From Planctomycetota bacterium (GTDB lineage: Bacteria > Planctomycetota > Planctomycetia > Pirellulales > Pirellulaceae), in NCBI GenBank assembly GCA_039179795.1, contig JBCDEM010000001.1, positions 567,045 through 631,044 on the forward strand: 64,000 nucleotides of DNA. The letters run 5' to 3'. The notes under the pieces were generated by a model, which ran no database searches, was not told the origin of the DNA, and saw only the letters and a program-made list of their open reading frames with translations. The position numbers and the translations under genes are program-made. How positions within the stretch are numbered: the first letter of the stretch is position 1; each line of letters starts with the position of its first letter. Below are positions 1-64,000 of this stretch, in pieces.

Positions 1-1388
1 CTGTGCTGCAGCGTTTTGCGAGAGCTTGCGTCGAGGTGGCAGTACCGCCGAATTTCACGTGTCGTCATTTGGGCATTATAGCGCGTCGCGGAGTTCACGA
101 AACGCTCGGTTTGTCTTTCCCTAGCATCTATCACATCACGGCGCATCGCATCGCTGTCCGTTCCGTTTGATGTTTGATTCGAAAGTTCTTCAAACGGTAC
201 GGCAGGAACTTCCAAGTGGATGTCGATTCTGTCGATGAGAGGCCCAGAGATTCGGCCCATGTACTTTTCCACCTGAGGTGGCGTGCAGTTACAAGCGCGT
301 CGCGAATCGCTGCGGTAGCCACACGGACACGGATTAGCAGCTGCCACGAGCATAAAATCCGCAGGGAACGTTGTTGACCGCATGGCTCGCGAGATAGTGA
401 CAACACCGTCTTCTAATGGTTGCCGCATGACTTCGAGCGTCTTGCGATTGAATTCAGGGAGTTCGTCGAGGAAGAGGATCCCGTTGTGCGCCTTGCTGAT
501 CTCGCCGGGCGCCGGAGGGTTGCCGCCGCCAACCAATCCTGCATCACTGATGGTGTGATGCGGGCTCCGAAACGGACGTCGAGCAAGCAACGGTTGTCCG
601 GCCGGAAGCTGACCGAGCGCACTGTAAATGCGAGTTGTCTCGATCGATTCACCAGCACTCAGCGGAGGCAAGATCGTGGGCATTCGTTTGGCAAGCATGG
701 TCTTACCACTGCCAGGAGGACCAATCATGAGCAGGTTGTGTCGCCCTGCTGCTGCCAGGGTGAGCGCGCGTTTGGCGGACTCTTGTCCTCGGACATCTCC
801 GAAGTCGATCTCATATTGGCTGAATTGATCGAACCAGCGTTGCAATTGACTCGGCGCTGGAAAGAGCTCGACTTCACCGGCGAAGAAACCGATCGCCTGG
901 GTCAGGCTTTCCACAGGAATCACTTCCAACGAGTCGACCACGGCCGCTTCGGATGCGTTCGCCGACGGAACGACCAGACCACGCAGCTGTTGATTCTTGC
1001 CCGCTTCGATGGCGACAGACAATGCGCCTTTGACCGGACGCGTGACGCCTTCCAATGCTAGTTCTCCGATAATGGCATACTGTTCGAGCCGTTCGGCGGA
1101 CAGCTGACCGCTTCCCGCCAGGACTCCAAGCGCGACGGGAAGATCAAACGAAGCAGCTTGTTTTTGGAGATCACCGGGTGCCAAGTTAATAACGACCCGA
1201 TCAATGGGCCGGATGTAGCCGCTGTTCACAATCGCGCGTTCAACGCGATGCGTGCTTTCCTTGACGGCAGTGTCTGGCAGGCCGACGAGAATGGTCTTCG
1301 GCATCGCCGCAGGAGAGATATCTACTTCAACATCGACCGGCATCGCTTCGATACCGAGCAACGTAAACGTCTTCAAACGCGCAAGCAT
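1..1388 (-). CDS. comM: YifB/ComM family Mg-chelatase-like AAA+ ATPase (3' end beyond the left edge of the window)
   Basis: Absent from the ORF track because no stop falls inside the window. Manual translation from ATG at 1388 gives MLARLKTFTLLGIEAMPVDVEVD, later KQAASFDLPVALGVLAGSGQL, and near position 1 NAQMTTREIRRYCHLD, all typical of YifB/ComM. Confidence 0.92.
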   Translation of the reverse strand, partial: MLARLKTFTLLGIEAMPVDVEVDISPAAMPKTILVGLPDTAVKESTHRVERAIVNSGYIRPIDRVVINLAPGDLQKQAASFDLPVALGVLAGSGQLSAERLEQYAIIGELALEGVTRPVKGALSVAIEAGKNQQLRGLVVPSANASEAAVVDSLEVIPVESLTQAIGFFAGEVELFPAPSQLQRWFDQFSQYEIDFGDVRGQESAKRALTLAAAGRHNLLMIGPPGSGKTMLAKRMPTILPPLSAGESIETTRIYSALGQLPAGQPLLARRPFRSPHHTISDAGLVGGGNPPAPGEISKAHNGILFLDELPEFNRKTLEVMRQPLEDGVVTISRAMRSTTFPADFMLVAAANPCPCGYRSDSRRACNCTPPQVEKYMGRISGPLIDRIDIHLEVPAVPFEELSNQTSNGTDSDAMRRDVIDARERQTERFVNSATRYNAQMTTREIRRYCHLDASSRKTLQH

Positions 1389-1634
1389 TGCCCCATGCCC
1401 CTCAAGGCTCTCGCCTCATTGCGTTTCCAAGTTGCCCCCGACGATCCGCGATCGTCTTCCAGGATTCGCAGCCCAGATCCTGACAACTTGCGACCTCGGC
1501 ATCAACCCGATGGATTGATGCTCGACTCAAAGATTCGCGGTTTCTATCCTCATTGCAAGCAAGCTCGATCATCCCACCGAATTGCGAGCATAGGATGACT
1601 TATGAGGCGTCCTCAAAAGAACACTGCCTGTCCC

Positions 1635-1670
1635 CGTTTGGGAAGCGCGTCTGCGTTTGCTTCCCAAACG
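1635..1670. repeat. Intergenic inverted repeat (12-bp perfect stem)
   Basis: CGTTTGGGAAGC-N12-GCTTCCCAAACG, 40 nt downstream of the stop of the minus-strand gene ending at 1711; no U-tract. Confidence 0.6.
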
Positions 1671-1710
1671 AATCGTTTCCCATTTGGGCGGTGGAAGTAT
1701 GTTCTGCCGC

Positions 1711-2325
1711 TTACCAAACGTACGGGACCAATCTCCAGTGAACTTTTTCGCTGTACTTCCGATACGCGTCATCGGTTAGCAGCAGGCATTCTTCGGCTTG
1801 GATTCTTGCTATGAAGAAAGCAATGGTTAGCACCAAGATGATTGGTTGTTTCCAATTCGGAGGGACGGCAAAAATGCACGCCGCAACCATGGCTAGTTCA
1901 CCCAAATAAGCTGGATGGCGAATGAATGAAAACGGTCCGTTTGTGACAGTGCCACGAATCGCTGGAAGGATGGCAAAGCAGCGTCCAAGAAATGCAAAAC
2001 TCAGTATGGCGAGCCCGCTGCCGATCATGAATAGAACTTGCGAAGCGATGTTCCATTGCTGCGGTGCGAATCGGAAGACCCAGCCTCCTACGAGTACCGC
2101 TGGGACCGCGATCAGACAGGCTCTTAAATCTCCCTGCTTCTCAGCTCGTGACCGAACCAAAAAGAGCACGCCCACCATGAGATGTAAGAGCGAGGTCGCG
2201 AGCAGAATCGCAAAGGGTCGCTGACCAAAATTGGACCATGTTCCGGCAGTCGCCCATCCAAGAATGGAAATGCCGATCGAGAGATCGACGACTCTCTGAG
2301 AGGGGATTCGCTGGGAGGGAACCAC
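1711..2325 (-). CDS. Isoprenylcysteine carboxyl methyltransferase (ICMT/PEMT) family membrane protein
   Basis: C-terminal GPFSFIRHPAYLGE...RIQAEECLL...YRKYSEKV...LVP motif; several hydrophobic segments. GTG start chosen at 2325 because it overlaps the upstream TAG (TAGTG); the track ORF starts at 2508. Confidence 0.8.
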   Translation of the reverse strand: MVPSQRIPSQRVVDLSIGISILGWATAGTWSNFGQRPFAILLATSLLHLMVGVLFLVRSRAEKQGDLRACLIAVPAVLVGGWVFRFAPQQWNIASQVLFMIGSGLAILSFAFLGRCFAILPAIRGTVTNGPFSFIRHPAYLGELAMVAACIFAVPPNWKQPIILVLTIAFFIARIQAEECLLLTDDAYRKYSEKVHWRLVPYVW

Positions 2326-2633
2326 TAGTAGATCCAAAATCCCCAATCGAACAACCAACTTAGAAGATTGATTCCAACAATGGCTCCGATCCAAACCAGC
2401 CACCCCATCGACTCTGATCGCTGTGCGGCGGTTCGCTGAGGTCTTTGCTCTTCGTGCATTTGATGGTGGATCGAATTGACGAAGTGTTGCGCCTGATCCG
2501 GTTCCCAACCGCTATCGATCAATTGCTGCGCGACCTTCTCAGGGTCTTCGCCATTGGCAAGACTATTCGACACGATTTGAGATAGTGCCTGAATCTCGTC
2601 AGCTGCTTGGCCTGGCGGCAACTCTTGGTTCAT
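2325..2633 (-). CDS. Hypothetical small membrane protein (helical N-domain plus C-terminal TM)
   Basis: 102-aa ORF with protein-like composition, C-terminal GWLVWIGAIVGINLLSWLFDWGFWIY; stop overlaps the next start. Confidence 0.75.
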   Translation of the reverse strand: MNQELPPGQAADEIQALSQIVSNSLANGEDPEKVAQQLIDSGWEPDQAQHFVNSIHHQMHEEQRPQRTAAQRSESMGWLVWIGAIVGINLLSWLFDWGFWIY

Positions 2634-2721
2634 CGCAAATCCACTTATTGAGAAAGACCATCCGGAAGTTCCACCAACCTAAGATGACGCCTACCGACTG
2701 TCAAATCTGTCTCTGCACGTG

Positions 2722-3627
2722 TCATGCTTCAGTTTTTGTTAGTGCTTCTTCAAATAGCTTTGTGAATTTTTGACGTTCCGATGGCTGAAAGGACGGGCAG
2801 TGTTTGCTGTTAGCCAACAGGTGTGATCCCACCAAGTTCGGAAAGAGCTGTTCGCATCGTTCGATTAGCGGTTGACCTGGAAAAGACACGTCTTCGTCCG
2901 CTGCGAAAACGTAAACCGGCGACGTAAGTTCATTGAAGTCCGACGGTATGACCAAAGGAGGTACAGAGAAGTCGACTTTCCAGTGGCGAATGGAATCTCC
3001 CAAATAGGGTGACCAAAGCTCATCGTGGGATGTCACGATGTTTCGAAGTGCTCGATCACGGTTTTTGTCATTGGGAAACAGCTTGTAACGAAAGATCGGC
3101 AAGGCCATGGAGCGAATACCCTCCCACACCGAACCGTTCACAATGGATCCAGGTACAACAAGCACAAGTCCATGCAGCCGTTTGGGTAGATGCTTTGCAA
3201 CTCGCAACGCGACACTCCCGCCCCAGCTAATCCCACAGAGAACAACTTGATCTACATTGAAGTGGTCAAGTATCTCGCCAAACCAGCGCGCGTATTCATC
3301 GGTCTTAAAGTCAAGTCGGATTTGCGCAGCTCGGGTTGACTGTCCCGGCACGTTGACCGCATGGATCTGGCGTCGCGAAGGCAAGTCGCCAATTTCACCG
3401 AGCGCAAACGGCGCGCCGGCTGTCGCACCGTGAATGATAAACAGCGGTGGCTCGGTACGAAGCGTTGAGCTCTCTGAATCTCCGGTTGTCATCACATCCG
3501 TGAATCCAAAAGAAGTCTCGACTCGATGCGTTACGCTCGCAAACTCAAGCTTTGATTCAAATCGAGAGTGCCATTGGTCGAGCAGTTCAAACGATTCCTG
3601 CGATTTAGCAAGTTGAATACGTTTCAT
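2722..3627 (-). CDS. Alpha/beta-fold hydrolase
   Basis: IHG oxyanion motif, GISWGG nucleophile elbow, Asp in AADEDVSFP, His in SKHCP. Confidence 0.88.
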   Translation of the reverse strand: MKRIQLAKSQESFELLDQWHSRFESKLEFASVTHRVETSFGFTDVMTTGDSESSTLRTEPPLFIIHGATAGAPFALGEIGDLPSRRQIHAVNVPGQSTRAAQIRLDFKTDEYARWFGEILDHFNVDQVVLCGISWGGSVALRVAKHLPKRLHGLVLVVPGSIVNGSVWEGIRSMALPIFRYKLFPNDKNRDRALRNIVTSHDELWSPYLGDSIRHWKVDFSVPPLVIPSDFNELTSPVYVFAADEDVSFPGQPLIERCEQLFPNLVGSHLLANSKHCPSFQPSERQKFTKLFEEALTKTEA

Positions 3628-3810
3628 TGGTTCGTCCGAATTCTCAATCGGCTTGGGATCGCGTCGTTCGCTGCACTCGTCGCTAGGCTCTCAAACATCC
3701 TAGCTTGCACCGAACCTACCTTAGAAGACGCCGGTCACTGCTAAAATCAAAGCCAAACATGTTTGATGAGACGGTTGAACCGAAACGACGGCATTGAGGT
3801 TGAGGCGGGG

Positions 3811-4539
3811 ATGAAGTTTTGTATGGCACAGATTCGATCCAGTGCCGGTCGTGTAAACGGGAATGTCGAAGTGCACATTGAAATGGCGCGTCAAGCGGCC
3901 GCGCGAGGTGCGGACCTGGTCGTCTTCCCCGAACTCTCTGTCACGGGTTATGAGCCGGAATTGGCTGGACGCCTTGCCATGGATCTATCCGACCCGAGGC
4001 TCGCCGCGATTCGGTCCGCATCGGTGTCACTCCAAATCGCGATTTCCGCCGGGTTCCCACTGAAGCAAGAAACATTGCCATGCATCAGCATGATGACTTT
4101 TTATCCGAATCGTGAATCACAGCTGTACACAAAGCAGAGGTTACATGTTGATGAGTTGCCGTTTTTTTCAAACGGAACCAAGCAAGTCGTTCTTCAAGTC
4201 CGAGGAACTCGAATTTGCCCTGGTATCTGTTACGAGACGCGTTTTGAGGAATCGTTCCAGCAGGCAAAAGAACTGAATGCTGATGTCTATACAGCGTCCG
4301 TGGCAAAGCCGAACGAAAACATCGATGAAGCCTATGAGCACTATGCTCGAGTTTCCAAACGTTTCGAGATCATCACCGCAGTATCGAATTGTGTAGGGCC
4401 GGCAGGCGATTTCATGGGCGCTGGACAATCGGCAGCCTGGGGAACAGACGGAAGACGGTTGGCGTCGATGGGTGAAAAAGCAACCGGACTATTGCTCGTC
4501 GATTCGATCCATCAAACGGCGGAGTGCATTGAGTGGTAG
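3811..4539 (+). CDS. Carbon-nitrogen hydrolase (nitrilase superfamily)
   Basis: E-K-C triad: FPELS, YTKQRLH, ICYE. Start set at ATG 3811 (MKFCMAQ); the track ORF starts at 3763. Confidence 0.9.
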   Translation: MKFCMAQIRSSAGRVNGNVEVHIEMARQAAARGADLVVFPELSVTGYEPELAGRLAMDLSDPRLAAIRSASVSLQIAISAGFPLKQETLPCISMMTFYPNRESQLYTKQRLHVDELPFFSNGTKQVVLQVRGTRICPGICYETRFEESFQQAKELNADVYTASVAKPNENIDEAYEHYARVSKRFEIITAVSNCVGPAGDFMGAGQSAAWGTDGRRLASMGEKATGLLLVDSIHQTAECIEW

Positions 4540-4599
4540 GGCATGTTCAGCATGCCGCATGGTCAATGCAAGAACGCCAATAACTCCCGCCATCGGTGA

Positions 4600-5946
4600 C
4601 TATGAGCCTGACCTGCGAAGCGTCTCTTTGAGTTTTTTTCGGTTGGGTTTGATGTCACTTTCGGTGTCTTTTGGCCAAGGCAGGATCTCGGTTGGTATTT
4701 CGAATCCGCTTAGTCTTTGCCGGAGTTGAATTTGCCAGTCGTCCGGCAGAGCGCCGCGGACAAATGCGACAGGACGTTCGCCGTACGACTCGCAAGGTTT
4801 GGGAGCGACGATGACTTGCTCGAGGCCGAACATCTGAAGCATGGTGCTTTCAATGTTTTCCGGATGGATGTTTTCGCCACCCGAGATGAATTGGTTGTCG
4901 ATGCGACCAACGACTGTCAGTTGATCATTGTCGGTCCAACGACCAAGATCCCTCGTGTGAAACCAGCCGTGATCATCCGTGACAGGATGAATCGTCCCGG
5001 ACTGGTAGTAACCCATGCAGAGTGGGTCGCCACCAACGAGGATCTCGTTATCTTGATTTAACCGAAGTTTTCGACTCGGTAAAACTGTTCCGCTGCACGA
5101 TGGATCCGCAATCGGTGTTGAAGTCGTTACTTGCGAAGCCATTTCGGTCAGTCCATATGTGGTGTGCAAGTTGACGCCACGCGATCTTGCTTGCTCGACC
5201 AACTTTGCGTCGACAGCACTACCGCCAAGTAAGACGGATTTGAGGTGCACCGTCGGAAAACGGTGATCGGACATCAGCCTTCGTAACTGTGTATTGACCA
5301 CGGACAGATGAGTCACACGAAGAGCGTGAAGCAATTCATGATTCAACTCGAATCCGGTCGATGTGCCCACGACGGTTGCTCCCGCAACTGCGCATCGAAC
5401 CAGGATGGAGAGTCCGCTCACGTGGTAGAGAGGTAGCGACCATAGCCACCGATCGCCTGGATGCAGAGGTATGACGGATTCCGCGCCGATTGCGCTCGCC
5501 GTATGAGCACGCATTGAATGCACGACGGCTTTCGGCATGCCAGTGCTTCCCGAAGTCAAGACAATCGTTGCCGGTCGATCCGCCGCGAACCTCAGAAAAG
5601 TAGGTGACACGGCATCCGCGTTGGATGTTAATTCCGGTGGGCTTGGCTCGATCCAGTGGGCCTCGAGTCGCGAGAGAACCTCCTGGCGTTTGCTAGGTGG
5701 GATCCGATGGCTAATTGGGCAGGCAACGAGGCCACGTGCCTGAATCGACCAAAATGTTATGAACGCGTTTAAGTCATTCTTCGGACACCACGCGATATGG
5801 TCACCTTCATTCAAATCGTTGCGACTCGCAATCGACGACTTGGAAATGTGTTCGACTAATTCTGAGTATGTGAGTTGCTGTTTACCATCATCGAACGCCA
5901 CGTGTTCGGGAAAGCGCTCCGCGGCGATCTGAATCGGAGAGTTCAT
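4600..5946 (-). CDS. menE: o-succinylbenzoate--CoA ligase
   Basis: AMP-binding motifs LTSGSTGMPK, YGLTEMAS, TRDLG, GRIDNQFISGGENI; last gene of the men cluster. ATG at 5946 overlaps the menC stop (ATGA). Confidence 0.9.
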   Translation of the reverse strand: MNSPIQIAAERFPEHVAFDDGKQQLTYSELVEHISKSSIASRNDLNEGDHIAWCPKNDLNAFITFWSIQARGLVACPISHRIPPSKRQEVLSRLEAHWIEPSPPELTSNADAVSPTFLRFAADRPATIVLTSGSTGMPKAVVHSMRAHTASAIGAESVIPLHPGDRWLWSLPLYHVSGLSILVRCAVAGATVVGTSTGFELNHELLHALRVTHLSVVNTQLRRLMSDHRFPTVHLKSVLLGGSAVDAKLVEQARSRGVNLHTTYGLTEMASQVTTSTPIADPSCSGTVLPSRKLRLNQDNEILVGGDPLCMGYYQSGTIHPVTDDHGWFHTRDLGRWTDNDQLTVVGRIDNQFISGGENIHPENIESTMLQMFGLEQVIVAPKPCESYGERPVAFVRGALPDDWQIQLRQRLSGFEIPTEILPWPKDTESDIKPNRKKLKETLRRSGS

Positions 5947-6869
5947 AGCAGCACGCGCTCCAATGAACTGGTATCGACTCTTGGTTCTCCAGAGATAATG
6001 AATCGACCGTCTTTCTTGATCGGTGACTCGAAAAGCAGATCGTCGCTGAGCCAATCAAGCGTATCAAGGCCAGCAGCTGTTTCGGGTGCGTAGGTGGAAG
6101 CTAGTTGTACGATTCGACAGATCCCAACACCCGATTCGAACGATGCACTAAAGACCATCGGTTTGCCCAGGCTGGAAAGGCGGTCGAGTCTTTCTCGACC
6201 TCCAAGCAGGGTTGGCTTGCAGATTAGTGCGGAAGCATTCGGATACTCGGTCAGATCAATATCTTCCAACAGACTCTCATCCAAGGCATAAGCAATGCCT
6301 GTTTCGGAATGGAGCTCTTCGAGTCGGCTGGAATCTCTTAAGGGTTCTTCGACGTAATCGAGGGATAGGTCAGCAGTCGCGGTTGCAAAGTCAACTGCTT
6401 CATTAAATGTCCACGCTTGGTTCGCATCGAGCCGCAGACGGATGCGAGCGGGCATCTGTTCGCGAATTCTCTTGATCATTTCAATCTCATCAATGATTCC
6501 AGTTCTGCCCACTTTGATCTTAACGGCAGGGCAGTTTGAGGCAGTACATTGACTTGCATCAAGGACCACTTGGTCGGGTGTGCCGATTAATAGCCCGTTG
6601 AACGGAACGTGCGACCGTTCGGCTTTGGGTAACTCTAGGGAATCGAGTGCAAACTGTAGCGCGGGTGTGATTGCTTGCTCGCCCCTTAACGCCTGAATGA
6701 CATCCTCAATGGAATCGCGACTGAATCCAGGGAGAGGAGAAGCCTCAGCCCATCGACCGTCACGTTCCAGTAAGACTCCCTGACGGAAAGTATGTGTTTG
6801 GCGTTTCAGCTTCAGTGGCTCACGCAACTGAATCTGAAATCGGTAAACTTTGAGATCGAGGGCAGTCAA
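5943..6869 (-). CDS. menC: o-succinylbenzoate synthase
   Basis: Enolase-superfamily motifs KIKVG, LRLDAN, YVEEP, ALDES, KPTLLGG; men operon context. Confidence 0.92.
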   Translation of the reverse strand: MTALDLKVYRFQIQLREPLKLKRQTHTFRQGVLLERDGRWAEASPLPGFSRDSIEDVIQALRGEQAITPALQFALDSLELPKAERSHVPFNGLLIGTPDQVVLDASQCTASNCPAVKIKVGRTGIIDEIEMIKRIREQMPARIRLRLDANQAWTFNEAVDFATATADLSLDYVEEPLRDSSRLEELHSETGIAYALDESLLEDIDLTEYPNASALICKPTLLGGRERLDRLSSLGKPMVFSASFESGVGICRIVQLASTYAPETAAGLDTLDWLSDDLLFESPIKKDGRFIISGEPRVDTSSLERVLL

Positions 6870-6884
6870 TGGAAATTCACTTTC

Positions 6885-7751
6885 CTAGATTGCAAGTCCA
6901 ACGCAAAAGAGGAGGGTGTAAAGAACGAGGAGCCCAGCAGTCATTCCCAGACACGGACGTAACTGCAAGCCTTCGCTTCGCCAAACTTTTACAACGACCA
7001 TACATCCGGGGATACCCACTAGGGACGCGATCGTGATCCACCAGTCTGTTTCCAAGATCGCGACAATAATCGGTACGAGAACACTGCTTACGATGCACGC
7101 AGAGTACTGAAATCGACTAAGCGTCACACCGAATCGGACGACCAACGTCTTCTTTTCCGCGGCGCGATCTTCCTCCACATCCCGCAGGTTGTTAACGACC
7201 AACAACCCGACTGCCAGAAAGCCAGGGCCCAATCCGGAGATCACGACCGCAGAAGTCAGTTCGAGTGCTTGCACGTAATAGGTTCCCGCAACGGCAACGG
7301 GACCGAAAAAAACCAAAACGAACGGGTCTCCCAGTCCCTGGTAAGCCAATGAGAAGCGACTCGCGGTATAGAGGACTCCAAAGAGAATGCTCAACGCACC
7401 AATCAGTAGGAAGGGCCAACCGGCATAATATGCCAGCACGAGGGCGGATAGAGCTGTCACCGTGAACATCATCACGGTGGCAACCAACATGGACCGCGGA
7501 GTAATTAGCCCGGATTGAACAGCGCGTGTTGGCCCTTTGCGTTGCTCCGTGTCGGCGCCCTGAAAGAAGTCGCAATAGTCGTTGCAAAAATTCGTGCCGA
7601 TCTGCACCGAAATGGCACCGAGCAAAGCGAACAGCATTGTGACCGCGTTGAACATTCCCGCATCGATCGCGAATGTTGTACCGATCAAGATCGGCGAAAG
7701 CCCAGCGATTAACGTCTTTGGACGCGCGGCAAGCAACCAGTTGGAAATCAT
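6885..7751 (-). CDS. menA: 1,4-dihydroxy-2-naphthoate polyprenyltransferase
   Basis: AARPKTL, NDYCDF..GAD, NNLRDVEED...KKTL motifs; multi-TM. Confidence 0.95.
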   Translation of the reverse strand: MISNWLLAARPKTLIAGLSPILIGTTFAIDAGMFNAVTMLFALLGAISVQIGTNFCNDYCDFFQGADTEQRKGPTRAVQSGLITPRSMLVATVMMFTVTALSALVLAYYAGWPFLLIGALSILFGVLYTASRFSLAYQGLGDPFVLVFFGPVAVAGTYYVQALELTSAVVISGLGPGFLAVGLLVVNNLRDVEEDRAAEKKTLVVRFGVTLSRFQYSACIVSSVLVPIIVAILETDWWITIASLVGIPGCMVVVKVWRSEGLQLRPCLGMTAGLLVLYTLLFCVGLAI

Positions 7752-7775
7752 CGAAAGCTTGTCGAACGTCGTGAG

Positions 7776-8684
7776 TTAGTAGTGATAAGGATAATCAGAC
7801 CAATCCGGATCACGTTTTTCCAGAAACGCGTCTCTACCTTCCTGAGCTTCGTCCGTGCCGTACGCAAGCCGGGTCGCCTCTCCAGCGAACAATTGCTGAC
7901 CGACTAAGCCATCGTCTGTTAAGTTGAATGCGTACTTGACCATTCGCTGTGCCGTTGGGCTCTTCGCACAAATCTCTGCTGCCCAAGACAAGGCTTCGTT
8001 TTCAAGCTCTTCATGGGGAACGACTGTGTTGACGGCTCCTTGCCGCATGGCTTGCTCGGCTGAGTAGGTTCGGCCCAGGAAGAAGATTTCACGGGCAATC
8101 TTTTGTCCCACTTGCTTGGCGAGATAAGCGGAACCAAATCCGCCATCGAAGCTGGCAACGTCGGTGTCGGTTTGTTTGAATTTCGCATGCTCGGCTGACG
8201 CGATGGTGAGGTCACAAATGACGTGCAGGCTGTGGCCTCCACCAACGGCCCATCCGCTCACCGCACAGATCACTACTTTCGGCATCATGCGGATGAGTCG
8301 TTGACATTCCAAGATGTGAAGTCGACCCGCGCGTGTGGCATCAATCTTCTGGCCACGATCATCCTTCGCGTATTGATAGCCGTGTTTGCCGCGAACACGT
8401 TGATCTCCGCCAGAGCAAAATGCCCAACCACCATCTTTGGGGGACGGGCCATTTCCGGTCAAAATCACTGCACCAACATCACTACGTTGCCTTGCATCAT
8501 CGAGCGCCGTGTACAGCTCGTCGACCGTTTTCGGTCGAAAGGCGTTTCGTACTTCCGGGCGATTGAATGCGATCCGAACAGCACCAACATCTCTCGCACG
8601 GTGATACGTAATGTCTTCAAATTCGAACGCGTCGATGGATTCCCAACGACTGGAATCGAATATTTCGGAGACTTGATCGGTCAT
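7776..8684 (-). CDS. menB: 1,4-dihydroxy-2-naphthoyl-CoA synthase
   Basis: NRPEVRNAFRP, FCSGGDQR, GWAVGGGHSLH, SFDGGFG, EAQEGRDAFLEKR. Confidence 0.97.
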   Translation of the reverse strand: MTDQVSEIFDSSRWESIDAFEFEDITYHRARDVGAVRIAFNRPEVRNAFRPKTVDELYTALDDARQRSDVGAVILTGNGPSPKDGGWAFCSGGDQRVRGKHGYQYAKDDRGQKIDATRAGRLHILECQRLIRMMPKVVICAVSGWAVGGGHSLHVICDLTIASAEHAKFKQTDTDVASFDGGFGSAYLAKQVGQKIAREIFFLGRTYSAEQAMRQGAVNTVVPHEELENEALSWAAEICAKSPTAQRMVKYAFNLTDDGLVGQQLFAGEATRLAYGTDEAQEGRDAFLEKRDPDWSDYPYHY

Positions 8685-9424
8685 GGATGTGAAATCGTAT
8701 CGAGGAATTCACGCAAATTCTTTGTCAATGCGTCGGGATCTTCGCGGTGCACAATGTGTCCACAGTGTGGAACGATTCTCACAGTGGGCGACACGATTGC
8801 CAGACACTCTGCAAACCGCTCGATAATCTTACGGTACTTTTCGTCTCGTTCGCCAGCCACCAACAAGACGGGGACGGAAAGCTCCTCCAACCTCGGCCAG
8901 TAGTTTGGCTGTGTTGAGACGGAGTTGGCTCGTAGCATTCGCGCCCACTGTTGACGCGTTGATTGGCCGTCCCGTTGCATCTGCCGTTTACGTTGTTGTT
9001 CGGCTTGCCTGACAGATTCGCTCACCGTCGCGAAGACCGGCAGACTGTACCAATCCGTCAAAAACTGATCGAGTGAATCCGTTTCGAGACGATGAGCGAT
9101 TTTCAGATCTACGTTTCGGCGACGTTCACGTTCGTCATCGCTTTCCAGTCCCGGGTTTCCTGACAGAAAAACCAATCCTTCACATCGGCCGGGATATTCG
9201 AGTGCGAGGCCGAGCGCCATACGAGCGCCCATCGAGTAGCCAACCAGGATGGATTTTTGTGGGAGTGTTCTAGCCAGAGCATGGATGCTGGTTGCCCAAT
9301 CCTCCGCTTCAGGCAGTGATACAGCGGACGTTTCGTGATCAAAAAATCCGTCGCGAATTTGATCCCAGTCAGAAGGATGCCCCATGAAGCCGTGCAGGAA
9401 AGTCAGTCGCATCGTTTGCTGCAC
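8681..9424 (-). CDS. menH: SHCHC synthase (alpha/beta hydrolase)
   Basis: LHGFMG, GYSMGAR, GERDEKY, CGHIVH; lies between menD and menB and overlaps both. Confidence 0.9.
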   Translation of the reverse strand: MQQTMRLTFLHGFMGHPSDWDQIRDGFFDHETSAVSLPEAEDWATSIHALARTLPQKSILVGYSMGARMALGLALEYPGRCEGLVFLSGNPGLESDDERERRRNVDLKIAHRLETDSLDQFLTDWYSLPVFATVSESVRQAEQQRKRQMQRDGQSTRQQWARMLRANSVSTQPNYWPRLEELSVPVLLVAGERDEKYRKIIERFAECLAIVSPTVRIVPHCGHIVHREDPDALTKNLREFLDTISHP

Positions 9425-11112
9425 TCATTGATTTCGTGGGCAATCTTCTGTCGAACCGCCACGTTGACTTGTCGATTGGTAACGACTTCGAGGATGATCG
9501 TCTGCCTATCATCCAGAGCCGTCTGATACGCATCAATAAATGACTGCTGATCATTCAAAAGCTGATAGGGAATTCCGAACATTCTTGCCGCATCCCCAAA
9601 ACGAAATGAATGAGGCGTGGCAAAGTACCGTTCAAAGTGCTCGGAATCATGGATCGGCAACAAGTCAAAGATGTGTCCTGCTTGATTGTTGACAATTAGC
9701 ACGATCATCGGCCATCGAGAACGCGCGATCAGTGCGAGAGAATTAAGATCGTGCAGCGCCGACAGATCACCGAGAACGATGGTGGTCATCTGCCGCAAGC
9801 CTTCAGCGAAACCGGTCGCGGTTGCCATCAAACCATCGATGCCACTTGCGCCCCGATTTGCAGTGATGTTCCGGATCTGATTCTGTGTCGGAAGACCGTA
9901 CCAATCCATGTCTCGAATCGGTGTGCTGTTGCCAAGGAAGAGACCTGTTTCAATCGGACACATTTGACCGATTGCATGGGCGATGGCTGGCTCGTTCAAG
10001 CGGGCCGTCGAAGACAACGCTCGTCGAACCGCCTGCCGCCGCGACTGATCCGCGTTCTCCCAAGCCGCCAGAAAGTCGGGTGCTGTCTGGGCTCCAACAA
10101 CACGTTGGTCGATGTCCGTGATTGGCATCCATTTCTCTTCAAGACTCACCCCAGCGGGATTGATGGTCTGTCCAGTCGGTGTGAGATGCAACATGCGGAC
10201 AGGTTTATTCTTGAGATTTCCAATCCACTGAAACCAAGACTTTGAAACAATCCGGCCACCTAAATGCACCACATTATCTGGCTGCGGTAAATCGAACTGT
10301 TTCGGAACTTCAAATGAGCCAGCACCGACACCACTTGTAACATCGCTGAGCAGTGGGCACTGGAGTTGACGAGCCAAGCTTATCGCTGATTCAGCCTCCT
10401 CTGGGCGGCAACTTCCTAAAGCGATCAACGTGTTACCACTCAATTCAAATCCGGCGGATGGATTCTTGTCGCCCGAGGGGAGAGGCGTTGGAGATTCTCC
10501 CACGAACCCTTTGGGGGTGATCGTTGCGCCGGCACGGCTGTCTGTTTGGAATGCCGGAGACGAAATCGTAAACGGTTCACGAAACATCCAATTGACGTGA
10601 ACGGGACCATGTGAAGACTGCTTAAAAGCCTCCTGTAGTTGAAGCGTCAAATAGTCGATTCGCTGCTCATCACAATTGTCGGTTTGATCCGGGAAAGACA
10701 AATCATCCGGCACGGGGAGGTGAACGAACGAACGTGGATAGCTGCCAAATATTTCCCGTTGCTCGATTGTTTGATTCGCGCCCGTGCCACGCAGCTCGTC
10801 CGGTCGATCTGCCGTGAAGAGCAACAGTGGAACGCCTTCCATTGCAGCTTCAATGACTGCAGGAAACGCATTGGCAACGGCGGTTCCTGACGTGCAAATG
10901 AAGACTCCCGGCGATCCGGTCGCGCGGCCAAAACCCAAGGCGGCGAATGCCAATCCGCGTTCATCGAAGTGCTGGATAACGATCGCGTCATTTCGCGCGG
11001 CCACGGCGAGCGTGAGCGGTGTGCATCTAGAACCGGGTGCTACGAAGAAATGATCGATGCCATTTCGAAGACAGCAATCGATCGCCGCACTTGTCCAGAT
11101 CGCATCGAGCAC
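9403..11112 (-). CDS. menD: SEPHCHC synthase (ThDP-dependent)
   Basis: APGSRCTPL, DERGLAF, CTSGTAVAN, TADRP, ANRGASGIDG, GDLSALHDLN. Confidence 0.97.
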   Translation of the reverse strand: MLDAIWTSAAIDCCLRNGIDHFFVAPGSRCTPLTLAVAARNDAIVIQHFDERGLAFAALGFGRATGSPGVFICTSGTAVANAFPAVIEAAMEGVPLLLFTADRPDELRGTGANQTIEQREIFGSYPRSFVHLPVPDDLSFPDQTDNCDEQRIDYLTLQLQEAFKQSSHGPVHVNWMFREPFTISSPAFQTDSRAGATITPKGFVGESPTPLPSGDKNPSAGFELSGNTLIALGSCRPEEAESAISLARQLQCPLLSDVTSGVGAGSFEVPKQFDLPQPDNVVHLGGRIVSKSWFQWIGNLKNKPVRMLHLTPTGQTINPAGVSLEEKWMPITDIDQRVVGAQTAPDFLAAWENADQSRRQAVRRALSSTARLNEPAIAHAIGQMCPIETGLFLGNSTPIRDMDWYGLPTQNQIRNITANRGASGIDGLMATATGFAEGLRQMTTIVLGDLSALHDLNSLALIARSRWPMIVLIVNNQAGHIFDLLPIHDSEHFERYFATPHSFRFGDAARMFGIPYQLLNDQQSFIDAYQTALDDRQTIILEVVTNRQVNVAVRQKIAHEINECSKRCD

Positions 11113-11160
11113 TTCAACGTTCCAATGACCGACCCGGCAGAAATTGTCTGGCCGTATAAA

Positions 11161-12492
11161 CTATCGACCCAGAACTTCGATAAAGTCCTGAATCTTATTC
11201 TCGACCTCCTGCCATTCTTCGTCGGGATCCGATCCGCGAACGATTCCGGCCCCGGAATATAGCGTGAGCGTCTTGCCATCGACGAGCCCGGATCGAATGG
11301 CGACCGCGAATTGGGCTTCGTCGGAACTGACCCAACCAACGGGTGCCGCATACCAACCGCGGTCAAACGGTTCGATCCGAGAGATTTCGGGCAACGCGTT
11401 GTCAGTCGGGTAGCCACCCACAGCTGGCGTCGGATGCAACCTCTGCAGCAACATTCCGTCATCGACACCTGACTTTAACGTGCCTTGAACGTTGGACCGA
11501 AGATGCTGTTTGTTAGCCAACCGAAGAATTGATGCCCGCGAATCGACATCGAGGTGCTCGACAAACTTGTGCAGTTTTTGGCGGATACTCTTTCGGACGA
11601 TGTCGTGCTCACGCTGATCCTTGTCACTTGTCAGCAACTCGATGGCAAGTTGCTCATCTTCGCTCGCTGTCTTGCCTCGCATTCGCGTCCCGGCAACGAC
11701 TTCACTTTCTAGTCGATCACCGCAACGTTTGAAGAGTCGTTCAGGTGTTGCACCAACAAAAGCACTACCAGCTCCGAAATCAAAACAGAAAACAAAACAG
11801 TCGTACGTCGTCTTATCGAGCTTGGCGGCTAAGGCGACGGGATCGAGTACTTCAGCGAATGCTACTTTTGTTTTCCTTGATAAGACGATCTTCTCGAGCA
11901 CTTCCGCTCTTATCAAGGAAAGAGCTTCGTCGATGCGAGACTGCCATCCTTCGAACGTTGGTTGATAACTGGTTGATTCCGGTGCGGGGATATCATCGGC
12001 GAATGCTTCAACGGCCGGTTGAAAACGCAAAAGATCATCACGGGCACTGGCGACATCTTCTGGCGACATAATCGCTAACGAGAGCACACCATCCTGCAAT
12101 TGAAGTCTCGGCACGACGAACCGACCCGCACCAAACGAATCCCAAGAATCGTTCCCGTTGAAAGAGAACCCGCCGTAGAATCGGAGCCGCTTATTGTCAG
12201 CGATCACATTTCGGCACTGAGCGAGGATCGACGCAGCATCGCCGCCCGATTCCATCGTGACAACCGCCGCTGTGCCCAGCCCAAAGCTGATTCGTTCTTT
12301 GGCTCGCTCAGACCAAGTGATCCGGTTTTCGCAGACATTTGCTTGCAGCAATCGCCAGCCGTCCAAGTCAGATGCCGCCACTTCCAGCACATGCGGAAAC
12401 GACTGCCCGACGATGGACATTTCATCGAGACGACTCAGAAGTGCCTGAAAATGAGTCGATGTCGGTTCGCTGCTTATCCTGGTGTCCATCAT
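11161..12492 (-). CDS. menF: Isochorismate synthase
   Basis: KIVLSR, GATPERL, AGTR, KDQREH, LHPTPAVGG, RGWYAAP, YSGAGIV; first gene of the men operon. Start may be at 12425. Confidence 0.93.
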   Translation of the reverse strand: MMDTRISSEPTSTHFQALLSRLDEMSIVGQSFPHVLEVAASDLDGWRLLQANVCENRITWSERAKERISFGLGTAAVVTMESGGDAASILAQCRNVIADNKRLRFYGGFSFNGNDSWDSFGAGRFVVPRLQLQDGVLSLAIMSPEDVASARDDLLRFQPAVEAFADDIPAPESTSYQPTFEGWQSRIDEALSLIRAEVLEKIVLSRKTKVAFAEVLDPVALAAKLDKTTYDCFVFCFDFGAGSAFVGATPERLFKRCGDRLESEVVAGTRMRGKTASEDEQLAIELLTSDKDQREHDIVRKSIRQKLHKFVEHLDVDSRASILRLANKQHLRSNVQGTLKSGVDDGMLLQRLHPTPAVGGYPTDNALPEISRIEPFDRGWYAAPVGWVSSDEAQFAVAIRSGLVDGKTLTLYSGAGIVRGSDPDEEWQEVENKIQDFIEVLGR

Positions 12493-12676
12493 CCACTCAA
12501 CAGTACCGGATAACCGCCGTTCAAACGTCTCTTAGGGCGGCCGATCATTCCGAAGGAAGTCTCTCGTCGTGGCAGACTAATCAAGGGTTGGGGTCTTTTG
12601 GCCCCTCGCGGAGACCGAAGTCTGACATAACTCGCGATATCTGCCCAGATTACGTCAAAATGGACAGCTCAGATTT

Positions 12677-12699
12677 GAAAAGGCACCCAATGCCTTTTC
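12677..12699. terminator. Possible bidirectional intrinsic terminator
   Basis: GAAAAGGCA-CCCAA-TGCCTTTTC perfect 9-bp inverted repeat with A/T tracts on both ends. Confidence 0.5.
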
Positions 12700-12736
12700 T
12701 CTTCCCACTCATTCAAACCGGTTGTGTGTGCCCGGC

Positions 12737-13000
12737 TTAACCCTCTGGTTGCCCGTAAATATCCAAAACTGACCGGATTTGCCCTGTGACCTGGAGCTCG
12801 CTGCGGGCACGATCAAAATCGAGGGCTCCGCACAGACAACTGTCCGGGAAACTCCGAGTTCCAGGACTGTCAAGTTTCAATCGCTCAATTCGGTCTGTGT
12901 GCCCTACGTTGACCGGTACGCCTCGCGCTGAGTATCGAGGATTAAAGGACTGATCTGTCCCGTGTTGCCGTAACTTCTTTTGAAGATCGATACGTGGCAT
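12737..13000 (-). CDS. Questionable 87-aa orphan ORF
   Basis: Fills an otherwise empty gap and is followed 38 nt downstream by the terminator-like hairpin; no recognisable motif. Confidence 0.25.
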   Translation of the reverse strand: MPRIDLQKKLRQHGTDQSFNPRYSARGVPVNVGHTDRIERLKLDSPGTRSFPDSCLCGALDFDRARSELQVTGQIRSVLDIYGQPEG

Positions 13001-13194
13001 TGATAGATGGAAGTACTAGTAGGTCATGCTCCGCATGACGACAAAATGGATCTGCGTTGCCCCTTGCAAAGTGTTTCGACGCTTCTTGGGTAGCTTCCGG
13101 CGTGACTTTGCGAGCGCTGCGCTTTTGAACTAACTTGAGATGACCGTTGAAATCCGATCATCCCCGCAGCCCAATCATTAGCGAAATTGAATTC

Positions 13195-14886
13195 ATGTCT
13201 TTCTTGATCCGTTCGATCTGTGCTTGTTTGTTCTGCTCGGTTCACACGGTAGCTTGGGCAGCCGATCGCCCGAATGTTCTCTTCATAGCCGTGGATGACT
13301 TGCGGCCAGAAATAGCAAGTTTCGGTGCGCCCGCAATGGTGACGCCGAATCTCGATCGTTTGGCGTCGAGAGGGATCCGATTCAATCGGGCGTACTGCAT
13401 GGTTCCGACGTGTGGTGCATCCCGGGCGTCATTGATGACTGGCATTCGTCCGGCCAAGAATCGCTTCGTTAGCTACACGGCTCGAGCTGACGAAGACGCG
13501 CCAGATGCAACGACACTGAATACGCACTTCAAGCAGCATGGCTATCGAACCATTTCACTTGGAAAAGTCTTTCACTTTCCCGCAGACAATCGTGATGGGT
13601 GGAGCGAACCACCAAGTCGTCCGAGAGCCAGTCAATACGCGACCGACGCTTCGATTAAGGCCACGGTAAAGGATCGAAAGGGACGAGCTCGCGGGCCGTC
13701 TTGGGAGGACGGTGGCGATGTTTCGGATGCGACGTACACCGACGGGAAAATCGCGAACGAAGCAATCACGCGACTGAAGGAACTGGCCGTAGACGAAAAA
13801 CCCTTCTTTCTGGCCGTTGGATTCACCAAGCCGCATCTGCCATTCGTTGCACCGGGAGCCTATTTTGATCGCTATCCGGTAGCGGACGTGAAAATGCCAC
13901 AGAACTACTTTCCACCGAAGGATGCGCCGGAAGGAGCTGTTCACAGTTTTGGTGAGTTGCGCAGTTATTCGGATATTCCCAAGACAGGTATCCTCTCCGA
14001 AGCCAAAGCGAAGGAGCTGATTCGTGGGTATCAAGCTGCAACAAGTTACACCGACTCGAATCTTGGACGTCTGCTTGACGCCTACGATGAACTCGGACTC
14101 GACCAGAACACCATCATCGTCCTATGGGGTGATCACGGTTGGAACTTGGGCGAGCACACGATGTGGTGCAAGCACAGCTGCTTCGAAACTTCGTTGCGGT
14201 CTCCACTTATCTTCGTAACGCCCGAATCCATGAAGCTACCGGCGAATCAAGTTTCAAACGGATTGGTCGAGTTCATTGACGTCTACCCAACGCTGTGTGA
14301 GCTCACCCATTTGCCCTTGCCAGCACAACTTGATGGCGAATCACTCGTTCCGATTCTCCGTGATGCCAGTGTCTCGCTAAAAGACGCCGCCATTAGCCGT
14401 TTCAAGAACGGAGACACCATTCGGACGGATCAGTTTCGATACACGATTTACCGAGACAATCGAGGTGGAGTAACCGGCCACATGCTGTATGACCACGAAG
14501 CCGATCCGGATGAAAACATCAATATTGCTGATGATCCGAAATACGTTGATGTCGTGAAAGCCCTTGCCAAGCAGTTGAACGCTTCGATGGGCAAACCAAA
14601 TGGATTGAGTTCGACGGATGGATCCGATCAATCCGGTTCAACACCGATTCGTTTTGTGAACGAGCTGAATCTGGATGACGATCAAAAGCCGAAGTTTCTC
14701 GCGGTCCAGAAGTCGATGAACGAGAAGTGGTCGAAGTTGAAGACGCTGCCTGAAGGTCAACGCGCTCAGGAGCGAAAGAGTTTGCTTGCTTCTCGTAATG
14801 CACAACTAAAGAAGATTCTTACGGGCGAACAATTCAAGATGTATCTTGAATTGCGGGCGAAACGCAATGAGCAAAACAATCGATAG
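13195..14886 (+). CDS. Secreted sulfatase (iduronate-2-sulfatase-like S1 family) with C-terminal LTXXQ-like helical tail
   Basis: Signal peptide; RPNVLFIAVDDLR, CGASRASLMTG (formylglycine site), GKVFH, KPHLPF, GDHGW, WCKH. Start set at ATG 13195. Confidence 0.92.
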   Translation: MSFLIRSICACLFCSVHTVAWAADRPNVLFIAVDDLRPEIASFGAPAMVTPNLDRLASRGIRFNRAYCMVPTCGASRASLMTGIRPAKNRFVSYTARADEDAPDATTLNTHFKQHGYRTISLGKVFHFPADNRDGWSEPPSRPRASQYATDASIKATVKDRKGRARGPSWEDGGDVSDATYTDGKIANEAITRLKELAVDEKPFFLAVGFTKPHLPFVAPGAYFDRYPVADVKMPQNYFPPKDAPEGAVHSFGELRSYSDIPKTGILSEAKAKELIRGYQAATSYTDSNLGRLLDAYDELGLDQNTIIVLWGDHGWNLGEHTMWCKHSCFETSLRSPLIFVTPESMKLPANQVSNGLVEFIDVYPTLCELTHLPLPAQLDGESLVPILRDASVSLKDAAISRFKNGDTIRTDQFRYTIYRDNRGGVTGHMLYDHEADPDENINIADDPKYVDVVKALAKQLNASMGKPNGLSSTDGSDQSGSTPIRFVNELNLDDDQKPKFLAVQKSMNEKWSKLKTLPEGQRAQERKSLLASRNAQLKKILTGEQFKMYLELRAKRNEQNNR

Positions 14887-14994
14887 CCAGTCGGGCGGAC
14901 GTTTCGCCGTCGGTCGCTTCGCAGTAGGAGTGCCTTTTGGCTTCATTGAGATCGTAGAGCGATCGGATACCTATGCTTCCGCTTCATTCCGATC

Positions 14995-15023
14995 CGTCAC
15001 GGATGACGTTTGCATCCGTGACG
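14995..15023. terminator. Hairpin between convergent genes
   Basis: CGTCACGGATG-N7-CATCCGTGACG, 11-bp perfect stem between the sulfatase and LysM gene stops; no clear U-tract. Confidence 0.45.
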
Positions 15024-15044
15024 AGATCGTACTCTTCGTCAAGG

Positions 15045-16148
15045 TCACGGCGTTGCGTTTGTTGATCGTTGCGCCACCAGCGAGGGCACTTTGATGACAC
15101 TGCCACCCTGAAACGCTTCGGGATTCTTGAGGCCATTCAACTCAAGGACTTGAGCAAGATCGACTTTTAATTCGGTGTCGATCGCGTGTACTAACCACTC
15201 CGGATTGATGGAATCAGCTAGTCGGAGATCGGATTGAACGACGAGGGTTTGCCCATCTTTCACGTTTGCATCGCTTTCTAGACGGTTGATCAGTCTGAGA
15301 TCAGCGGCAGATGTCCGGTAAGCTTTCGCGATCGAATCCAGCGTGTCGCCTTTCGTAACACGATGCGTTCTTCGAACGTAATCGTTGGCATTAAAAGAAG
15401 GCTTTCGTCCTGCTGGTGCATACATCACGACGTAGCAAGAGAGTCCAAAACGACCCACCTCCATCACGACTGGAACGCGAATTTTTCGCCAGGTGAGATC
15501 CTCGTCCTTTTCAATCGAGTTGAGTGTTTTGAGTGTGGCCTCGTCCGTCTGATACAGGTCAGCAAGGAATGAAAGCGTTTCTCCTGGCAAGATTCGATGC
15601 GTCAGTTCAACACATACGGGCAGCTCTTGATCCCGATCTTCAAAATCCATTAATGGGTGAAGCATGCGAAGCTCTCTTTCCGTCAGGCCATTTTTCTTTG
15701 CGAAATCCGCAAGTGATTGATCTTTGCCAAGCGTTTTCAATTCGACGGGACCCAAGAATCGTGATAACAATTGGCTCGCCATCGTTTGCCACATGTCATC
15801 CATCATGAGGACGCCGTCGGTTTTGTAGTCCCCGATACGCACTTGTCTCATTGTCGTCGGCTCATCACGTCGTGTGCGACGAGCGCGTTGGTCCTCGCCG
15901 CGGTTGACGAGCGAATCGATTCGAAACTCGACGCGATTGGGTTGGCCGGGTGCACCCGGAACTTGGATGATTTTGACCGGTGAATCTGGAGCGTTGATAT
16001 CCAATTCCTTCCCATCAAGCGTTGTGATCCTTGTCTTCACGGAACTGCCCGTCTGTGGATCTTGAAGCGTTTGCTCTTGCGCATTGAGCGTGCTACAGAT
16101 TGGAAGTTGGCAGCAGATTCCTAGAAAAAGAATTCTTGGCAGTTTCAT
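15045..16148 (-). CDS. Secreted LysM-repeat protein
   Basis: Signal peptide from MKLPRILFLG (ATG 16148); canonical LysM units THRILPGETLSFLADLY... and THRVTKGDTLDSIAKAY..., plus two degenerate ones. Confidence 0.85.
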   Translation of the reverse strand: MKLPRILFLGICCQLPICSTLNAQEQTLQDPQTGSSVKTRITTLDGKELDINAPDSPVKIIQVPGAPGQPNRVEFRIDSLVNRGEDQRARRTRRDEPTTMRQVRIGDYKTDGVLMMDDMWQTMASQLLSRFLGPVELKTLGKDQSLADFAKKNGLTERELRMLHPLMDFEDRDQELPVCVELTHRILPGETLSFLADLYQTDEATLKTLNSIEKDEDLTWRKIRVPVVMEVGRFGLSCYVVMYAPAGRKPSFNANDYVRRTHRVTKGDTLDSIAKAYRTSAADLRLINRLESDANVKDGQTLVVQSDLRLADSINPEWLVHAIDTELKVDLAQVLELNGLKNPEAFQGGSVIKVPSLVAQRSTNATP

Positions 16149-16356
16149 ATCGAGTTCCTCGTGTTTTCGGTTGATCTTATGGGGATCATTGAGCGTTGAA
16201 GTCCCGTCGAAGATTTCATGCGTCAGCGGCGGAATCGACCCTTCACGTTTTTTGTATTTCTTCTCCGAATTGTTCTGACGTCTGAGGGGTTTCCCTGACA
16301 AACGCCGCATGTATTCTTGAAACCCAGCAAGAAGAGCGACTGAATTGAGGGAAGCT

Positions 16357-18417
16357 ATGCCAACACTTGAGGAGATAGAGTCTCTGTTTCACGAGGTGCG
16401 ATGCCTTGACCCAGCAGAGCGGGAGTCTTTTCTGAAGTCGCGTTGTGGTGACAACGATGCACTCTTTCATCGCCTGTCCGTCATGTTGAAGCTGGATTCG
16501 GAGGACCATGCTGTCCTAGACGATTTAACGAGGGCAAGCACGGCAGTTGAATCAGAACGAGCAACCCCATCTGACAAGCCCGTCGAAAAAGTAAGAGTCC
16601 TTCCCAGTGGGGCCAAGATCGATCATTTCACGATTGTTCGTGAGATCGGCCGCGGCGGCATGGGGATTGTCTACGAAGCCCACCAGCAGACGCCGATTGA
16701 GAGGCGCGTCGCCATCAAGGTGATGCAGCAACAGGCAGTTCGAAGTGTTGAGCTTGAAAGACGTTTCATCCAAGAAAAGCGGGCCCTTTCTCGACTGCAA
16801 CACCCAAACATCACGACGATCTTCGATGCGGGTGTCGATCTGCAGGGACATCTCTATTTCGTCATGGAATTTATCGATGGGATGGAGGTAACGGAATTCG
16901 CCGATGCCCAACAGTTGACGATTTTGCAACGCATTGAAATGGCCGAGCAAATATGCCGCGCGATTCATCATGCGCATCAACGAGGCATCCTGCATCTCGA
17001 TATCAAGCCGAGCAATCTTCTGGTTCATGAAATGGATGATGGACAGACTCCGAAAGTGATCGACTTCGGGATCTCGGAAGCCATCCAAGCCATTGAGTCA
17101 ATTCCGCATCAGGGCAAGCCGTCGCGAGATTCAGATTTGCTTAATGACCAGGATGGCGATTCGTTCAAGCAAGTCGAAAGATCACCGTCCGTTGCAACAA
17201 CGAATGCCGAAGACCTTGTCACCAAAAGCAAAAGCGATGGGCCACGCGGCGCCGTCGGGACACCTTGCTACATGAGTCCAGAACATCTTCGGATGGTTCC
17301 TGGGGAGCTCGATGTGCGGGCGGATGTATTTTCCTTGGGTGTTGTTCTGTATGAGTTGGCTGTGGGAACGTGTCCGTTGAGACGTAAGGATGCTGATCGC
17401 GGCGGCTGGCGTGAGGTAGTGGATGCGATTCGAGACTGCAATTGGACACAACCGATTGATCGCTGGCGGGAATACGGCGATGAGGAGACAGCGAGCTTCG
17501 CTGAGAAACGATCCATGAAGCCCCGTGAAATAGAGCGTGTGTTAAACGGTGAGTTTGGTGCGATTGTCGCTAAGTGCATCCACAAAGACCCAGACAATCG
17601 CTACGAGAGTGCTGCGGCGCTCGCTCGTGACCTAAGTGCTTTTTTGGAATCACGGCCTTTGGATGCGATGCCGCTAACGCTGCGGTATCAAACGGCCAAG
17701 TTGTATCAACGAAATCGCCTATCGTTTTCAGCAGCTGCAATGTTGGCCGCTTTGGTGTTGGTGATCTCTGTTGTGACAACGTGGCTTGCATACAAGAACG
17801 ATCGTCTTCGAAGTCTTGCCGATCGACGGGCCGTTCAATTGCAGGCGAGAGAAACACAACTCGCAACTGCGAATCAGGGGCTCAAGTTAGCTCTCGATCG
17901 AGCCGTCACGGCAGAGAAAGAGGTGAGATCCAACTTGGAGGAGAAGCGACGGGCAGCTGCCATTGAGAGAGCAGGGAGTCGCTATGCGTTGCAACGAGCT
18001 TCTATCGCATCCGACAACTCAACCGTCCCTTCACAAGGACAGCCTACGCCGGCTGAACAGAACCCATTGGCAGCACGGAGTGATCTCCAGCAATTGCCGA
18101 GACTCGACGATTTCCTGGAGCTAGCGAATCAAGTCGATCCGTCCTCAACTCCTCAGATGTTTAGCTTTGGAGGGATTCCCGTCCAGATCTCCAATTCGTC
18201 CGCCGAGGTTTCCATCGTGACGACCCCCTTAACACCTCAAGGAAAAACGTTGGAGGCTGGTATTCCAACAGATGCCTACCTCGCGGCGTTGATCGAGTTT
18301 TCAGGCGGCCGCATCGAGGAGTTGCAGTCGATGGTCGCCGATGAACTGCGTGATGAGTTTGGTGAAACGCACGAGATCTATCAGGAGTTCCTGCGATCTA
18401 TCGAGACGTCACGTTAG
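16357..18417 (+). CDS. Membrane-anchored Hanks-type Ser/Thr protein kinase
   Basis: IGRGGMGIVY, VAIK, HLDIKPSN, DFG, GTPCYMSPE, DVFSLG; TM LSFSAAAMLAALVLVISVVTTWLAY, then a coiled coil. Confidence 0.95.
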   Translation: MPTLEEIESLFHEVRCLDPAERESFLKSRCGDNDALFHRLSVMLKLDSEDHAVLDDLTRASTAVESERATPSDKPVEKVRVLPSGAKIDHFTIVREIGRGGMGIVYEAHQQTPIERRVAIKVMQQQAVRSVELERRFIQEKRALSRLQHPNITTIFDAGVDLQGHLYFVMEFIDGMEVTEFADAQQLTILQRIEMAEQICRAIHHAHQRGILHLDIKPSNLLVHEMDDGQTPKVIDFGISEAIQAIESIPHQGKPSRDSDLLNDQDGDSFKQVERSPSVATTNAEDLVTKSKSDGPRGAVGTPCYMSPEHLRMVPGELDVRADVFSLGVVLYELAVGTCPLRRKDADRGGWREVVDAIRDCNWTQPIDRWREYGDEETASFAEKRSMKPREIERVLNGEFGAIVAKCIHKDPDNRYESAAALARDLSAFLESRPLDAMPLTLRYQTAKLYQRNRLSFSAAAMLAALVLVISVVTTWLAYKNDRLRSLADRRAVQLQARETQLATANQGLKLALDRAVTAEKEVRSNLEEKRRAAAIERAGSRYALQRASIASDNSTVPSQGQPTPAEQNPLAARSDLQQLPRLDDFLELANQVDPSSTPQMFSFGGIPVQISNSSAEVSIVTTPLTPQGKTLEAGIPTDAYLAALIEFSGGRIEELQSMVADELRDEFGETHEIYQEFLRSIETSR

Positions 18418-18462
18418 TGTGGACGTTGAACAGATGGTAAGCGTCGGCCGTGGAAGCCGCAC

Positions 18463-19035
18463 TTATTCATGCGGATCCATTCGTTCCGCCAACCACGCTC
18501 TTGCGAATCGCCATCGCCGCTCGACCGTGCTCAAGCTCATGTCGAGTGCGTTCGCGATTTCATCCATCGACAATCCCACAAAGAACTTGAGCTTGACGAG
18601 ATCAGCCAGCTCTTTGGATTCGGATTCCAATTGGTCAAGGTGCTCGTTGAGATCCAATACGTGATCCATGGAAAGTGACGATGATTGCAGGATCGAAGGA
18701 CCAAGCGAGTCTGAGAGTTCCCGTTTAACGGCATCGCCGCCTCTTTTAAGGCGCGCCTTGGAGCGGGCCGAATCGACGAGGATTCGTCGCATCGATTCCG
18801 CCGCTGCACCAAAGAAGTGTCGACGGTTTTCCCAACTTGAGTTTTCACTCGGTGCAAGGCGAAGGAAAGCCTCATGAACGAGTGCCGTCGCTTGAAGCGT
18901 GTGGTCTTTTCTTTCCGAAAGCATCTGAGCGCGAGCCATCTCGTTCAATTCGGTGTACACACACTCGAATAACTCATCACGCACGTCGTGCCCATCGTTC
19001 ATATCACCCAGGATTTCAGTTAGCCGACGAACCAT
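18463..19035 (-). CDS. ECF sigma factor of the kinase-associated type (ECF43/TIGR02999-like)
   Basis: DHTLQATALVHEAFLRL, RHFFGAAAESMRRILVD, RLKRGG, C-terminal HTH ending RWRFARAWL. Confidence 0.93.
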   Translation of the reverse strand: MVRRLTEILGDMNDGHDVRDELFECVYTELNEMARAQMLSERKDHTLQATALVHEAFLRLAPSENSSWENRRHFFGAAAESMRRILVDSARSKARLKRGGDAVKRELSDSLGPSILQSSSLSMDHVLDLNEHLDQLESESKELADLVKLKFFVGLSMDEIANALDMSLSTVERRWRFARAWLAERMDPHE

Positions 19036-19132
19036 TTTTATTTGTGCAACGTTGTCAAGCAGTGGTTGGCTTATCGTCCCCGCAGCAGATTTTAGTAACG
19101 GGGAAAGTGACTTGGTGGACGAAGATGATGAA

Positions 19133-19621
19133 TCAATCGAACCACCATTCGATCACGCTTCCAAAGTCTGCTCGCAGTAGAATCAGAGCGCTCACGCAAA
19201 GAGCGACGTAGAGAGCTCCAAGAGAGCAACACAGTTTAAACCGCGTATTCGGTCGTACTCGAAACGGATGGAAGAAAGCTGCAACGAAGCCCAGCGGTGT
19301 CAGGACAGGAACACCCAACAACAGAAAACCCGGAATCGGATAGGCAAGATCCATTAAGCCACCGATCGACTTTGGGTCATCGAGCATCGGGCGGGGCTGA
19401 TGACCGAGTTGTACCCAAGCGAGCCCCCAGACAGCGTAGAACGAGCCAACGAGCCAGATCGGGTAGAGAGAAACGATCCACCAGATAAGCGTGCGACCGC
19501 GAAAGTTGGTCGCTGTTTCCTGCTCCTCGGTTTGCGGCTCGTGTACCGCGGATACCGGTACTACAGGAGCACGATAGGGATTGCCTTGAATGGTTGAGTC
19601 CTTACTGTGGAATCCAGTCAT
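19133..19621 (-). CDS. Hypothetical membrane protein (about 3 TM, N-terminal NPYxAP)
   Basis: 162-aa ORF with three hydrophobic segments, upstream of and co-oriented with the ECF gene. Confidence 0.7.
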   Translation of the reverse strand: MTGFHSKDSTIQGNPYRAPVVPVSAVHEPQTEEQETATNFRGRTLIWWIVSLYPIWLVGSFYAVWGLAWVQLGHQPRPMLDDPKSIGGLMDLAYPIPGFLLLGVPVLTPLGFVAAFFHPFRVRPNTRFKLCCSLGALYVALCVSALILLRADFGSVIEWWFD

Positions 19622-19881
19622 TCGGTTAGTTGTTTCATTCCTGTCGGGGCGACCAGGGTATCTAAAAACGCCAGCACGGTAGACAAGTACGATTCATGAT
19701 CGCGACTCATGGACGGGAACTTAGATGAGCGTATTCAGACGAGATCGACGCTAGTGCCTATCGCTATCTCTTAAATTAAAAGATTGAAAACCGGTCCGCA
19801 AAGGCTTCCGTTCGTTGGCCGTTGCCTAGGGCAGTTGCAGAGTGGCGGGTTTGCTGGCAAATCTGCCAGAGTCCCGCTGTT

Positions 19882-19887
19882 TTGACA
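19882..19887 (+). promoter_or_regulatory. Possible sigma70 -35 box for the blaI-like operon
   Basis: Exact TTGACA 30 nt upstream of the operator; only a weak -10 candidate (GAAACT). Confidence 0.35.
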
Positions 19888-19917
19888 GAAAATCCGCGGT
19901 ATCGAAACTGCTGTTGA

Positions 19918-19966
19918 TTCGCGTACGTTTGTACGCCTAGGATGTTCACGTACAAGCGTACGCGAA
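19918..19966. promoter_or_regulatory. Putative BlaI-family double operator
   Basis: 18-bp inverted repeat TTCGCGTACGTTTGTACG-N13-CGTACAAGCGTACGCGAA (1 mismatch). Each arm contains CGTAC-N4-GTACG. Ends 31 nt before the BlaI start. Confidence 0.75.
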
Positions 19967-19997
19967 ACAGCCTCGACACGAGAAATGGAGTGAAGCG

Positions 19998-20390
19998 GTG
20001 GGTGATCGACCATCCCTTTCAAAGGGTGAGTTGGATGTTGCTCGAGTCCTGTGGGAGATCGGGCCGGCAGCCGTCCGGCAAGTGCACGAAGTGCTCGCGA
20101 AAGATCGCGGCATGGATTTCTCGACCGTCCAAACGTACCTCCGGCGACTGGAATCAAAGCAGTATGCCAATTCGCGGCTCGAGGGACGAATTCGCGTTTA
20201 CTCAGCCCGCGCTAAGCCTCGCACCGTCATTCGCCAAACGGTCGATGAACTCGTCGATGTGTTGTTCGGTGGTGAAACGATGCCGCTGGTTAAACATCTG
20301 ATTGAAGACGGCGACATCAGTTCAGATCAGCTCGGTGAGCTGAAGAATCTGATCGAACGGATGGAACAGGGCAGGGGAGAGGAGGAATGA
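19998..20390 (+). CDS. BlaI/MecI/CopY family transcriptional repressor
   Basis: LSKGELDVARVLW, STVQTYLRRLESK, RIRVYSA, VLFGG..PLVKHL, SSDQLGELKNLI. GTG start. Confidence 0.95.
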   Translation: MGDRPSLSKGELDVARVLWEIGPAAVRQVHEVLAKDRGMDFSTVQTYLRRLESKQYANSRLEGRIRVYSARAKPRTVIRQTVDELVDVLFGGETMPLVKHLIEDGDISSDQLGELKNLIERMEQGRGEEE

Positions 20391-23300
20391 TGGATAGTCA
20401 GTTTCTCAACCTAATGCTGTGGCAAGCGATTCAAATCGCGATCTTAGTCACCGTGACCAAACTGTTGCTCAAAACTCCGGGCAGAACTCGCCCGTTTCTC
20501 TCGCACGTACTTTGGGCCGTCGTGCTCATCAAATGTATCACGCCGCCGATCTGGAGCAGCCCTTTCGGGGTGTTTACTCAGATGGCCAACCACGTGGAGC
20601 TTTCATCTCTTCGTTCAAATGTCACAAGTCAAGATGCATTGACTGCGAGAGCAAGTGAACGGCCATGGGAGGCTGTGGAAACGAATCCGCAAGACTCAAC
20701 ACTCTATGCGAGGATCCATGTCGATCCATTGGAAACCGCATCACTCGCCGAACCCATTGAAGTAGGTGCATCCACTCGATTTCAACATGGGCGGCCAGAA
20801 TCGAATGATTCGACGGAACGAATCGTTGGCGTTCCCCTACTGGTCGTTTGGTTGGGAGGTGCCATATTCGCCGCTGGATTTCTATTTGTGCGACTGATTG
20901 CTTTCTTCTATCGACTGCAGTCGTTACCCATCCGGCAATGTCCGGAGTTGGATCAACTGACGCTGCGGTTAAGCAAACGACTAAGAATTCGAAAGTCGGT
21001 TCGAGTGCATATTGTTGACGGCAATATTGGACCGGCCGTGCTCGGTTGGTTTCGGCCCCGCGTCTTGCTTCCGGAAGTGATCGTTAACGATACACAACCG
21101 AATTCACTGCGGCTTTTGATCACGCACGAGCTCATGCACATTCGCAGGGGTGATCTTTGGTGGGCTGGACTTCAAGAGATCGCTCGATGTGTTTGGTGGT
21201 TTCATCCATGGGTCCGCCACGCCGCGAAATCCATGGAGTGCGAAACGGAGAAATGCTGTGATCAACAGACGATGACGGCCATGAAGTGCCTGCCATCCGA
21301 CTATGCGAAATGCCTGGTCGAAGTCTTGGAAAAGAAACATCAACTTCGTGCGGCACCTACGTTTCCGGGTGTTCGCGCAATTGACATTACCACGGAACGG
21401 TTGGAGAGAATTATGACAACGGATGTGAAACGTAAAACACGCAACCAAGTCTGGGTGTGGCCTTGCTTACTGATTGCTTGTGCGGTGATTTTGCCGGGAG
21501 CAGGAATGGTTTCGGCGCAAACAGATCAAACGGAATCAACGCAAACGGAAGGTAAGGCAACGTCAACCACCGAGTCATCGCAAGCCAAGCGATCATCAGA
21601 CCGGAAGGATCCTTCCCCGGGAAGCGAAATAGCAACTTCGGGTGATGGCGAAACTGGCTTGATCACTCACGGGCGTCTGGCACGGACCGGCCGATTCATT
21701 TTTGGTTCGGCAGTGAACAGTGATGCAGGTCTTGAAGGTCAGGTGATCACCGAAGACTCTCCTACGCCGGAGCAATCGGCCAAGCAACCGAAGGTTCTCC
21801 CTAACCCTGTTCCAAACGAACGAATCGCAACGCGAATCGTCACGAAAACACCTGTCCTTCGCACCTATTCCATCCAAGGAGTGCTGAAGCGATTACGGGA
21901 GACCGGAGTCGACAGAGAGACGGCAGAAACCCAGTTTTTGAACATGCTTCCGAAGATTCCCGATAACAACCTTCAAGTCGATCTCCAGGTCTTTTCTGAG
22001 GGCGACGGAGAGGAAGACGGCTCGAACACTCCGAAACGACGTGGAGCCGTGATACAGGATGAGAGGCTGTTTCTAATGGCTCCTGAGCACATTCACCAAG
22101 AGGTCACCGACCTGATTCGACGCAGCGAGCGTTTCGGATTCGAGCAAGTTTTAATCGAAGCCTCTCTTGTGTTGGTTCCGACCGACCAATGGGAGTCACT
22201 CGGCGTTGAATGGCGACCCATCGTCAAGGCCGAACACGATTCAGATTCAGTTTCGGACGTTGCCCCGGCAGCACCCGCGTTGCCGCGACTGCCGACGCTC
22301 ACAGCACCGATCGCGTCTGTTCGTTTGCCTCAGCTTCCGACCGCTAATCTTCGTGATACAACGACTCAAAATACCGGACCGAAACCTGATCCTTCCAATG
22401 CGCCGGAATCCAACACACAAGAATCCAATACCGTTGATCAATCCAGCGGGGACATTGATCAGGTCGCCGTACAAAGTCCAGCATCGGTCAGACAGTTGAG
22501 TGCACATACTTCCATTCAGCGCTTTAATCAGATGGAGATCGCCGTTCTTGACCATAACCCCACCGAACGCGTTGTCCGTTCGGTGAAAGGAATTCAAGTG
22601 CTTTCCGTACCAAAGGTGATCACCGTCAATGGCCGATCTGCCGCGATCGAAGTCGGTGCCAAACAGAAGCTGATAAGTGGTTATCAATCCACGGCCGATG
22701 GCAAAGGAATGGAGCCCCTTCATGAGGATGTACAGGTTGGAACGACGATGAACTTAAAGCCGGAAGTTGTCGATCGACGCTACGTAAAACTGAACGTCAA
22801 TTTGCAGTTGTCCCGCTTGGTGGATGCGCCTCAGAGTGAATCAGTTGCGAGACGTATCGCGAAGTTCGGCGATCCGATTCAGGCGTTGTCGGAAACTCAC
22901 ATCGAAACCATGTGTAACATTCCGCTTGGCCACACGCTGGCGATCGGTGGATTAGAAGTGGAAGAGCACGGAAAACCACATCGATTGCTCTGCTTCATGC
23001 GATGTGATCTCGTTTCCAACGTCGTGAAGAATCAGAAAGAAGGCAACGCTGAGGCCCTGCGGCCGCCCAGATACACGAAGAGGTTAACGACGCTGTCATT
23101 CGTAGATGGGAAGATGCCCATCGTTGGTAGTGCAGCAAATAGTGACGGTGATCAATCGACTCTGATTTTCGACTTGTTGGGAAAAGAGGACCAGAGGGTC
23201 AAGCTCTCTGGTGACTCGAGCGTTGAGGCGAAGAGTGGCTCGATGGATCTTCGCGTTCGGGATTTTCGGCTCGAGTGCTCTGATGGTGACCGGTTGGCGG

Positions 23301-23530
23301 CTGATCGGGCACAGATTCGCTTGCGATCCGATGCATCAACCTCAGCTCACCTTGTCGGGAGCGTTTACGTCCGATTAGGAGATCGTGAGATCAAGGCTCA
23401 CGAATGCCGAATTATCGGCGAGACGATCATTCTGAATGGCAACGTCCAAGTCAAATCGGATGAGATGGAATTCACCACGGCCGATCTGCGGTTGACCATC
23501 CCAGACGATTCGACGAAGTCGAGCAAGTAA
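20387..23530 (+). CDS. BlaR1/M56 family metallopeptidase fused to secretin-like and beta-rich C-terminal domains
   Basis: GPAVLGWFRPRVLLP, HELMH (21125-21139), WWFHPWV, EKCCD, YAKCLV. Later VLIEASLV, VLSVPKVITVNGRSAAIEVG, VGTTMNLKPEV and TLAIGGL are secretin motifs. ATGA overlap with blaI. Confidence 0.9.
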   Translation: MMDSQFLNLMLWQAIQIAILVTVTKLLLKTPGRTRPFLSHVLWAVVLIKCITPPIWSSPFGVFTQMANHVELSSLRSNVTSQDALTARASERPWEAVETNPQDSTLYARIHVDPLETASLAEPIEVGASTRFQHGRPESNDSTERIVGVPLLVVWLGGAIFAAGFLFVRLIAFFYRLQSLPIRQCPELDQLTLRLSKRLRIRKSVRVHIVDGNIGPAVLGWFRPRVLLPEVIVNDTQPNSLRLLITHELMHIRRGDLWWAGLQEIARCVWWFHPWVRHAAKSMECETEKCCDQQTMTAMKCLPSDYAKCLVEVLEKKHQLRAAPTFPGVRAIDITTERLERIMTTDVKRKTRNQVWVWPCLLIACAVILPGAGMVSAQTDQTESTQTEGKATSTTESSQAKRSSDRKDPSPGSEIATSGDGETGLITHGRLARTGRFIFGSAVNSDAGLEGQVITEDSPTPEQSAKQPKVLPNPVPNERIATRIVTKTPVLRTYSIQGVLKRLRETGVDRETAETQFLNMLPKIPDNNLQVDLQVFSEGDGEEDGSNTPKRRGAVIQDERLFLMAPEHIHQEVTDLIRRSERFGFEQVLIEASLVLVPTDQWESLGVEWRPIVKAEHDSDSVSDVAPAAPALPRLPTLTAPIASVRLPQLPTANLRDTTTQNTGPKPDPSNAPESNTQESNTVDQSSGDIDQVAVQSPASVRQLSAHTSIQRFNQMEIAVLDHNPTERVVRSVKGIQVLSVPKVITVNGRSAAIEVGAKQKLISGYQSTADGKGMEPLHEDVQVGTTMNLKPEVVDRRYVKLNVNLQLSRLVDAPQSESVARRIAKFGDPIQALSETHIETMCNIPLGHTLAIGGLEVEEHGKPHRLLCFMRCDLVSNVVKNQKEGNAEALRPPRYTKRLTTLSFVDGKMPIVGSAANSDGDQSTLIFDLLGKEDQRVKLSGDSSVEAKSGSMDLRVRDFRLECSDGDRLAADRAQIRLRSDASTSAHLVGSVYVRLGDREIKAHECRIIGETIILNGNVQVKSDEMEFTTADLRLTIPDDSTKSSK

Positions 23531-23582
23531 GTCGGCAATGCCGGAGTTTCGATTCGATCGGACCACGATCTATAAAATCCGA

Positions 23583-23605
23583 AAGGCGTTTCGCATAAAC
23601 GCCTT
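23583..23605 (+). terminator. Hairpin downstream of the M56 gene
   Basis: AAGGCGTTT-CGCAT-AAACGCCTT, 9-bp stem about 50 nt after the stop. Confidence 0.45.
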
Positions 23606-23706
23606 GTGGGATCTCGGAAGCGGCAGATCGTTGCTCTGGCAAGAATCGATGGAGGTGGCAAGTATACTGACGCTGAAACTTTAGATACCGCTGCTTGAGC
23701 CACCCC

Positions 23707-25269
23707 ATGAGACTATTGCAACAGCCTGTGTTGGTTTGTGTCGCCTTGATCCTTCTCCATGCAGAAGGAGCCGTGAGTGCTCAAGAGGACGGTATGGATT
23801 CTTCTGCTCAAACTGAGCAGCCTGCCATTGCCGCGCCCACGAACGAATTTGAACGCAAGATTCCGGTTGAATCGGTCGTTGAAACCAAGCACAACGCCAC
23901 GATAAACGGCGTTGATGTTTCGTATTCGGCGACAGCTGGAACCCAGCCGGTTTGGTCGGAAGACGGACAGCCGATCGCGACGCTTTTTTACACCTACTAT
24001 CGGCGTACTGATGTTGAAAAGGTCGAAACGCGACCGCTCATCATCTCTTTTAACGGTGGCCCCGGTTCCGCATCCGTTTGGATGCATCTTGCTTACACCG
24101 GACCGAGGATCCTTCGCATTGATGACGAAGGGTTTCCAATTCAACCATACGGTGTTCGCGACAATCCCCATTCGATCCTTGATGTTGCAGACATTGTCTT
24201 CGTGAATCCAGTGAACACGGGATACTCAAGGATCGTGGACGAGGATGCTGATAAGGAACAGTTTTTTGGTGTGAACCAAGACATCAACTATCTCGCAGAG
24301 TGGATCAATACGTTTGTGACCCGTGCCAACCGCTGGAATTCACCGAAGTATCTGATCGGTGAAAGCTACGGAACCACGCGTGTCTCTGGATTGGCTTTGG
24401 AGTTGCAAGACGACCAATGGATGTATCTCAATGGTGTGATTCTTGTTTCACCGACCGGACTGGGCATTGATCGAGACGGTCCCGTGGGTGCTGCCAATCG
24501 ACTGCCGTATTTCGCCGCAGCTGCCTGGTACCACAAACAACTTCCCAAGAAGCTTCAAAAGATGGATTTGTTGGATCTGTTGGAGCAGGTTGAACAGTAC
24601 ACACTCAATCAGTTGCTTCCGACCATGGCAAAAGGTGCGATGGCAGGTGACGAAGAACGCTCCGCAGCCATCAAGCAGTTTGCACGTTACTCCGGATTGA
24701 GTGAGCGTTCGATCCGGCAGCACAACTTAGACGTGCCGACGAGCTTTTTCTGGAAAGAGCTATTACGGGAGCAAGGCCAGACGGTCGGTCGTTTGGACTC
24801 TCGCTACAAGGGCCTCGATCGCATGGACGCAGGCACTCGCCCCGATTTCAACGCGGAGCTTGCATCCTGGTTGCATTCATTCACACCAGCCATCAATTCG
24901 TACTTTCGCAATGAGCTGAAATATAAAACGGACATCAAATACAACATGTTCGGTCCCGTTTCCCCCTGGGATCGTGATGGAGATGAGACGGGCGAGAATC
25001 TTCGTCAAGCGATGGCGATGAATCCGTTTTTGAAAGTGATGGTTCAAAGCGGATACTACGACGGCGCGACGACTTATTTCAATGCGAAATACACCATGTG
25101 GCACATCGATCCGAGCGGCAAAATGAAAGATCGCCTTCAGTTCAAGGGATATCGCAGCGGGCACATGATGTATTTGCGTGCCGAGGATCTGAAAACAGCC
25201 AACGAGGACATTCGGCAGTTCATTCAGCAAGCAACACCAAAGCCCGGACAACCGGCGATGTACAAGTAG
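23707..25269 (+). CDS. Secreted serine carboxypeptidase (peptidase S10)
   Basis: FNGGPGSAS, GESYGTTR, GYYDGAT, GHMMY; signal peptide. Confidence 0.93.
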   Translation: MRLLQQPVLVCVALILLHAEGAVSAQEDGMDSSAQTEQPAIAAPTNEFERKIPVESVVETKHNATINGVDVSYSATAGTQPVWSEDGQPIATLFYTYYRRTDVEKVETRPLIISFNGGPGSASVWMHLAYTGPRILRIDDEGFPIQPYGVRDNPHSILDVADIVFVNPVNTGYSRIVDEDADKEQFFGVNQDINYLAEWINTFVTRANRWNSPKYLIGESYGTTRVSGLALELQDDQWMYLNGVILVSPTGLGIDRDGPVGAANRLPYFAAAAWYHKQLPKKLQKMDLLDLLEQVEQYTLNQLLPTMAKGAMAGDEERSAAIKQFARYSGLSERSIRQHNLDVPTSFFWKELLREQGQTVGRLDSRYKGLDRMDAGTRPDFNAELASWLHSFTPAINSYFRNELKYKTDIKYNMFGPVSPWDRDGDETGENLRQAMAMNPFLKVMVQSGYYDGATTYFNAKYTMWHIDPSGKMKDRLQFKGYRSGHMMYLRAEDLKTANEDIRQFIQQATPKPGQPAMYK

Positions 25270-25336
25270 GATGAATTGCTTTCGATACGTTAGTTTTGCT
25301 TCGGAAACGTACGGTTGATTTGGATGAATCCGGAGA

Positions 25337-26443
25337 TCAATCGGACATGCTCGAGGGTAATTTCTTCTCAGCGATAAACCGTTGGATCATCCACATGTGG
25401 CCGAATTCCTTTCGACACTTTTCCATGTCCATGATGACTTCAACCATTGTTTGGTATCGATCGTCGACGGACTTTGCGACCATCTTCTGAAAAATCCGAT
25501 CGACTTCCGGTGCAACTTCCTCGCGAGTGGATCGCAAGGAAGGAATCGGCTGTTCGCGGTGCGCAACGATCTTCTCCATCGATGTTTCACCCGGGTAAAT
25601 GTTCTTGCCGGTGAAGGCGAAGTACATCGTGCAGCCGAGGCTGTATATGTCGGCTCGACGATCAGCGTTCTTAGCATTTAATGCCTGTTCGGGAGCGATG
25701 AAATCGGCCGTACCCATCAACGCACCAGCGCGAGTTATTTCCGTAAGGGTGACATCTGAATCGGTTGCGGCATCCGGTGAGATGACTCGGGCCAATCCCA
25801 TATCCAGGATCTTTGCGCTGCCGCTTCGATCGACCAAAAGATTGGAGGGCTTGATGTCACGGTGAATCACGTTTTTGGAGTGGGCAAACGCCAAACCTCT
25901 CGCTGCATCGAGGACGTGATCAAACGCAGTCAGAACAGCTAGTGTTTTGCGAGTGTGGAGGACGGCTCCCAGGTGAAGTCCGTCCACCAGTTCCATCACC
26001 AAAAAGTTGTGTCCTTCGTGTTCACCACTGTCGAGTGCTGTGACAATATTGGGATGTTTCAATAGGGAAGCGAGCTCGACTTCACGTTGAAACCGCTTAA
26101 TCGAAAGAAGGTCTGCGGATGCACGCGGCGCCATCATCTTCAGCGCGACCAACTGATAAGAGTTTCGTGGGCGAGCTTTGTAGACAATGCCCATGCCTCC
26201 TTCACCGATCTTATCCATGATGAAGTAGTCACCAACGATCAGTGGATCGCGGCGAGTCTCCCGGATTACCTCCGCCTGATACTCCGTGAGCTTATATCGC
26301 CGCACGAGCTGCTTAGCCAAACCATCGACATCGGTTGGTGTATCGGAGGATAGCTGTGTTCGTTCAAACTCCTGAAGCTCATCCAGCGTCATCAATCCAA
26401 CGCTGCTGAGTTTTTGAGCGAACTGATCGTAGGAAACAGACAT
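25337..26443 (-). CDS. Cytoplasmic Ser/Thr protein kinase
   Basis: IGEGGMGIVY, VALK, HRDIKPSN, DMG, GTADFIAPE, DIYSLG; no TM; N-terminal helical module. ATG at 26443. Confidence 0.95.
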   Translation of the reverse strand: MSVSYDQFAQKLSSVGLMTLDELQEFERTQLSSDTPTDVDGLAKQLVRRYKLTEYQAEVIRETRRDPLIVGDYFIMDKIGEGGMGIVYKARPRNSYQLVALKMMAPRASADLLSIKRFQREVELASLLKHPNIVTALDSGEHEGHNFLVMELVDGLHLGAVLHTRKTLAVLTAFDHVLDAARGLAFAHSKNVIHRDIKPSNLLVDRSGSAKILDMGLARVISPDAATDSDVTLTEITRAGALMGTADFIAPEQALNAKNADRRADIYSLGCTMYFAFTGKNIYPGETSMEKIVAHREQPIPSLRSTREEVAPEVDRIFQKMVAKSVDDRYQTMVEVIMDMEKCRKEFGHMWMIQRFIAEKKLPSSMSD

Positions 26444-26724
26444 GTTGCAAATAATGGCACGATCGGCGCCGACGAAGGGCGTCATTTCTACTGAAAAACA
26501 AAAGCATAATCACAATGTCCATTGTCTGGTGGCGAGTCATCTCATTCAAGCTTTTCAGTTTTGTCGGAGATTTCCTGGGTCGGGTCGATCAAATCGTGCC
26601 GCGGGATTGCATGCATCATCGCTAAACTGGGGCCGATTGACTGACAATGCCGCATAACGGTGGATCGTCGCCGAGCTGCTCGATCGTGGTGCGTGGTTTG
26701 TCGAGGCCTGCGAAGGGTGTGAGA

Positions 26725-27963
26725 ATGGACGACATTTCGAGTAAGACTGACATCGAGAATTCCACCGCTTCAGAAGATCCGGACGAAACACTGGTCGATC
26801 GGGTTGTCAGCATCGACGTTTATCGCGGAATGGTGATGTTTCTGATGCTGGCGGAAGTCATGCATCTGTACGATCTCGCTGAGTCGTTTCCAGGTCATTC
26901 CTGGTTGGAGTGGCTTCGCTTCCATACCACTCATATGGTTTGGGAAGGCTGTTCGCTTCACGATCTCATTCAACCCGGGTTCACCTTTCTGGTTGGCGTG
27001 GCGATGCCTTTCTCCATTGCCAGCCGTCTGAAACGCGGCAAGTCGACTGGCCGATTGGTTGCACACGCCGCTTTGCGAAGCTTCATCCTGATTGCCCTGG
27101 GGATCGTGCTCCGTTCCCTCGGACGAGATCAGACCTACTTCACGTTTGAAGACACGCTGACGCAAATTGGGTTGGGTTATTTCGTTGTCTTTTGCATCGC
27201 CGTCTGGGCACCGCCAAAGGGATACCTCATCGCTTTGGGAATGGTATTGGCCGGCTTTTGGGGAACGTATGCCATCAGCCAACCACCTCCGGATGATTTC
27301 GACTATCCGGCTGTTGGCGTACCTGAAAACTGGGAACATCATGAACCCGGGTTTGCGTCCAGATTCAACAAGAACAGCAACATCTCTTGGCGGTTTGATA
27401 CATGGTTTCTTAATCTCTTTCCGCGTGAGGAACCATTTCGATTCAATGCAGGTGGTTACGCGACACTCTCGTTCGTTCCCACGATGGCGACGATGTTGTT
27501 TGGGTTGATAGCCGGAACTTGGATTCGAGTTGTGCAGACGTTTCGCGGTCGGTTCCTTCGCATGGTTTTGTTTGGCACGACCTGCATTGTGGTTGGTATG
27601 TTGCTCTCGAAAACAGACATTTGTCCTTTGGTGAAGCGCATATGGACGCCTTCTTTTGCACTCTACAGTGGTGGCTGCTGTCTGATTTGGTTGGCTTGTC
27701 TGCATGCGATTTGTGATCGAGCCAAGTTTCGCAAATGGGCAAGCCCTTTCGTTGTCATCGGTGCCAATTCGATCTTGATCTACGTGATGAGTTGGACGGT
27801 CGCAGGTCCCATTCGCGCAATGCTGTTTCGACACTTTGGAGAGCGCCCATTCGCCATTTTCGGGGAAGCTTTGGTACCGGTGACTGCTGGTGCGGCAACG
27901 CTTCTGGTGATGTATGGCGTTTTGTGGTGGTGCTACCGGCGACGTATCTTTATCAAGATCTAA
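26725..27963 (+). CDS. Heparan-alpha-glucosaminide N-acetyltransferase-like (DUF5009/HGSNAT) membrane protein
   Basis: RVVSIDVYRG, DLIQPGFTFLVGVAMPFS, LTQIGLGY, PLVKRIWTPSF, GANSILIY. Confidence 0.88.
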   Translation: MDDISSKTDIENSTASEDPDETLVDRVVSIDVYRGMVMFLMLAEVMHLYDLAESFPGHSWLEWLRFHTTHMVWEGCSLHDLIQPGFTFLVGVAMPFSIASRLKRGKSTGRLVAHAALRSFILIALGIVLRSLGRDQTYFTFEDTLTQIGLGYFVVFCIAVWAPPKGYLIALGMVLAGFWGTYAISQPPPDDFDYPAVGVPENWEHHEPGFASRFNKNSNISWRFDTWFLNLFPREEPFRFNAGGYATLSFVPTMATMLFGLIAGTWIRVVQTFRGRFLRMVLFGTTCIVVGMLLSKTDICPLVKRIWTPSFALYSGGCCLIWLACLHAICDRAKFRKWASPFVVIGANSILIYVMSWTVAGPIRAMLFRHFGERPFAIFGEALVPVTAGAATLLVMYGVLWWCYRRRIFIKI

Positions 27964-29321
27964 CGCTTCGCATTTACCACGCTCAAATCCAGGAACACAA
28001 TCGCAGAGGGATTCCCAACAGGCGTGAAGTAACCCGTAAAGTCGAGTTTTCCTGAGACACGATCAACACGGAAGACCGTCATGTTGTCAGCCCGCTGATT
28101 GAGTGCGTAAAGGAATTCGCCAGTCGGATCAAAATTGAAACTTCGTGGGTAGTTTCCGCGTGTCGGTTCATCATCGACAGGCGTGAGTGTTCCATTTTCC
28201 CCGACAGCGAAGATTCCGATGCTGTCGTGCAACCGATTTCCGGCGTACACAAATCTGCCATCACTTGAGACTAGGATGCCGGAGCAAAAATTGCTCCCCG
28301 CATATCCCGTTGGAAGTGATGAAATCGTCTGTCGTTCGGTAAGTCTTCCTCGGTCATCATCCCAGTCAAACAACGCGATGGTCGAACCTTCTTCTTGGAT
28401 CGAATAGAGCCACTTTCCATTGGGATGAAAGTCGAAATGTCTGGGCCCGTCGCCAGGCGGAAGCGAAACCGAAGGTGGATCATTGGCGATAAGGCGGCCG
28501 TCCGTGGAGTCGAATCGCCACACATAGATCTTGTCCAAGCCCAAATCAACGTGCAGGGCAAACCGGCCGGAGGGATCCATTGCGATCATGTGGGCATGAG
28601 TACGATCGTGCCCGCTAAAGGCAAAGCTTCCTAGCGGAGCATTGGTAGCCGTTGCTGGGCCGATCACTCCTTCGTCCCGCTGGACATCAGTGGGTTCCGC
28701 AAGACGACCGTCGGGTGAAATCGGCAGCACGGCGACCGATCCGCCGAAGTAATTGGCAACGAGTAGATATCGACCACTCGGATGAAGACTGACGAACGTA
28801 GGGCCCGCGCCTCCCGAACGCACGGTATTCATCCGTTTCAGATCACCGTTATCTGGATCAATCGAGAATGCACTAACGGTTCCTTCCCGATTCTCGCCCA
28901 CGCGATCCGTTTCGTTTGCTGAATACAGGCAGGTGCCTTGTTTGTTGATGACCAGATGGCTGGGACTGGTTCCCAATCGGACTTCCCCAAGCGATTTTAG
29001 TTCACCCGTTTTGCGATTGACGGAGAATCGATGGATCCCACGACCATTGCCGGGCGGAAGATCAACCTGAGTTGGAAGGACATCCTGCAGTGGAGAGCTA
29101 AACGTTCCAACGTACGCAATCAATGGCTCACTGGGTGTCGATCGAACTTCCTGACTGCCGACAGGATTGGCGATGGCCATAAGCAGCACGAACCCAAAGA
29201 AAGGTGCCAGATGGATCGTTTGGAATCGTCGGTAAACCAGAGAAATGGGGTTGGCGACCATTCGACTCGAAATCGATCGATAAAGAGTGTTGACGCGTCT
29301 CATTCGTGGGCACCTATGCAA
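27960..29321 (-). CDS. Lactonase family beta-propeller (6-phosphogluconolactonase-like)
   Basis: YVGT, LYSANE, LLVANYFGG, HAHMI, GPRHFDFHP, YAGNRLHDSI, PRSFN. True start is probably downstream of 29321. Confidence 0.92.
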   Translation of the reverse strand: MHRCPRMRRVNTLYRSISSRMVANPISLVYRRFQTIHLAPFFGFVLLMAIANPVGSQEVRSTPSEPLIAYVGTFSSPLQDVLPTQVDLPPGNGRGIHRFSVNRKTGELKSLGEVRLGTSPSHLVINKQGTCLYSANETDRVGENREGTVSAFSIDPDNGDLKRMNTVRSGGAGPTFVSLHPSGRYLLVANYFGGSVAVLPISPDGRLAEPTDVQRDEGVIGPATATNAPLGSFAFSGHDRTHAHMIAMDPSGRFALHVDLGLDKIYVWRFDSTDGRLIANDPPSVSLPPGDGPRHFDFHPNGKWLYSIQEEGSTIALFDWDDDRGRLTERQTISSLPTGYAGSNFCSGILVSSDGRFVYAGNRLHDSIGIFAVGENGTLTPVDDEPTRGNYPRSFNFDPTGEFLYALNQRADNMTVFRVDRVSGKLDFTGYFTPVGNPSAIVFLDLSVVNAKR

Positions 29322-29603
29322 GTAAATCTCGTTTGATGAGCCGCCATGATACTTTGGCGATCTCTACCGCAGTTGCCAGGGCGGTTCAAGTTCTCCGGAT
29401 TCGCCACGTCACGTGATCGGTACAAGTGGATCGCGCATTTGTGAAAATGATGAATTCTTCGCTAACCGATGCAACGGCAACATTCGGAATCTTTTAAAAG
29501 GAAACTCGATTCTCGTTTCCACACAGCGAACTGACCTCGCCGGAATCGATGGTGATAGGCCGCCTTTCGACGCGTCGCGGTCCCGTCGTTTGAGAGTCGT
29601 CTT

Positions 29604-29642
29604 TTGATGCACGTATTCCATTGATGCACGTATTCCATTGAT
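29604..29642 (+). repeat. 17-bp tandem direct repeat (2.3 copies)
   Basis: TTGATGCACGTATTCCA x2 plus TTGAT, ending just before the GGGGAG SD of the S8 gene. Confidence 0.9.
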
Positions 29643-29656
29643 CTGGGGGAGATCTA

Positions 29657-32600
29657 ATGTTTCGTACTGTCCATCGACGTCGCCGATCGACAACCACCAA
29701 GACGTACGCTCGCAAGTTACTGGTTGAAACGTTAGAGACGCGGAAGTGTTTATCCGCTTCACCGCTGACTCCGTCCTCATCGCCGGAACTTTCGATCGAC
29801 CCAAGTCTTTACGACGCATCAAGCTTCATCGTGAAGTACGAATCTTCGAGTGAAAGTACTCATCAAACATTTGGTCCTTCCAGGATCGCCCGGTCATCTG
29901 AATTGGGCTTTGACTTGCAACATGTCGAACTGCACCCAGGCGTTTCGGTTGCATCCATGTTGGCGACATTCCAGCACCGCGAGGGTGTGGAATATGTCGA
30001 GCCCAATTACCTGGTTCGCCTGACGGAAATTCCAAACGATCCACGTTTCGATACTCAATGGGACTTACACAATCTTGGCCAAGGTGGAGGCACCGTCGAT
30101 GCTGACATCGACGCGCCGGAAGCATGGGATTTGACGACAGGAACCGGGTCAACGATCGTCGCTGTCATCGACACCGGCGTTGATTATTTGCACCCGGACC
30201 TTGCACCCAATATGTGGACCAATCCAGGTGAGATCCCTGGGGATGGCATCGACAATGACGGCAATGGATATGTCGACGATATCCATGGGTACGACTTCTT
30301 CAATGATGATGGCTCACCGATCGACGACAACAATCACGGAACGCATGTGGCTGGTACGATCGGTGCAGTCGGCAATGACGGAATCGGGATTGCAGGTGTC
30401 AACTGGAACGTCCAAATCATGGCGCTTAAGTTTCTCGGCGCGGATGGATCAGGGAGCACGGCCGAAGCGATCTCTGCTGTTCGGTACGCGTATGAAAATG
30501 GAGCACACATCTCAAACAACAGTTGGGGTGGCGGACCCTTTTCGCAAGCGCTTTTCGACGCGATTGCAGACTCGCAACAAGTCGGGCACATCTTTGTTGC
30601 AGCCGCTGGCAACGGGAACTTCCTGGGTATCGGCCAAGACAACGATGCAACGCCGTTTTATCCATCCAGTTACGAGCTGGACAATGTCGTCTCCGTCGCT
30701 GCAACCGATCGAAATGATGAGCGTGGAACGTTCTCGAATTTTGGAGCGACTTCCGTCGATATCGGTGCTCCCGGAGTCGACATCATCAGCACGACTATCA
30801 ACGGAACTTATTCCAATGCGAGTGGGACTTCGATGGCCGCACCGCATGTTTCCGGCGCACTTAGTTTGGTGCGAGACTTTGATCCGTCGCTGACACCTGC
30901 ACAAATCATCGATCGTGTTCTTCTGTCGGCTGATCCAGTTGAATCAATGGCAGGTATCACCGTAACGGGTGGACGTTTGAACGTTGCGTCCTCTTTGGTG
31001 CCCGACGAAACAGGTCCGATGGTTTTGTCGGCGTCGCCAGATGCGCTCGTACTGGATCCGTTCGATTCCGTGCGCGTGACGTTCAACGAGTCGATCAGTG
31101 CAGGCAGCTTCGGCTTGGACGATGTTTCGTTAGAAGGTCCTAATGGACCGATCAACGTTTCTAGCATTACGCCTGTCGCGGGACGAACGTACGATCTTCA
31201 ATTTGGGCTTCAATCGGATTCCGGTCTCTACCAGCTCACTGTCGGACCCAACATCGAAGACCGTTTCGGGAATGTGATGGATCAAAACGAAAATGGTCTT
31301 GGAGGGGAAGCGACGGACGATCAATACGTCCACTCTTTCTCGAAAGCGGACGCCGTTGGGCGCTTTGATTTTGGGACGGCGAGTTCACCCGTTGCGAACG
31401 GTTACACACAAATCGTTGGAAACTCTTACAGCCCATCCGTCGGGTACGGTTGGAGTTCTGGAGCAGTCCATTCGTTGACGCGCGGAGGAGAGCCACTGAC
31501 GCAAGACTTTAACTACACGACCGAAGCGGTGTTCGTCTTGGATGTGCCCAACGGCGAGTACGACGTAATCGTGACCTTGGGTGAGACGATCGTTGCGCAT
31601 GATCAAATGGGCGTCTTTCTTGAGGGTATTCAAGTCGACTCTGTCACGACGGCTGCTGGAGAATTCGCGAACAATTCCTATCGAACGAGCGTGAGTGACG
31701 GGCAACTCACTTTGCGACTGCAGGATCTTGGCGGATCGGATTCGTGGGTGATGATCAATGCACTCGATGTCGTATTTGCAGGTCCCGATCAGACAGGCCC
31801 GTTCGTTAATAACACGAGCGCTAGCGGTACCCTTGCGGGTCCGATCGACCGCTTGCAGGTGAATTTCAACGAGTTGATTCAGGAAGCGAGTTTTACGATC
31901 GACGACGTCATTGCCCTGGAAGGACCATCTGGCCCGATCACACCGACGGGGGTGAATCCCTTGCCGACGGGTGATTACGAAATCACGTTTGCGTCACAGA
32001 ACGAATCTGGGCCCTATCGCCTTGTGATCGGTCCCGATGTTTTGGACATTGCCGGAAATCCGATGGACCAGGATGGCGATGGAATCGCAGGAGAGATTCC
32101 GGACGACCAATTTGAAACAAACTTCACACTCGAAGCAGGTTTAGCGGTTGTTGCAGCATATGATTTCGGTAGTTCAACATCACCGCTGGCGAGCGGATTC
32201 ACTCGCGTCACTGGGGGTGATGCATACAACGCTTCAACGGGATTTGGATGGCAGGATGGTGCTGTATTCACGATCAATTGGGGAGGAGAGCCACTTACCC
32301 AGGATCTGAATTACACGCGAGATGCAACGTTCGTCGTCGATATTCCCAACGGCGAATACGATATCGAGCTGACGATGGGTGAAGCGATTATTTCCCACGA
32401 ACAGATGGGCGTGTTTATCGAAGGTGTGCAGGTTGACTCTGTCTCGACCGCCGGATTCGAGTTCGTGACCAACACGTACCGAACGAGCATCAGCGATGGA
32501 CAATTGAGTCTTCGCCTTCAGGATTTAGGTGGCAGCAACGTATACGCAGTGATCAATGGCTTGCGTCTTCTCTACGCAGGTCCTGACACGACAGGGCCGA

Positions 32601-33394
32601 TGGTTGATTCCACCGATGCCAGTGGAACGGTCGAAGGACCCATTGACCGAGTTCGCGTCGCTTTCAATGAACCCATTCAGGCCGATTCCTTTACACTTGC
32701 CGACATATCGAGATTGAGTGGTCCCGATGGTGACATCACTCCAATCGCCGTGAATGAAGTTGCCGTTGGTGAGTTCGAAATCGTGTTCCCAACAACCAAT
32801 GAACCTGGCGAATATCGCCTGACGCTTGGCCCAGACGTTTTGGACATCGCTGGAAATTCAATGGATCAAGATCAAGATGGAACGTTTGGTGAGGCGGACG
32901 AAGATCAATTCGATACGACGTTTGTGCTCCAGGCCGGACTGCCGACGATCGCGAGATTCGATTTCGGTACCAACACGTCACCGGTCGAAACGGACTACAC
33001 ACGCGTCAGCAGCAGCGATCAGTACGACTCGGAAGTCGGTTTCGGGTGGACGGATGGATCGGTCTATTCCATCAGTTGGGGTGGTGCAACGTTAACACGT
33101 GACTTGAATTACACGGCGGATGCGACGTTCGCGATGGATCTTCCCAACGGACAATATGATCTGGTCATGACGATGGGCGAGGCAATCATATCGCATGATC
33201 AAATGGGCATTTTTGTCGAAGGTGTCCAGGTCGACACGGTTTCCACCGCAGGTTTTCAGTTCGTGACGAACACGTATCGGGCGAATGTTCACGATGGCCA
33301 ACTGAGTCTGCGAATCGCCGATCAGGGTGGCAGTAATGCATGGGCGGTCATCAACGCACTCGAGATTCTGTACGTAGGAAGCAACGACAATTAA
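29657..33394 (+). CDS. Extracellular subtilisin-like S8 peptidase with three tandem [Ig-like + galactose-binding-like] modules
   Basis: N-terminal RKLLVETLETRKCLSA; triad VIDTG / HGTHVAG / GTSMAAPH; three PDxTGP..VxFNE..GED/YDQF units, each followed by F/YDFG..SP..GW..LNYT..PNG.Y..MGVF.EG..INAL. SD GGGGAG. Confidence 0.93.
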   Translation: MFRTVHRRRRSTTTKTYARKLLVETLETRKCLSASPLTPSSSPELSIDPSLYDASSFIVKYESSSESTHQTFGPSRIARSSELGFDLQHVELHPGVSVASMLATFQHREGVEYVEPNYLVRLTEIPNDPRFDTQWDLHNLGQGGGTVDADIDAPEAWDLTTGTGSTIVAVIDTGVDYLHPDLAPNMWTNPGEIPGDGIDNDGNGYVDDIHGYDFFNDDGSPIDDNNHGTHVAGTIGAVGNDGIGIAGVNWNVQIMALKFLGADGSGSTAEAISAVRYAYENGAHISNNSWGGGPFSQALFDAIADSQQVGHIFVAAAGNGNFLGIGQDNDATPFYPSSYELDNVVSVAATDRNDERGTFSNFGATSVDIGAPGVDIISTTINGTYSNASGTSMAAPHVSGALSLVRDFDPSLTPAQIIDRVLLSADPVESMAGITVTGGRLNVASSLVPDETGPMVLSASPDALVLDPFDSVRVTFNESISAGSFGLDDVSLEGPNGPINVSSITPVAGRTYDLQFGLQSDSGLYQLTVGPNIEDRFGNVMDQNENGLGGEATDDQYVHSFSKADAVGRFDFGTASSPVANGYTQIVGNSYSPSVGYGWSSGAVHSLTRGGEPLTQDFNYTTEAVFVLDVPNGEYDVIVTLGETIVAHDQMGVFLEGIQVDSVTTAAGEFANNSYRTSVSDGQLTLRLQDLGGSDSWVMINALDVVFAGPDQTGPFVNNTSASGTLAGPIDRLQVNFNELIQEASFTIDDVIALEGPSGPITPTGVNPLPTGDYEITFASQNESGPYRLVIGPDVLDIAGNPMDQDGDGIAGEIPDDQFETNFTLEAGLAVVAAYDFGSSTSPLASGFTRVTGGDAYNASTGFGWQDGAVFTINWGGEPLTQDLNYTRDATFVVDIPNGEYDIELTMGEAIISHEQMGVFIEGVQVDSVSTAGFEFVTNTYRTSISDGQLSLRLQDLGGSNVYAVINGLRLLYAGPDTTGPMVDSTDASGTVEGPIDRVRVAFNEPIQADSFTLADISRLSGPDGDITPIAVNEVAVGEFEIVFPTTNEPGEYRLTLGPDVLDIAGNSMDQDQDGTFGEADEDQFDTTFVLQAGLPTIARFDFGTNTSPVETDYTRVSSSDQYDSEVGFGWTDGSVYSISWGGATLTRDLNYTADATFAMDLPNGQYDLVMTMGEAIISHDQMGIFVEGVQVDTVSTAGFQFVTNTYRANVHDGQLSLRIADQGGSNAWAVINALEILYVGSNDN

Positions 33395-33615
33395 GTCGCA
33401 CTGGCTACCAGAGTTGACTGATGACAACGGGACGATTCGGTCGCGAGCGTTTTCGCTTCAGCAGGATTCGAAATCCGGATCGAATTGTCCCTATAATGTT
33501 GCACGGGCGGTGAGCGATCCCCTCGCCGCGAGAATGACCGTTCAGATTCGGTAGTTTGCGCTACCCGAGTTTGATTGTTTGAACGGAAGACCTGCAGTAT
33601 TTCGGGTGCCGAGTT

Positions 33616-34530
33616 TTGAATCATCACAGCAGCCTATCGTCGTCTGAAGAACCGCCGGAAATCTCGGCGGGTGCAACGGATCGCGGGCGGAAACGCGAAT
33701 CCAATCAAGATCAGTTTCTCATTGCCCAATTGAATAAGTCGATGTTGGTCGATTCGACGTCGCTCGATTTCGAGGATCGTCTGTTTGGGCGTATGCAGAG
33801 TGAAATTCTGTTGGTTGCAGACGGGATGGGCGGACATGCTGCGGGCGAAGAAGCCAGTCAGTTAGCGATTCAGCATCTCGTGCGTCGCCTGTTGAATAGC
33901 ATTCATTGGTTCGATCAACAGGAGGACGACACCCAGCGTGAAAGCGAATTCATCAACGACTTAAAGCGATTGTTGAAGGATGCACATAGACGACTGTTGC
34001 GTGAGTCGGCCCAGCATTTTGAACGTCGTGGGATGGGAACGACGCTGACGATGGCCCATCTAGTCTGGCCGAGAATGTATGTCGTTCACGCCGGTGACAG
34101 TCGGTGCTACCTCGTTCGTGATGGGGAAGCGGAACAGATAACAACCGATCACACGCTTGCCCATCAGATGGTTGAGGCGGGCGGCCTGAAACCAGAAGAC
34201 GAGGCGGGAAGTCGTTGGAGCAATGTCTTGTGGAACGTGTTGGGCGGTCACTCAGAGGGTGATTTGATTGCTGAAGTTCACCGAGTTGAGCTATCTCCGG
34301 GAGACGTTGTGGTGCTCTGCACGGACGGTCTCTATCGCTACGTGGATAAAGAGACGATTGCCGAGATCGTCCAGAACACGGATTCGTCAGCCGAGGCTTG
34401 CGAAACGTTGATCACGTTGGCGAATGAACGCGGCGGCGAAGACAATATCACCGTCATCGTGTCGAGCCCCGAACCCGGTGGAATGCACTCCACATGGCTA
34501 GACAATGACGACACGATTATTTCCGACTAA
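33616..34530 (+). CDS. PP2C-family (PPM) Ser/Thr phosphatase
   Basis: RESNQD, VADGMGG, GMGTT, HAGDSRCY, LCTDGL, GGEDNIT. Confidence 0.95.
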   Translation: MNHHSSLSSSEEPPEISAGATDRGRKRESNQDQFLIAQLNKSMLVDSTSLDFEDRLFGRMQSEILLVADGMGGHAAGEEASQLAIQHLVRRLLNSIHWFDQQEDDTQRESEFINDLKRLLKDAHRRLLRESAQHFERRGMGTTLTMAHLVWPRMYVVHAGDSRCYLVRDGEAEQITTDHTLAHQMVEAGGLKPEDEAGSRWSNVLWNVLGGHSEGDLIAEVHRVELSPGDVVVLCTDGLYRYVDKETIAEIVQNTDSSAEACETLITLANERGGEDNITVIVSSPEPGGMHSTWLDNDDTIISD

Positions 34531-34569
34531 CTGAAATCATTGGTACGTCGTTCGGTTTTACGCTCTAGC

Positions 34570-35655
34570 CTAGACACGTGTCAGCTTGGTGACGCGTCCG
34601 GTTGAAACCCATTCAGCAACATAGATATCGCCATTTAAGTCGAAGCAAGCGTCGTGTGGGTGAATGAACTTTCCGTCTTGCCAGCGGCTTTCGTCGGTTC
34701 GAATTTTGAAGCCATTCGAGCGTTTTTTGTCGTCCAAGATCCGTTGCTGATCAGCGCCGACGGTTGCAACTGTCTTGTGATTTCGATCGAGCAAAGAAAC
34801 ACGCGCAACCAATTCAGGCACCAACATCAACTCGCCATGGGTGTCCACATTGGCAGGTAACCCAAAGCCATCAACGGTTTTTTTGTAAGTCCCGTCGAGC
34901 GCGAAGACTTGTAGCGTATTGTTGGCGCGATCGGCAACGACGATTTCGGGATCACCTCCGTCCCGTGTATCGACCCAAATGCCATGCGGGAGGTTGAACG
35001 TTCCTTTTCCTCGGCCGGCTCCTCCAAAACTCGACAACCAATTACCGTCGGTGTCGTATCGGTGGATGAAGTACGAACCATAGCCATCAGCTACCAAGAA
35101 GGTGCCATCCGGTAGGAAAGCGAAGTTCGTTGGCATGAATCGATCGCGCCCCCAAACTTTCTTGGGTTGGCTTGCTTCACCTTGGGCATAATGGCCGCTC
35201 TTCATCGGCGCAAACTTTTGCCAAACGGTTTCGCCAGTCAACGTTAGCTTGGCAAAGGTTTTGAGGTGTTGATACGCCGTCACGTAAAGAAACGGCGTAC
35301 CGTCTTCAACGTGGACTTCTAAACCATGTCCGCCTCCTTGAAATTGGCTTCCCATCGCGCGGATGAACGTACCATCCGAATCAAACACGAAGATGGATGG
35401 ATGGTCTTTTAACTCACGCTTTCCTTCGTGAATGACGTACAGTCGATTCTCAGGATCGACGGCAACGTTGTGCGTTGTCTGCCACTTAAACTGTTCCGGA
35501 AGGTTCGGGTATTGGTGCTGGCAGCGAAACTTGAGATCACCCTCACCGATGACGTCCTGCGCGGCAGTTCGTTTACTTGTGATGATGGCGGGGGCAGCAG
35601 TCATGGCCACCGCTGAAGTCTTCAGGAACTTTCGTCGATTCGGAGAGGTGTGCAT
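34570..35655 (-). CDS. Tat-exported NHL-repeat beta-propeller protein
   Basis: NRRKFL Tat motif; NHL-like FNLPHGIWVD, VADRAN, HPHDACF. Confidence 0.85.
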   Translation of the reverse strand: MHTSPNRRKFLKTSAVAMTAAPAIITSKRTAAQDVIGEGDLKFRCQHQYPNLPEQFKWQTTHNVAVDPENRLYVIHEGKRELKDHPSIFVFDSDGTFIRAMGSQFQGGGHGLEVHVEDGTPFLYVTAYQHLKTFAKLTLTGETVWQKFAPMKSGHYAQGEASQPKKVWGRDRFMPTNFAFLPDGTFLVADGYGSYFIHRYDTDGNWLSSFGGAGRGKGTFNLPHGIWVDTRDGGDPEIVVADRANNTLQVFALDGTYKKTVDGFGLPANVDTHGELMLVPELVARVSLLDRNHKTVATVGADQQRILDDKKRSNGFKIRTDESRWQDGKFIHPHDACFDLNGDIYVAEWVSTGRVTKLTRV

Positions 35656-35846
35656 CGTCGTTCCGGGGCAGGGCAGGGGAGGGAGTCAATTTCGGTTTAG
35701 TTGAGGTTATACGTTTTGGCGATACCGAGATTCAAGCTTTGGCGGCAATCGGGCGGTGGTATCGGAGTGGAATTGCCAGGTTTGGATCCCGTTTGGGCAC
35801 TGACCGGTCCCGAAGACGAACGATTGCCGCTACCATTCCAGCCATC

Positions 35847-36659
35847 ATGTCACAAAGCGATCGATTTGAGTTTGGCAAGAATTGGCGAGCTTTTTTGGGC
35901 TCGCTTGATTCGCAGCGGATCGAGCAAGCGACTCGTTCCCTGTGCGAATCCCTCGAAATGGAGTCGTTGGCCGGACAACGATTTCTGGATCTAGGATGCG
36001 GCAGCGGGCTGTTTTCGCTGTCCGCGCATCTACTTGGGGCAGAGGTCATTTCAATTGACTTTGACGAAGACTCCGTGGCCTGCACGGAACAGCTTCGGGC
36101 ACAATTTGGTCGCGAAGACGATTCGTGGAAGATTCAGCAGGGATCCGTTCTTGACGATCAGATGATGGAATCGCTGGGTCAGGCGGACATCGTCTACTCT
36201 TGGGGTGTTCTTCATCACACGGGTTCGATGTATCGCGCCATTGAGATAGCGTCAAAGAGAACAAAGCACGGTGGGCGGTTTCTTATCTCGATCTACAACG
36301 ATCAGGGTAGGGCGAGTCGCCGTTGGTTAAAGATCAAACAGACGTACCAACGTCTCCCAACGGTTCTACGTCCAATGCTCGTCTTGTTGGTGGCTTCGTA
36401 CTACGAATGCAAATTTGCATTAGCACGCTTGGCACGATTGCAAAATCCGTTGCCATTCAATGACTGGAGAGCGAAGAAACAAGATCGCGGGATGTCGGCG
36501 TGGCACGACTGGGTGGACTGGGTCGGTGGATTGCCGTTCGAGGTGGCGAAGCCGGAACAGGTTATTGTTCCACTTCGACGGAGCGGATTTGTGCTTGAGA
36601 ATTTGATTACCGTCGGAAACGGCTGGGGTTGCAATGAGTACTTATTCTCCCGTTGCTAA
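35847..36659 (+). CDS. Class I SAM-dependent methyltransferase
   Basis: FLDLGCGSGLFS, DIVYSWGVLHHTG; start set at ATG 35847 (MSQSDRFEFGKNW). Confidence 0.9.
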   Translation: MSQSDRFEFGKNWRAFLGSLDSQRIEQATRSLCESLEMESLAGQRFLDLGCGSGLFSLSAHLLGAEVISIDFDEDSVACTEQLRAQFGREDDSWKIQQGSVLDDQMMESLGQADIVYSWGVLHHTGSMYRAIEIASKRTKHGGRFLISIYNDQGRASRRWLKIKQTYQRLPTVLRPMLVLLVASYYECKFALARLARLQNPLPFNDWRAKKQDRGMSAWHDWVDWVGGLPFEVAKPEQVIVPLRRSGFVLENLITVGNGWGCNEYLFSRC

Positions 36660-36686
36660 AAGTGCTTTCCCTTCAACTCCGAATCG

Positions 36687-37145
36687 TTAACTCCGCACGT
36701 TGTGTGAACGTGCTTCGTCTACGGCGTGCTGCAAATCCAAAATGAAATCTTCGCGGTTCAACGGTGAGAGGAGCCAGCGTTTTTTCGGTGTCGCAACGAG
36801 CACCCGTTTGAGCGATAGAGCTGGACCACTCATCCAACTGTGAGACTTTTCGATCTGGGTGATATCGACTAACGGAACCCGAAACGCGATTAACCCACAG
36901 CGAACGTGCAGCTCAATTTCGTCGATGGTGTATCGACAGGGTAAGGTGAAGATCGCGGAGACAATGGCGACGAAAACTGAAGTACCGAGCAAGATCAAGG
37001 CATCTCTTGGTTCGCCCTGAATCCAAGATACGATCGAAAGCACAATGGTGAGAAATGGTGAAGCAAGCAACAGAGCCGCGATCCAGCGATCGATGGCGGA
37101 TTCGTAAACCGTTGGGCGCTGAGGTTTTCGATAACTAAGTGTCAT
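36687..37145 (-). CDS. Membrane protein with bacterial PH-like domain
   Basis: Two N-terminal TMs followed by YTIDEIELHVRCG..RVPLVDITQI..PALSLKRV..LSP. Confidence 0.8.
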   Translation of the reverse strand: MTLSYRKPQRPTVYESAIDRWIAALLLASPFLTIVLSIVSWIQGEPRDALILLGTSVFVAIVSAIFTLPCRYTIDEIELHVRCGLIAFRVPLVDITQIEKSHSWMSGPALSLKRVLVATPKKRWLLSPLNREDFILDLQHAVDEARSHNVRS

Positions 37146-37328
37146 GATGCGAGAACTTTAGGGTGGAAGAAGACAGCATCGTAGCTCGTCAAAACCGACG
37201 ATTGAATACACCCGCAAGCGCTCGGTGAACGGCCTCTGCTAACGCGAAGCTGTTAAATTGGTGGTTGTCTTGGTCAAAAAAGCCACTTGATGCCCGGCAG
37301 GAGCATGATTGAACATCAACGCGGAGAG

Positions 37329-37964
37329 ATGAAGTGGCTGCCGTGGGCAGGCATCAACCTGCGACGTAATCCGTTTGGTGAACTTTCCCCGGAAGAAAGG
37401 GCGGAGCTTGCGGTCGTCGATGTGGAGCCGATTCTCGCAAGACTCTCCGAGCAGAGAGTTGCCGTTCAGTTCATCGGCGCGTGTGGTCGTGGTAAGACCA
37501 CGCGGATGCTGGCACTCTTGAAGCATCTTCCCAACGCCAGCTACACCTACTTACCGGAGGACGCCGCGTGTCCTGCGATCGCGATGGGAGATCCGATTCT
37601 GATCGATGAGGCGCAACGCTTACCGCGGTATGTCCGACGGAGAATTTGGAGTTCGGGAATCTCGCTCGTGCTTTCAACGCACCGCGATTTGCGGAGGAGT
37701 CTTCGGCGATCTGGTTACCGCGTGACGACCATGCGAATAGGAAACGGAAACACGCCCAGTCATGTCTGTCAGTTGCTAAATCGCAGGATTGATGCGTCAA
37801 GATTGCACACTGGCTCGGTGCCATCGCTTACCCTACGTGCCGCGGAATGTTTGGTATCTCGCTTTGGCTCAGACATTCGCGCAATGGAACACCACCTTTA
37901 CGAACAACTGCAAAAGCAAGTAGAGCAGCATGGCGAAGTGCGATCTTTCGATTGTGTTGGATGA
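37329..37964 (+). CDS. Small P-loop NTPase (AAA+-like), hypothetical
   Basis: Walker A GACGRGKTT, Walker B ILIDEAQR; SD GGAGAG before ATG 37329. Confidence 0.75.
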   Translation: MKWLPWAGINLRRNPFGELSPEERAELAVVDVEPILARLSEQRVAVQFIGACGRGKTTRMLALLKHLPNASYTYLPEDAACPAIAMGDPILIDEAQRLPRYVRRRIWSSGISLVLSTHRDLRRSLRRSGYRVTTMRIGNGNTPSHVCQLLNRRIDASRLHTGSVPSLTLRAAECLVSRFGSDIRAMEHHLYEQLQKQVEQHGEVRSFDCVG

Positions 37965-39393
37965 TCCGCAAGGCGTACATCTAAGCGGAGGCAAGATCAC
38001 AGGTGTCGTAAAGGTCCAGATTGATGCAGACGTGGAGTGCAAAGGCCTGGAAGTAAAGTCAGGTTGGCGTACACACGGGCGTGGTAACGTTGCCAGCGGC
38101 ACAGCCGGAACGATGACGCTTTTCCAAGGGCAATGGCGTGCTGGAGAAACGCAGGAGTACCGATTCGAGTTGCCCATTGCCGACTGGCCTCCGTCGTACC
38201 ACGGCTATTATCTGAGCGTTGATCACTACATCGATGTCCGTGCGAAGATTCCTTGGGCGTTTGATCCCAAGGCTTCTGAGCCGTTTCCCGTGGTCGCTAA
38301 TTGCGAACCCGAAGATGCGAAAATTGCCCGGAATGTGACCGAGATCAAAGGAATCGTCGGTGTTATTGTTACTGTCGTGATTCTCGGATTCGTCGTTGGA
38401 TTCTGTGTGATGTTGGCGGCGGCTGGACCGTTCGCTTTGTTCTTGTTGATCGTGCCCGTCATCGGCAGCATCTGGTGGTTCTTTCGCAAGTTCCTTCCGA
38501 AGTATCTGCTTGGAGATGTGCGGTTTGACTTTGATGCCGAGCATGTTTCACCTGGCGGAACCGCGAGTGGCCAATTGGTGATTCGGCCCAAGAAGAACGT
38601 ACCGGTCAACGCGATTTCACTTCACTTTCGTGCGCGAGAACAGTGTGTCAGTGGCAGCGGAAGTAATCGCAAAACACATACGCACGTGTTCCTGGATACC
38701 CAAGAAACCATCCAGCAAGCGACCACGCTGACAGCCGGTCAAGAACAGACTTTCCCCGTACATATCTCCATTCCTGCAGACGCTGCGTATTCGATGGAGT
38801 TGAGTGATAACAAGGTGATTTGGTCAACGACTCTGCGTGTCGATATTCCTCGTTGGCCCGATTGGGTGCGTGAGATTCCATTGCCCGTTCTACCGAGCGG
38901 CAAGACTGGCAGCTCGAAAACCAACCCGGATTCCACCCCGAAATCCACCGCACCCGCAAAGGGTGGCTCCGAATCATTTGGGACCCCGCAGGCCATCCCC
39001 GTGGGAGTGATGTTGGACGATCCATCGTTTGAGGAGCCGAGTCAGACTCAAATCACGTTCGAGGAAACGGCGAATCACATTTGGGACGTTCGAGAGGATC
39101 GCGAACAGGTGGAGATGTTGGTCGATGCGGTATCGGGTTTGACGTTCGATCTACAGGCTGAAATTGAACGTCGACTCTTGTACGCCGGCGAAGACGACGC
39201 GAATGTCTACGAAGACGGCTACGCGGTTTGGGCTCGCTACCCAGACCCTGACTTACCGTTAGTTCTTTATGTGCCCCACGAACTGGCTGATGAGTTCGAG
39301 CAGATCGGGCGAGAAATCTGGCGTGGGCGAGGGACGATCGTGGGCTGGGACGGATTGCATGGAAGATTGCAGATCCGAGTCGAGGTTCAATAG
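37930..39393 (+). CDS. Membrane protein with SpoOM/arrestin-like beta-sandwich domains
   Basis: N-domain ..ITGVVKV..YRFELP..PPSYHG..IPWAFD; TM hairpin; second similar beta domain; C-terminal domain. Fold call made by eye. Confidence 0.7.
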   Translation: MAKCDLSIVLDDPQGVHLSGGKITGVVKVQIDADVECKGLEVKSGWRTHGRGNVASGTAGTMTLFQGQWRAGETQEYRFELPIADWPPSYHGYYLSVDHYIDVRAKIPWAFDPKASEPFPVVANCEPEDAKIARNVTEIKGIVGVIVTVVILGFVVGFCVMLAAAGPFALFLLIVPVIGSIWWFFRKFLPKYLLGDVRFDFDAEHVSPGGTASGQLVIRPKKNVPVNAISLHFRAREQCVSGSGSNRKTHTHVFLDTQETIQQATTLTAGQEQTFPVHISIPADAAYSMELSDNKVIWSTTLRVDIPRWPDWVREIPLPVLPSGKTGSSKTNPDSTPKSTAPAKGGSESFGTPQAIPVGVMLDDPSFEEPSQTQITFEETANHIWDVREDREQVEMLVDAVSGLTFDLQAEIERRLLYAGEDDANVYEDGYAVWARYPDPDLPLVLYVPHELADEFEQIGREIWRGRGTIVGWDGLHGRLQIRVEVQ

Positions 39394-39527
39394 CGACCGT
39401 TGCCGCCGCGGGCCGTGTCCTTCTGCGGTGATTGAGGTCGTAAGTCGTCGAGTCGCCATTGGCTTCTCAAGCAGAAAGGATCGGTCTACACTCGCCGTTT
39501 TCCATCCGCGTTCGTTGTGCAGCCAGC

Positions 39528-40328
39528 ATGCCGTCACCCCGTGTTTTGATCCTTCGTGCACCTGGGACCAACTGTGATGAAGAGACCGCGTTCGCCTTTG
39601 AGAAGGCGGGTGCCGTCGCAGAACGTGTCCACGTGAACCGGCTCGCCGAGAATCCTGCGTTGAAGGATCGTTACCAGGTACTCTGCATTCCTGGTGGTTT
39701 CAGCTACGGCGATGATATCGCAGCTGGTCGTATTTTGGCGACAAGACTGCGTCAGCACTTGGCCGATCTGGTCGATGCATTCGTCCATGGCAAAGGGGAT
39801 CGCTTGGTGCTCGGAATCTGCAACGGTATGCAGGTGCTGATGCGTTTGGGAGTTTTAACCGAGGGTGTCGGCGAAGGAGAAAGCGCACCCGCAACGCTGA
39901 CATGGAATAACCACGGTCGATTCGAGGACCGTTGGGTTCATTTAGCCGTCGATGAGACTCCTTGTGTTTTTCTCCGTGGGATTCGTCACGCCTATCTGCC
40001 GATGGCTCACGCCGAAGGAAAGTTTGTCGCCGCGAATGCTGAGGTACTGGATCAGCTACAAAACCAAGGGCGGCTGGCGATTCGGTACACCAGTGGCGAA
40101 CAAGGTGAAGTTCAGACCGAGCGACTGCCCTTTCCCGACAATCCCAATGGTGCCGACGCGAATGTCGCTGGAGTGTGCGATTCATCCGGCCGCGTGTTCG
40201 GATTGATGCCGCATCCCGAACGCCATATTGATCCGCTGCAGCATCCATATTGGACTCGCCGGGATGAGCAACCGGCGGAAGGCGACGGCATGGCGATGTT
40301 CCGAAACGCCGCCGAGTGGTTCGAATAA
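39528..40328 (+). CDS. purQ: Phosphoribosylformylglycinamidine synthase subunit PurQ
   Basis: RAPGTNCD, PGGFSYGD, LGICNGMQ, AHAEG, NPNG, GLMPHPER. Confidence 0.96.
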   Translation: MPSPRVLILRAPGTNCDEETAFAFEKAGAVAERVHVNRLAENPALKDRYQVLCIPGGFSYGDDIAAGRILATRLRQHLADLVDAFVHGKGDRLVLGICNGMQVLMRLGVLTEGVGEGESAPATLTWNNHGRFEDRWVHLAVDETPCVFLRGIRHAYLPMAHAEGKFVAANAEVLDQLQNQGRLAIRYTSGEQGEVQTERLPFPDNPNGADANVAGVCDSSGRVFGLMPHPERHIDPLQHPYWTRRDEQPAEGDGMAMFRNAAEWFE

Positions 40329-40398
40329 CAACCAACCTGAGCGGTTTTGGATTGATGGCTCAGCGAATCGTGAGCATGCAATACAAACTCACGATGCC

Positions 40399-40818
40399 TC
40401 AGATCTTGCAAACGCCGTCTTCACAGTTCTTGCCGGCCAGCTTGTATCGGCGTTTAGCAACTTGGCGGTAGAGCCATCGCCACAATCCAGCCGTTCCCGG
40501 GAGATGCAGGATGGGAGCGGCAAGCCAGAGCGTTGGTAGACGCCGCGAAAGGTATCGCACCGCATCAGCTCCCGCGTGGCGCCGATCTTGGCCGTCGATG
40601 ACGTACATCTGCTCCATCAAATCCTCATGACTGAGGTCGGGATACCTTTCACCGACACGCGGGTCATGGAGAGAGATAAATGAGAGGCGATTTCCGAAAC
40701 AGTCCAGCCTCCTCAGATTCTGAACCTGGGAACGGCAGAAATTGCATTGACCGTCGTAAATCACGACGTCAGCGTCAGTTACGGTGTCTGGATCAGGTAA
40801 TCCCGGGCCGCGAAGCAT
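40399..40818 (-). CDS. DCC1-like thiol-disulfide oxidoreductase (DUF393)
   Basis: YDGQCNFC motif, YRQVAKRRY. Start uncertain (40818 or 40869). Confidence 0.85.
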   Translation of the reverse strand: MLRGPGLPDPDTVTDADVVIYDGQCNFCRSQVQNLRRLDCFGNRLSFISLHDPRVGERYPDLSHEDLMEQMYVIDGQDRRHAGADAVRYLSRRLPTLWLAAPILHLPGTAGLWRWLYRQVAKRRYKLAGKNCEDGVCKI

Positions 40819-41018
40819 GTTTCCACTCAAAAAAATGCGGATTTCGCCTTCAATGGAAGGGGGTACCACTCCCTATACTTATCATACATTAGTTTTCGAA
40901 GACGCCTTCGTTTCCGAATAACTCTTCGGGAGGTCGCTTTGAGCGACCGACTAAGAGTGTAACCGTATTTGCCAGCCCGACGGTCACGACAGAAATGTGG
41001 CCCCACGAGGATGCGACG

Positions 41019-42653
41019 ATGAACCGAATTGAACGAAAAGTGCATTCTGCCCGCAGACGTGTAATTTTGGGGCGTTTCGGAAGAGCCTTGTGCATCACTC
41101 TGTTTGCCGGACTGGTTATCGCAACCATCGCGATTGCGTTGCCTGCGCTGCGTCCAATGAACATCAATTTTGAGACGTGGGTCTACGCCTGGATTGGCGG
41201 CACGACGGTCGCCGCTCTGCTGGCAGCGGCAACTTACGTTTTGGTGACCGCTCCCTCGGTGGAGTCGGTGGCGGTGGAAGTCGACAAGCGATTTGGCTTG
41301 CGGGAACGTCTGAGCAGTTCGATGACGCTGCACGAGGAGGAAAGAGATTCGGAATTTGGTTTGGCCTTGATGACCGATGCGGAAAAGCGTGCCGATCAAT
41401 TGGCCGTCGCCGATCGATTTGCACTTCGGCCGACCAAACTTGGGCTGTTGCCTGTTTCGATCGTCCCAATCCTCGCCATCATGTTGCTGCTGATTGAGCC
41501 AATGAGTGAATCAAGCGCCAGCAGTCTTTCCGAAGCCGAGCTTCGACAGGCGAAGCAGATTCAGACCGCCGCCGCCCAATTGAAGAAGCGGATACAGCAG
41601 TACCGTCGAAAAGCGGAGTCGGAGGATCTGAAAGAAGCGAAAGAGATGTTCGAGAAGATGGAGGCCAACCTCGATCAGATCACCAAGCGGAAAGACATGA
41701 GCCGTAAAGACGCCATGATCGCCATGAATGATTTGAAGAAACAGTTGGAGGAGCGTCGCCAGGAAATCGGCTCATCCGATCAATTGCGTCGGGCCATGTC
41801 CCAGATGAATGGACTTGAGACGGGACCAGGCGAAAAAGTCGCCAAATCAATGGAACGCGGTGAATTTGGTAAGGCCAAAGAAATGGCTAAACAACTGGCC
41901 GATCAAATTCGGAAAGGCAATTTGAGCGAACAGGATAAAGAGAAGCTCAAGAAGCAAATTGAGCAGATGAAGAAGGCAATCGAAAAAGCCGCTGCGGATC
42001 ACGAACGCAAAAAACAAGAGTTGCAGGACAAGATCGAGCAGGCTCGCCAGGAAGGTCGATCCGCCGATGCCGCAAAAATGCAGCAGCAGCTTAATCAGCT
42101 TCAGCAAAAGGATTCGCAGATGAAGAAGATGTGCGAAATGGGCCAGTGCATGGGCGACGCGGCCAAAGCGATGGAGCAAGGCAACTCAGCACAAGCCGCT
42201 GATGCTCTGGATCAGATGGCTGAACAACTCGGCGAAATGCAGCAAGAAATGGCTGAGTTGGAAGACCTGCAGTCAGCACTCGATCAGTTGTCGCAGTCAA
42301 AAAACCAAATGCGAAGTGATGAGTTCGGAGAGGGACAGGGTTTTGGCCAAGGGGAAGGTGAAGGCGAAGGGAACGGACTCGGCTCGGGCACCGGTTATGG
42401 TGATCGTCCTGAACAAGAAGAAGACACAAACACCTACGAAACGCAGGTTCGCGGCGACGTCAAACGCGGTCGAGCCGTGATTGCGGGTTTCGCTGATGGT
42501 CCCAACCGTAAAGGCGTTTCACGCGAAGATGTGAAGGCGGCTGTTGAGAGTGCACTGACGGAGGAAAGCGATCCAGCAGAGAATCAAATTCTGCCCCGGA
42601 CCGAACGCGAACACGCTCAGCAGTACTTCGACCAGCTCCGCGAAGGCGACTGA
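41019..42653 (+). CDS. Membrane-anchored long coiled-coil protein with Gly-rich C-terminal segment
   Basis: Three N-terminal hydrophobic segments, Q/K/E/M-rich heptads, GEGQGFGQGEGEGEGNGLGSG, C-terminal LPRTEREHAQQYF. Confidence 0.8.
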   Translation: MNRIERKVHSARRRVILGRFGRALCITLFAGLVIATIAIALPALRPMNINFETWVYAWIGGTTVAALLAAATYVLVTAPSVESVAVEVDKRFGLRERLSSSMTLHEEERDSEFGLALMTDAEKRADQLAVADRFALRPTKLGLLPVSIVPILAIMLLLIEPMSESSASSLSEAELRQAKQIQTAAAQLKKRIQQYRRKAESEDLKEAKEMFEKMEANLDQITKRKDMSRKDAMIAMNDLKKQLEERRQEIGSSDQLRRAMSQMNGLETGPGEKVAKSMERGEFGKAKEMAKQLADQIRKGNLSEQDKEKLKKQIEQMKKAIEKAAADHERKKQELQDKIEQARQEGRSADAAKMQQQLNQLQQKDSQMKKMCEMGQCMGDAAKAMEQGNSAQAADALDQMAEQLGEMQQEMAELEDLQSALDQLSQSKNQMRSDEFGEGQGFGQGEGEGEGNGLGSGTGYGDRPEQEEDTNTYETQVRGDVKRGRAVIAGFADGPNRKGVSREDVKAAVESALTEESDPAENQILPRTEREHAQQYFDQLREGD

Positions 42654-42710
42654 GTTGTCTTTCGGAAATCGCCAGGAATCTCTACCGGTCCTAGGCCGCA
42701 ACAACTCGGC

Positions 42711-45506
42711 TTAGGACTTGAGGTCCGCAAAAGCTTCTTCGATCAATTCGGCCTGTTCGAGCCGATGGGTTGCCATGCTTCCCGTGCTGGGGCTAGCAGA
42801 TTCTGCACGGCTTACGCGTTTGAGCTTGAATTTGCTGGACAGCAGTTCGCCGAAAATCAGCTTGAGATACGGCCATCCACCCATGTTGGTCGGCTCCTCT
42901 TGAACCCAGAACAGCTCCTTGCCGTCTGCGAGGCCGTCCAAGGCGGACAGCAGGTCTTGCTCGCTTAGCGGATAAAGTTGCTCCAGCCGAACGATCGAGA
43001 CATTCGAAATTCCCCGCTCCTCACGTGCCTCCAACAGGTCGTAATAGACTTTTCCGGTGCACAGCAACAAGCGATCGGCTTGCGACGGCGCAACTTTCTC
43101 GTCGCCGAGCGTCTTGTGGAATTGTCCCTTCGCCAAGTCATCGATTGGACTGACGACTTTTGGGTGTCGGAGCAGGCTCTTCGGTGTGAGCACAACCAGC
43201 GGCTTTCGCCATTTCCGAATCACTTGTCGCCGAAGCAGATGAAAATACTGCGCGGGCGTTGTGGGTTGGCAAACTTGAATGTTGTGTTCGGCACTCATCG
43301 CCAAGAATCGTTCAACGCGGGCACTACAGTGCTCGGGTCCTTGGCCCTCAAATCCGTGGGGCAGCAGCATCACCAATCCACTGAGTCGATTCCATTTATC
43401 CTCTGCACTGGCGATGAACTGGTCGACAATCACTTGGGCACAGTTCCAGAAATCACCGAATTGAGCTTCCCAAACCACGAGCCCGTCGGGGCAGTCGAGT
43501 GAATACCCGTACTCGAACCCGAGAACGCCGGCTTCACTGAGCGGGCTGTTGTAGAGCTCGAGTGGCGCTTGGTCATCCGATAGGTGTGCGAGAGGCGTGT
43601 ACGTCGATCCGTTCTTCGTGTCGTGAAGGACGGCGTGCCGCTGGCTAAACGTACCGCGCTGGCAGTCCTGGCCGGTCATGCGAATTCCGTGACCGGAGAT
43701 CAACAGCGAGGCAAAAGCTGCCGCCTCCGCAGTCGCCCAATCCAGTGGGCGTTCTCCTTCGGCCATTTCACGCCGCAAAGCCATGGGACGCTTCAGTTTT
43801 TTGTTCGCTGCGAAACCGGTCGGCAAGCGTGTGAGCGAATCCAGTAGATCGCTCAGTTGCTGCCGGTCGAACGAAGTATCGGTCGGTTCGGCCGGTTCGT
43901 GACCGCCGAAATACTCACTCCAATTGGCGGCCAGTGTTTGAATATCGGGTACGAACTGCTCGTTTTTGCTGGCGGCGAACTCTGATTCCAACTTTTCGGT
44001 TCGCTCTTTTTGGATCTCCTCCGCCTCGTCCGAGTTGATTTTGCCGAGTTCCAAGAGCCGAGCCAGATACTGCTCGCGCACCGTGGCTCGGCGATCAATC
44101 TCCTGATACATCTTTGGCTGGGTAAATCGAGGTTCATCACCCTCGTTGTGACCCCAGCGTCGGAACGCATACAGATCGATGACGACGTCTCGATGGAATT
44201 CTTTCCGGAAATCCATCGCAAGGGAGACGACTTGGGCGACTGCTTCTGGATCTTCCCCGTTCACGTGGAAGATCGGAATTTGCAGCATTTTGGCGATGTC
44301 AGTTGCATAGGTCGTGCTGCGACCATGACTGGGCTCGGTCGTGAATCCGACTTGATTATTGATCACGATGTGTAGCGTCCCGCCAGTGCGGTATCCGTCT
44401 AATTCGCTCAGGTTCAGCGTTTCCTGAACGACTCCTTCACCTGCGAAGGCGGCATCACCGTGGACCAAAATGGTCATCACTTCTTGGCGTTTCGTGTCTC
44501 CCGCGCGGTCTTGTTTGCAGCGAGTGCGGCCTTGGGCAACGGTGTTTACGTATTCCAAGTGGCTGGGATTGAAGCACAGCGAAATGTGGATGTTGTCGCC
44601 GGACGCCGTTTTCCAATCGCTGCTATATCCCAGGTGGTAGCGAACGTCTCCACCGCCACGGTTCAATTCGGGATTTGGATCGTCGAACGACCAAAAGATA
44701 TTCATGGCCCGTTTTTTCAGGATATTGGCCATGACATTTAGGCGTCCGCGATGGGCCATCCCCATGACGACCTGTCGAACGTTGTGCTGCGCCGCTTTCT
44801 CGAGAGCGAGATCCAGCATGGGGATCAGCGTTTCTGCACCCTCCAGAGAAAACGTCTTTGCTCCCACAAACTTTCGTCGGACAAACTCTTCGAAAATCGT
44901 GGCGTCAGCCAACCGCGCGTAAATCCGTCTCTGGACGTCGTGCGAAAGCTCCAAACGGTTTTCGGTCGTCTCCATTCGCCGCTGCAACCAGTCTCGGATG
45001 CTGCGACGGTTGATGTGCATGAATTGCACGCCAATGCTGCGACAGTAGGTGTTCTGCAGACGGCTGAGAATTTGGTGAAGCGTTCCACCGACGACGTTTT
45101 CTAAGGCACTGCTATCAAAGGGTCGGCTGAGGTCGTCTTCGCTCAGTCCGTAGATTTCAGGGCTCAGTTCGGGGCGATCGGGACGGACAAAACCGAGCGG
45201 ATCCAAGTTCGCCACCAAGTGCCCGCGGACTCGATACTCGCGAACCAGATTGTTGACACGATCCTGAATTCGGGAGAGCCAGAGGGCTTGATCTGCCGCT
45301 TCGTCGCCCGTCGATCCACGGCGGGGCGGGCTCGTCGTCGGACGTTTGGCCGTCGCGACTGCACCGTTGTTCGATTTGGGCGGAGTAGCAGATCCAACGA
45401 CTAAGAACTGCTCAAAGTACTTTCGCCACGTCTCGGAAACGCTGTCAGGATCGTGGACATATTGGACGTACAAATCGTCGATGTAGTCCAAGCTGTAGCT
45501 ATTCAT
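42711..45506 (-). CDS. sucA: 2-oxoglutarate dehydrogenase E1 component
   Basis: KTFSLEG, MAHRGRLN, FNPSHLE, HGDAAF, GHNEGDEP, WEAQFGDF, HGFEGQGPEH. Start 45506 or 45551. Confidence 0.97.
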   Translation of the reverse strand: MNSYSLDYIDDLYVQYVHDPDSVSETWRKYFEQFLVVGSATPPKSNNGAVATAKRPTTSPPRRGSTGDEAADQALWLSRIQDRVNNLVREYRVRGHLVANLDPLGFVRPDRPELSPEIYGLSEDDLSRPFDSSALENVVGGTLHQILSRLQNTYCRSIGVQFMHINRRSIRDWLQRRMETTENRLELSHDVQRRIYARLADATIFEEFVRRKFVGAKTFSLEGAETLIPMLDLALEKAAQHNVRQVVMGMAHRGRLNVMANILKKRAMNIFWSFDDPNPELNRGGGDVRYHLGYSSDWKTASGDNIHISLCFNPSHLEYVNTVAQGRTRCKQDRAGDTKRQEVMTILVHGDAAFAGEGVVQETLNLSELDGYRTGGTLHIVINNQVGFTTEPSHGRSTTYATDIAKMLQIPIFHVNGEDPEAVAQVVSLAMDFRKEFHRDVVIDLYAFRRWGHNEGDEPRFTQPKMYQEIDRRATVREQYLARLLELGKINSDEAEEIQKERTEKLESEFAASKNEQFVPDIQTLAANWSEYFGGHEPAEPTDTSFDRQQLSDLLDSLTRLPTGFAANKKLKRPMALRREMAEGERPLDWATAEAAAFASLLISGHGIRMTGQDCQRGTFSQRHAVLHDTKNGSTYTPLAHLSDDQAPLELYNSPLSEAGVLGFEYGYSLDCPDGLVVWEAQFGDFWNCAQVIVDQFIASAEDKWNRLSGLVMLLPHGFEGQGPEHCSARVERFLAMSAEHNIQVCQPTTPAQYFHLLRRQVIRKWRKPLVVLTPKSLLRHPKVVSPIDDLAKGQFHKTLGDEKVAPSQADRLLLCTGKVYYDLLEAREERGISNVSIVRLEQLYPLSEQDLLSALDGLADGKELFWVQEEPTNMGGWPYLKLIFGELLSSKFKLKRVSRAESASPSTGSMATHRLEQAELIEEAFADLKS

Positions 45507-45732
45507 AGATTGGGTGGGAATCCGGACAGGTGATGAATCGACCTGTTCCAACGGGGGGAGAATTCAAGCAGGCAGTGCAACGAATCCAAGTAGCTGACAA
45601 AGTTCTCTCTACAACAAACGTCCAAATCGCTTCCAAAGACCCAAGTGTTTTCCGGGCTTCGATTCCGGGACGTATCTGAACTGACGGCTCGATTGTGCAA
45701 TGTAGATAATTGACCACGGGCGTGGTAGCCAG

Positions 45733-45762
45733 AGATTATTGGAATCAGATTATTGGAATCAG
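45733..45762. repeat. 14-bp tandem direct repeat
   Basis: AGATTATTGGAATC x2 plus AG in the divergent sucA / ABC-F intergenic region. Confidence 0.9.
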
Positions 45763-45882
45763 GGGCTTAGATGGGAAGAGAAATCCCGTCCCACCGTTGT
45801 CGAAATGCCCTCGGTTGCTATCCTCGCAGTCACTTTATCCTAGTTCACAGCCTGCCCTACTCGATGCCCCAGTTTTGAATTC

Positions 45883-47667
45883 ATGGCCGTTTTGATTCAG
45901 GTCCGTGATGCCCACAAACGCTACGGCGACCAAGTGTTGCTGGACGCTGCCGAAGTGTCACTGGTGGACGACGTCAAAGTCGGGTTCATTGGGCGCAATG
46001 GCGCGGGCAAATCGACGTTCCTGAAGGTGCTGCTCGGTGATGAGGAGCTGGAGACAGGCGAGGTTACCCACCACCCGAAGTTGAGGATTGGTTACCTACG
46101 ACAGCATGATCCGTTTCAGCCGGGAGAGTCTGCGCTCGACTTTCTGATTCGCGACAGTGGGCAGCCGGACTGGCGATGCGGCGAAGTCGCCGGGCAGTTC
46201 GAGTTGAAGGGTGATTACCTGGAGGGTCCGGTCAAAGCGTTATCGGGCGGATGGCAGACCCGCGTGAAGCTGGCGGCGCTGCTGCTCCATGATCCCAACC
46301 TCCTGATGCTCGACGAGCCGACCAACTTTCTCGACCTGCGAACTCAGATCTTGTTGGAACACTTCCTGCGAGGCTTCAACAAGGCAGCACTGATCGTTAG
46401 CCACGACCGTGCGTTTTTGGAGGCGACATGCTCTCAAACGCTTGAATTGTCCCGTGGCAAACTGACGATGTTTCCTGGCAAGATTGACGCGTTCCTGGAG
46501 TATCGCGAAGAACGCAGGGAGCATGACCGCCGTGTCAATTCGACGGTCATTGCAAAGCAGAAACAGTTGCAGCGGTTTATCGACAAGAATCGAGCGAACG
46601 CCTCGACCGCTAGTCAAGCCAAGAGCAAAGCGAAGCAACTTGAAAAACTACAGACCGTCGAAATGGAAGTGGACGAACCAACCGTCCACATCCGTGCACC
46701 GCGTGTCGAGCCAAGACGTGGAACAGCAGTTCGTTGTGAAGGCTTGGCGATCGGTTACACAGATCATGTCGTTGCGGACAGCATCGGGCTGGAAATTGAA
46801 CATGGTGAGCGAGCTGCGATCGTGGGCGACAACGGGCAGGGTAAGACGACCCTACTGCGGACACTTGTTCATTCGCTTGACCCACTGACCGGCTCGGTGA
46901 AGTGGGGACACGGCGTCGATATCGGCACCTACGCGCAGCACGTTTATACGTCTCTGGATGAGCGGATGACCGTGTTGGAGCACTTGGAGTATGTCTCAGA
47001 CAATCAAACAACGCGGCAAGATTTGCTTGCCATGGCAGGCACGCTGCTGTTCCGAGATGATCAGATTCAAAAGAAGGTCAAAGTACTCAGCGGTGGCGAA
47101 CGGGCGCGGTTATGCATGGCGGGGCTGTTACTGGGAACCGACAACGTGCTCGTGCTCGACGAACCAGGCAACCACTTGGATGTCGAAACCGTTGAAGCAC
47201 TGGCCGAGGCATTGGAGCAGTATCGCGGGACGGTTGTCTTCACCAGTCACGACCGGCACTTCATGCATCGTGTCGCTACCAGTGTCGTAGAGGTCCGCGA
47301 TGGAAGCGTCAAAAACTACTTCGGCAATTACGACAGTTACCTGCGGTCAGTCGAAAAGGAAGTCGATGACGGCGAGCGGGAACGAGCACAAGCAAGCGGA
47401 TCCAAGTCGCCGCGGGGCGGCGCAAATGGCAAGCCAAAGTCGGACTATCGCCAACAACAACGGGATCAGCGAAAAACCGAAAAGGAGATCAAGAATTTGG
47501 AAAAGCGAATCGCGCGTTTGGATGACCAAAAACGTGATTTGAACGAGCAGCTACTCAGTGAATCGGATCCGCAGAAGGCCGTTGAGCTGCATGAGACGCT
47601 GACGCAAATTTCCGAAGAATTGGAATCCGCGGAAGAACGTTGGATGGAATTAAGCAGTGAACAGTAG
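45883..47667 (+). CDS. ABC-F family ATP-binding protein
   Basis: Two NBDs (GRNGAGKST/LSGGWQ/LDEPTN and GDNGQGKTT/LSGGER/LDEPGN), no TM, C-terminal coiled coil. Confidence 0.95.
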   Translation: MAVLIQVRDAHKRYGDQVLLDAAEVSLVDDVKVGFIGRNGAGKSTFLKVLLGDEELETGEVTHHPKLRIGYLRQHDPFQPGESALDFLIRDSGQPDWRCGEVAGQFELKGDYLEGPVKALSGGWQTRVKLAALLLHDPNLLMLDEPTNFLDLRTQILLEHFLRGFNKAALIVSHDRAFLEATCSQTLELSRGKLTMFPGKIDAFLEYREERREHDRRVNSTVIAKQKQLQRFIDKNRANASTASQAKSKAKQLEKLQTVEMEVDEPTVHIRAPRVEPRRGTAVRCEGLAIGYTDHVVADSIGLEIEHGERAAIVGDNGQGKTTLLRTLVHSLDPLTGSVKWGHGVDIGTYAQHVYTSLDERMTVLEHLEYVSDNQTTRQDLLAMAGTLLFRDDQIQKKVKVLSGGERARLCMAGLLLGTDNVLVLDEPGNHLDVETVEALAEALEQYRGTVVFTSHDRHFMHRVATSVVEVRDGSVKNYFGNYDSYLRSVEKEVDDGERERAQASGSKSPRGGANGKPKSDYRQQQRDQRKTEKEIKNLEKRIARLDDQKRDLNEQLLSESDPQKAVELHETLTQISEELESAEERWMELSSEQ

Positions 47668-47701
47668 AGTGTGGGTCAGACACGAGGAGCTTTGACGTCC
47701 G

Positions 47702-48727
47702 ATGAATGGCCTAACCACTTGCCCGCCCGCAATCCAGATTGGCAATCTTGTTATCGATCCGCCCATTTTTCAGGCGCCGATGGCTGGATTCACCAATGCG
47801 GCGTTCCGGGAAGTCGTGCGACAGTTCGGTGGTGTGGGATTGCTAGCCACGGAAATGGTCAACGCGCGCGGGTTCGTCTGGATGGACGAAAACGAAGCCG
47901 AGCACCCAGATCGGTTATGGGGAGTGGCTGATGAAGCGCGCCCGCTGGCAGTCCAGATTTGGGATAACGATCCCGAGACGATGGCCAAAGTCGGGCGAAG
48001 ACTGGTCGAGGAGTATCAAGTCAGTGTCGTCGACATCAATTTCGGATGTCCCGTGCGACAGGTAACCGAAAAAGCTCACAGCGGCAGCTATCTGCTCAAG
48101 CAACCCGAACGCATGTTCCAGATTATCAGTCGACTGGTGAAGGCATGCGCTCCGACTCCCGTGACGGCAAAGATTCGTTTGGGCTGTACGCGTGACAACA
48201 TCAATTGCAACGATGTCGCGCACGTGGTCGAAGATGCTGGTGCAGCTGCGTTGACCGTTCATGGTCGGACCGCGCAAGACATGTTTCGAGGCAACGCCGA
48301 TTGGGACCGGATCAGCCAAATCAAACATCACTTGAATAACATTCCGCTGATCGGCAACGGCGATCTTGATTCAGCGGAAAAAGTTGTCCAAGCCTTCGAG
48401 CACTACGACGTCGACGGTGTCATGATCGCTCGCGCTTGTTTGGGGCGTCCGTGGTTGTTCGCTCAAGCTGCGGCAGCGTTACGTGGTGAACCGATTCCTG
48501 CCGAACCGACTTTATCGGATCAAAAACAGGTGATGCTGAAACACTATCGGTTGGTGGTCGATCGATTCGGAGAAGAGAAGGGCACGGTGCTAATGCGGAA
48601 GTATGCGTGCTGCTACGCCCAAGGGAAACGAGGCGCTCGCTTCTTCCGTACCCATGTGGCAGCCGTTTCGAGTTCCGAAGAGTTTCATTCCGTCGTGGAA
48701 GAGCACTTTCCGAAAGACGATGGGTGA
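47702..48727 (+). CDS. dusB: tRNA-dihydrouridine synthase (DusB-like)
   Basis: QAPMAG, DINFGCP, TAKIRLG, VHGRT, GNGD, MIARACLGRPW. Confidence 0.92.
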   Translation: MNGLTTCPPAIQIGNLVIDPPIFQAPMAGFTNAAFREVVRQFGGVGLLATEMVNARGFVWMDENEAEHPDRLWGVADEARPLAVQIWDNDPETMAKVGRRLVEEYQVSVVDINFGCPVRQVTEKAHSGSYLLKQPERMFQIISRLVKACAPTPVTAKIRLGCTRDNINCNDVAHVVEDAGAAALTVHGRTAQDMFRGNADWDRISQIKHHLNNIPLIGNGDLDSAEKVVQAFEHYDVDGVMIARACLGRPWLFAQAAAALRGEPIPAEPTLSDQKQVMLKHYRLVVDRFGEEKGTVLMRKYACCYAQGKRGARFFRTHVAAVSSSEEFHSVVEEHFPKDDG

Positions 48728-48742
48728 TTCTTGGCGCCTTCG

Positions 48743-50026
48743 CTACGACTGCAGTAGCTGCTCGATGTAGCGCTTAAACCCCGCCATGTCATCGGGCGGA
48801 TCATTTGGACCGATCACGAGTGGTCCCTGTTCGGGATCATTCGGGTGGACTCCATGGCTTCCACGCGGCAGACTTGCATCGAGGGGGATCACGTCCATCT
48901 TGTATCGAAAGCCAAGCTTCTTTTGAGCGACGCGTGCGATCGCTTTCGCTTTGCTTGTGATGAATAGCTCGCAAGGGTCGTAGCCGGGCTTGCGATGAAT
49001 GTCCACTGTCCGCGCAAAATCTGGAGCCAGCTCATCATCCAACCAGTAATAGTACGTGAACCAACTGTCGTGATCGCTTAACGCAATCAACTCTCCGCTG
49101 CGCGGATGATCCAAATCCAATTCCTGCGGGCGAACCACATTGGAGATACCGACAACGGATCGAAGTCGATCAGCCACCTCATTTACTTTTGCTCGATCAC
49201 GCACGTAGACATGCGCCAACTGATGGTCGGCTACGGCAAACGCTTCCGATTCACCCGGCATCAACATTTCACCGAATGGTCCTTGTCGTACGGTTAACCA
49301 TCCGGCATCACGCAGTTCACGATTGATGTGGACGGGGCGATGAACGGGCACCAAGCCGTACTCGGAAACGATGATCACTTTTGCGTTGATATGTTCGGCT
49401 GCTTCGATAATGGCCCCGGCACACTGATCGACTTCCGCGACGCGTTTCGGATCATGTTGGGGAAAGCGCTGAAAGTCGTAGTCCAGATGAGGCAAATAGG
49501 CCAGCGTCAGTTGCGGTTGCTTCTCACGCATCACTCTTGCGGTCGCTTCCGCGATCCACTGGCTACTGGGCAGACCCGCAGAAGGACCCCAAAAGGAAAA
49601 GAAAGGAAAGGGACCAAGGTTGTTCACCAAGTCACTTTCGGTGTGGTCCAAGATGTCGAACACCTTGGAGCCATCGCATCCGTAATGAGGTTTGGGTGTG
49701 GCGCTATACCTCACCGGAGCCGACTGATTGAACCACCAAAACATCTTGGCTGTTTCAACGCCATCGTAGAACTTGGGTCCCTCGACCAGCGAATTGGCTT
49801 GTTGCCAAAAACGAATCTCCTGTGTTTCGCGGTAGTACCAGCCATTGCCAACGACTCCGTGGTCGCGCGGCGGAAGTCCGGTCAACATCGTGGCTTGTGA
49901 GGTGCATGTGACCGCAGGTAACGGACTACGCCAGGGGATAGCGTGTCCCACCGAACGAATCTGCGGGGCATGATGCAGAAGACTCGGAGTCAGCCCGACT
50001 ACGTTGATGACGCATATCTTGCTCAC
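48743..50026 (-). CDS. Alkaline-phosphatase-superfamily nucleotide pyrophosphatase/phosphodiesterase (EboF-like)
   Basis: INVVGLT, PAVTCTSQATMLTG, YLPHLDY, VSEYG, DIHRKPGYDP, RGSHG; TTG start. Confidence 0.85.
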   Translation of the reverse strand: MSKICVINVVGLTPSLLHHAPQIRSVGHAIPWRSPLPAVTCTSQATMLTGLPPRDHGVVGNGWYYRETQEIRFWQQANSLVEGPKFYDGVETAKMFWWFNQSAPVRYSATPKPHYGCDGSKVFDILDHTESDLVNNLGPFPFFSFWGPSAGLPSSQWIAEATARVMREKQPQLTLAYLPHLDYDFQRFPQHDPKRVAEVDQCAGAIIEAAEHINAKVIIVSEYGLVPVHRPVHINRELRDAGWLTVRQGPFGEMLMPGESEAFAVADHQLAHVYVRDRAKVNEVADRLRSVVGISNVVRPQELDLDHPRSGELIALSDHDSWFTYYYWLDDELAPDFARTVDIHRKPGYDPCELFITSKAKAIARVAQKKLGFRYKMDVIPLDASLPRGSHGVHPNDPEQGPLVIGPNDPPDDMAGFKRYIEQLLQS

Positions 50027-50334
50027 AAGTTCGTAAAAAATCCCGCTGTTGCGTTTCAGTGAAAGACAGGCAGCCCTTGAGTGGCTTCGCTGTCACCAGT
50101 GCCGAAGGGGATGCGGCCCAGGCCGTGTCGATAACACTCGACGAATCGTCACTTTTAGTCAGTTGAGTGACTCTGCCAACGGGGTCAGCATCCCTTCACG
50201 CTGGAAAACAAGTATCTTATTCGGGCAAGCTGCCCTCGACATGCCCGCCAATCCTAGCGGGAAAGTCGTACGCTCTGTCTCATCGGACGTTACTTCTAGC
50301 CCTGCTGTATCTACTAGGTCGATCGGAATCTCAC

Positions 50335-52092
50335 ATGCTGCCAAGTCGTTTTGTTTTCAATCGGTGGATCTGCTCGCTGTTCGTGGTCGTTATCCTCGGA
50401 GCAGCAGTCCCTCCAAACGGAAACGCTCAGACCGATGCGAATGAGGAAACACAAGCGACGGTAGAATCGTCGGAATCGGGTGTTTCGGTGTCTTCCGATG
50501 AAGAGACAACAGAAACGGGTGCGGTAGATGCCGAAGAACCCGATACATCAGCAGCCGCTGATGCGGACGCTGAAGCAAAAAAGGGAATCGACCAACTTAT
50601 TGATGAGAGCTTTGAACCAGTCGCCAAGTGGTGGGATGGCTTTGTTTTTTATCCGGTCACCATTGCGGAGTTTCAACTGCCGATCGTTTTGATCCTGCTC
50701 GTCTTTGGAGCGACCTTCTTCACGCTGGCGTTCGGTTTCGTGAATTTGCGCTTGCTGCCTCTGGCGATAAACGTTGTTCGTGGCAAATACGACAAGCTTG
50801 AAGAAGACGAGGCGGGCGCTGATGGAAGTGTGCCAGCGCATGCTGACGGTGAAGTCTCGCACTTTCAAGCTTTAGCCACGGCAGTATCGGGAACAGTTGG
50901 GCTCGGGAACATATCGGGTGTGGCTGTCGCAGTTGCAACGGGCGGTCCAGGTGCAACCTTTTGGATGATCGTGTGCGGTCTACTTGGCATGTCGACCAAG
51001 TTTGTGGAGTGCACGCTCGGCGTAACGTATCGGGATGTCGATGCCGATGGCACGGTTCACGGTGGACCGATGTACTATCTGAAAAAAGGGATGACCGATA
51101 TTGGGTTGGCTCCCGTTGGAACGGTCTTTGGAATTGTGTTTGCCGTTTTCTGTATCGGTGGGTCCTTCGGCGGGGGAAATGCCTTTCAAGCCAATCAAGC
51201 TGCTCAGCAAATCAAATCCCTATTCGGGCTTCCCGAATCGGGCTCATCTGGAACGATCATCGGTGTGGTGATGGCGATCATGGTGGGCATCGTCATCATT
51301 GGAGGAATTAAGAGGATTGCGAGTGTGACGGAAAAGATCGTTCCCTTCATGGCGATCATTTATTGCGTGGCGGCATTGGTGATCATCTTGATGAACCTTA
51401 CGGCTGTGCCAGGAGCGATCGGCCAGATTATTTCGGGTGCGTTCACTCCGGGCGCAGCGTTTGGAGGCGTGCTGGGTGTGCTGATTCTTGGATTCCAACG
51501 GGCCGCTTTCTCGAACGAAGCTGGAGCTGGATCGGCGGCGATTGCCCACTCGGCGGTCAAGACCCGCTACCCGGCATCTGAGGGCATCGTCGCATTGCTA
51601 GAACCATTCATCGACACCGTCGTGATTTGCACGATGACTGCGTTGGTGATCGTGATTTACAACTCGGGAAATCTTTTCGAGTGGGGCGACGTTGAGTCCA
51701 AGATGGTGTTGATCGACGGAGTGAGAGTTGGTGGCGTCGACTTGACGAGCCAGGCATTCGACAGCGTCTTGCCCGGTTTCCGCTATGTGCTAACGATCGC
51801 GATTATTCTGTTTGCATTTTCGACGATGATTTCGTGGTCTTATTACGGTCTCCAGTCTTGGAAATACCTCTTTGGCCGCAGTGCGGTTGCCGACCTGACC
51901 TACAAGTTTCTGTTCTGCTGTGTGATCGTTATCGGAGCGGCTGTTTCTCTGGGATCGGTGATTACGTTTTCGGACGCGGCGATTTTTGCCATGGTTTTCC
52001 CCAACATGATTGGGTTGTTCTTGCTCTTCCCCAAGGTTCGTCGGGAATTGAAGACGTTTCTGTCGGCCTGCCGCGAAGCTGACAAATCGTAG
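50335..52092 (+). CDS. Sodium:alanine/glycine symporter family (AgcS/AlsT-like)
   Basis: SHFQALATA..GTVGLGNI, GGPGATFW, GGPMYYL, FSNEAGAG, FIDTVVICTMT, FAFSTMISWSYYG, PNMIGL; start set at ATG 50335. Confidence 0.95.
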   Translation: MLPSRFVFNRWICSLFVVVILGAAVPPNGNAQTDANEETQATVESSESGVSVSSDEETTETGAVDAEEPDTSAAADADAEAKKGIDQLIDESFEPVAKWWDGFVFYPVTIAEFQLPIVLILLVFGATFFTLAFGFVNLRLLPLAINVVRGKYDKLEEDEAGADGSVPAHADGEVSHFQALATAVSGTVGLGNISGVAVAVATGGPGATFWMIVCGLLGMSTKFVECTLGVTYRDVDADGTVHGGPMYYLKKGMTDIGLAPVGTVFGIVFAVFCIGGSFGGGNAFQANQAAQQIKSLFGLPESGSSGTIIGVVMAIMVGIVIIGGIKRIASVTEKIVPFMAIIYCVAALVIILMNLTAVPGAIGQIISGAFTPGAAFGGVLGVLILGFQRAAFSNEAGAGSAAIAHSAVKTRYPASEGIVALLEPFIDTVVICTMTALVIVIYNSGNLFEWGDVESKMVLIDGVRVGGVDLTSQAFDSVLPGFRYVLTIAIILFAFSTMISWSYYGLQSWKYLFGRSAVADLTYKFLFCCVIVIGAAVSLGSVITFSDAAIFAMVFPNMIGLFLLFPKVRRELKTFLSACREADKS

Positions 52093-52440
52093 GGCGTGAG
52101 ATTTCGTTGGCTGTCGGATTTGATCCCCCCCGACAGCGATGGGCTCGGCAGATCTTCCCCTGAACGCTGTTAGCAGAAGTCGTCAAGACGTTCGGCGGTG
52201 TTTCGGAACCCGATCGGAGCTGACGAAACTCTGGACGAGTTTTGCTACCTGTAGATGCTTTCCCCCGATAGCACGCCGCGTGGCCTTCGGGTGTTAACTC
52301 AACGTCAACGATGCTTCAGCGTGTGACTTGTCCGTGTGTTTTCTGGGAGGGAAATCACAATGGGGTGTTCGATCCGGCCATCAGATCACGCCCGATCAAT
52401 TGAAGTCCGGTGCCGAGCGTGGCACCGACGGTTGAAGAAA

Positions 52441-52515
52441 GGTGGTCAGGGGCGGGCTCGAACCGCCGACACCGGCCTTTTCAGGGCCGTGCTCTACCAA
52501 CTGAGCTACCTGACC
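52441..52515 (-). tRNA. tRNA-Phe(GAA)
   Basis: Reverse complement GGTCAGGTAGCTCAGTTGGTAGAGCACGGCCCTGAAAAGGCCGGTGTCGGCGGTTCGAGCCCGCCCCTGACCACC: acceptor stem GGTCAGG/CCTGACC, D loop, anticodon loop CT-GAA-AA, GGTTCGA T loop. Ends ACC then T, so CCA is not fully encoded. Confidence 0.97.
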
Positions 52516-52603
52516 AGGAATTGACGTCGTGATGCAAACAATCCTGGCGAAATCTGCCAGAACCACACCAATCGGTCAATTCGATGGTGGGCGATCGTAG
52601 GGT

Positions 52604-54340
52604 ATGATGCGTCTTGTCGTCAATTGGTTCGAAGCTTGGGATTCCCCGTTTCTTTTCTCGTTTGCCCGTTCATTGATGATGGCCCACCAAAAGATCGTTT
52701 GTTTTCCGGGTATCCGGATCCTGCTCGCCGCCACGCTGTTTGCGACGGTAGCACCGCGTCTCGACGGCTATGAGCCGACCGATCCCGTCGTGCAGAAAAT
52801 GGTTAATCGAGGGATTGGCTTCCTAGAAGCCACTCGCGAAAGCCGCCCACTGCAAGGCGGCGATGCGATTTTAATTGCTTATGCGCACTATAAAGTCAAG
52901 CACGATCCAGAGAATCCTGTCGTGCAGCTAGGCCTGACCGAGGCGAATCGAGTCGTCCGCCAGCTTGAAGGTGGCGGGGGATCGGCGTTGGGACTGAAAG
53001 AACATTACATCATGTCGATTGCTGTCCTGTTTTATGCAGAGCTGGACGCAAAGGTGTACAAGAAGGAACTGCAGATCCTGCAGCAAGCCTTGTTTGAAGG
53101 TCAGTCCGCCCACGGCGGTTGGGGCTATCGTGGTGACAAGGATGGTGATGTTTCGCAGGTTCAATACGTTCTTTTGGCGATTTGGACGCTCGACCGAAAC
53201 GGGATTCCGTTGGATTACAACCGCGTCGTCACCACGATTCAGTGGCTCTTGCGTGTGCAGAGCAACAACGGGGGTTGGCCTTACCACGGCAAGGATCCAG
53301 GCGTTGGCAATCCGCTGATTCAACAACCAAAAGTGGATATGTCGATGTCACTGGCCGGCGGCAGCAGTGTGTTGATCGGCGGTGACGCTTTAAGGCTATG
53401 GGGGAACACGGTCGATGATGACGACACCGGGATTCCCGGTCTGCCCAAAGCGATTCGGATCTATAAAGAGGATGCGAATACTGGCCGGCGAAAGCGGGTC
53501 AACATGTCCCAGGAACCCATCAAGCGTGCGATTCGCTTCATGGAGGGTTGGCGAGATAAAAACCCGTACAAGAAATCACAACTGATCGACTGGTACTACT
53601 ACCAGCTTTACACACTCGAGCGTTACGAGAGTTTTGTTGAGATTGCCAACGGGTTGCCAAAGGATTCAAGTCCAGCTTGGTACAACCAGGGCGTCGAAGA
53701 ATTGCGACGCTTACAAGACAGTGAAGGCGGTTGGTCCGAGAGATCGCTCTCCTTTCCTCAGCAAAGCACGGCCTTTGCGTTGTTGTTTCTGATCCGCAGT
53801 ACTCAGCGAACGATCTTCACCATGAGCGCGGGTTCGCTGCAGGGCGGCTACGGTTTGCCCTCGGACACGACCGATATTCGCGTCGACGGAACCCAGATTA
53901 AGGGAGCTCCGATCGCTGCTTCGGTAACCGACTTGCTCGATATTTTGGAAGAAGATGACACCGGGGATACCGAAGGAAAGTCAATTCCTGACGATCTGCA
54001 ACTGGAATCGGACCCGACGGTTCGCGCCGCCCAGTTGGATCGACTGGAAAGATTGGTGCGGGGCAGTCGCTCCTGGCAAGCCCGACGGGTTGCCGCTCGA
54101 TTGCTAAGCAAGAGTGATGAATTGCGAGTGGTTCCTTCGCTAGTCTATGCACTTAGCGATCAGGATGACTCGGTCCGTCGATTCGCTCGGGACGGGCTAA
54201 GATTCCTGAGCCGCAAATTTGACGGTTTTGGAATGCCAGACAAGCCGAGTCTCGTGGAAACGCAGAATGCCCAACGCAAATGGCGAGATTGGTACCGTTC
54301 GGTGAACCCAAATTACGTCTTTTTGGATTACGATCTTTGA
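52604..54340 (+). CDS. Exported prenyltransferase/squalene-cyclase-repeat (QW motif) protein with C-terminal HEAT repeats
   Basis: QSAHGGW, QSNNGGW, QDSEGGW; C-terminal ARRVAARLL..VPSLVYALSDQDDSVRRFARDGL. Start probably near 52675. Confidence 0.8.
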   Translation: MMRLVVNWFEAWDSPFLFSFARSLMMAHQKIVCFPGIRILLAATLFATVAPRLDGYEPTDPVVQKMVNRGIGFLEATRESRPLQGGDAILIAYAHYKVKHDPENPVVQLGLTEANRVVRQLEGGGGSALGLKEHYIMSIAVLFYAELDAKVYKKELQILQQALFEGQSAHGGWGYRGDKDGDVSQVQYVLLAIWTLDRNGIPLDYNRVVTTIQWLLRVQSNNGGWPYHGKDPGVGNPLIQQPKVDMSMSLAGGSSVLIGGDALRLWGNTVDDDDTGIPGLPKAIRIYKEDANTGRRKRVNMSQEPIKRAIRFMEGWRDKNPYKKSQLIDWYYYQLYTLERYESFVEIANGLPKDSSPAWYNQGVEELRRLQDSEGGWSERSLSFPQQSTAFALLFLIRSTQRTIFTMSAGSLQGGYGLPSDTTDIRVDGTQIKGAPIAASVTDLLDILEEDDTGDTEGKSIPDDLQLESDPTVRAAQLDRLERLVRGSRSWQARRVAARLLSKSDELRVVPSLVYALSDQDDSVRRFARDGLRFLSRKFDGFGMPDKPSLVETQNAQRKWRDWYRSVNPNYVFLDYDL

Positions 54341-54408
54341 TGGAAACCGAACGTCGGTCGCTCGTCCATTTTTGAACTTCTCACTCCCACCCGAAAATCT
54401 CGAACGGA

Positions 54409-55341
54409 ATGTCGTCGGTCACAAGCCCCGAAGCTGCTCCAGTCGCGTCACCTGACTCGACGGTGGAGGAGCGTAAAGCAGAACGCGAAAAGTTACGAAT
54501 CAGCCGATTCGATATCATCACGTCATTTTTCATGGCGTTGATCCTGTTTATCGGCACGTTCGTGCTGATGCTGTTCATCATTTGGCTAACGAGCCGGTGG
54601 TCGTTCCCCTCGGAGCCCATCAAGCCGATCATTGAGGAGCCCGCCGGTCGCGGTGAAAACCCAGAGGGTTTCGAACGTGACTTTGAGCCTCCAGGTGCTG
54701 AAGAGGTCGAAGAGCTTATGGAGCCGACCCTGCAGGACACCATTGAGGCCGTCACCGATGCGGTCAGTACCGTTGCTGCAGCGTTGGTTACCAGCGACAC
54801 CCAAGCCGTTGCGACAACGTCCGGTACGGGAGCGGGTGATAGCCGACCTCCCGGCCCACCTGGCGAGGGAGCCGATATCATCCCGCGCTATGAACGTTGG
54901 CAGTTGAATTTCACTGCTCGCGACTTAAGGACGTACGCGGTCCAATTGGATTTTTACAAGATCGAATTGGGTGCGATCGGTGGTTCGATCCAAGGTGTGG
55001 ATGTCGCTAAGAATCTTGCTGCCGGTCGACCGAGTACTTATCGCGTTGTGGACACCGCTTCCGAGAAGCGTTTGTACTTCATGTGGAACAGTCCGAGCCC
55101 GTTGATGCAGTTTGATCGACAACTGCTCCAGCAAGCTGGGGTCTCGCTGCCCAACCGGCAGATGCTGAAATTCATTCCGAAGGATTTAGAGAACCAGCTC
55201 GCTCAGATCGAGTTGGATTATTCAGCATCGAAAGGCTACCCGTCAGTGACTCAGATCGCCAAAACGGTCTTCGAGAGTAAGTCTGACGGTAGTGGCTACA
55301 AATTTGAAGTGATCAGTCAACGTTACCGCAAAGGTAAATAG
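54409..55341 (+). CDS. Single-pass membrane protein, TonB/TolA-like architecture (hypothetical)
   Basis: Short N-terminus, one TM (ITSFFMALILFIGTFVLMLFIIWL), acidic/Pro/Thr-rich linker, globular C-domain; directly upstream of exbB-like gene. Confidence 0.6.
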   Translation: MSSVTSPEAAPVASPDSTVEERKAEREKLRISRFDIITSFFMALILFIGTFVLMLFIIWLTSRWSFPSEPIKPIIEEPAGRGENPEGFERDFEPPGAEEVEELMEPTLQDTIEAVTDAVSTVAAALVTSDTQAVATTSGTGAGDSRPPGPPGEGADIIPRYERWQLNFTARDLRTYAVQLDFYKIELGAIGGSIQGVDVAKNLAAGRPSTYRVVDTASEKRLYFMWNSPSPLMQFDRQLLQQAGVSLPNRQMLKFIPKDLENQLAQIELDYSASKGYPSVTQIAKTVFESKSDGSGYKFEVISQRYRKGK

Positions 55342-55439
55342 CTGATCCCATCATCCGAAGCGACATCGTCCGTTTGCGTCGCGTCCATTCCGAATAATCC
55401 TTCGAACTCAAGTGTTTACTGATAAGGATCTCTTCCCTG

Positions 55440-56099
55440 ATGTTACTCGCAGAAACTTCTCTTTTTGACATTATCTCCACCGCCACTTATGGCGCGCTCG
55501 CCGGTGTGGCGTTATGGGGCTTGTACTGCATTGTGATTGTTTGGACTCGCGTCAACCAAAAGCGATTCAAATCGGAAGAAGAACAAGACGCGTTTGTCGA
55601 TGATGTTGAGCAAATGTTGCGTTCGGGAGACTTCGATGGTGTCGCCGAATATTGTGATGGCGACCCGCGTGCGATTCCCCAAATCGTGGAAATGGCCGCT
55701 CACCATCGCGAGCTGGGATACAAGAAATCTCGCCAGTTCGTTGTCGACCGGTTTCAACGGGACGTCATGGCCGACTTGGAATACCGACTTAGCTGGGTCA
55801 GTACCGTTATCAAGAGTGCTCCGATGATCGGGTTGTTCGGGACGGTGTTCGGGATGATGGGTGCCTTTAAAACTCTGGCGACGGCCGAATCGGTTGAGCC
55901 TTCAGCGTTGGCGGACGACATCAACATCGCGTTGCGGACGACGGCTTGTGGATTGGCGATTGCGATTCCGCTGATGATCTTGGTTGCGAACGTCAATATT
56001 CGGATCGCAAAGATGGAAGATCTGGTTGGCGCTGGTTTGGCTCGCTTCATGGCGACCTATCGAGACGCGTTGGCAAAGATCCCCTCCGCACGGCAATAG
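55440..56099 (+). CDS. MotA/TolQ/ExbB proton channel family protein
   Basis: APMIGLFGTVFGM and IALRTTACGLAIAIP; three TMs. Confidence 0.95.
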   Translation: MLLAETSLFDIISTATYGALAGVALWGLYCIVIVWTRVNQKRFKSEEEQDAFVDDVEQMLRSGDFDGVAEYCDGDPRAIPQIVEMAAHHRELGYKKSRQFVVDRFQRDVMADLEYRLSWVSTVIKSAPMIGLFGTVFGMMGAFKTLATAESVEPSALADDINIALRTTACGLAIAIPLMILVANVNIRIAKMEDLVGAGLARFMATYRDALAKIPSARQ

Positions 56100-56136
56100 T
56101 CTCGTACTCATTTCCTTTTGTTAGGGCCAATCTGTC

Positions 56137-56619
56137 ATGAGTGACGTTCCGCAAGATATCGACGGCGATGACGAGTTCGAGCTTCCCCGTAAGAAGCGCG
56201 AAGATGACGAGATGGATATCACACCCATGATCGACATCACCTTCTTGCTGCTGATCTTTTTCATCGTTTGTTCAACGATGGATCCAACGAAGATTGGGAA
56301 GATCCCAGAAGCAGATAACGGAACGGCGATTTCGTCGAAGGACTCCGCCGTTATCTATATCAATCCTGGTCCCGACGACACCGTCATCTTGTCACGGTTT
56401 GATGGAACGGAGTTCAGTCGCGACGAAGACGATCAGGTGACCGAAATCATCGAGTACATCACGGAGGAAATGGAACGTTCTCTCGGGCGATCAAAACGGC
56501 ATGTGATGCTATTTGGTGACGCCGAAGTCAAGGTTGGTCAGGTCACACGAATTCAGAAGATCATTGGTGATGCTTTTGAAGATCTCAATTCGACCTATAT
56601 CGCCGTGAAGGAGTTATAG
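56137..56619 (+). CDS. ExbD/TolR family protein (1)
   Basis: MDITPMIDITFLLLIFF with the conserved TM Asp; periplasmic domain ..LFGDAEVKVGQV. Confidence 0.95.
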   Translation: MSDVPQDIDGDDEFELPRKKREDDEMDITPMIDITFLLLIFFIVCSTMDPTKIGKIPEADNGTAISSKDSAVIYINPGPDDTVILSRFDGTEFSRDEDDQVTEIIEYITEEMERSLGRSKRHVMLFGDAEVKVGQVTRIQKIIGDAFEDLNSTYIAVKEL

Positions 56620-56620
56620 G

Positions 56621-57361
56621 ATGGCGATCAAGGTCAATTGCGTTCAATGTGGAGAGAATCTCCGAGTGAACGATCGGCTCGCGGGCCGACGTGTCCGTTG
56701 TCCTCACTGTGAGACGGCCGTTCACGTTCCAGAGTTAGATATTGCGGCTGCAGACGTGGTCGTCGCCGTGGAGCCAGTTGAGGTTGCCGCCGTCGCGGGA
56801 ACGCCCGTGCTGGAAACGGCACCGCCGCAGCCATTAGCAGAAACAACGCCTTCGCTACCGTCCGTCGGCGATGAGGCCGACGTGCCACCGAGCGATGATG
56901 ATGACGACGAAGCACTTGACGAGGTGTTGCCAAAATCGAATCGGCCAGAAGAAGAGATGGATATGACGCCGATGGTCGACGTCACTTTCCTGCTCTTGAT
57001 TTTCTTCATGGTGACCGCAGCATTTAGCCTGCAAAAATCCATTGAGATGCCACGCCAACAAACCGATCTGCCCAGTACATCGGTGGTCGAAGACGAACAG
57101 GACGAACTCGACGTCGTCGAACTTCAAGTGGATGAATACGGTGGCTTCCTCGTCATGGCTCCCGATTGGGAACGAGAAACACCGGGAAAGCAAAACCTGA
57201 TCTCGGCATTGAAAGAAGCCATGGCTGTCGCAACTGCAGGGATGAAACTGAAAATCCAAGTGCATGAGCTGGCACGGCTTGAAGCGCTCGTCGATGCCAT
57301 GGATGCCGGCACCATCGCTGGTTTCGCGGAATTAGAAGTGACACAAGTCGAAGAATTCTGA
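56621..57361 (+). CDS. ExbD/TolR family protein (2) with N-terminal zinc ribbon
   Basis: CVQC-x17-CPHC, acidic linker, MDMTPMVDVTFLLLIFF, ..LVDAMDAG. Confidence 0.93.
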   Translation: MAIKVNCVQCGENLRVNDRLAGRRVRCPHCETAVHVPELDIAAADVVVAVEPVEVAAVAGTPVLETAPPQPLAETTPSLPSVGDEADVPPSDDDDDEALDEVLPKSNRPEEEMDMTPMVDVTFLLLIFFMVTAAFSLQKSIEMPRQQTDLPSTSVVEDEQDELDVVELQVDEYGGFLVMAPDWERETPGKQNLISALKEAMAVATAGMKLKIQVHELARLEALVDAMDAGTIAGFAELEVTQVEEF

Positions 57362-57430
57362 GCGAGCGTGAAGCGACGCCGCACCTGATCTGAAACAACG
57401 ACACTTTTCGATAGAAAGTATCAACCCAAC

Positions 57431-60400
57431 ATGCTTGCAAACGAATTGATCAACCGCTTAGAGCGACTCGGGTTGCTCGACCAGGAGATCATTGAAGCGC
57501 TTCGTGAACAGCTGGATCAGGGCGGCGCGCGGGTGACACCCGAAGCCGTTGCCAAGCTGTTGGTGGACAACGGACAACTGACTCACTTTCAAGCAACGAA
57601 GTTGATCGGTGAGCTTCGCAGTGGTGAGTACGACGAGGGCGATGCGGCAGCGGAAGTCGACGACCTGACCGCTGGCATGGATGATCTGGATTTGGTTCCA
57701 GAAGATGCGGAAGTCGTTGAGGTTGTTGAAGCCGTAGAAGAAGTTGCGGCCGTGGAAGTTGTCGCCGAAGAGGTCGTCGCTGTCGAAGCTGTCGAAGCTG
57801 TCGAAGCGGTAGAGGCCGTTGAAGCTGTCGAAGTGGAAGCGGTGGGTTCGTCGGATCCACCGCCCTCTCGTCCCGTTAACCGCATTAAGAAACCAGATCC
57901 TGAAAAGTCGGTTTGGGACTCATTCAAGATCTACGGCTACGTTGCCATCATCCTGTTGCTGATTATTGCAGGTGCCGGAATCACATTCGTGCTGACGCGT
58001 GAAGACGAAGATACCTTCAACAAACGTGCTGACGAGTTCTACACGCAGCAAAACTATCAGGGAGCGCAAGACGCTTACATCGATTACCTGGATCGCTTCG
58101 GAGACGAGGCAGAGTATGCATCCATCGCCAGGACACGCATCACCATGACAGAGCTCTACAAAGCAGCTCAGTTCAAACAGGAACCTTGGCAAGCGGTCGC
58201 ACTAGCGAAAGAGAAACTGCCGCTGATCGCCGACGAAGATGGAATGAATCAGGAGCGCGACAATCTCTCGGCGCTGCTGGTGGACATCGCCGATAACCTT
58301 GCGGAATCAGCAGGCCGCGCGAAGGAAACGGCGCGAAAGCAAGAATTGTTGGCAACGTTGGATGAGCACCGCGAGTTCATGGATAACCCGCTGTACATGT
58401 CCGCAAAAGCAAAGGTCAATCTTGAGAACCGAATCAAGAAAGTTGAGGAAGCGCGGGCTCGCGTTCAACGCGACATCAACCGAAATATTCGTTTGGATCA
58501 AGCCGTTGCGTCCATGAGTTCCTCCTTGGGCCAAAAAGAAACGAAGAAGGCTTATGACACTCGCGATGAATTGTTGATGGAGTTTCCCGAGCTGCGGGAT
58601 AACGAGCGTCTCGTTGAGTTGATTATCAATGCGAGTGATATCCAACAGACTTTGGTAAAGCCATCGTCCAACCTGCCTAAGACGGAATTGCAGGAAGAGA
58701 CTAGCGATGCCTTGCGAACGATCGTACTGACGTCTCAGCAGGGAGATCCTGTGCCCGATCTTCGCGGTGAGTCTGTCTACGTACGAGCTGGCGGTTCGGT
58801 GATCGCCTTTGATGGCGAAACGGGCAGCTTGAAATGGCGAAGGTATGTTGGCAATTCGCGCGATCTGCCGCCTGTCCGTCTGGAACAGGGTGTTTTGCTA
58901 AGCGATTCGTCTGCCTTGGAAGTGCTTCGCTGTGCTGCTGGCGACGGAACCGTTGCATGGCGTTCGCAGATTGGAGAACGCTTTGCCGAGCCAATCGCGG
59001 CCGGAAGTGAGGTTTACATCGCAGGTGAGTCCGGGCGACTTATCTCCATTGACGGTGAATCGGGTGATGCCAAGTGGGCGACACAGATCCCGCAAGTCTT
59101 AGAGGTGGGACCGGGGATTGATGATCGAGCAAATCGGGCGTACCAGCTCGGTGATCACAGCAACCTGTATGTATTCAACACTCGCGACGGATCGTGCTTA
59201 GAGAGTTTTTACATCGGCCATAAGGAAGGGACGATTGCTGTTCCTCCCGTGCCGCTGTTGGGTCATCTGTTTGTGATGGAAAACGTCGCAAGTGACTTTT
59301 CCTACGTTCACATTTTGAAAGTCGATGAAACCGGCGGTGAGCTAGAGGTCGCGCAGCCACCGGTGAGATTGACTGGAAACGTTCAAGTCACACCGATCAT
59401 TCAGGGTCGACGATTAATCGTCTTGACCGATCGTGGTGAGGTGAAGGTCTTGGACATTGAGCCGACTGCCGAACGCGAAAAAGTCACGATCGCTGCGGAT
59501 CTGCCCGCGTTCTACGATCAACCAACGGCGACACAAATGGCAGTCGGTCGTGCCCAGATGTGGATCACCGGAACACGGCTCGGACGATACGAATTGCAAA
59601 TTAGCCGTAAACGCGTGATTCGTGACTGGAGTCTTCACGAGTTGGATACGTTCATCGGTCAGCCATACGCGACCGATGAAGCGTTGATTCACGCACGCGT
59701 GCTGCGAGACACGTCTGCTATTCGTGTTACTGCGGCGAACCCGAAAACGGGTGAAGAGATTTGGCGAACCGATGTTGGCGTACCGGTATCCGCTATGTCT
59801 CCTGCTCCCGAGGGTGGTGGATTGCACGTCGTCACCAGCCAAGCTGCATTATTTGAATTGGATTCCGAAGCTCTAAAAAGCGGATCGACGAAAGGGCCGT
59901 TTGAAAACCCCGGCGATCAATCAGTCGCGATTCGATTCGTTGATCCCATTTCGATCGATGAGCAAAAGTACGTCTTGATCAATGCGGTCGACGGTCGAAC
60001 AACGATGGTCTATGAGCCGCAGCGGGCTTCGCAGAAGTTGCGAAAGGTTACTTTGCAGTTGCCGACCGGTCGACCGAGTGGCGGAGGATTGTTCGCAGGA
60101 GGAGGCCTGTTGCTGCCACTCGATACGGGACGTGTCGTGTTGATGCAGTACCGAAACGGGTCGATGTTGGGTGCACCCTTTCAACCGGCAAGCAATCCCG
60201 TCGGAACCGTCCGGTGGACACGCCCGCTCGCCCTGCCCAATGACCCGGACCAGGTTGTGCTGGCGGATAGCCGAAAACGAATCTATCGACTGCGGGTTGC
60301 AGAGCAGATTCGCGAGCTGGCTTCCAAGGAAATCGAATACGAACTGTTAGGGCCCGCTGCATCGATTGACTCGGTCATGGTCGCGACCGCGAAAGGACCA

Positions 60401-60802
60401 TCTTCCGATTTTGTGATCGGGTACGACATGACCACGCTGGAAAAGCGTTTTCAAAACCTGCTCGAAGGACGTGTGATTTGGGGACCCGTCGAGGCGGGTG
60501 AAGTCTGCGTCATCCAAACGGACGATTCGATGCTGCGTGGAATCGCAGCGGATGGCACCGAGAAGTTTCAGGTCCAATTGCCTGGCGGACAGCCGGTCGG
60601 CAAGCCTGTTATTCAAGATGGCAATTTGATTGTTGCGGGCTCCAGTGGATGGCTTGTCACGATTGATCCCGCTTCGGGACAGATCATTGGTTCCAGCGAC
60701 TTAGGGCAACCGATTTCCGCGACCCCCATGTTGATGGGCGGACGTTTGTTGGTGCCTGGTAGCGAAGGCGTTGTTTACATTGCCGATATTCCGGGGAATT
60801 GA
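57431..60802 (+). CDS. Large single-pass membrane protein with helical/TPR-like region and PQQ/BamB-like beta-propeller repeats
   Basis: TM YGYVAIILLLIIAGAGITFVL; repeats AFDGETGSLKW, AAGDGTVAW, SIDGESGDAKW, NPKTGEEIW, IDPASGQII. Confidence 0.88.
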   Translation: MLANELINRLERLGLLDQEIIEALREQLDQGGARVTPEAVAKLLVDNGQLTHFQATKLIGELRSGEYDEGDAAAEVDDLTAGMDDLDLVPEDAEVVEVVEAVEEVAAVEVVAEEVVAVEAVEAVEAVEAVEAVEVEAVGSSDPPPSRPVNRIKKPDPEKSVWDSFKIYGYVAIILLLIIAGAGITFVLTREDEDTFNKRADEFYTQQNYQGAQDAYIDYLDRFGDEAEYASIARTRITMTELYKAAQFKQEPWQAVALAKEKLPLIADEDGMNQERDNLSALLVDIADNLAESAGRAKETARKQELLATLDEHREFMDNPLYMSAKAKVNLENRIKKVEEARARVQRDINRNIRLDQAVASMSSSLGQKETKKAYDTRDELLMEFPELRDNERLVELIINASDIQQTLVKPSSNLPKTELQEETSDALRTIVLTSQQGDPVPDLRGESVYVRAGGSVIAFDGETGSLKWRRYVGNSRDLPPVRLEQGVLLSDSSALEVLRCAAGDGTVAWRSQIGERFAEPIAAGSEVYIAGESGRLISIDGESGDAKWATQIPQVLEVGPGIDDRANRAYQLGDHSNLYVFNTRDGSCLESFYIGHKEGTIAVPPVPLLGHLFVMENVASDFSYVHILKVDETGGELEVAQPPVRLTGNVQVTPIIQGRRLIVLTDRGEVKVLDIEPTAEREKVTIAADLPAFYDQPTATQMAVGRAQMWITGTRLGRYELQISRKRVIRDWSLHELDTFIGQPYATDEALIHARVLRDTSAIRVTAANPKTGEEIWRTDVGVPVSAMSPAPEGGGLHVVTSQAALFELDSEALKSGSTKGPFENPGDQSVAIRFVDPISIDEQKYVLINAVDGRTTMVYEPQRASQKLRKVTLQLPTGRPSGGGLFAGGGLLLPLDTGRVVLMQYRNGSMLGAPFQPASNPVGTVRWTRPLALPNDPDQVVLADSRKRIYRLRVAEQIRELASKEIEYELLGPAASIDSVMVATAKGPSSDFVIGYDMTTLEKRFQNLLEGRVIWGPVEAGEVCVIQTDDSMLRGIAADGTEKFQVQLPGGQPVGKPVIQDGNLIVAGSSGWLVTIDPASGQIIGSSDLGQPISATPMLMGGRLLVPGSEGVVYIADIPGN
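57779..57832 (+). repeat. In-frame 9-bp tandem repeat encoding (AVE)6
   Basis: GCTGTCGAA x3, GCGGTAGAG, GCCGTTGAA, GCTGTCGAA. Confidence 0.9.
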
Positions 60803-60812
60803 TTTGAGACCT

Positions 60813-63170
60813 ATGGCCACTTTTCTTGACCACTTGGCTGCATTGCGTTCCGTCGTATTCGTCGGCTTGTTATCAGCTCTCGCTTGCTCACCTTGCGCGG
60901 CACAAGCTCGATTGAGTTATGCACAAACCGGAACACCTCCTGATCCCGGTTTGGAGCTCTTGCAAGAAGAAGCACACGACATTCTCTTCTTCACCGAGAA
61001 ATCGGGTGGAGGGTGGGCGAAAGTTCTTCTTCTTGATTTTCCCGGTCGAACTCCGCCGCCACCGGATCGACGCCCGGGTTCGCTCAAGATCCAAGTATTG
61101 GGGATCGAAGGGAAAGACTTCGCCGTTCGTTGGAGCGATATTCAGAAGATCTCGCTTTGGGAGATTCGTCTAGAGACGGAAACGAAGGAGCGATTGGCGA
61201 AAGGTGACTTTACCGGCGCGTATCCGTTTCTATCGGTGTTGATTCGCGATTATCCGAACCGGCCCGGCCTGCGTGATTTACGAACGGAGTTTCTTTGGAA
61301 GGATGCTGTGGCACGCGCCCAGCGAGGCGAATTGGCTCCCACGCTCGCCATGCTTGAAGAGCTAAGGCGTTACGCACCGGAATACGAACGGTCCAAAGTG
61401 ATTCGAGCGATCGAAGGTGTGACGGATCGGTTACTTGGTGGTCTCGTCAAAGACGGAGAGCTGGATCGTGCTCAGCAAATGCTCGTCCGTTTGGAGGACG
61501 ATTACGAAGCAGAGAAGTTAAGCTCGGTTTCGAAATGGAACACTGAATTCCTGAAGATGGCGACGGAAAAGCAACAGCAAGCCATCGCAGCGCGTGATCG
61601 AAAAGACTATCGAAACGCTCGGCAACTCGCACGCGAGAGTATCTATTTGAAGCCGGATATTCCCGGTGGCGCTGAGCTCGTTAAAGAGATCGACACCATT
61701 TATCCGTTGGTCAATGTCGGAGTCTTGCAATCTGCTTCGATCCTCAATCCGACATTGATTGATAACTGGGGGGCTCGCCGATCAGGACGTTTGATCTATC
61801 GCACGCTCTTTGAAATGCAAGGTGCGGGTCCCGAAGGTGGTGAATACGATTTTCTGTTCGGGGATTTGGAAACAAGCCCCGACCGAATGAACTTCGACAT
61901 GCTGCTGAAACCTGAGCGTCTTGAAGAACCTCTCGATCAAGTTCAGGGTCACTTTATCGCGGATGTTCTTGCCGCGCGTGCACAACCGAGTTCCCCCTAC
62001 TACTTCGCGCCTTGGGCTGCCGCTGTGCAGTCGATTGGATTGGATGGGCCTGATCAAATCACATTCAATCTTCGACGTCCCAATGTGCTACCCGTGGCGT
62101 TCTTGCAGATCATGGTGGACGGCAGTTGGTTTGGTGGTCAGGCTGGGTCTCCGACCGGAGCCTATCGGCGGGATGTCGTCGAAGACGATCTCGTTCGTTA
62201 CGTGCTAACTGATGCTCCCGAAACGCCAACGCAGCCGAGAGAGATCGTCGAGATTCGGACCAAATCTGGTTCCGATGCGGTCAGCATGCTGCTGCAAGGA
62301 CGTGTCGATGTGCTCGACCAGTTGTTTCCGGCAGATGCTGTTCGGCTAAGTCGCAGTAAAAAAATCAAAGTGGTGAATTATCCGCTCCCCACTGTTCACA
62401 TGCTTGTCCCTTGTTCGGATCATCCATTCCTCGCGGAACGAACGTTTCGTCGTGCGTTGGTGTACGGCACGAACCGGGAAGACATCTTGAAGGGTGAGCT
62501 GCTGGAGAATTTGGAGTCAGAAGGTTGTCGCGTTTTGTCCGGTCCGTTTCCTGCTGGGTTGGAATTGAATGATCCACTGGGTTACGCCTATGACACAAAC
62601 ATCGTTCCTCGTCGCTATGAGCCACCGCTTGCGAAGCTGCTGATTGCGATGAACGAAAAACAGATGAAATCGATGGCGGAGCGTCGCAAAGAAGAGATGC
62701 CCGAAATGCGACCGATTCGGCTGGCTTACCCGGCCGACAACCTTTCACGCGTTGCTTGCGAAGCGATTCGCAGCCAATGGCAGTTGCTGGATTTAAAAGT
62801 GGAGTTGGTGGAGTTTGAGGTCGGCAAAACGTTCCCCGATCCGGGTGAAGATATCGCCGATATCGCATACGTCTCCGCAGCCGTTTGGGAACCCGTCCTT
62901 GACGCACGACGTGTCTTGGGTCCAGAAGGATTAGCCGGCAGCGAAGATCAATTGGTTGGCCTTGGTTTGCGTCGCCTAGAGGAAGCTCGGAATTGGAGTG
63001 AAGTCCGTGATAGTCTGCTCGATCTTCATGCGATTGCTCATCATGAATTGCCGGTGATTCCACTTTGGCAAATGGTTGACTCGTACGCGTACCGTAGTGA
63101 TTTGATTGGTGTTGGAAGCGATATCGTTTCGCTGTATCAGAATGCAGGTAAATGGCGGTTGGATCAATGA
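60813..63170 (+). CDS. Family-5 ABC solute-binding-like protein with N-terminal TPR-like extension
   Basis: Signal peptide; helical repeats; then LIYRTLFE, ITFNLRRP, PTGAYR, VDVLDQL, FRRALVYGTNREDIL, IRSQWQLL, ELPVIPLW. Confidence 0.8.
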   Translation: MATFLDHLAALRSVVFVGLLSALACSPCAAQARLSYAQTGTPPDPGLELLQEEAHDILFFTEKSGGGWAKVLLLDFPGRTPPPPDRRPGSLKIQVLGIEGKDFAVRWSDIQKISLWEIRLETETKERLAKGDFTGAYPFLSVLIRDYPNRPGLRDLRTEFLWKDAVARAQRGELAPTLAMLEELRRYAPEYERSKVIRAIEGVTDRLLGGLVKDGELDRAQQMLVRLEDDYEAEKLSSVSKWNTEFLKMATEKQQQAIAARDRKDYRNARQLARESIYLKPDIPGGAELVKEIDTIYPLVNVGVLQSASILNPTLIDNWGARRSGRLIYRTLFEMQGAGPEGGEYDFLFGDLETSPDRMNFDMLLKPERLEEPLDQVQGHFIADVLAARAQPSSPYYFAPWAAAVQSIGLDGPDQITFNLRRPNVLPVAFLQIMVDGSWFGGQAGSPTGAYRRDVVEDDLVRYVLTDAPETPTQPREIVEIRTKSGSDAVSMLLQGRVDVLDQLFPADAVRLSRSKKIKVVNYPLPTVHMLVPCSDHPFLAERTFRRALVYGTNREDILKGELLENLESEGCRVLSGPFPAGLELNDPLGYAYDTNIVPRRYEPPLAKLLIAMNEKQMKSMAERRKEEMPEMRPIRLAYPADNLSRVACEAIRSQWQLLDLKVELVEFEVGKTFPDPGEDIADIAYVSAAVWEPVLDARRVLGPEGLAGSEDQLVGLGLRRLEEARNWSEVRDSLLDLHAIAHHELPVIPLWQMVDSYAYRSDLIGVGSDIVSLYQNAGKWRLDQ

Positions 63171-64000
63171 TTCGTAACTTCGCTTTCCTATCGCTCTGTT
63201 TGTGCTGGGGTCTGCACGCAACCGCGCAGGACAATGGTTCTGCAGAACCGGAGACGGCGAACTCGGTCTCCGAGGCAGCGCCGGAATCGAACGAAGCGGA
63301 GGCAGAGAGTGCGCCCACAGTTGCTATAGCGACTGGTACAGACGATGCTTCAGCGCTTCAGCTGGAGGAGTTCGAGGATCCGTGGGATTACTCTCCCTAT
63401 CGAGTTTTAGTTTGGATCGTGACCGATGACCCGCTCCTGAAGACGTCTGTCGTTGAGGAATCACTTCGTGAGTTTCTCGATCGAGATTTTTCTGCCGTTT
63501 GGAGAATGGACTTACAGGATGCGCCAGCGGCTGTCGCGTCGACGGTCATGCGAGACCTCGATACGATCAGTTTTGAATCACTGACTTCTTCGGATCCTGT
63601 GCTGGCGGTGAAGCGTGACCATCCCGATGCAGTGCGTATTCGGAATGCGAAGAACGTTGGGCAATATGTCAAGTCGATTTATGGCACTCAGCAACGCATC
63701 GATGAAGTGATGGCTCGAGCCGCCGCCGCCGACAACGAAACGTTTTCGGGTATTCAACCCGCACTGACGGCGACGGATGGCGATGCCTTAGCTGTTACCC
63801 AGATGTGGGCTGACCCTGCGACGGAAGCGGTGCTGGTTTCACGCGGACTAGCGGAGACGTTGACGGATCCAGAAGCCAAACAGATCGTCCCTGACATCAG
63901 CGATCTGGTTGGGCAGACCGTTGAACAGTACGACAAAGTATTCCTCGTCCACGTCGAAAGTGATCGAGTGCCATCTCGGATCAGCGCTGTCGAATTAGAT
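63167..64000 (+). CDS. Secreted hypothetical protein (3' end beyond the right edge of the window)
   Basis: Absent from the ORF track because no stop falls inside the window. ATGA overlap with the previous stop. Manual translation MIRNFAFLSLCLCWGLHATAQ (signal peptide), acidic linker, DPWDYSPYRVLVW..., open to 64000. Confidence 0.85.
   Translation, partial: MIRNFAFLSLCLCWGLHATAQDNGSAEPETANSVSEAAPESNEAEAESAPTVAIATGTDDASALQLEEFEDPWDYSPYRVLVWIVTDDPLLKTSVVEESLREFLDRDFSAVWRMDLQDAPAAVASTVMRDLDTISFESLTSSDPVLAVKRDHPDAVRIRNAKNVGQYVKSIYGTQQRIDEVMARAAAADNETFSGIQPALTATDGDALAVTQMWADPATEAVLVSRGLAETLTDPEAKQIVPDISDLVGQTVEQYDKVFLVHVESDRVPSRISAVELD

Follow-up and report, generated by a model that had tools for sequence, protein, structure and literature searches.

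A BlaI/BlaR1-type cassette of Pirellulaceae with secretin-like and Lpt-like domains in the periplasmic head

The BlaI/BlaR1 pair is the textbook example of antibiotic sensing by a one-step proteolytic switch, and its sensor, BlaR1, acts as a dimer. In Bacteroidota, M56–TonB_C fusions occur, which share with the gene described below the BlaI and M56 chassis and a head borrowed from an envelope machine. LptA, another protein relevant to this gene, is built of about sixteen short strands. Secretins carry an amphipathic helical loop (AHL), which is present in every solved structure and is their most conserved region; together with the β-lip, it is the only part of secretins that is inserted into the membrane (PMC6532946).

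The fusion gene analyzed here lies in a 64,000-nt stretch of a Pirellulaceae genome (the window). It shows the same BlaI/BlaR1 chassis in Planctomycetota, where the heads are built of parts of envelope-spanning machines. In this case, the parts are a secretin fold without its outer-membrane-anchoring loop and a predicted LptA-type lipid-binding fold, and what sets the protein apart from other M56 fusions with envelope-derived heads is that its secretin core lacks the AHL and is combined with an Lpt jellyroll. No experimental study of such fusions was found in the literature.

The two-gene cassette and its candidate operator

The fusion gene (P0001) occupies positions 20387–23530 of the forward strand and encodes 1047 aa in one intact frame, unbroken over 3.1 kb, in agreement with the preliminary description of this DNA. 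It is preceded on the same strand by a gene encoding a BlaI-type winged-helix repressor (19998–20390; 130 aa, GTG start), which matches Penicillinase_R (PF03965) above the Pfam cut-off (E = 1.7e-24, profile positions 1–114 of 115), while its matches to the NCBIfam CopY/TcrY and BlaI models are below their cut-offs. The stop codon of blaI overlaps the start codon of the M56 gene (ATGA), which indicates translational coupling. A terminator-like hairpin with only a weak consensus match is located directly 3′ of the fusion stop codon (23532–23554, forward strand). Of 80 related loci, 72 have blaI directly upstream of the M56 gene; it is the sole conserved neighbor across the loci compared. An M56 HExxH module adjacent to a BlaI-family repressor is also the arrangement of BlaR1/BlaI and MecR1/MecI of Staphylococcus aureus and Bacillus licheniformis; the differences are that the cassette contains no resistance gene and that its order is blaI followed by blaR with overlapping codons.

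Upstream of blaI, an inverted repeat at 19915–19969 is a candidate BlaI operator. A repeat search showed that its 21-nt arms (19915–19935 and 19949–19969) are 90% complementary; they contain four GTAC cores (GTACGtttGTAC ... GTACaagcGTAC) and flank a 13-nt spacer holding the –10-like hexamer TAGGAT. No site reaching 9/12 was found in the promoter scan upstream of blaI, the best candidate being TTGATT-N18-TAGGAT with 8/12. Of 76 orthologous cassettes, at least 30 have a palindrome of the same type, which lies 0–70 nt upstream of the blaI gene and carries TAnnnT at a constant distance within its spacer. A dyad at the cassette's own promoter, here a candidate operator, is a further likeness to BlaR1/MecR1. 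In the bacterium's own 8.67-Mb genome, the exact palindrome occurs once; the scan revealed no further copy and, thus, no visible output gene beyond the cassette.

The fusion is neither a chance juxtaposition nor a chimera. Chance is ruled out by Pfam matches above curated thresholds, together with the recurrence of the same architecture in many Pirellulaceae orthologues with identities of 25–44%. The suspicion of a misassembly, raised in the preliminary description, was dispelled by an independent second assembly, in which the same fusion junctions are found at 99.65% DNA identity, and by the orthologues P0058 and P0057, which have the full architecture. The fusion design is real and recurs in related bacteria. 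A non-functional relic (a fusion in decay) or an assembly artefact (a chimeric contig), either one devoid of a biological role, might be suspected from the patchy distribution within the genus, the shortened and divergent form of the tail, and the two long low-complexity inserts. This explanation is extremely improbable: besides the uninterrupted frame, the shared junctions, and the two complete orthologues, the catalytic and family-invariant residues are all retained in the family alignment, and the three periplasmic domains all fold in the models (pLDDT ~90).

The M56 protease module and the end of TM4

The BlaR1-type N-terminal module (20399–21442, forward strand) was delimited using Pfam, hydropathy, motif, and family alignment data. 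The Peptidase_M56 match (PF05569) covers aa 13–321 (E = 2.1e-31, 109.7 bits against a cut-off of 31). The HELMH zinc motif (aa 247–251, nt 21125–21139) is located between TM3 and TM4; H247, E248, and H251 do not vary among 12 family members, and an ExExxCD block is invariant in the family alignment. Hydropathy predicts four transmembrane helices (aa 5–28, 37–55, 147–175, and 355–375), so the M56 peptidase with HELMH and membrane helices recognized previously is confirmed. In the predicted layout, loop L2 (aa 56–145) is outside, the zinc-protease domain (aa 176–352) is cytoplasmic, the turn between TM1 and TM2 carries positive residues, and ~670 residues past TM4 are outside the inner membrane. 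This predicted topology, with four TMs, a cytoplasmic protease loop, and a C-terminal extracytoplasmic head, matches that of BlaR1 and MecR1. A single-sequence search of the PDB with the M56 half returned no chain at E ≤ 1e-3.

The fusion protein differs from BlaR1/MecR1 in the head. Instead of the penicillin-binding (class D β-lactamase-like) sensor, the fusion protein carries the secretin-like and Lpt-like domains. No transpeptidase or β-lactamase family match was found in it with Pfam and NCBIfam models, and the NCBIfam blaR1_generic model is matched with 58.7 bits against a cut-off of 400, only over model positions 98–344 of 585; the match is confined to the N-terminal half. There is no penicillin-binding domain, and the proposed cue is not a β-lactam.

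TM4 (21449–21517, forward strand) has a signal-peptide-like end. The basic segment KRKTRNQ is followed by VWVWPCLLIACAVIL and then by PGAGMVSA↓QT, so that the n-region is basic, the h-region has 14 aa, and a Pro-Gly break and V-S-A↓Q follow. The consensus after TM4 is LPGAAxVxA↓Q[ED], and the –3/–1 rule is obeyed in 67 of 77 subfamily members. Judging by its sequence, this signal-peptidase-like site may release the head; cleavage there would disconnect the head from the protease. Downstream is the long linker reported in the preliminary description, a low-complexity periplasmic stretch by its composition (aa 378–489, 21518–21853, forward strand), most of which is outside the folded model. Its residues ~430–452 resemble the start of a POTRA domain found in P0058.

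The TM4 site brings in another explanation, according to which the protein is a processed precursor. Signal peptidase I would cut between A377 and Q378 and free a ~72-kDa periplasmic secretin/Lpt-like protein; this real product would be an envelope-biogenesis or lipid-handling factor, and M56/BlaI would only set its expression or sense it non-covalently through loop L2. Along with the complete signal-peptide anatomy of TM4 and the conservation of the –3/–1 residues with Q[ED] at +1/+2, this is consistent with the signal peptide of the neighboring secreted S10 peptidase, which ends in the same GAVSA↓QED, and with the cassette itself being the sole detectable BlaI target, as expected if the fusion protein is also the output. 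However, uncleaved N-in/C-out helices often have short polar ends, and the motif is kept whatever the type of the head, which a signal-transmitting hinge fits equally well. In addition, the head–protease fusion is kept in hundreds of genes, which speaks for a role of the covalent linkage at least during biogenesis. On balance, we regard such processing as rather unlikely, although it is the foremost of the alternatives.

The secretin-like head and the Lpt-type tail

The head begins with a secretin N-domain-like unit (aa 490–610, 21854–22216, forward strand), modeled by AF2 with pLDDT ~90. It has a β-α-α ... β-β-α-β order and ends in FGFEQVLIEASLVLVP. The NCBIfam GspD and PilQ alignments begin at this unit, and the family profile over it aligns to the junction of N3 and the secretin domain of GspD. 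It is followed by an insert rich in Pro, Ser, Thr, and Asn (aa 616–707, 22232–22507, forward strand). According to its composition and pLDDT of <50, this stretch of ~90 aa is predicted to be disordered, and the alignment with GspD places it where GspD has the N-terminal lip/cap hairpins.

The secretin-like core (aa 709–876, 22511–23014, forward strand) was identified using Pfam, AF2, and Foldseek. The match to Secretin (PF00263) covers aa 735–860 (E = 1.8e-13, 50.9 bits against a cut-off of 27.5) and spans only profile positions 7–126 of 169. The core consists of long β-hairpins, modeled as a monomer with pLDDT ~80–93, and ends in HRLLCFMRC, where C873 is family-invariant. The top ~30 matches of the secretin region in a Foldseek search of the PDB are all secretins with a probability of 1.0, a value reached by more than 30 secretin chains; the E-values of the top matches range from 4e-7 to 1e-4 and are about 1e-6 for GspD, pIV, PilQ, InvG, and BfpB. 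The low global TM scores are explained by the model being a multi-domain monomer. Thus, the secretin-family motifs noticed earlier at about 22140–22960 belong to a region that does model as a secretin fold, with an N3-like domain followed by a long-hairpin core, as in GspD, InvG, PilQ, BfpB, and pIV, which are secretins of type II and III secretion systems, type IV pili, and filamentous phages.

The protein also differs from these secretins. After TLAIGGLE, the fusion protein continues with VEEHGKPHRLLCFMRC and lacks the AHL (VPxLGDIPxLGxLF), whereas at that point the canonical secretins of the same genome have ~10 residues, VPxLxxIPxxGxLF, ~10 more residues, and the last strand. The family profile aligned to GspD has the same gap, so the loss of the IPxLGDIPxLGxLF segment after TLAIGGL, pointed out in the preliminary description, holds against both references. 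In all ten homologues scanned, the Pfam Secretin matches end at profile positions ~87–136 of 169, and no AHL motif was found after the core in any tail-bearing protein. Neither Secretin_N nor STN nor N0/N1 domains were detected in the fusion protein by Pfam, NCBIfam, and AF2, the one N-type domain being N3-like; an ordered lip/cap and an S-domain are also absent. There is no N-terminal signal peptide; the domain sits behind the M56 membrane module, and the head is tethered to an inner-membrane protease. The head is probably not an outer-membrane pore. Since the AHL is lost and the lip region is replaced by disordered sequence, we read the head as a periplasmic, non-pore receptor.

It is also conceivable that the secretin-like core still assembles into a 12–15-mer ring extending to the outer membrane or embedded in it; a single polypeptide would then couple this outer-membrane or periplasmic ring to the inner-membrane protease and report the assembly or occupancy of the ring. 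The core retains the strands of both the inner and the outer barrel, which are modeled confidently, the flexible linker of ~110 aa past TM4 and the further spacers could bridge a wide periplasm, and 7 of 83 related M56 genes encode a second, complete secretin with the AHL motif at the C-terminus, the far end of which probably contacts the outer membrane. However, a 15-mer is hard to square with a dimeric BlaR1. The protein has no S-domain, pilotin, or N0 domain, and its lip/cap region is a disordered low-complexity insert. Moreover, the AHL, which with the β-lip makes up the membrane-inserted part (PMC6532946), is deleted here and in every tail-bearing relative. We consider this trans-envelope device unlikely. 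Of the two readings offered in the preliminary description, the secretin fold repurposed as a periplasmic sensor is thus favored by the family-wide deletion of the AHL and the disordered lip segment, and the trans-envelope channel reporter is disfavored.

The C-terminal tail (aa 938–1037, 23198–23497, forward strand) was defined using AF2, Foldseek, and profiles. Its structured part, preceded by a disordered spacer of ~55 aa, begins at residue ~938, which corrects the extent of ~110 aa given before. The AF2 model of the tail is a β-jellyroll of seven long antiparallel strands with a mean pLDDT of 82, ~95 in the core, and pTM of 0.72. In Foldseek, it matches LptA, LptC, LptH, the N-domain of LptD, and LptF/G (probability 1.0, TM 0.5–0.64), and the tail profile matches residues 9–124 of LptA in the PDB with E = 1.3e-5. 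Among 22 orthologous tails, 14 match PF03968 (LptD_N) at E ≤ 0.1 (4.7e-9 at best), and 13 match TIGR03002 (LptA). The tail of this protein alone scores 15.6 bits with PF03968, below the cut-off of 20.4, and represents a shortened form of the family tail; that of the orthologue P0057 scores 27.2 bits over profile positions 1–109 of 113. The domain searches proposed earlier gave M56 and Secretin above their cut-offs, and the LptA/OstA-like jellyroll is backed by the HMM matches of the family tails and by structure, LptA, LptC, and the LptD N-domain being the best structural matches. The tail has the same fold and repeat signature (GN..., AD.I...) as LptA, LptC, and the LptD N-terminal domain (PF03968/PF06835). 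It is about half the size of LptA, with seven long strands against about sixteen short ones, and it is fused behind a secretin fold without linkage to lpt genes.

Proposed mechanism and distribution

We propose, with somewhat better than even confidence, that the cassette is an autoregulated two-gene proteolytic switch of the BlaI/BlaR1 type, in which the head, periplasmic and not a pore, senses a cue from the envelope. By analogy with BlaR1/BlaI of S. aureus, BlaI dimers would sit on the palindrome and keep the operon off; the head would receive the periplasmic cue, TM4 and loop L2 on the outside would relay the change to the M56 domain in the cytoplasm, and M56 would cut BlaI, derepressing the cassette. 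BlaI cleavage, the ligand, and the regulon of this cassette are all inferred by such analogy. The cue most likely belongs to the class of envelope states, being either a ligand of hydrophobic or glycolipid nature bound in the groove of the jellyroll or the edge-to-edge docking of the jellyroll and the secretin fold onto an envelope-spanning machine. Several facts weigh against this switch. The exact operator is present nowhere else in the genome, and the tail of this protein is below the LptD_N cut-off. The patchy distribution of the gene and the conserved signal-peptidase-like end of TM4 also count against it. Lpt, secretion, or pilus genes were found neither nearby in the window nor conserved beside the cassette; the genome yields no Pfam match to LptA, LptC, or LptD on which the tail could dock, while LptF/G are present on other contigs.

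In a bolder variant, this one polypeptide would monitor the traffic of outer-membrane lipid (LPS). The jellyroll would dock by an edge strand and so join the Lpt bridge of the periplasm, or it would capture a stalled lipid; a ring-competent but membrane-free secretin scaffold would set the height, and loss or overload of the bridge would lead to BlaI proteolysis. This is quite unlikely; if true, it would be a new envelope-stress pathway in a phylum in which standard models detect no LptA, LptC, or LptD. For the favored switch, identification of the cue would help to understand how such bacteria keep watch over their unusual envelope and would supply a natural case of a secretin fold that is soluble or tethered; the small operator/repressor pair could then also be used as a genetic tool.

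The AHL-less core is encoded by 57 of the 83 related M56 genes and the Lpt tail by 22, always alongside the AHL-less core. A clear relative was detected in only one of 24 genomes of the same genus (30% identity, without the tail), and this patchiness makes the fusion gene accessory. It belongs to a well-defined accessory gene family, which is a variant of the BlaI/BlaR1 kind and not a new principle. The patchy accessory distribution, the conserved operator, and the signal-peptidase-like site after TM4 are additions to the preliminary description. The bacterium's own genome has 12 other M56 genes, whose heads are unrelated; 11 of these genes are paired with a BlaI gene of their own, so that an M56 chassis carrying an exchangeable periplasmic head is the rule here. 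Other modules of envelope machines are found at the head position in relatives, namely, POTRA, Poly_export, a pilus N domain, or a complete secretin.

The blaI-M56 cassette and its candidate operator

One uninterrupted reading frame of 1047 codons encodes the fusion protein (M56-secretin-Lpt, 20387-23530, + strand); its ATG sits in the stop codon of a 130-codon blaI-type repressor ORF (19998-20390, + strand; ATGA overlap). The repressor belongs to the BlaI/MecI/CopY family and matches the Pfam model Penicillinase_R over its full length (E = 1.7e-24). A terminator-like hairpin is located directly 3' of the fusion stop codon. It separates the cassette from a gene for a secreted serine carboxypeptidase with an N-terminal signal peptide (23695-25269, 165 nt 3' of the cassette; Peptidase_S10, E = 1e-13).

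Residues 13-321 of the fusion protein match Peptidase_M56 (Pfam, E = 2.1e-31), and the BlaR1/MecR1 models of NCBIfam give sub-threshold matches confined to its N-terminal half. A single-sequence phmmer search of the PDB with the M56 half gave no match at E ≤ 1e-3. Hydropathy indicates four membrane segments (aa 5-28, 37-55, 147-175, and 355-375), with the HELMH motif (aa 247-251) between the third and the fourth. This is the arrangement of BlaR1, and it would therefore place about 670 residues outside the cytoplasmic membrane. The M56 domain, the topology, and the BlaI partner are shared with BlaR1, and the fusion protein may work in a similar way, but the penicillin-binding sensor that defines BlaR1 is missing. 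In public records, such proteins are named only "M56 family metallopeptidase", and a full-text literature search for an M56-secretin fusion found no paper. In its head, the part beyond the fourth membrane segment (TM4), a secretin-like core is combined with an Lpt-type jellyroll tail.

The blaI start is preceded, at a distance of 29 nt, by a candidate BlaI operator, an inverted repeat with 21-nt arms (19915-19935 and 19949-19969). It contains four GTAC cores and is arranged as GTACGtttGTAC, a 13-nt spacer, and GTACaagcGTAC. Of 76 related cassettes, at least 30 have the same palindrome arrangement 0-70 nt 5' of blaI. Nearly all of these carry TAnnnT at a constant position within the spacer (TAGAAT, TAAACT, TATATT; TAGGAT in the cassette studied here), which suggests that the operator brackets the -10 box. 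A scan for sigma-70 consensus promoters 5' of blaI gave no site at threshold; TTGATT-N18-TAGGAT agrees with the consensus at 8 of 12 positions. In the 8.67-Mb genome, the complete palindrome has a single occurrence. A regulon search of the same genome with one-mismatch half-sites gave ten other occurrences, close to the number expected by chance (approximately ten by our estimate), and no target. Since the full palindrome is unique and half-site numbers are close to chance expectation, the visible regulon seems to be the cassette itself.

Secretin-like core and Lpt-type tail

The Pfam Secretin model matches residues 735-860 (E = 1.8e-13) at profile positions 7-126 of 169 only, and the MshL, GspD, PilQ, and SctC models of NCBIfam give sub-threshold matches over residues ~550-863. 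The AlphaFold2 model of residues 480-1047, based on 25 aligned sequences, has a mean pLDDT of 70. It consists of a secretin N-domain (aa 490-610, pLDDT ~90), a Pro/Ser/Thr/Asn-rich stretch predicted to be disordered (aa 616-707), a secretin-like core of long beta-hairpins (aa 709-876, pLDDT ~80-93), and a predicted disordered spacer (aa 879-934) between the core and the tail. When this model was compared with the PDB by Foldseek, the first ~30 places were all occupied by secretins (GspD, f1 pIV, PilQ, BfpB, and InvG; E from 4e-7 to 1e-4, probability 1.0); the global TM scores were low, as would be expected of a flexible multi-domain monomer. According to the model, therefore, the core has a secretin fold, in agreement with the preliminary description of the C-terminal region.

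With secretins, the fusion protein has this fold in common, but not the amphipathic helical loop (AHL), the N0 domain, or the signal peptide. In the alignment of the family profile with GspD, there is little between the "lvlGGL" strand and the last strand ("LLVxxxC" versus "lmvfikPtii"), and the "skvPlLGDIPlLGqLF" segment of GspD is skipped. The AHL segment is present in the canonical secretins of the same genome, whereas it is absent from the fusion protein. In all ten homologues scanned, the Pfam Secretin match stops at profile position ~87-136 of 169, and no tail-bearing relative contains an AHL-type motif after the core. The AHL occurs in every structurally characterised secretin and is their most conserved region; it is thought to be the first to touch the inner leaflet and, together with the beta-lip, is the sole part of secretins inserted in the outer membrane (PMC6532946). 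Profile alignment and the model place the disordered low-complexity insert at the position of the GspD lip/cap hairpins. Given the missing AHL and the disorder at the lip/cap position, we infer that the secretin-like module is probably not an outer-membrane pore. A trans-envelope ring, one of the roles considered earlier for this protein, thus appears quite improbable; the structure prediction covers the monomer, and the module may still form rings. A secretin fold without a membrane anchor makes a periplasmic receptor the favoured reading of the head. Three stand-alone secretin-like proteins of 344-446 aa, also without an AHL, are encoded elsewhere in the genome (contigs C7:6445-6819, - strand; C39:95744-96118, +; C21:377851-378177, -); these may be partners of the fused core or related to it.

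The tail was modelled separately (aa 905-1047, 22 aligned tails, pTM 0.72, core pLDDT ~95), and its residues 938-1037 form seven long antiparallel strands in the model. The best structural matches are the jellyrolls of LptA, LptC, LptH, the LptD N-terminal domain, and LptF/G (Foldseek probability 1.0, TM 0.5-0.64). In a comparison with the PDB, the tail profile matched residues 9-124 of E. coli LptA with E = 1.3e-5 and LptD with E = 4e-3. The Pfam model LptD_N was detected in 14 of the 22 family tails (best E = 4.7e-9), and the NCBIfam models LptA and LptC in 13 and 8, respectively. The tail of P0057, an orthologue with the full fusion architecture, scores above the curated Pfam threshold (27.2 bits vs. 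20.4); the tail studied here, a shortened family member in which the last repeat is missing, reaches 15.6 bits on its own against the LptD_N cut-off of 20.4.

Two other assignments were rejected. EtpA, the top PDB sequence match of the tail profile (4e-10), accumulates its score from weak repetitive or compositional stretches, each with an i-E of ~0.02, and the confident AlphaFold2 tail model fits Lpt jellyrolls, not a beta-helix. GspN (NCBIfam T2SS_N_SYNERG) is matched by the present sequence alone, that is, by one of the 22 tails versus 13-14 for LptA/LptD_N.

By fold and family profile, the tail is an Lpt-type jellyroll, and no link between it and lpt genes was found. The earlier guess of an LptA/OstA-like element is thus confirmed for the fold and the family relationship; a corresponding function is conjectural. 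LptF/G genes are located elsewhere in the genome (contigs C94:58826-59989, -; C59:466651-467754, -). The Pfam models for LptA/LptD_N, LptD, and LptC found nothing in this 100%-complete genome. Because no more than 2 of the 14 control genomes gave a match with the LptD model, this may reflect insensitivity; it may also reflect divergence rather than absence.

Proposed working of the cassette

In the BlaR1/BlaI and MecR1/MecI systems, a membrane zinc protease cleaves the repressor after an extracytoplasmic signal. By analogy, BlaI would repress the blaI-M56 bicistron, and a periplasmic event at the head would act via TM4 and loop L2 on the cytoplasmic zinc protease, which would cleave BlaI and derepress the cassette. 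As the cue, the jellyroll could bind a hydrophobic or glycolipid molecule, or the head could touch an envelope machine. We regard such an autoregulated BlaI/BlaR-type switch with a periplasmic receptor head as somewhat more probable than otherwise.

Alternatively, signal peptidase might cut after TM4, so that the head would be a free periplasmic protein and the cassette its expression unit. TM4 (21449-21517, aa 355-377) does resemble a signal peptide: it has KRKTRNQ, a 14-residue hydrophobic core, Pro-Gly, and V-S-A↓Q-T. In 67 of 77 subfamily members, whatever the head type, the pattern LPGAAxVxA↓Q[ED] agrees with the -3/-1 rule, and the signal peptide of the neighbouring secreted S10 peptidase ends with the same GAVSA↓QED. 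We consider this alternative rather unlikely and prefer the proteolytic switch.

Spread of the fusion and exchange of modules

Four observations make a misassembled chimera very unlikely. The separately deposited assembly GCA_038746795.1 has the same gene order (kinase, ECF sigma factor, small membrane protein, blaI, and M56), and the architecture recurs in homologues of Pirellulaceae and other Planctomycetota at 25-44% identity; the other two, given below, are the recurrence of BlaI upstream of related M56 genes and the joint occurrence of core and tail. The DNA of GCA_038746795.1 is 99.65% identical without gaps up to the contig end at fusion residue 780, to which the comparison extends. Differences in the M56 codons (three non-synonymous, one synonymous) indicate that this is probably a second strain.

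A word-index homologue search with residues 560-1047 recovered the near-identical copy alone because the periplasmic part is too divergent; an exhaustive HMMER search, used in its place, gave 127 matches, four of them with E below 1e-30. When one genome was scanned for each species, 308 relatives of the M56 subfamily emerged. BlaI is directly upstream of M56 in 72 of the best 80 loci, and no other neighbour is kept beside the cassette. Profiles built from the family detected the secretin-like core in 57 of 83 M56 ORFs and the Lpt-type tail in 22 of 83, every time together with the core; the tail profile matched no other ORF of the same loci. Only 1 of 24 same-genus genomes contains a clear relative (30% identity, without the tail), so the fusion gene is accessory. 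The window neighbours of the cassette are two divergent genes, one for a Ser/Thr protein kinase of 690 aa and one for an ECF sigma factor of the planctomycete type (16345-19035; PF07638, E = 7e-55), a small membrane protein, the S10 carboxypeptidase, and a second kinase (25337-26485, - strand), none of which is kept beside orthologous cassettes.

The genome contains 13 M56 genes, and BlaI is directly upstream in 11 of the other twelve (contigs C35:366459-367427, -; C51:38581-39195, +; C31:48570-49277, +; C91:10344-10979, +; C91:304287-304889, +; C3:15785-16732, -; C46:22086-22718, +; C93:10264-10800, -; C21:12969-13493, -; C16:9985-10776, -; C86:247970-248518, +; C51:42175-42789, -). Each of these twelve has a different, unrelated periplasmic head, made of Ig/CarboxypepD_reg-type repeats that end in thioredoxin-like parts, of LRRs, or of coiled coils. 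Together they make up a large set of putative sensors that would work by one-step proteolysis, all in one genome.

In the secretin-bearing subfamily, what comes after the core differs between members: it can be the Lpt tail, a second secretin that is complete and has an AHL motif, a Wza-like Poly_export module, or a pilus N domain. All of them, and the POTRA domain described below, belong to envelope-spanning machines, as periplasmic parts or as parts close to the outer membrane. The M56 ORFs of seven related loci (L020, L065, L079, L057, L038, L039, and L023) have an AHL-type motif beyond the AHL-less core, and in L020, L065, and L079 the C-terminus is a recognisable complete secretin end, e.g., VGVPMLSKIPHVTKLFKN...LLVTPRIV; two secretin-type units of differing completeness are thus combined in one M56 protein. 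The closest full-length orthologue, P0058, contains a POTRA domain within the linker (PF07244, E = 4e-10, aa 448-523). The corresponding linker of the fusion protein has ~20 residues resembling the first POTRA strand (aa ~430-452, 21670-21745), followed by a different N-domain, which indicates that modules have been exchanged between close relatives.
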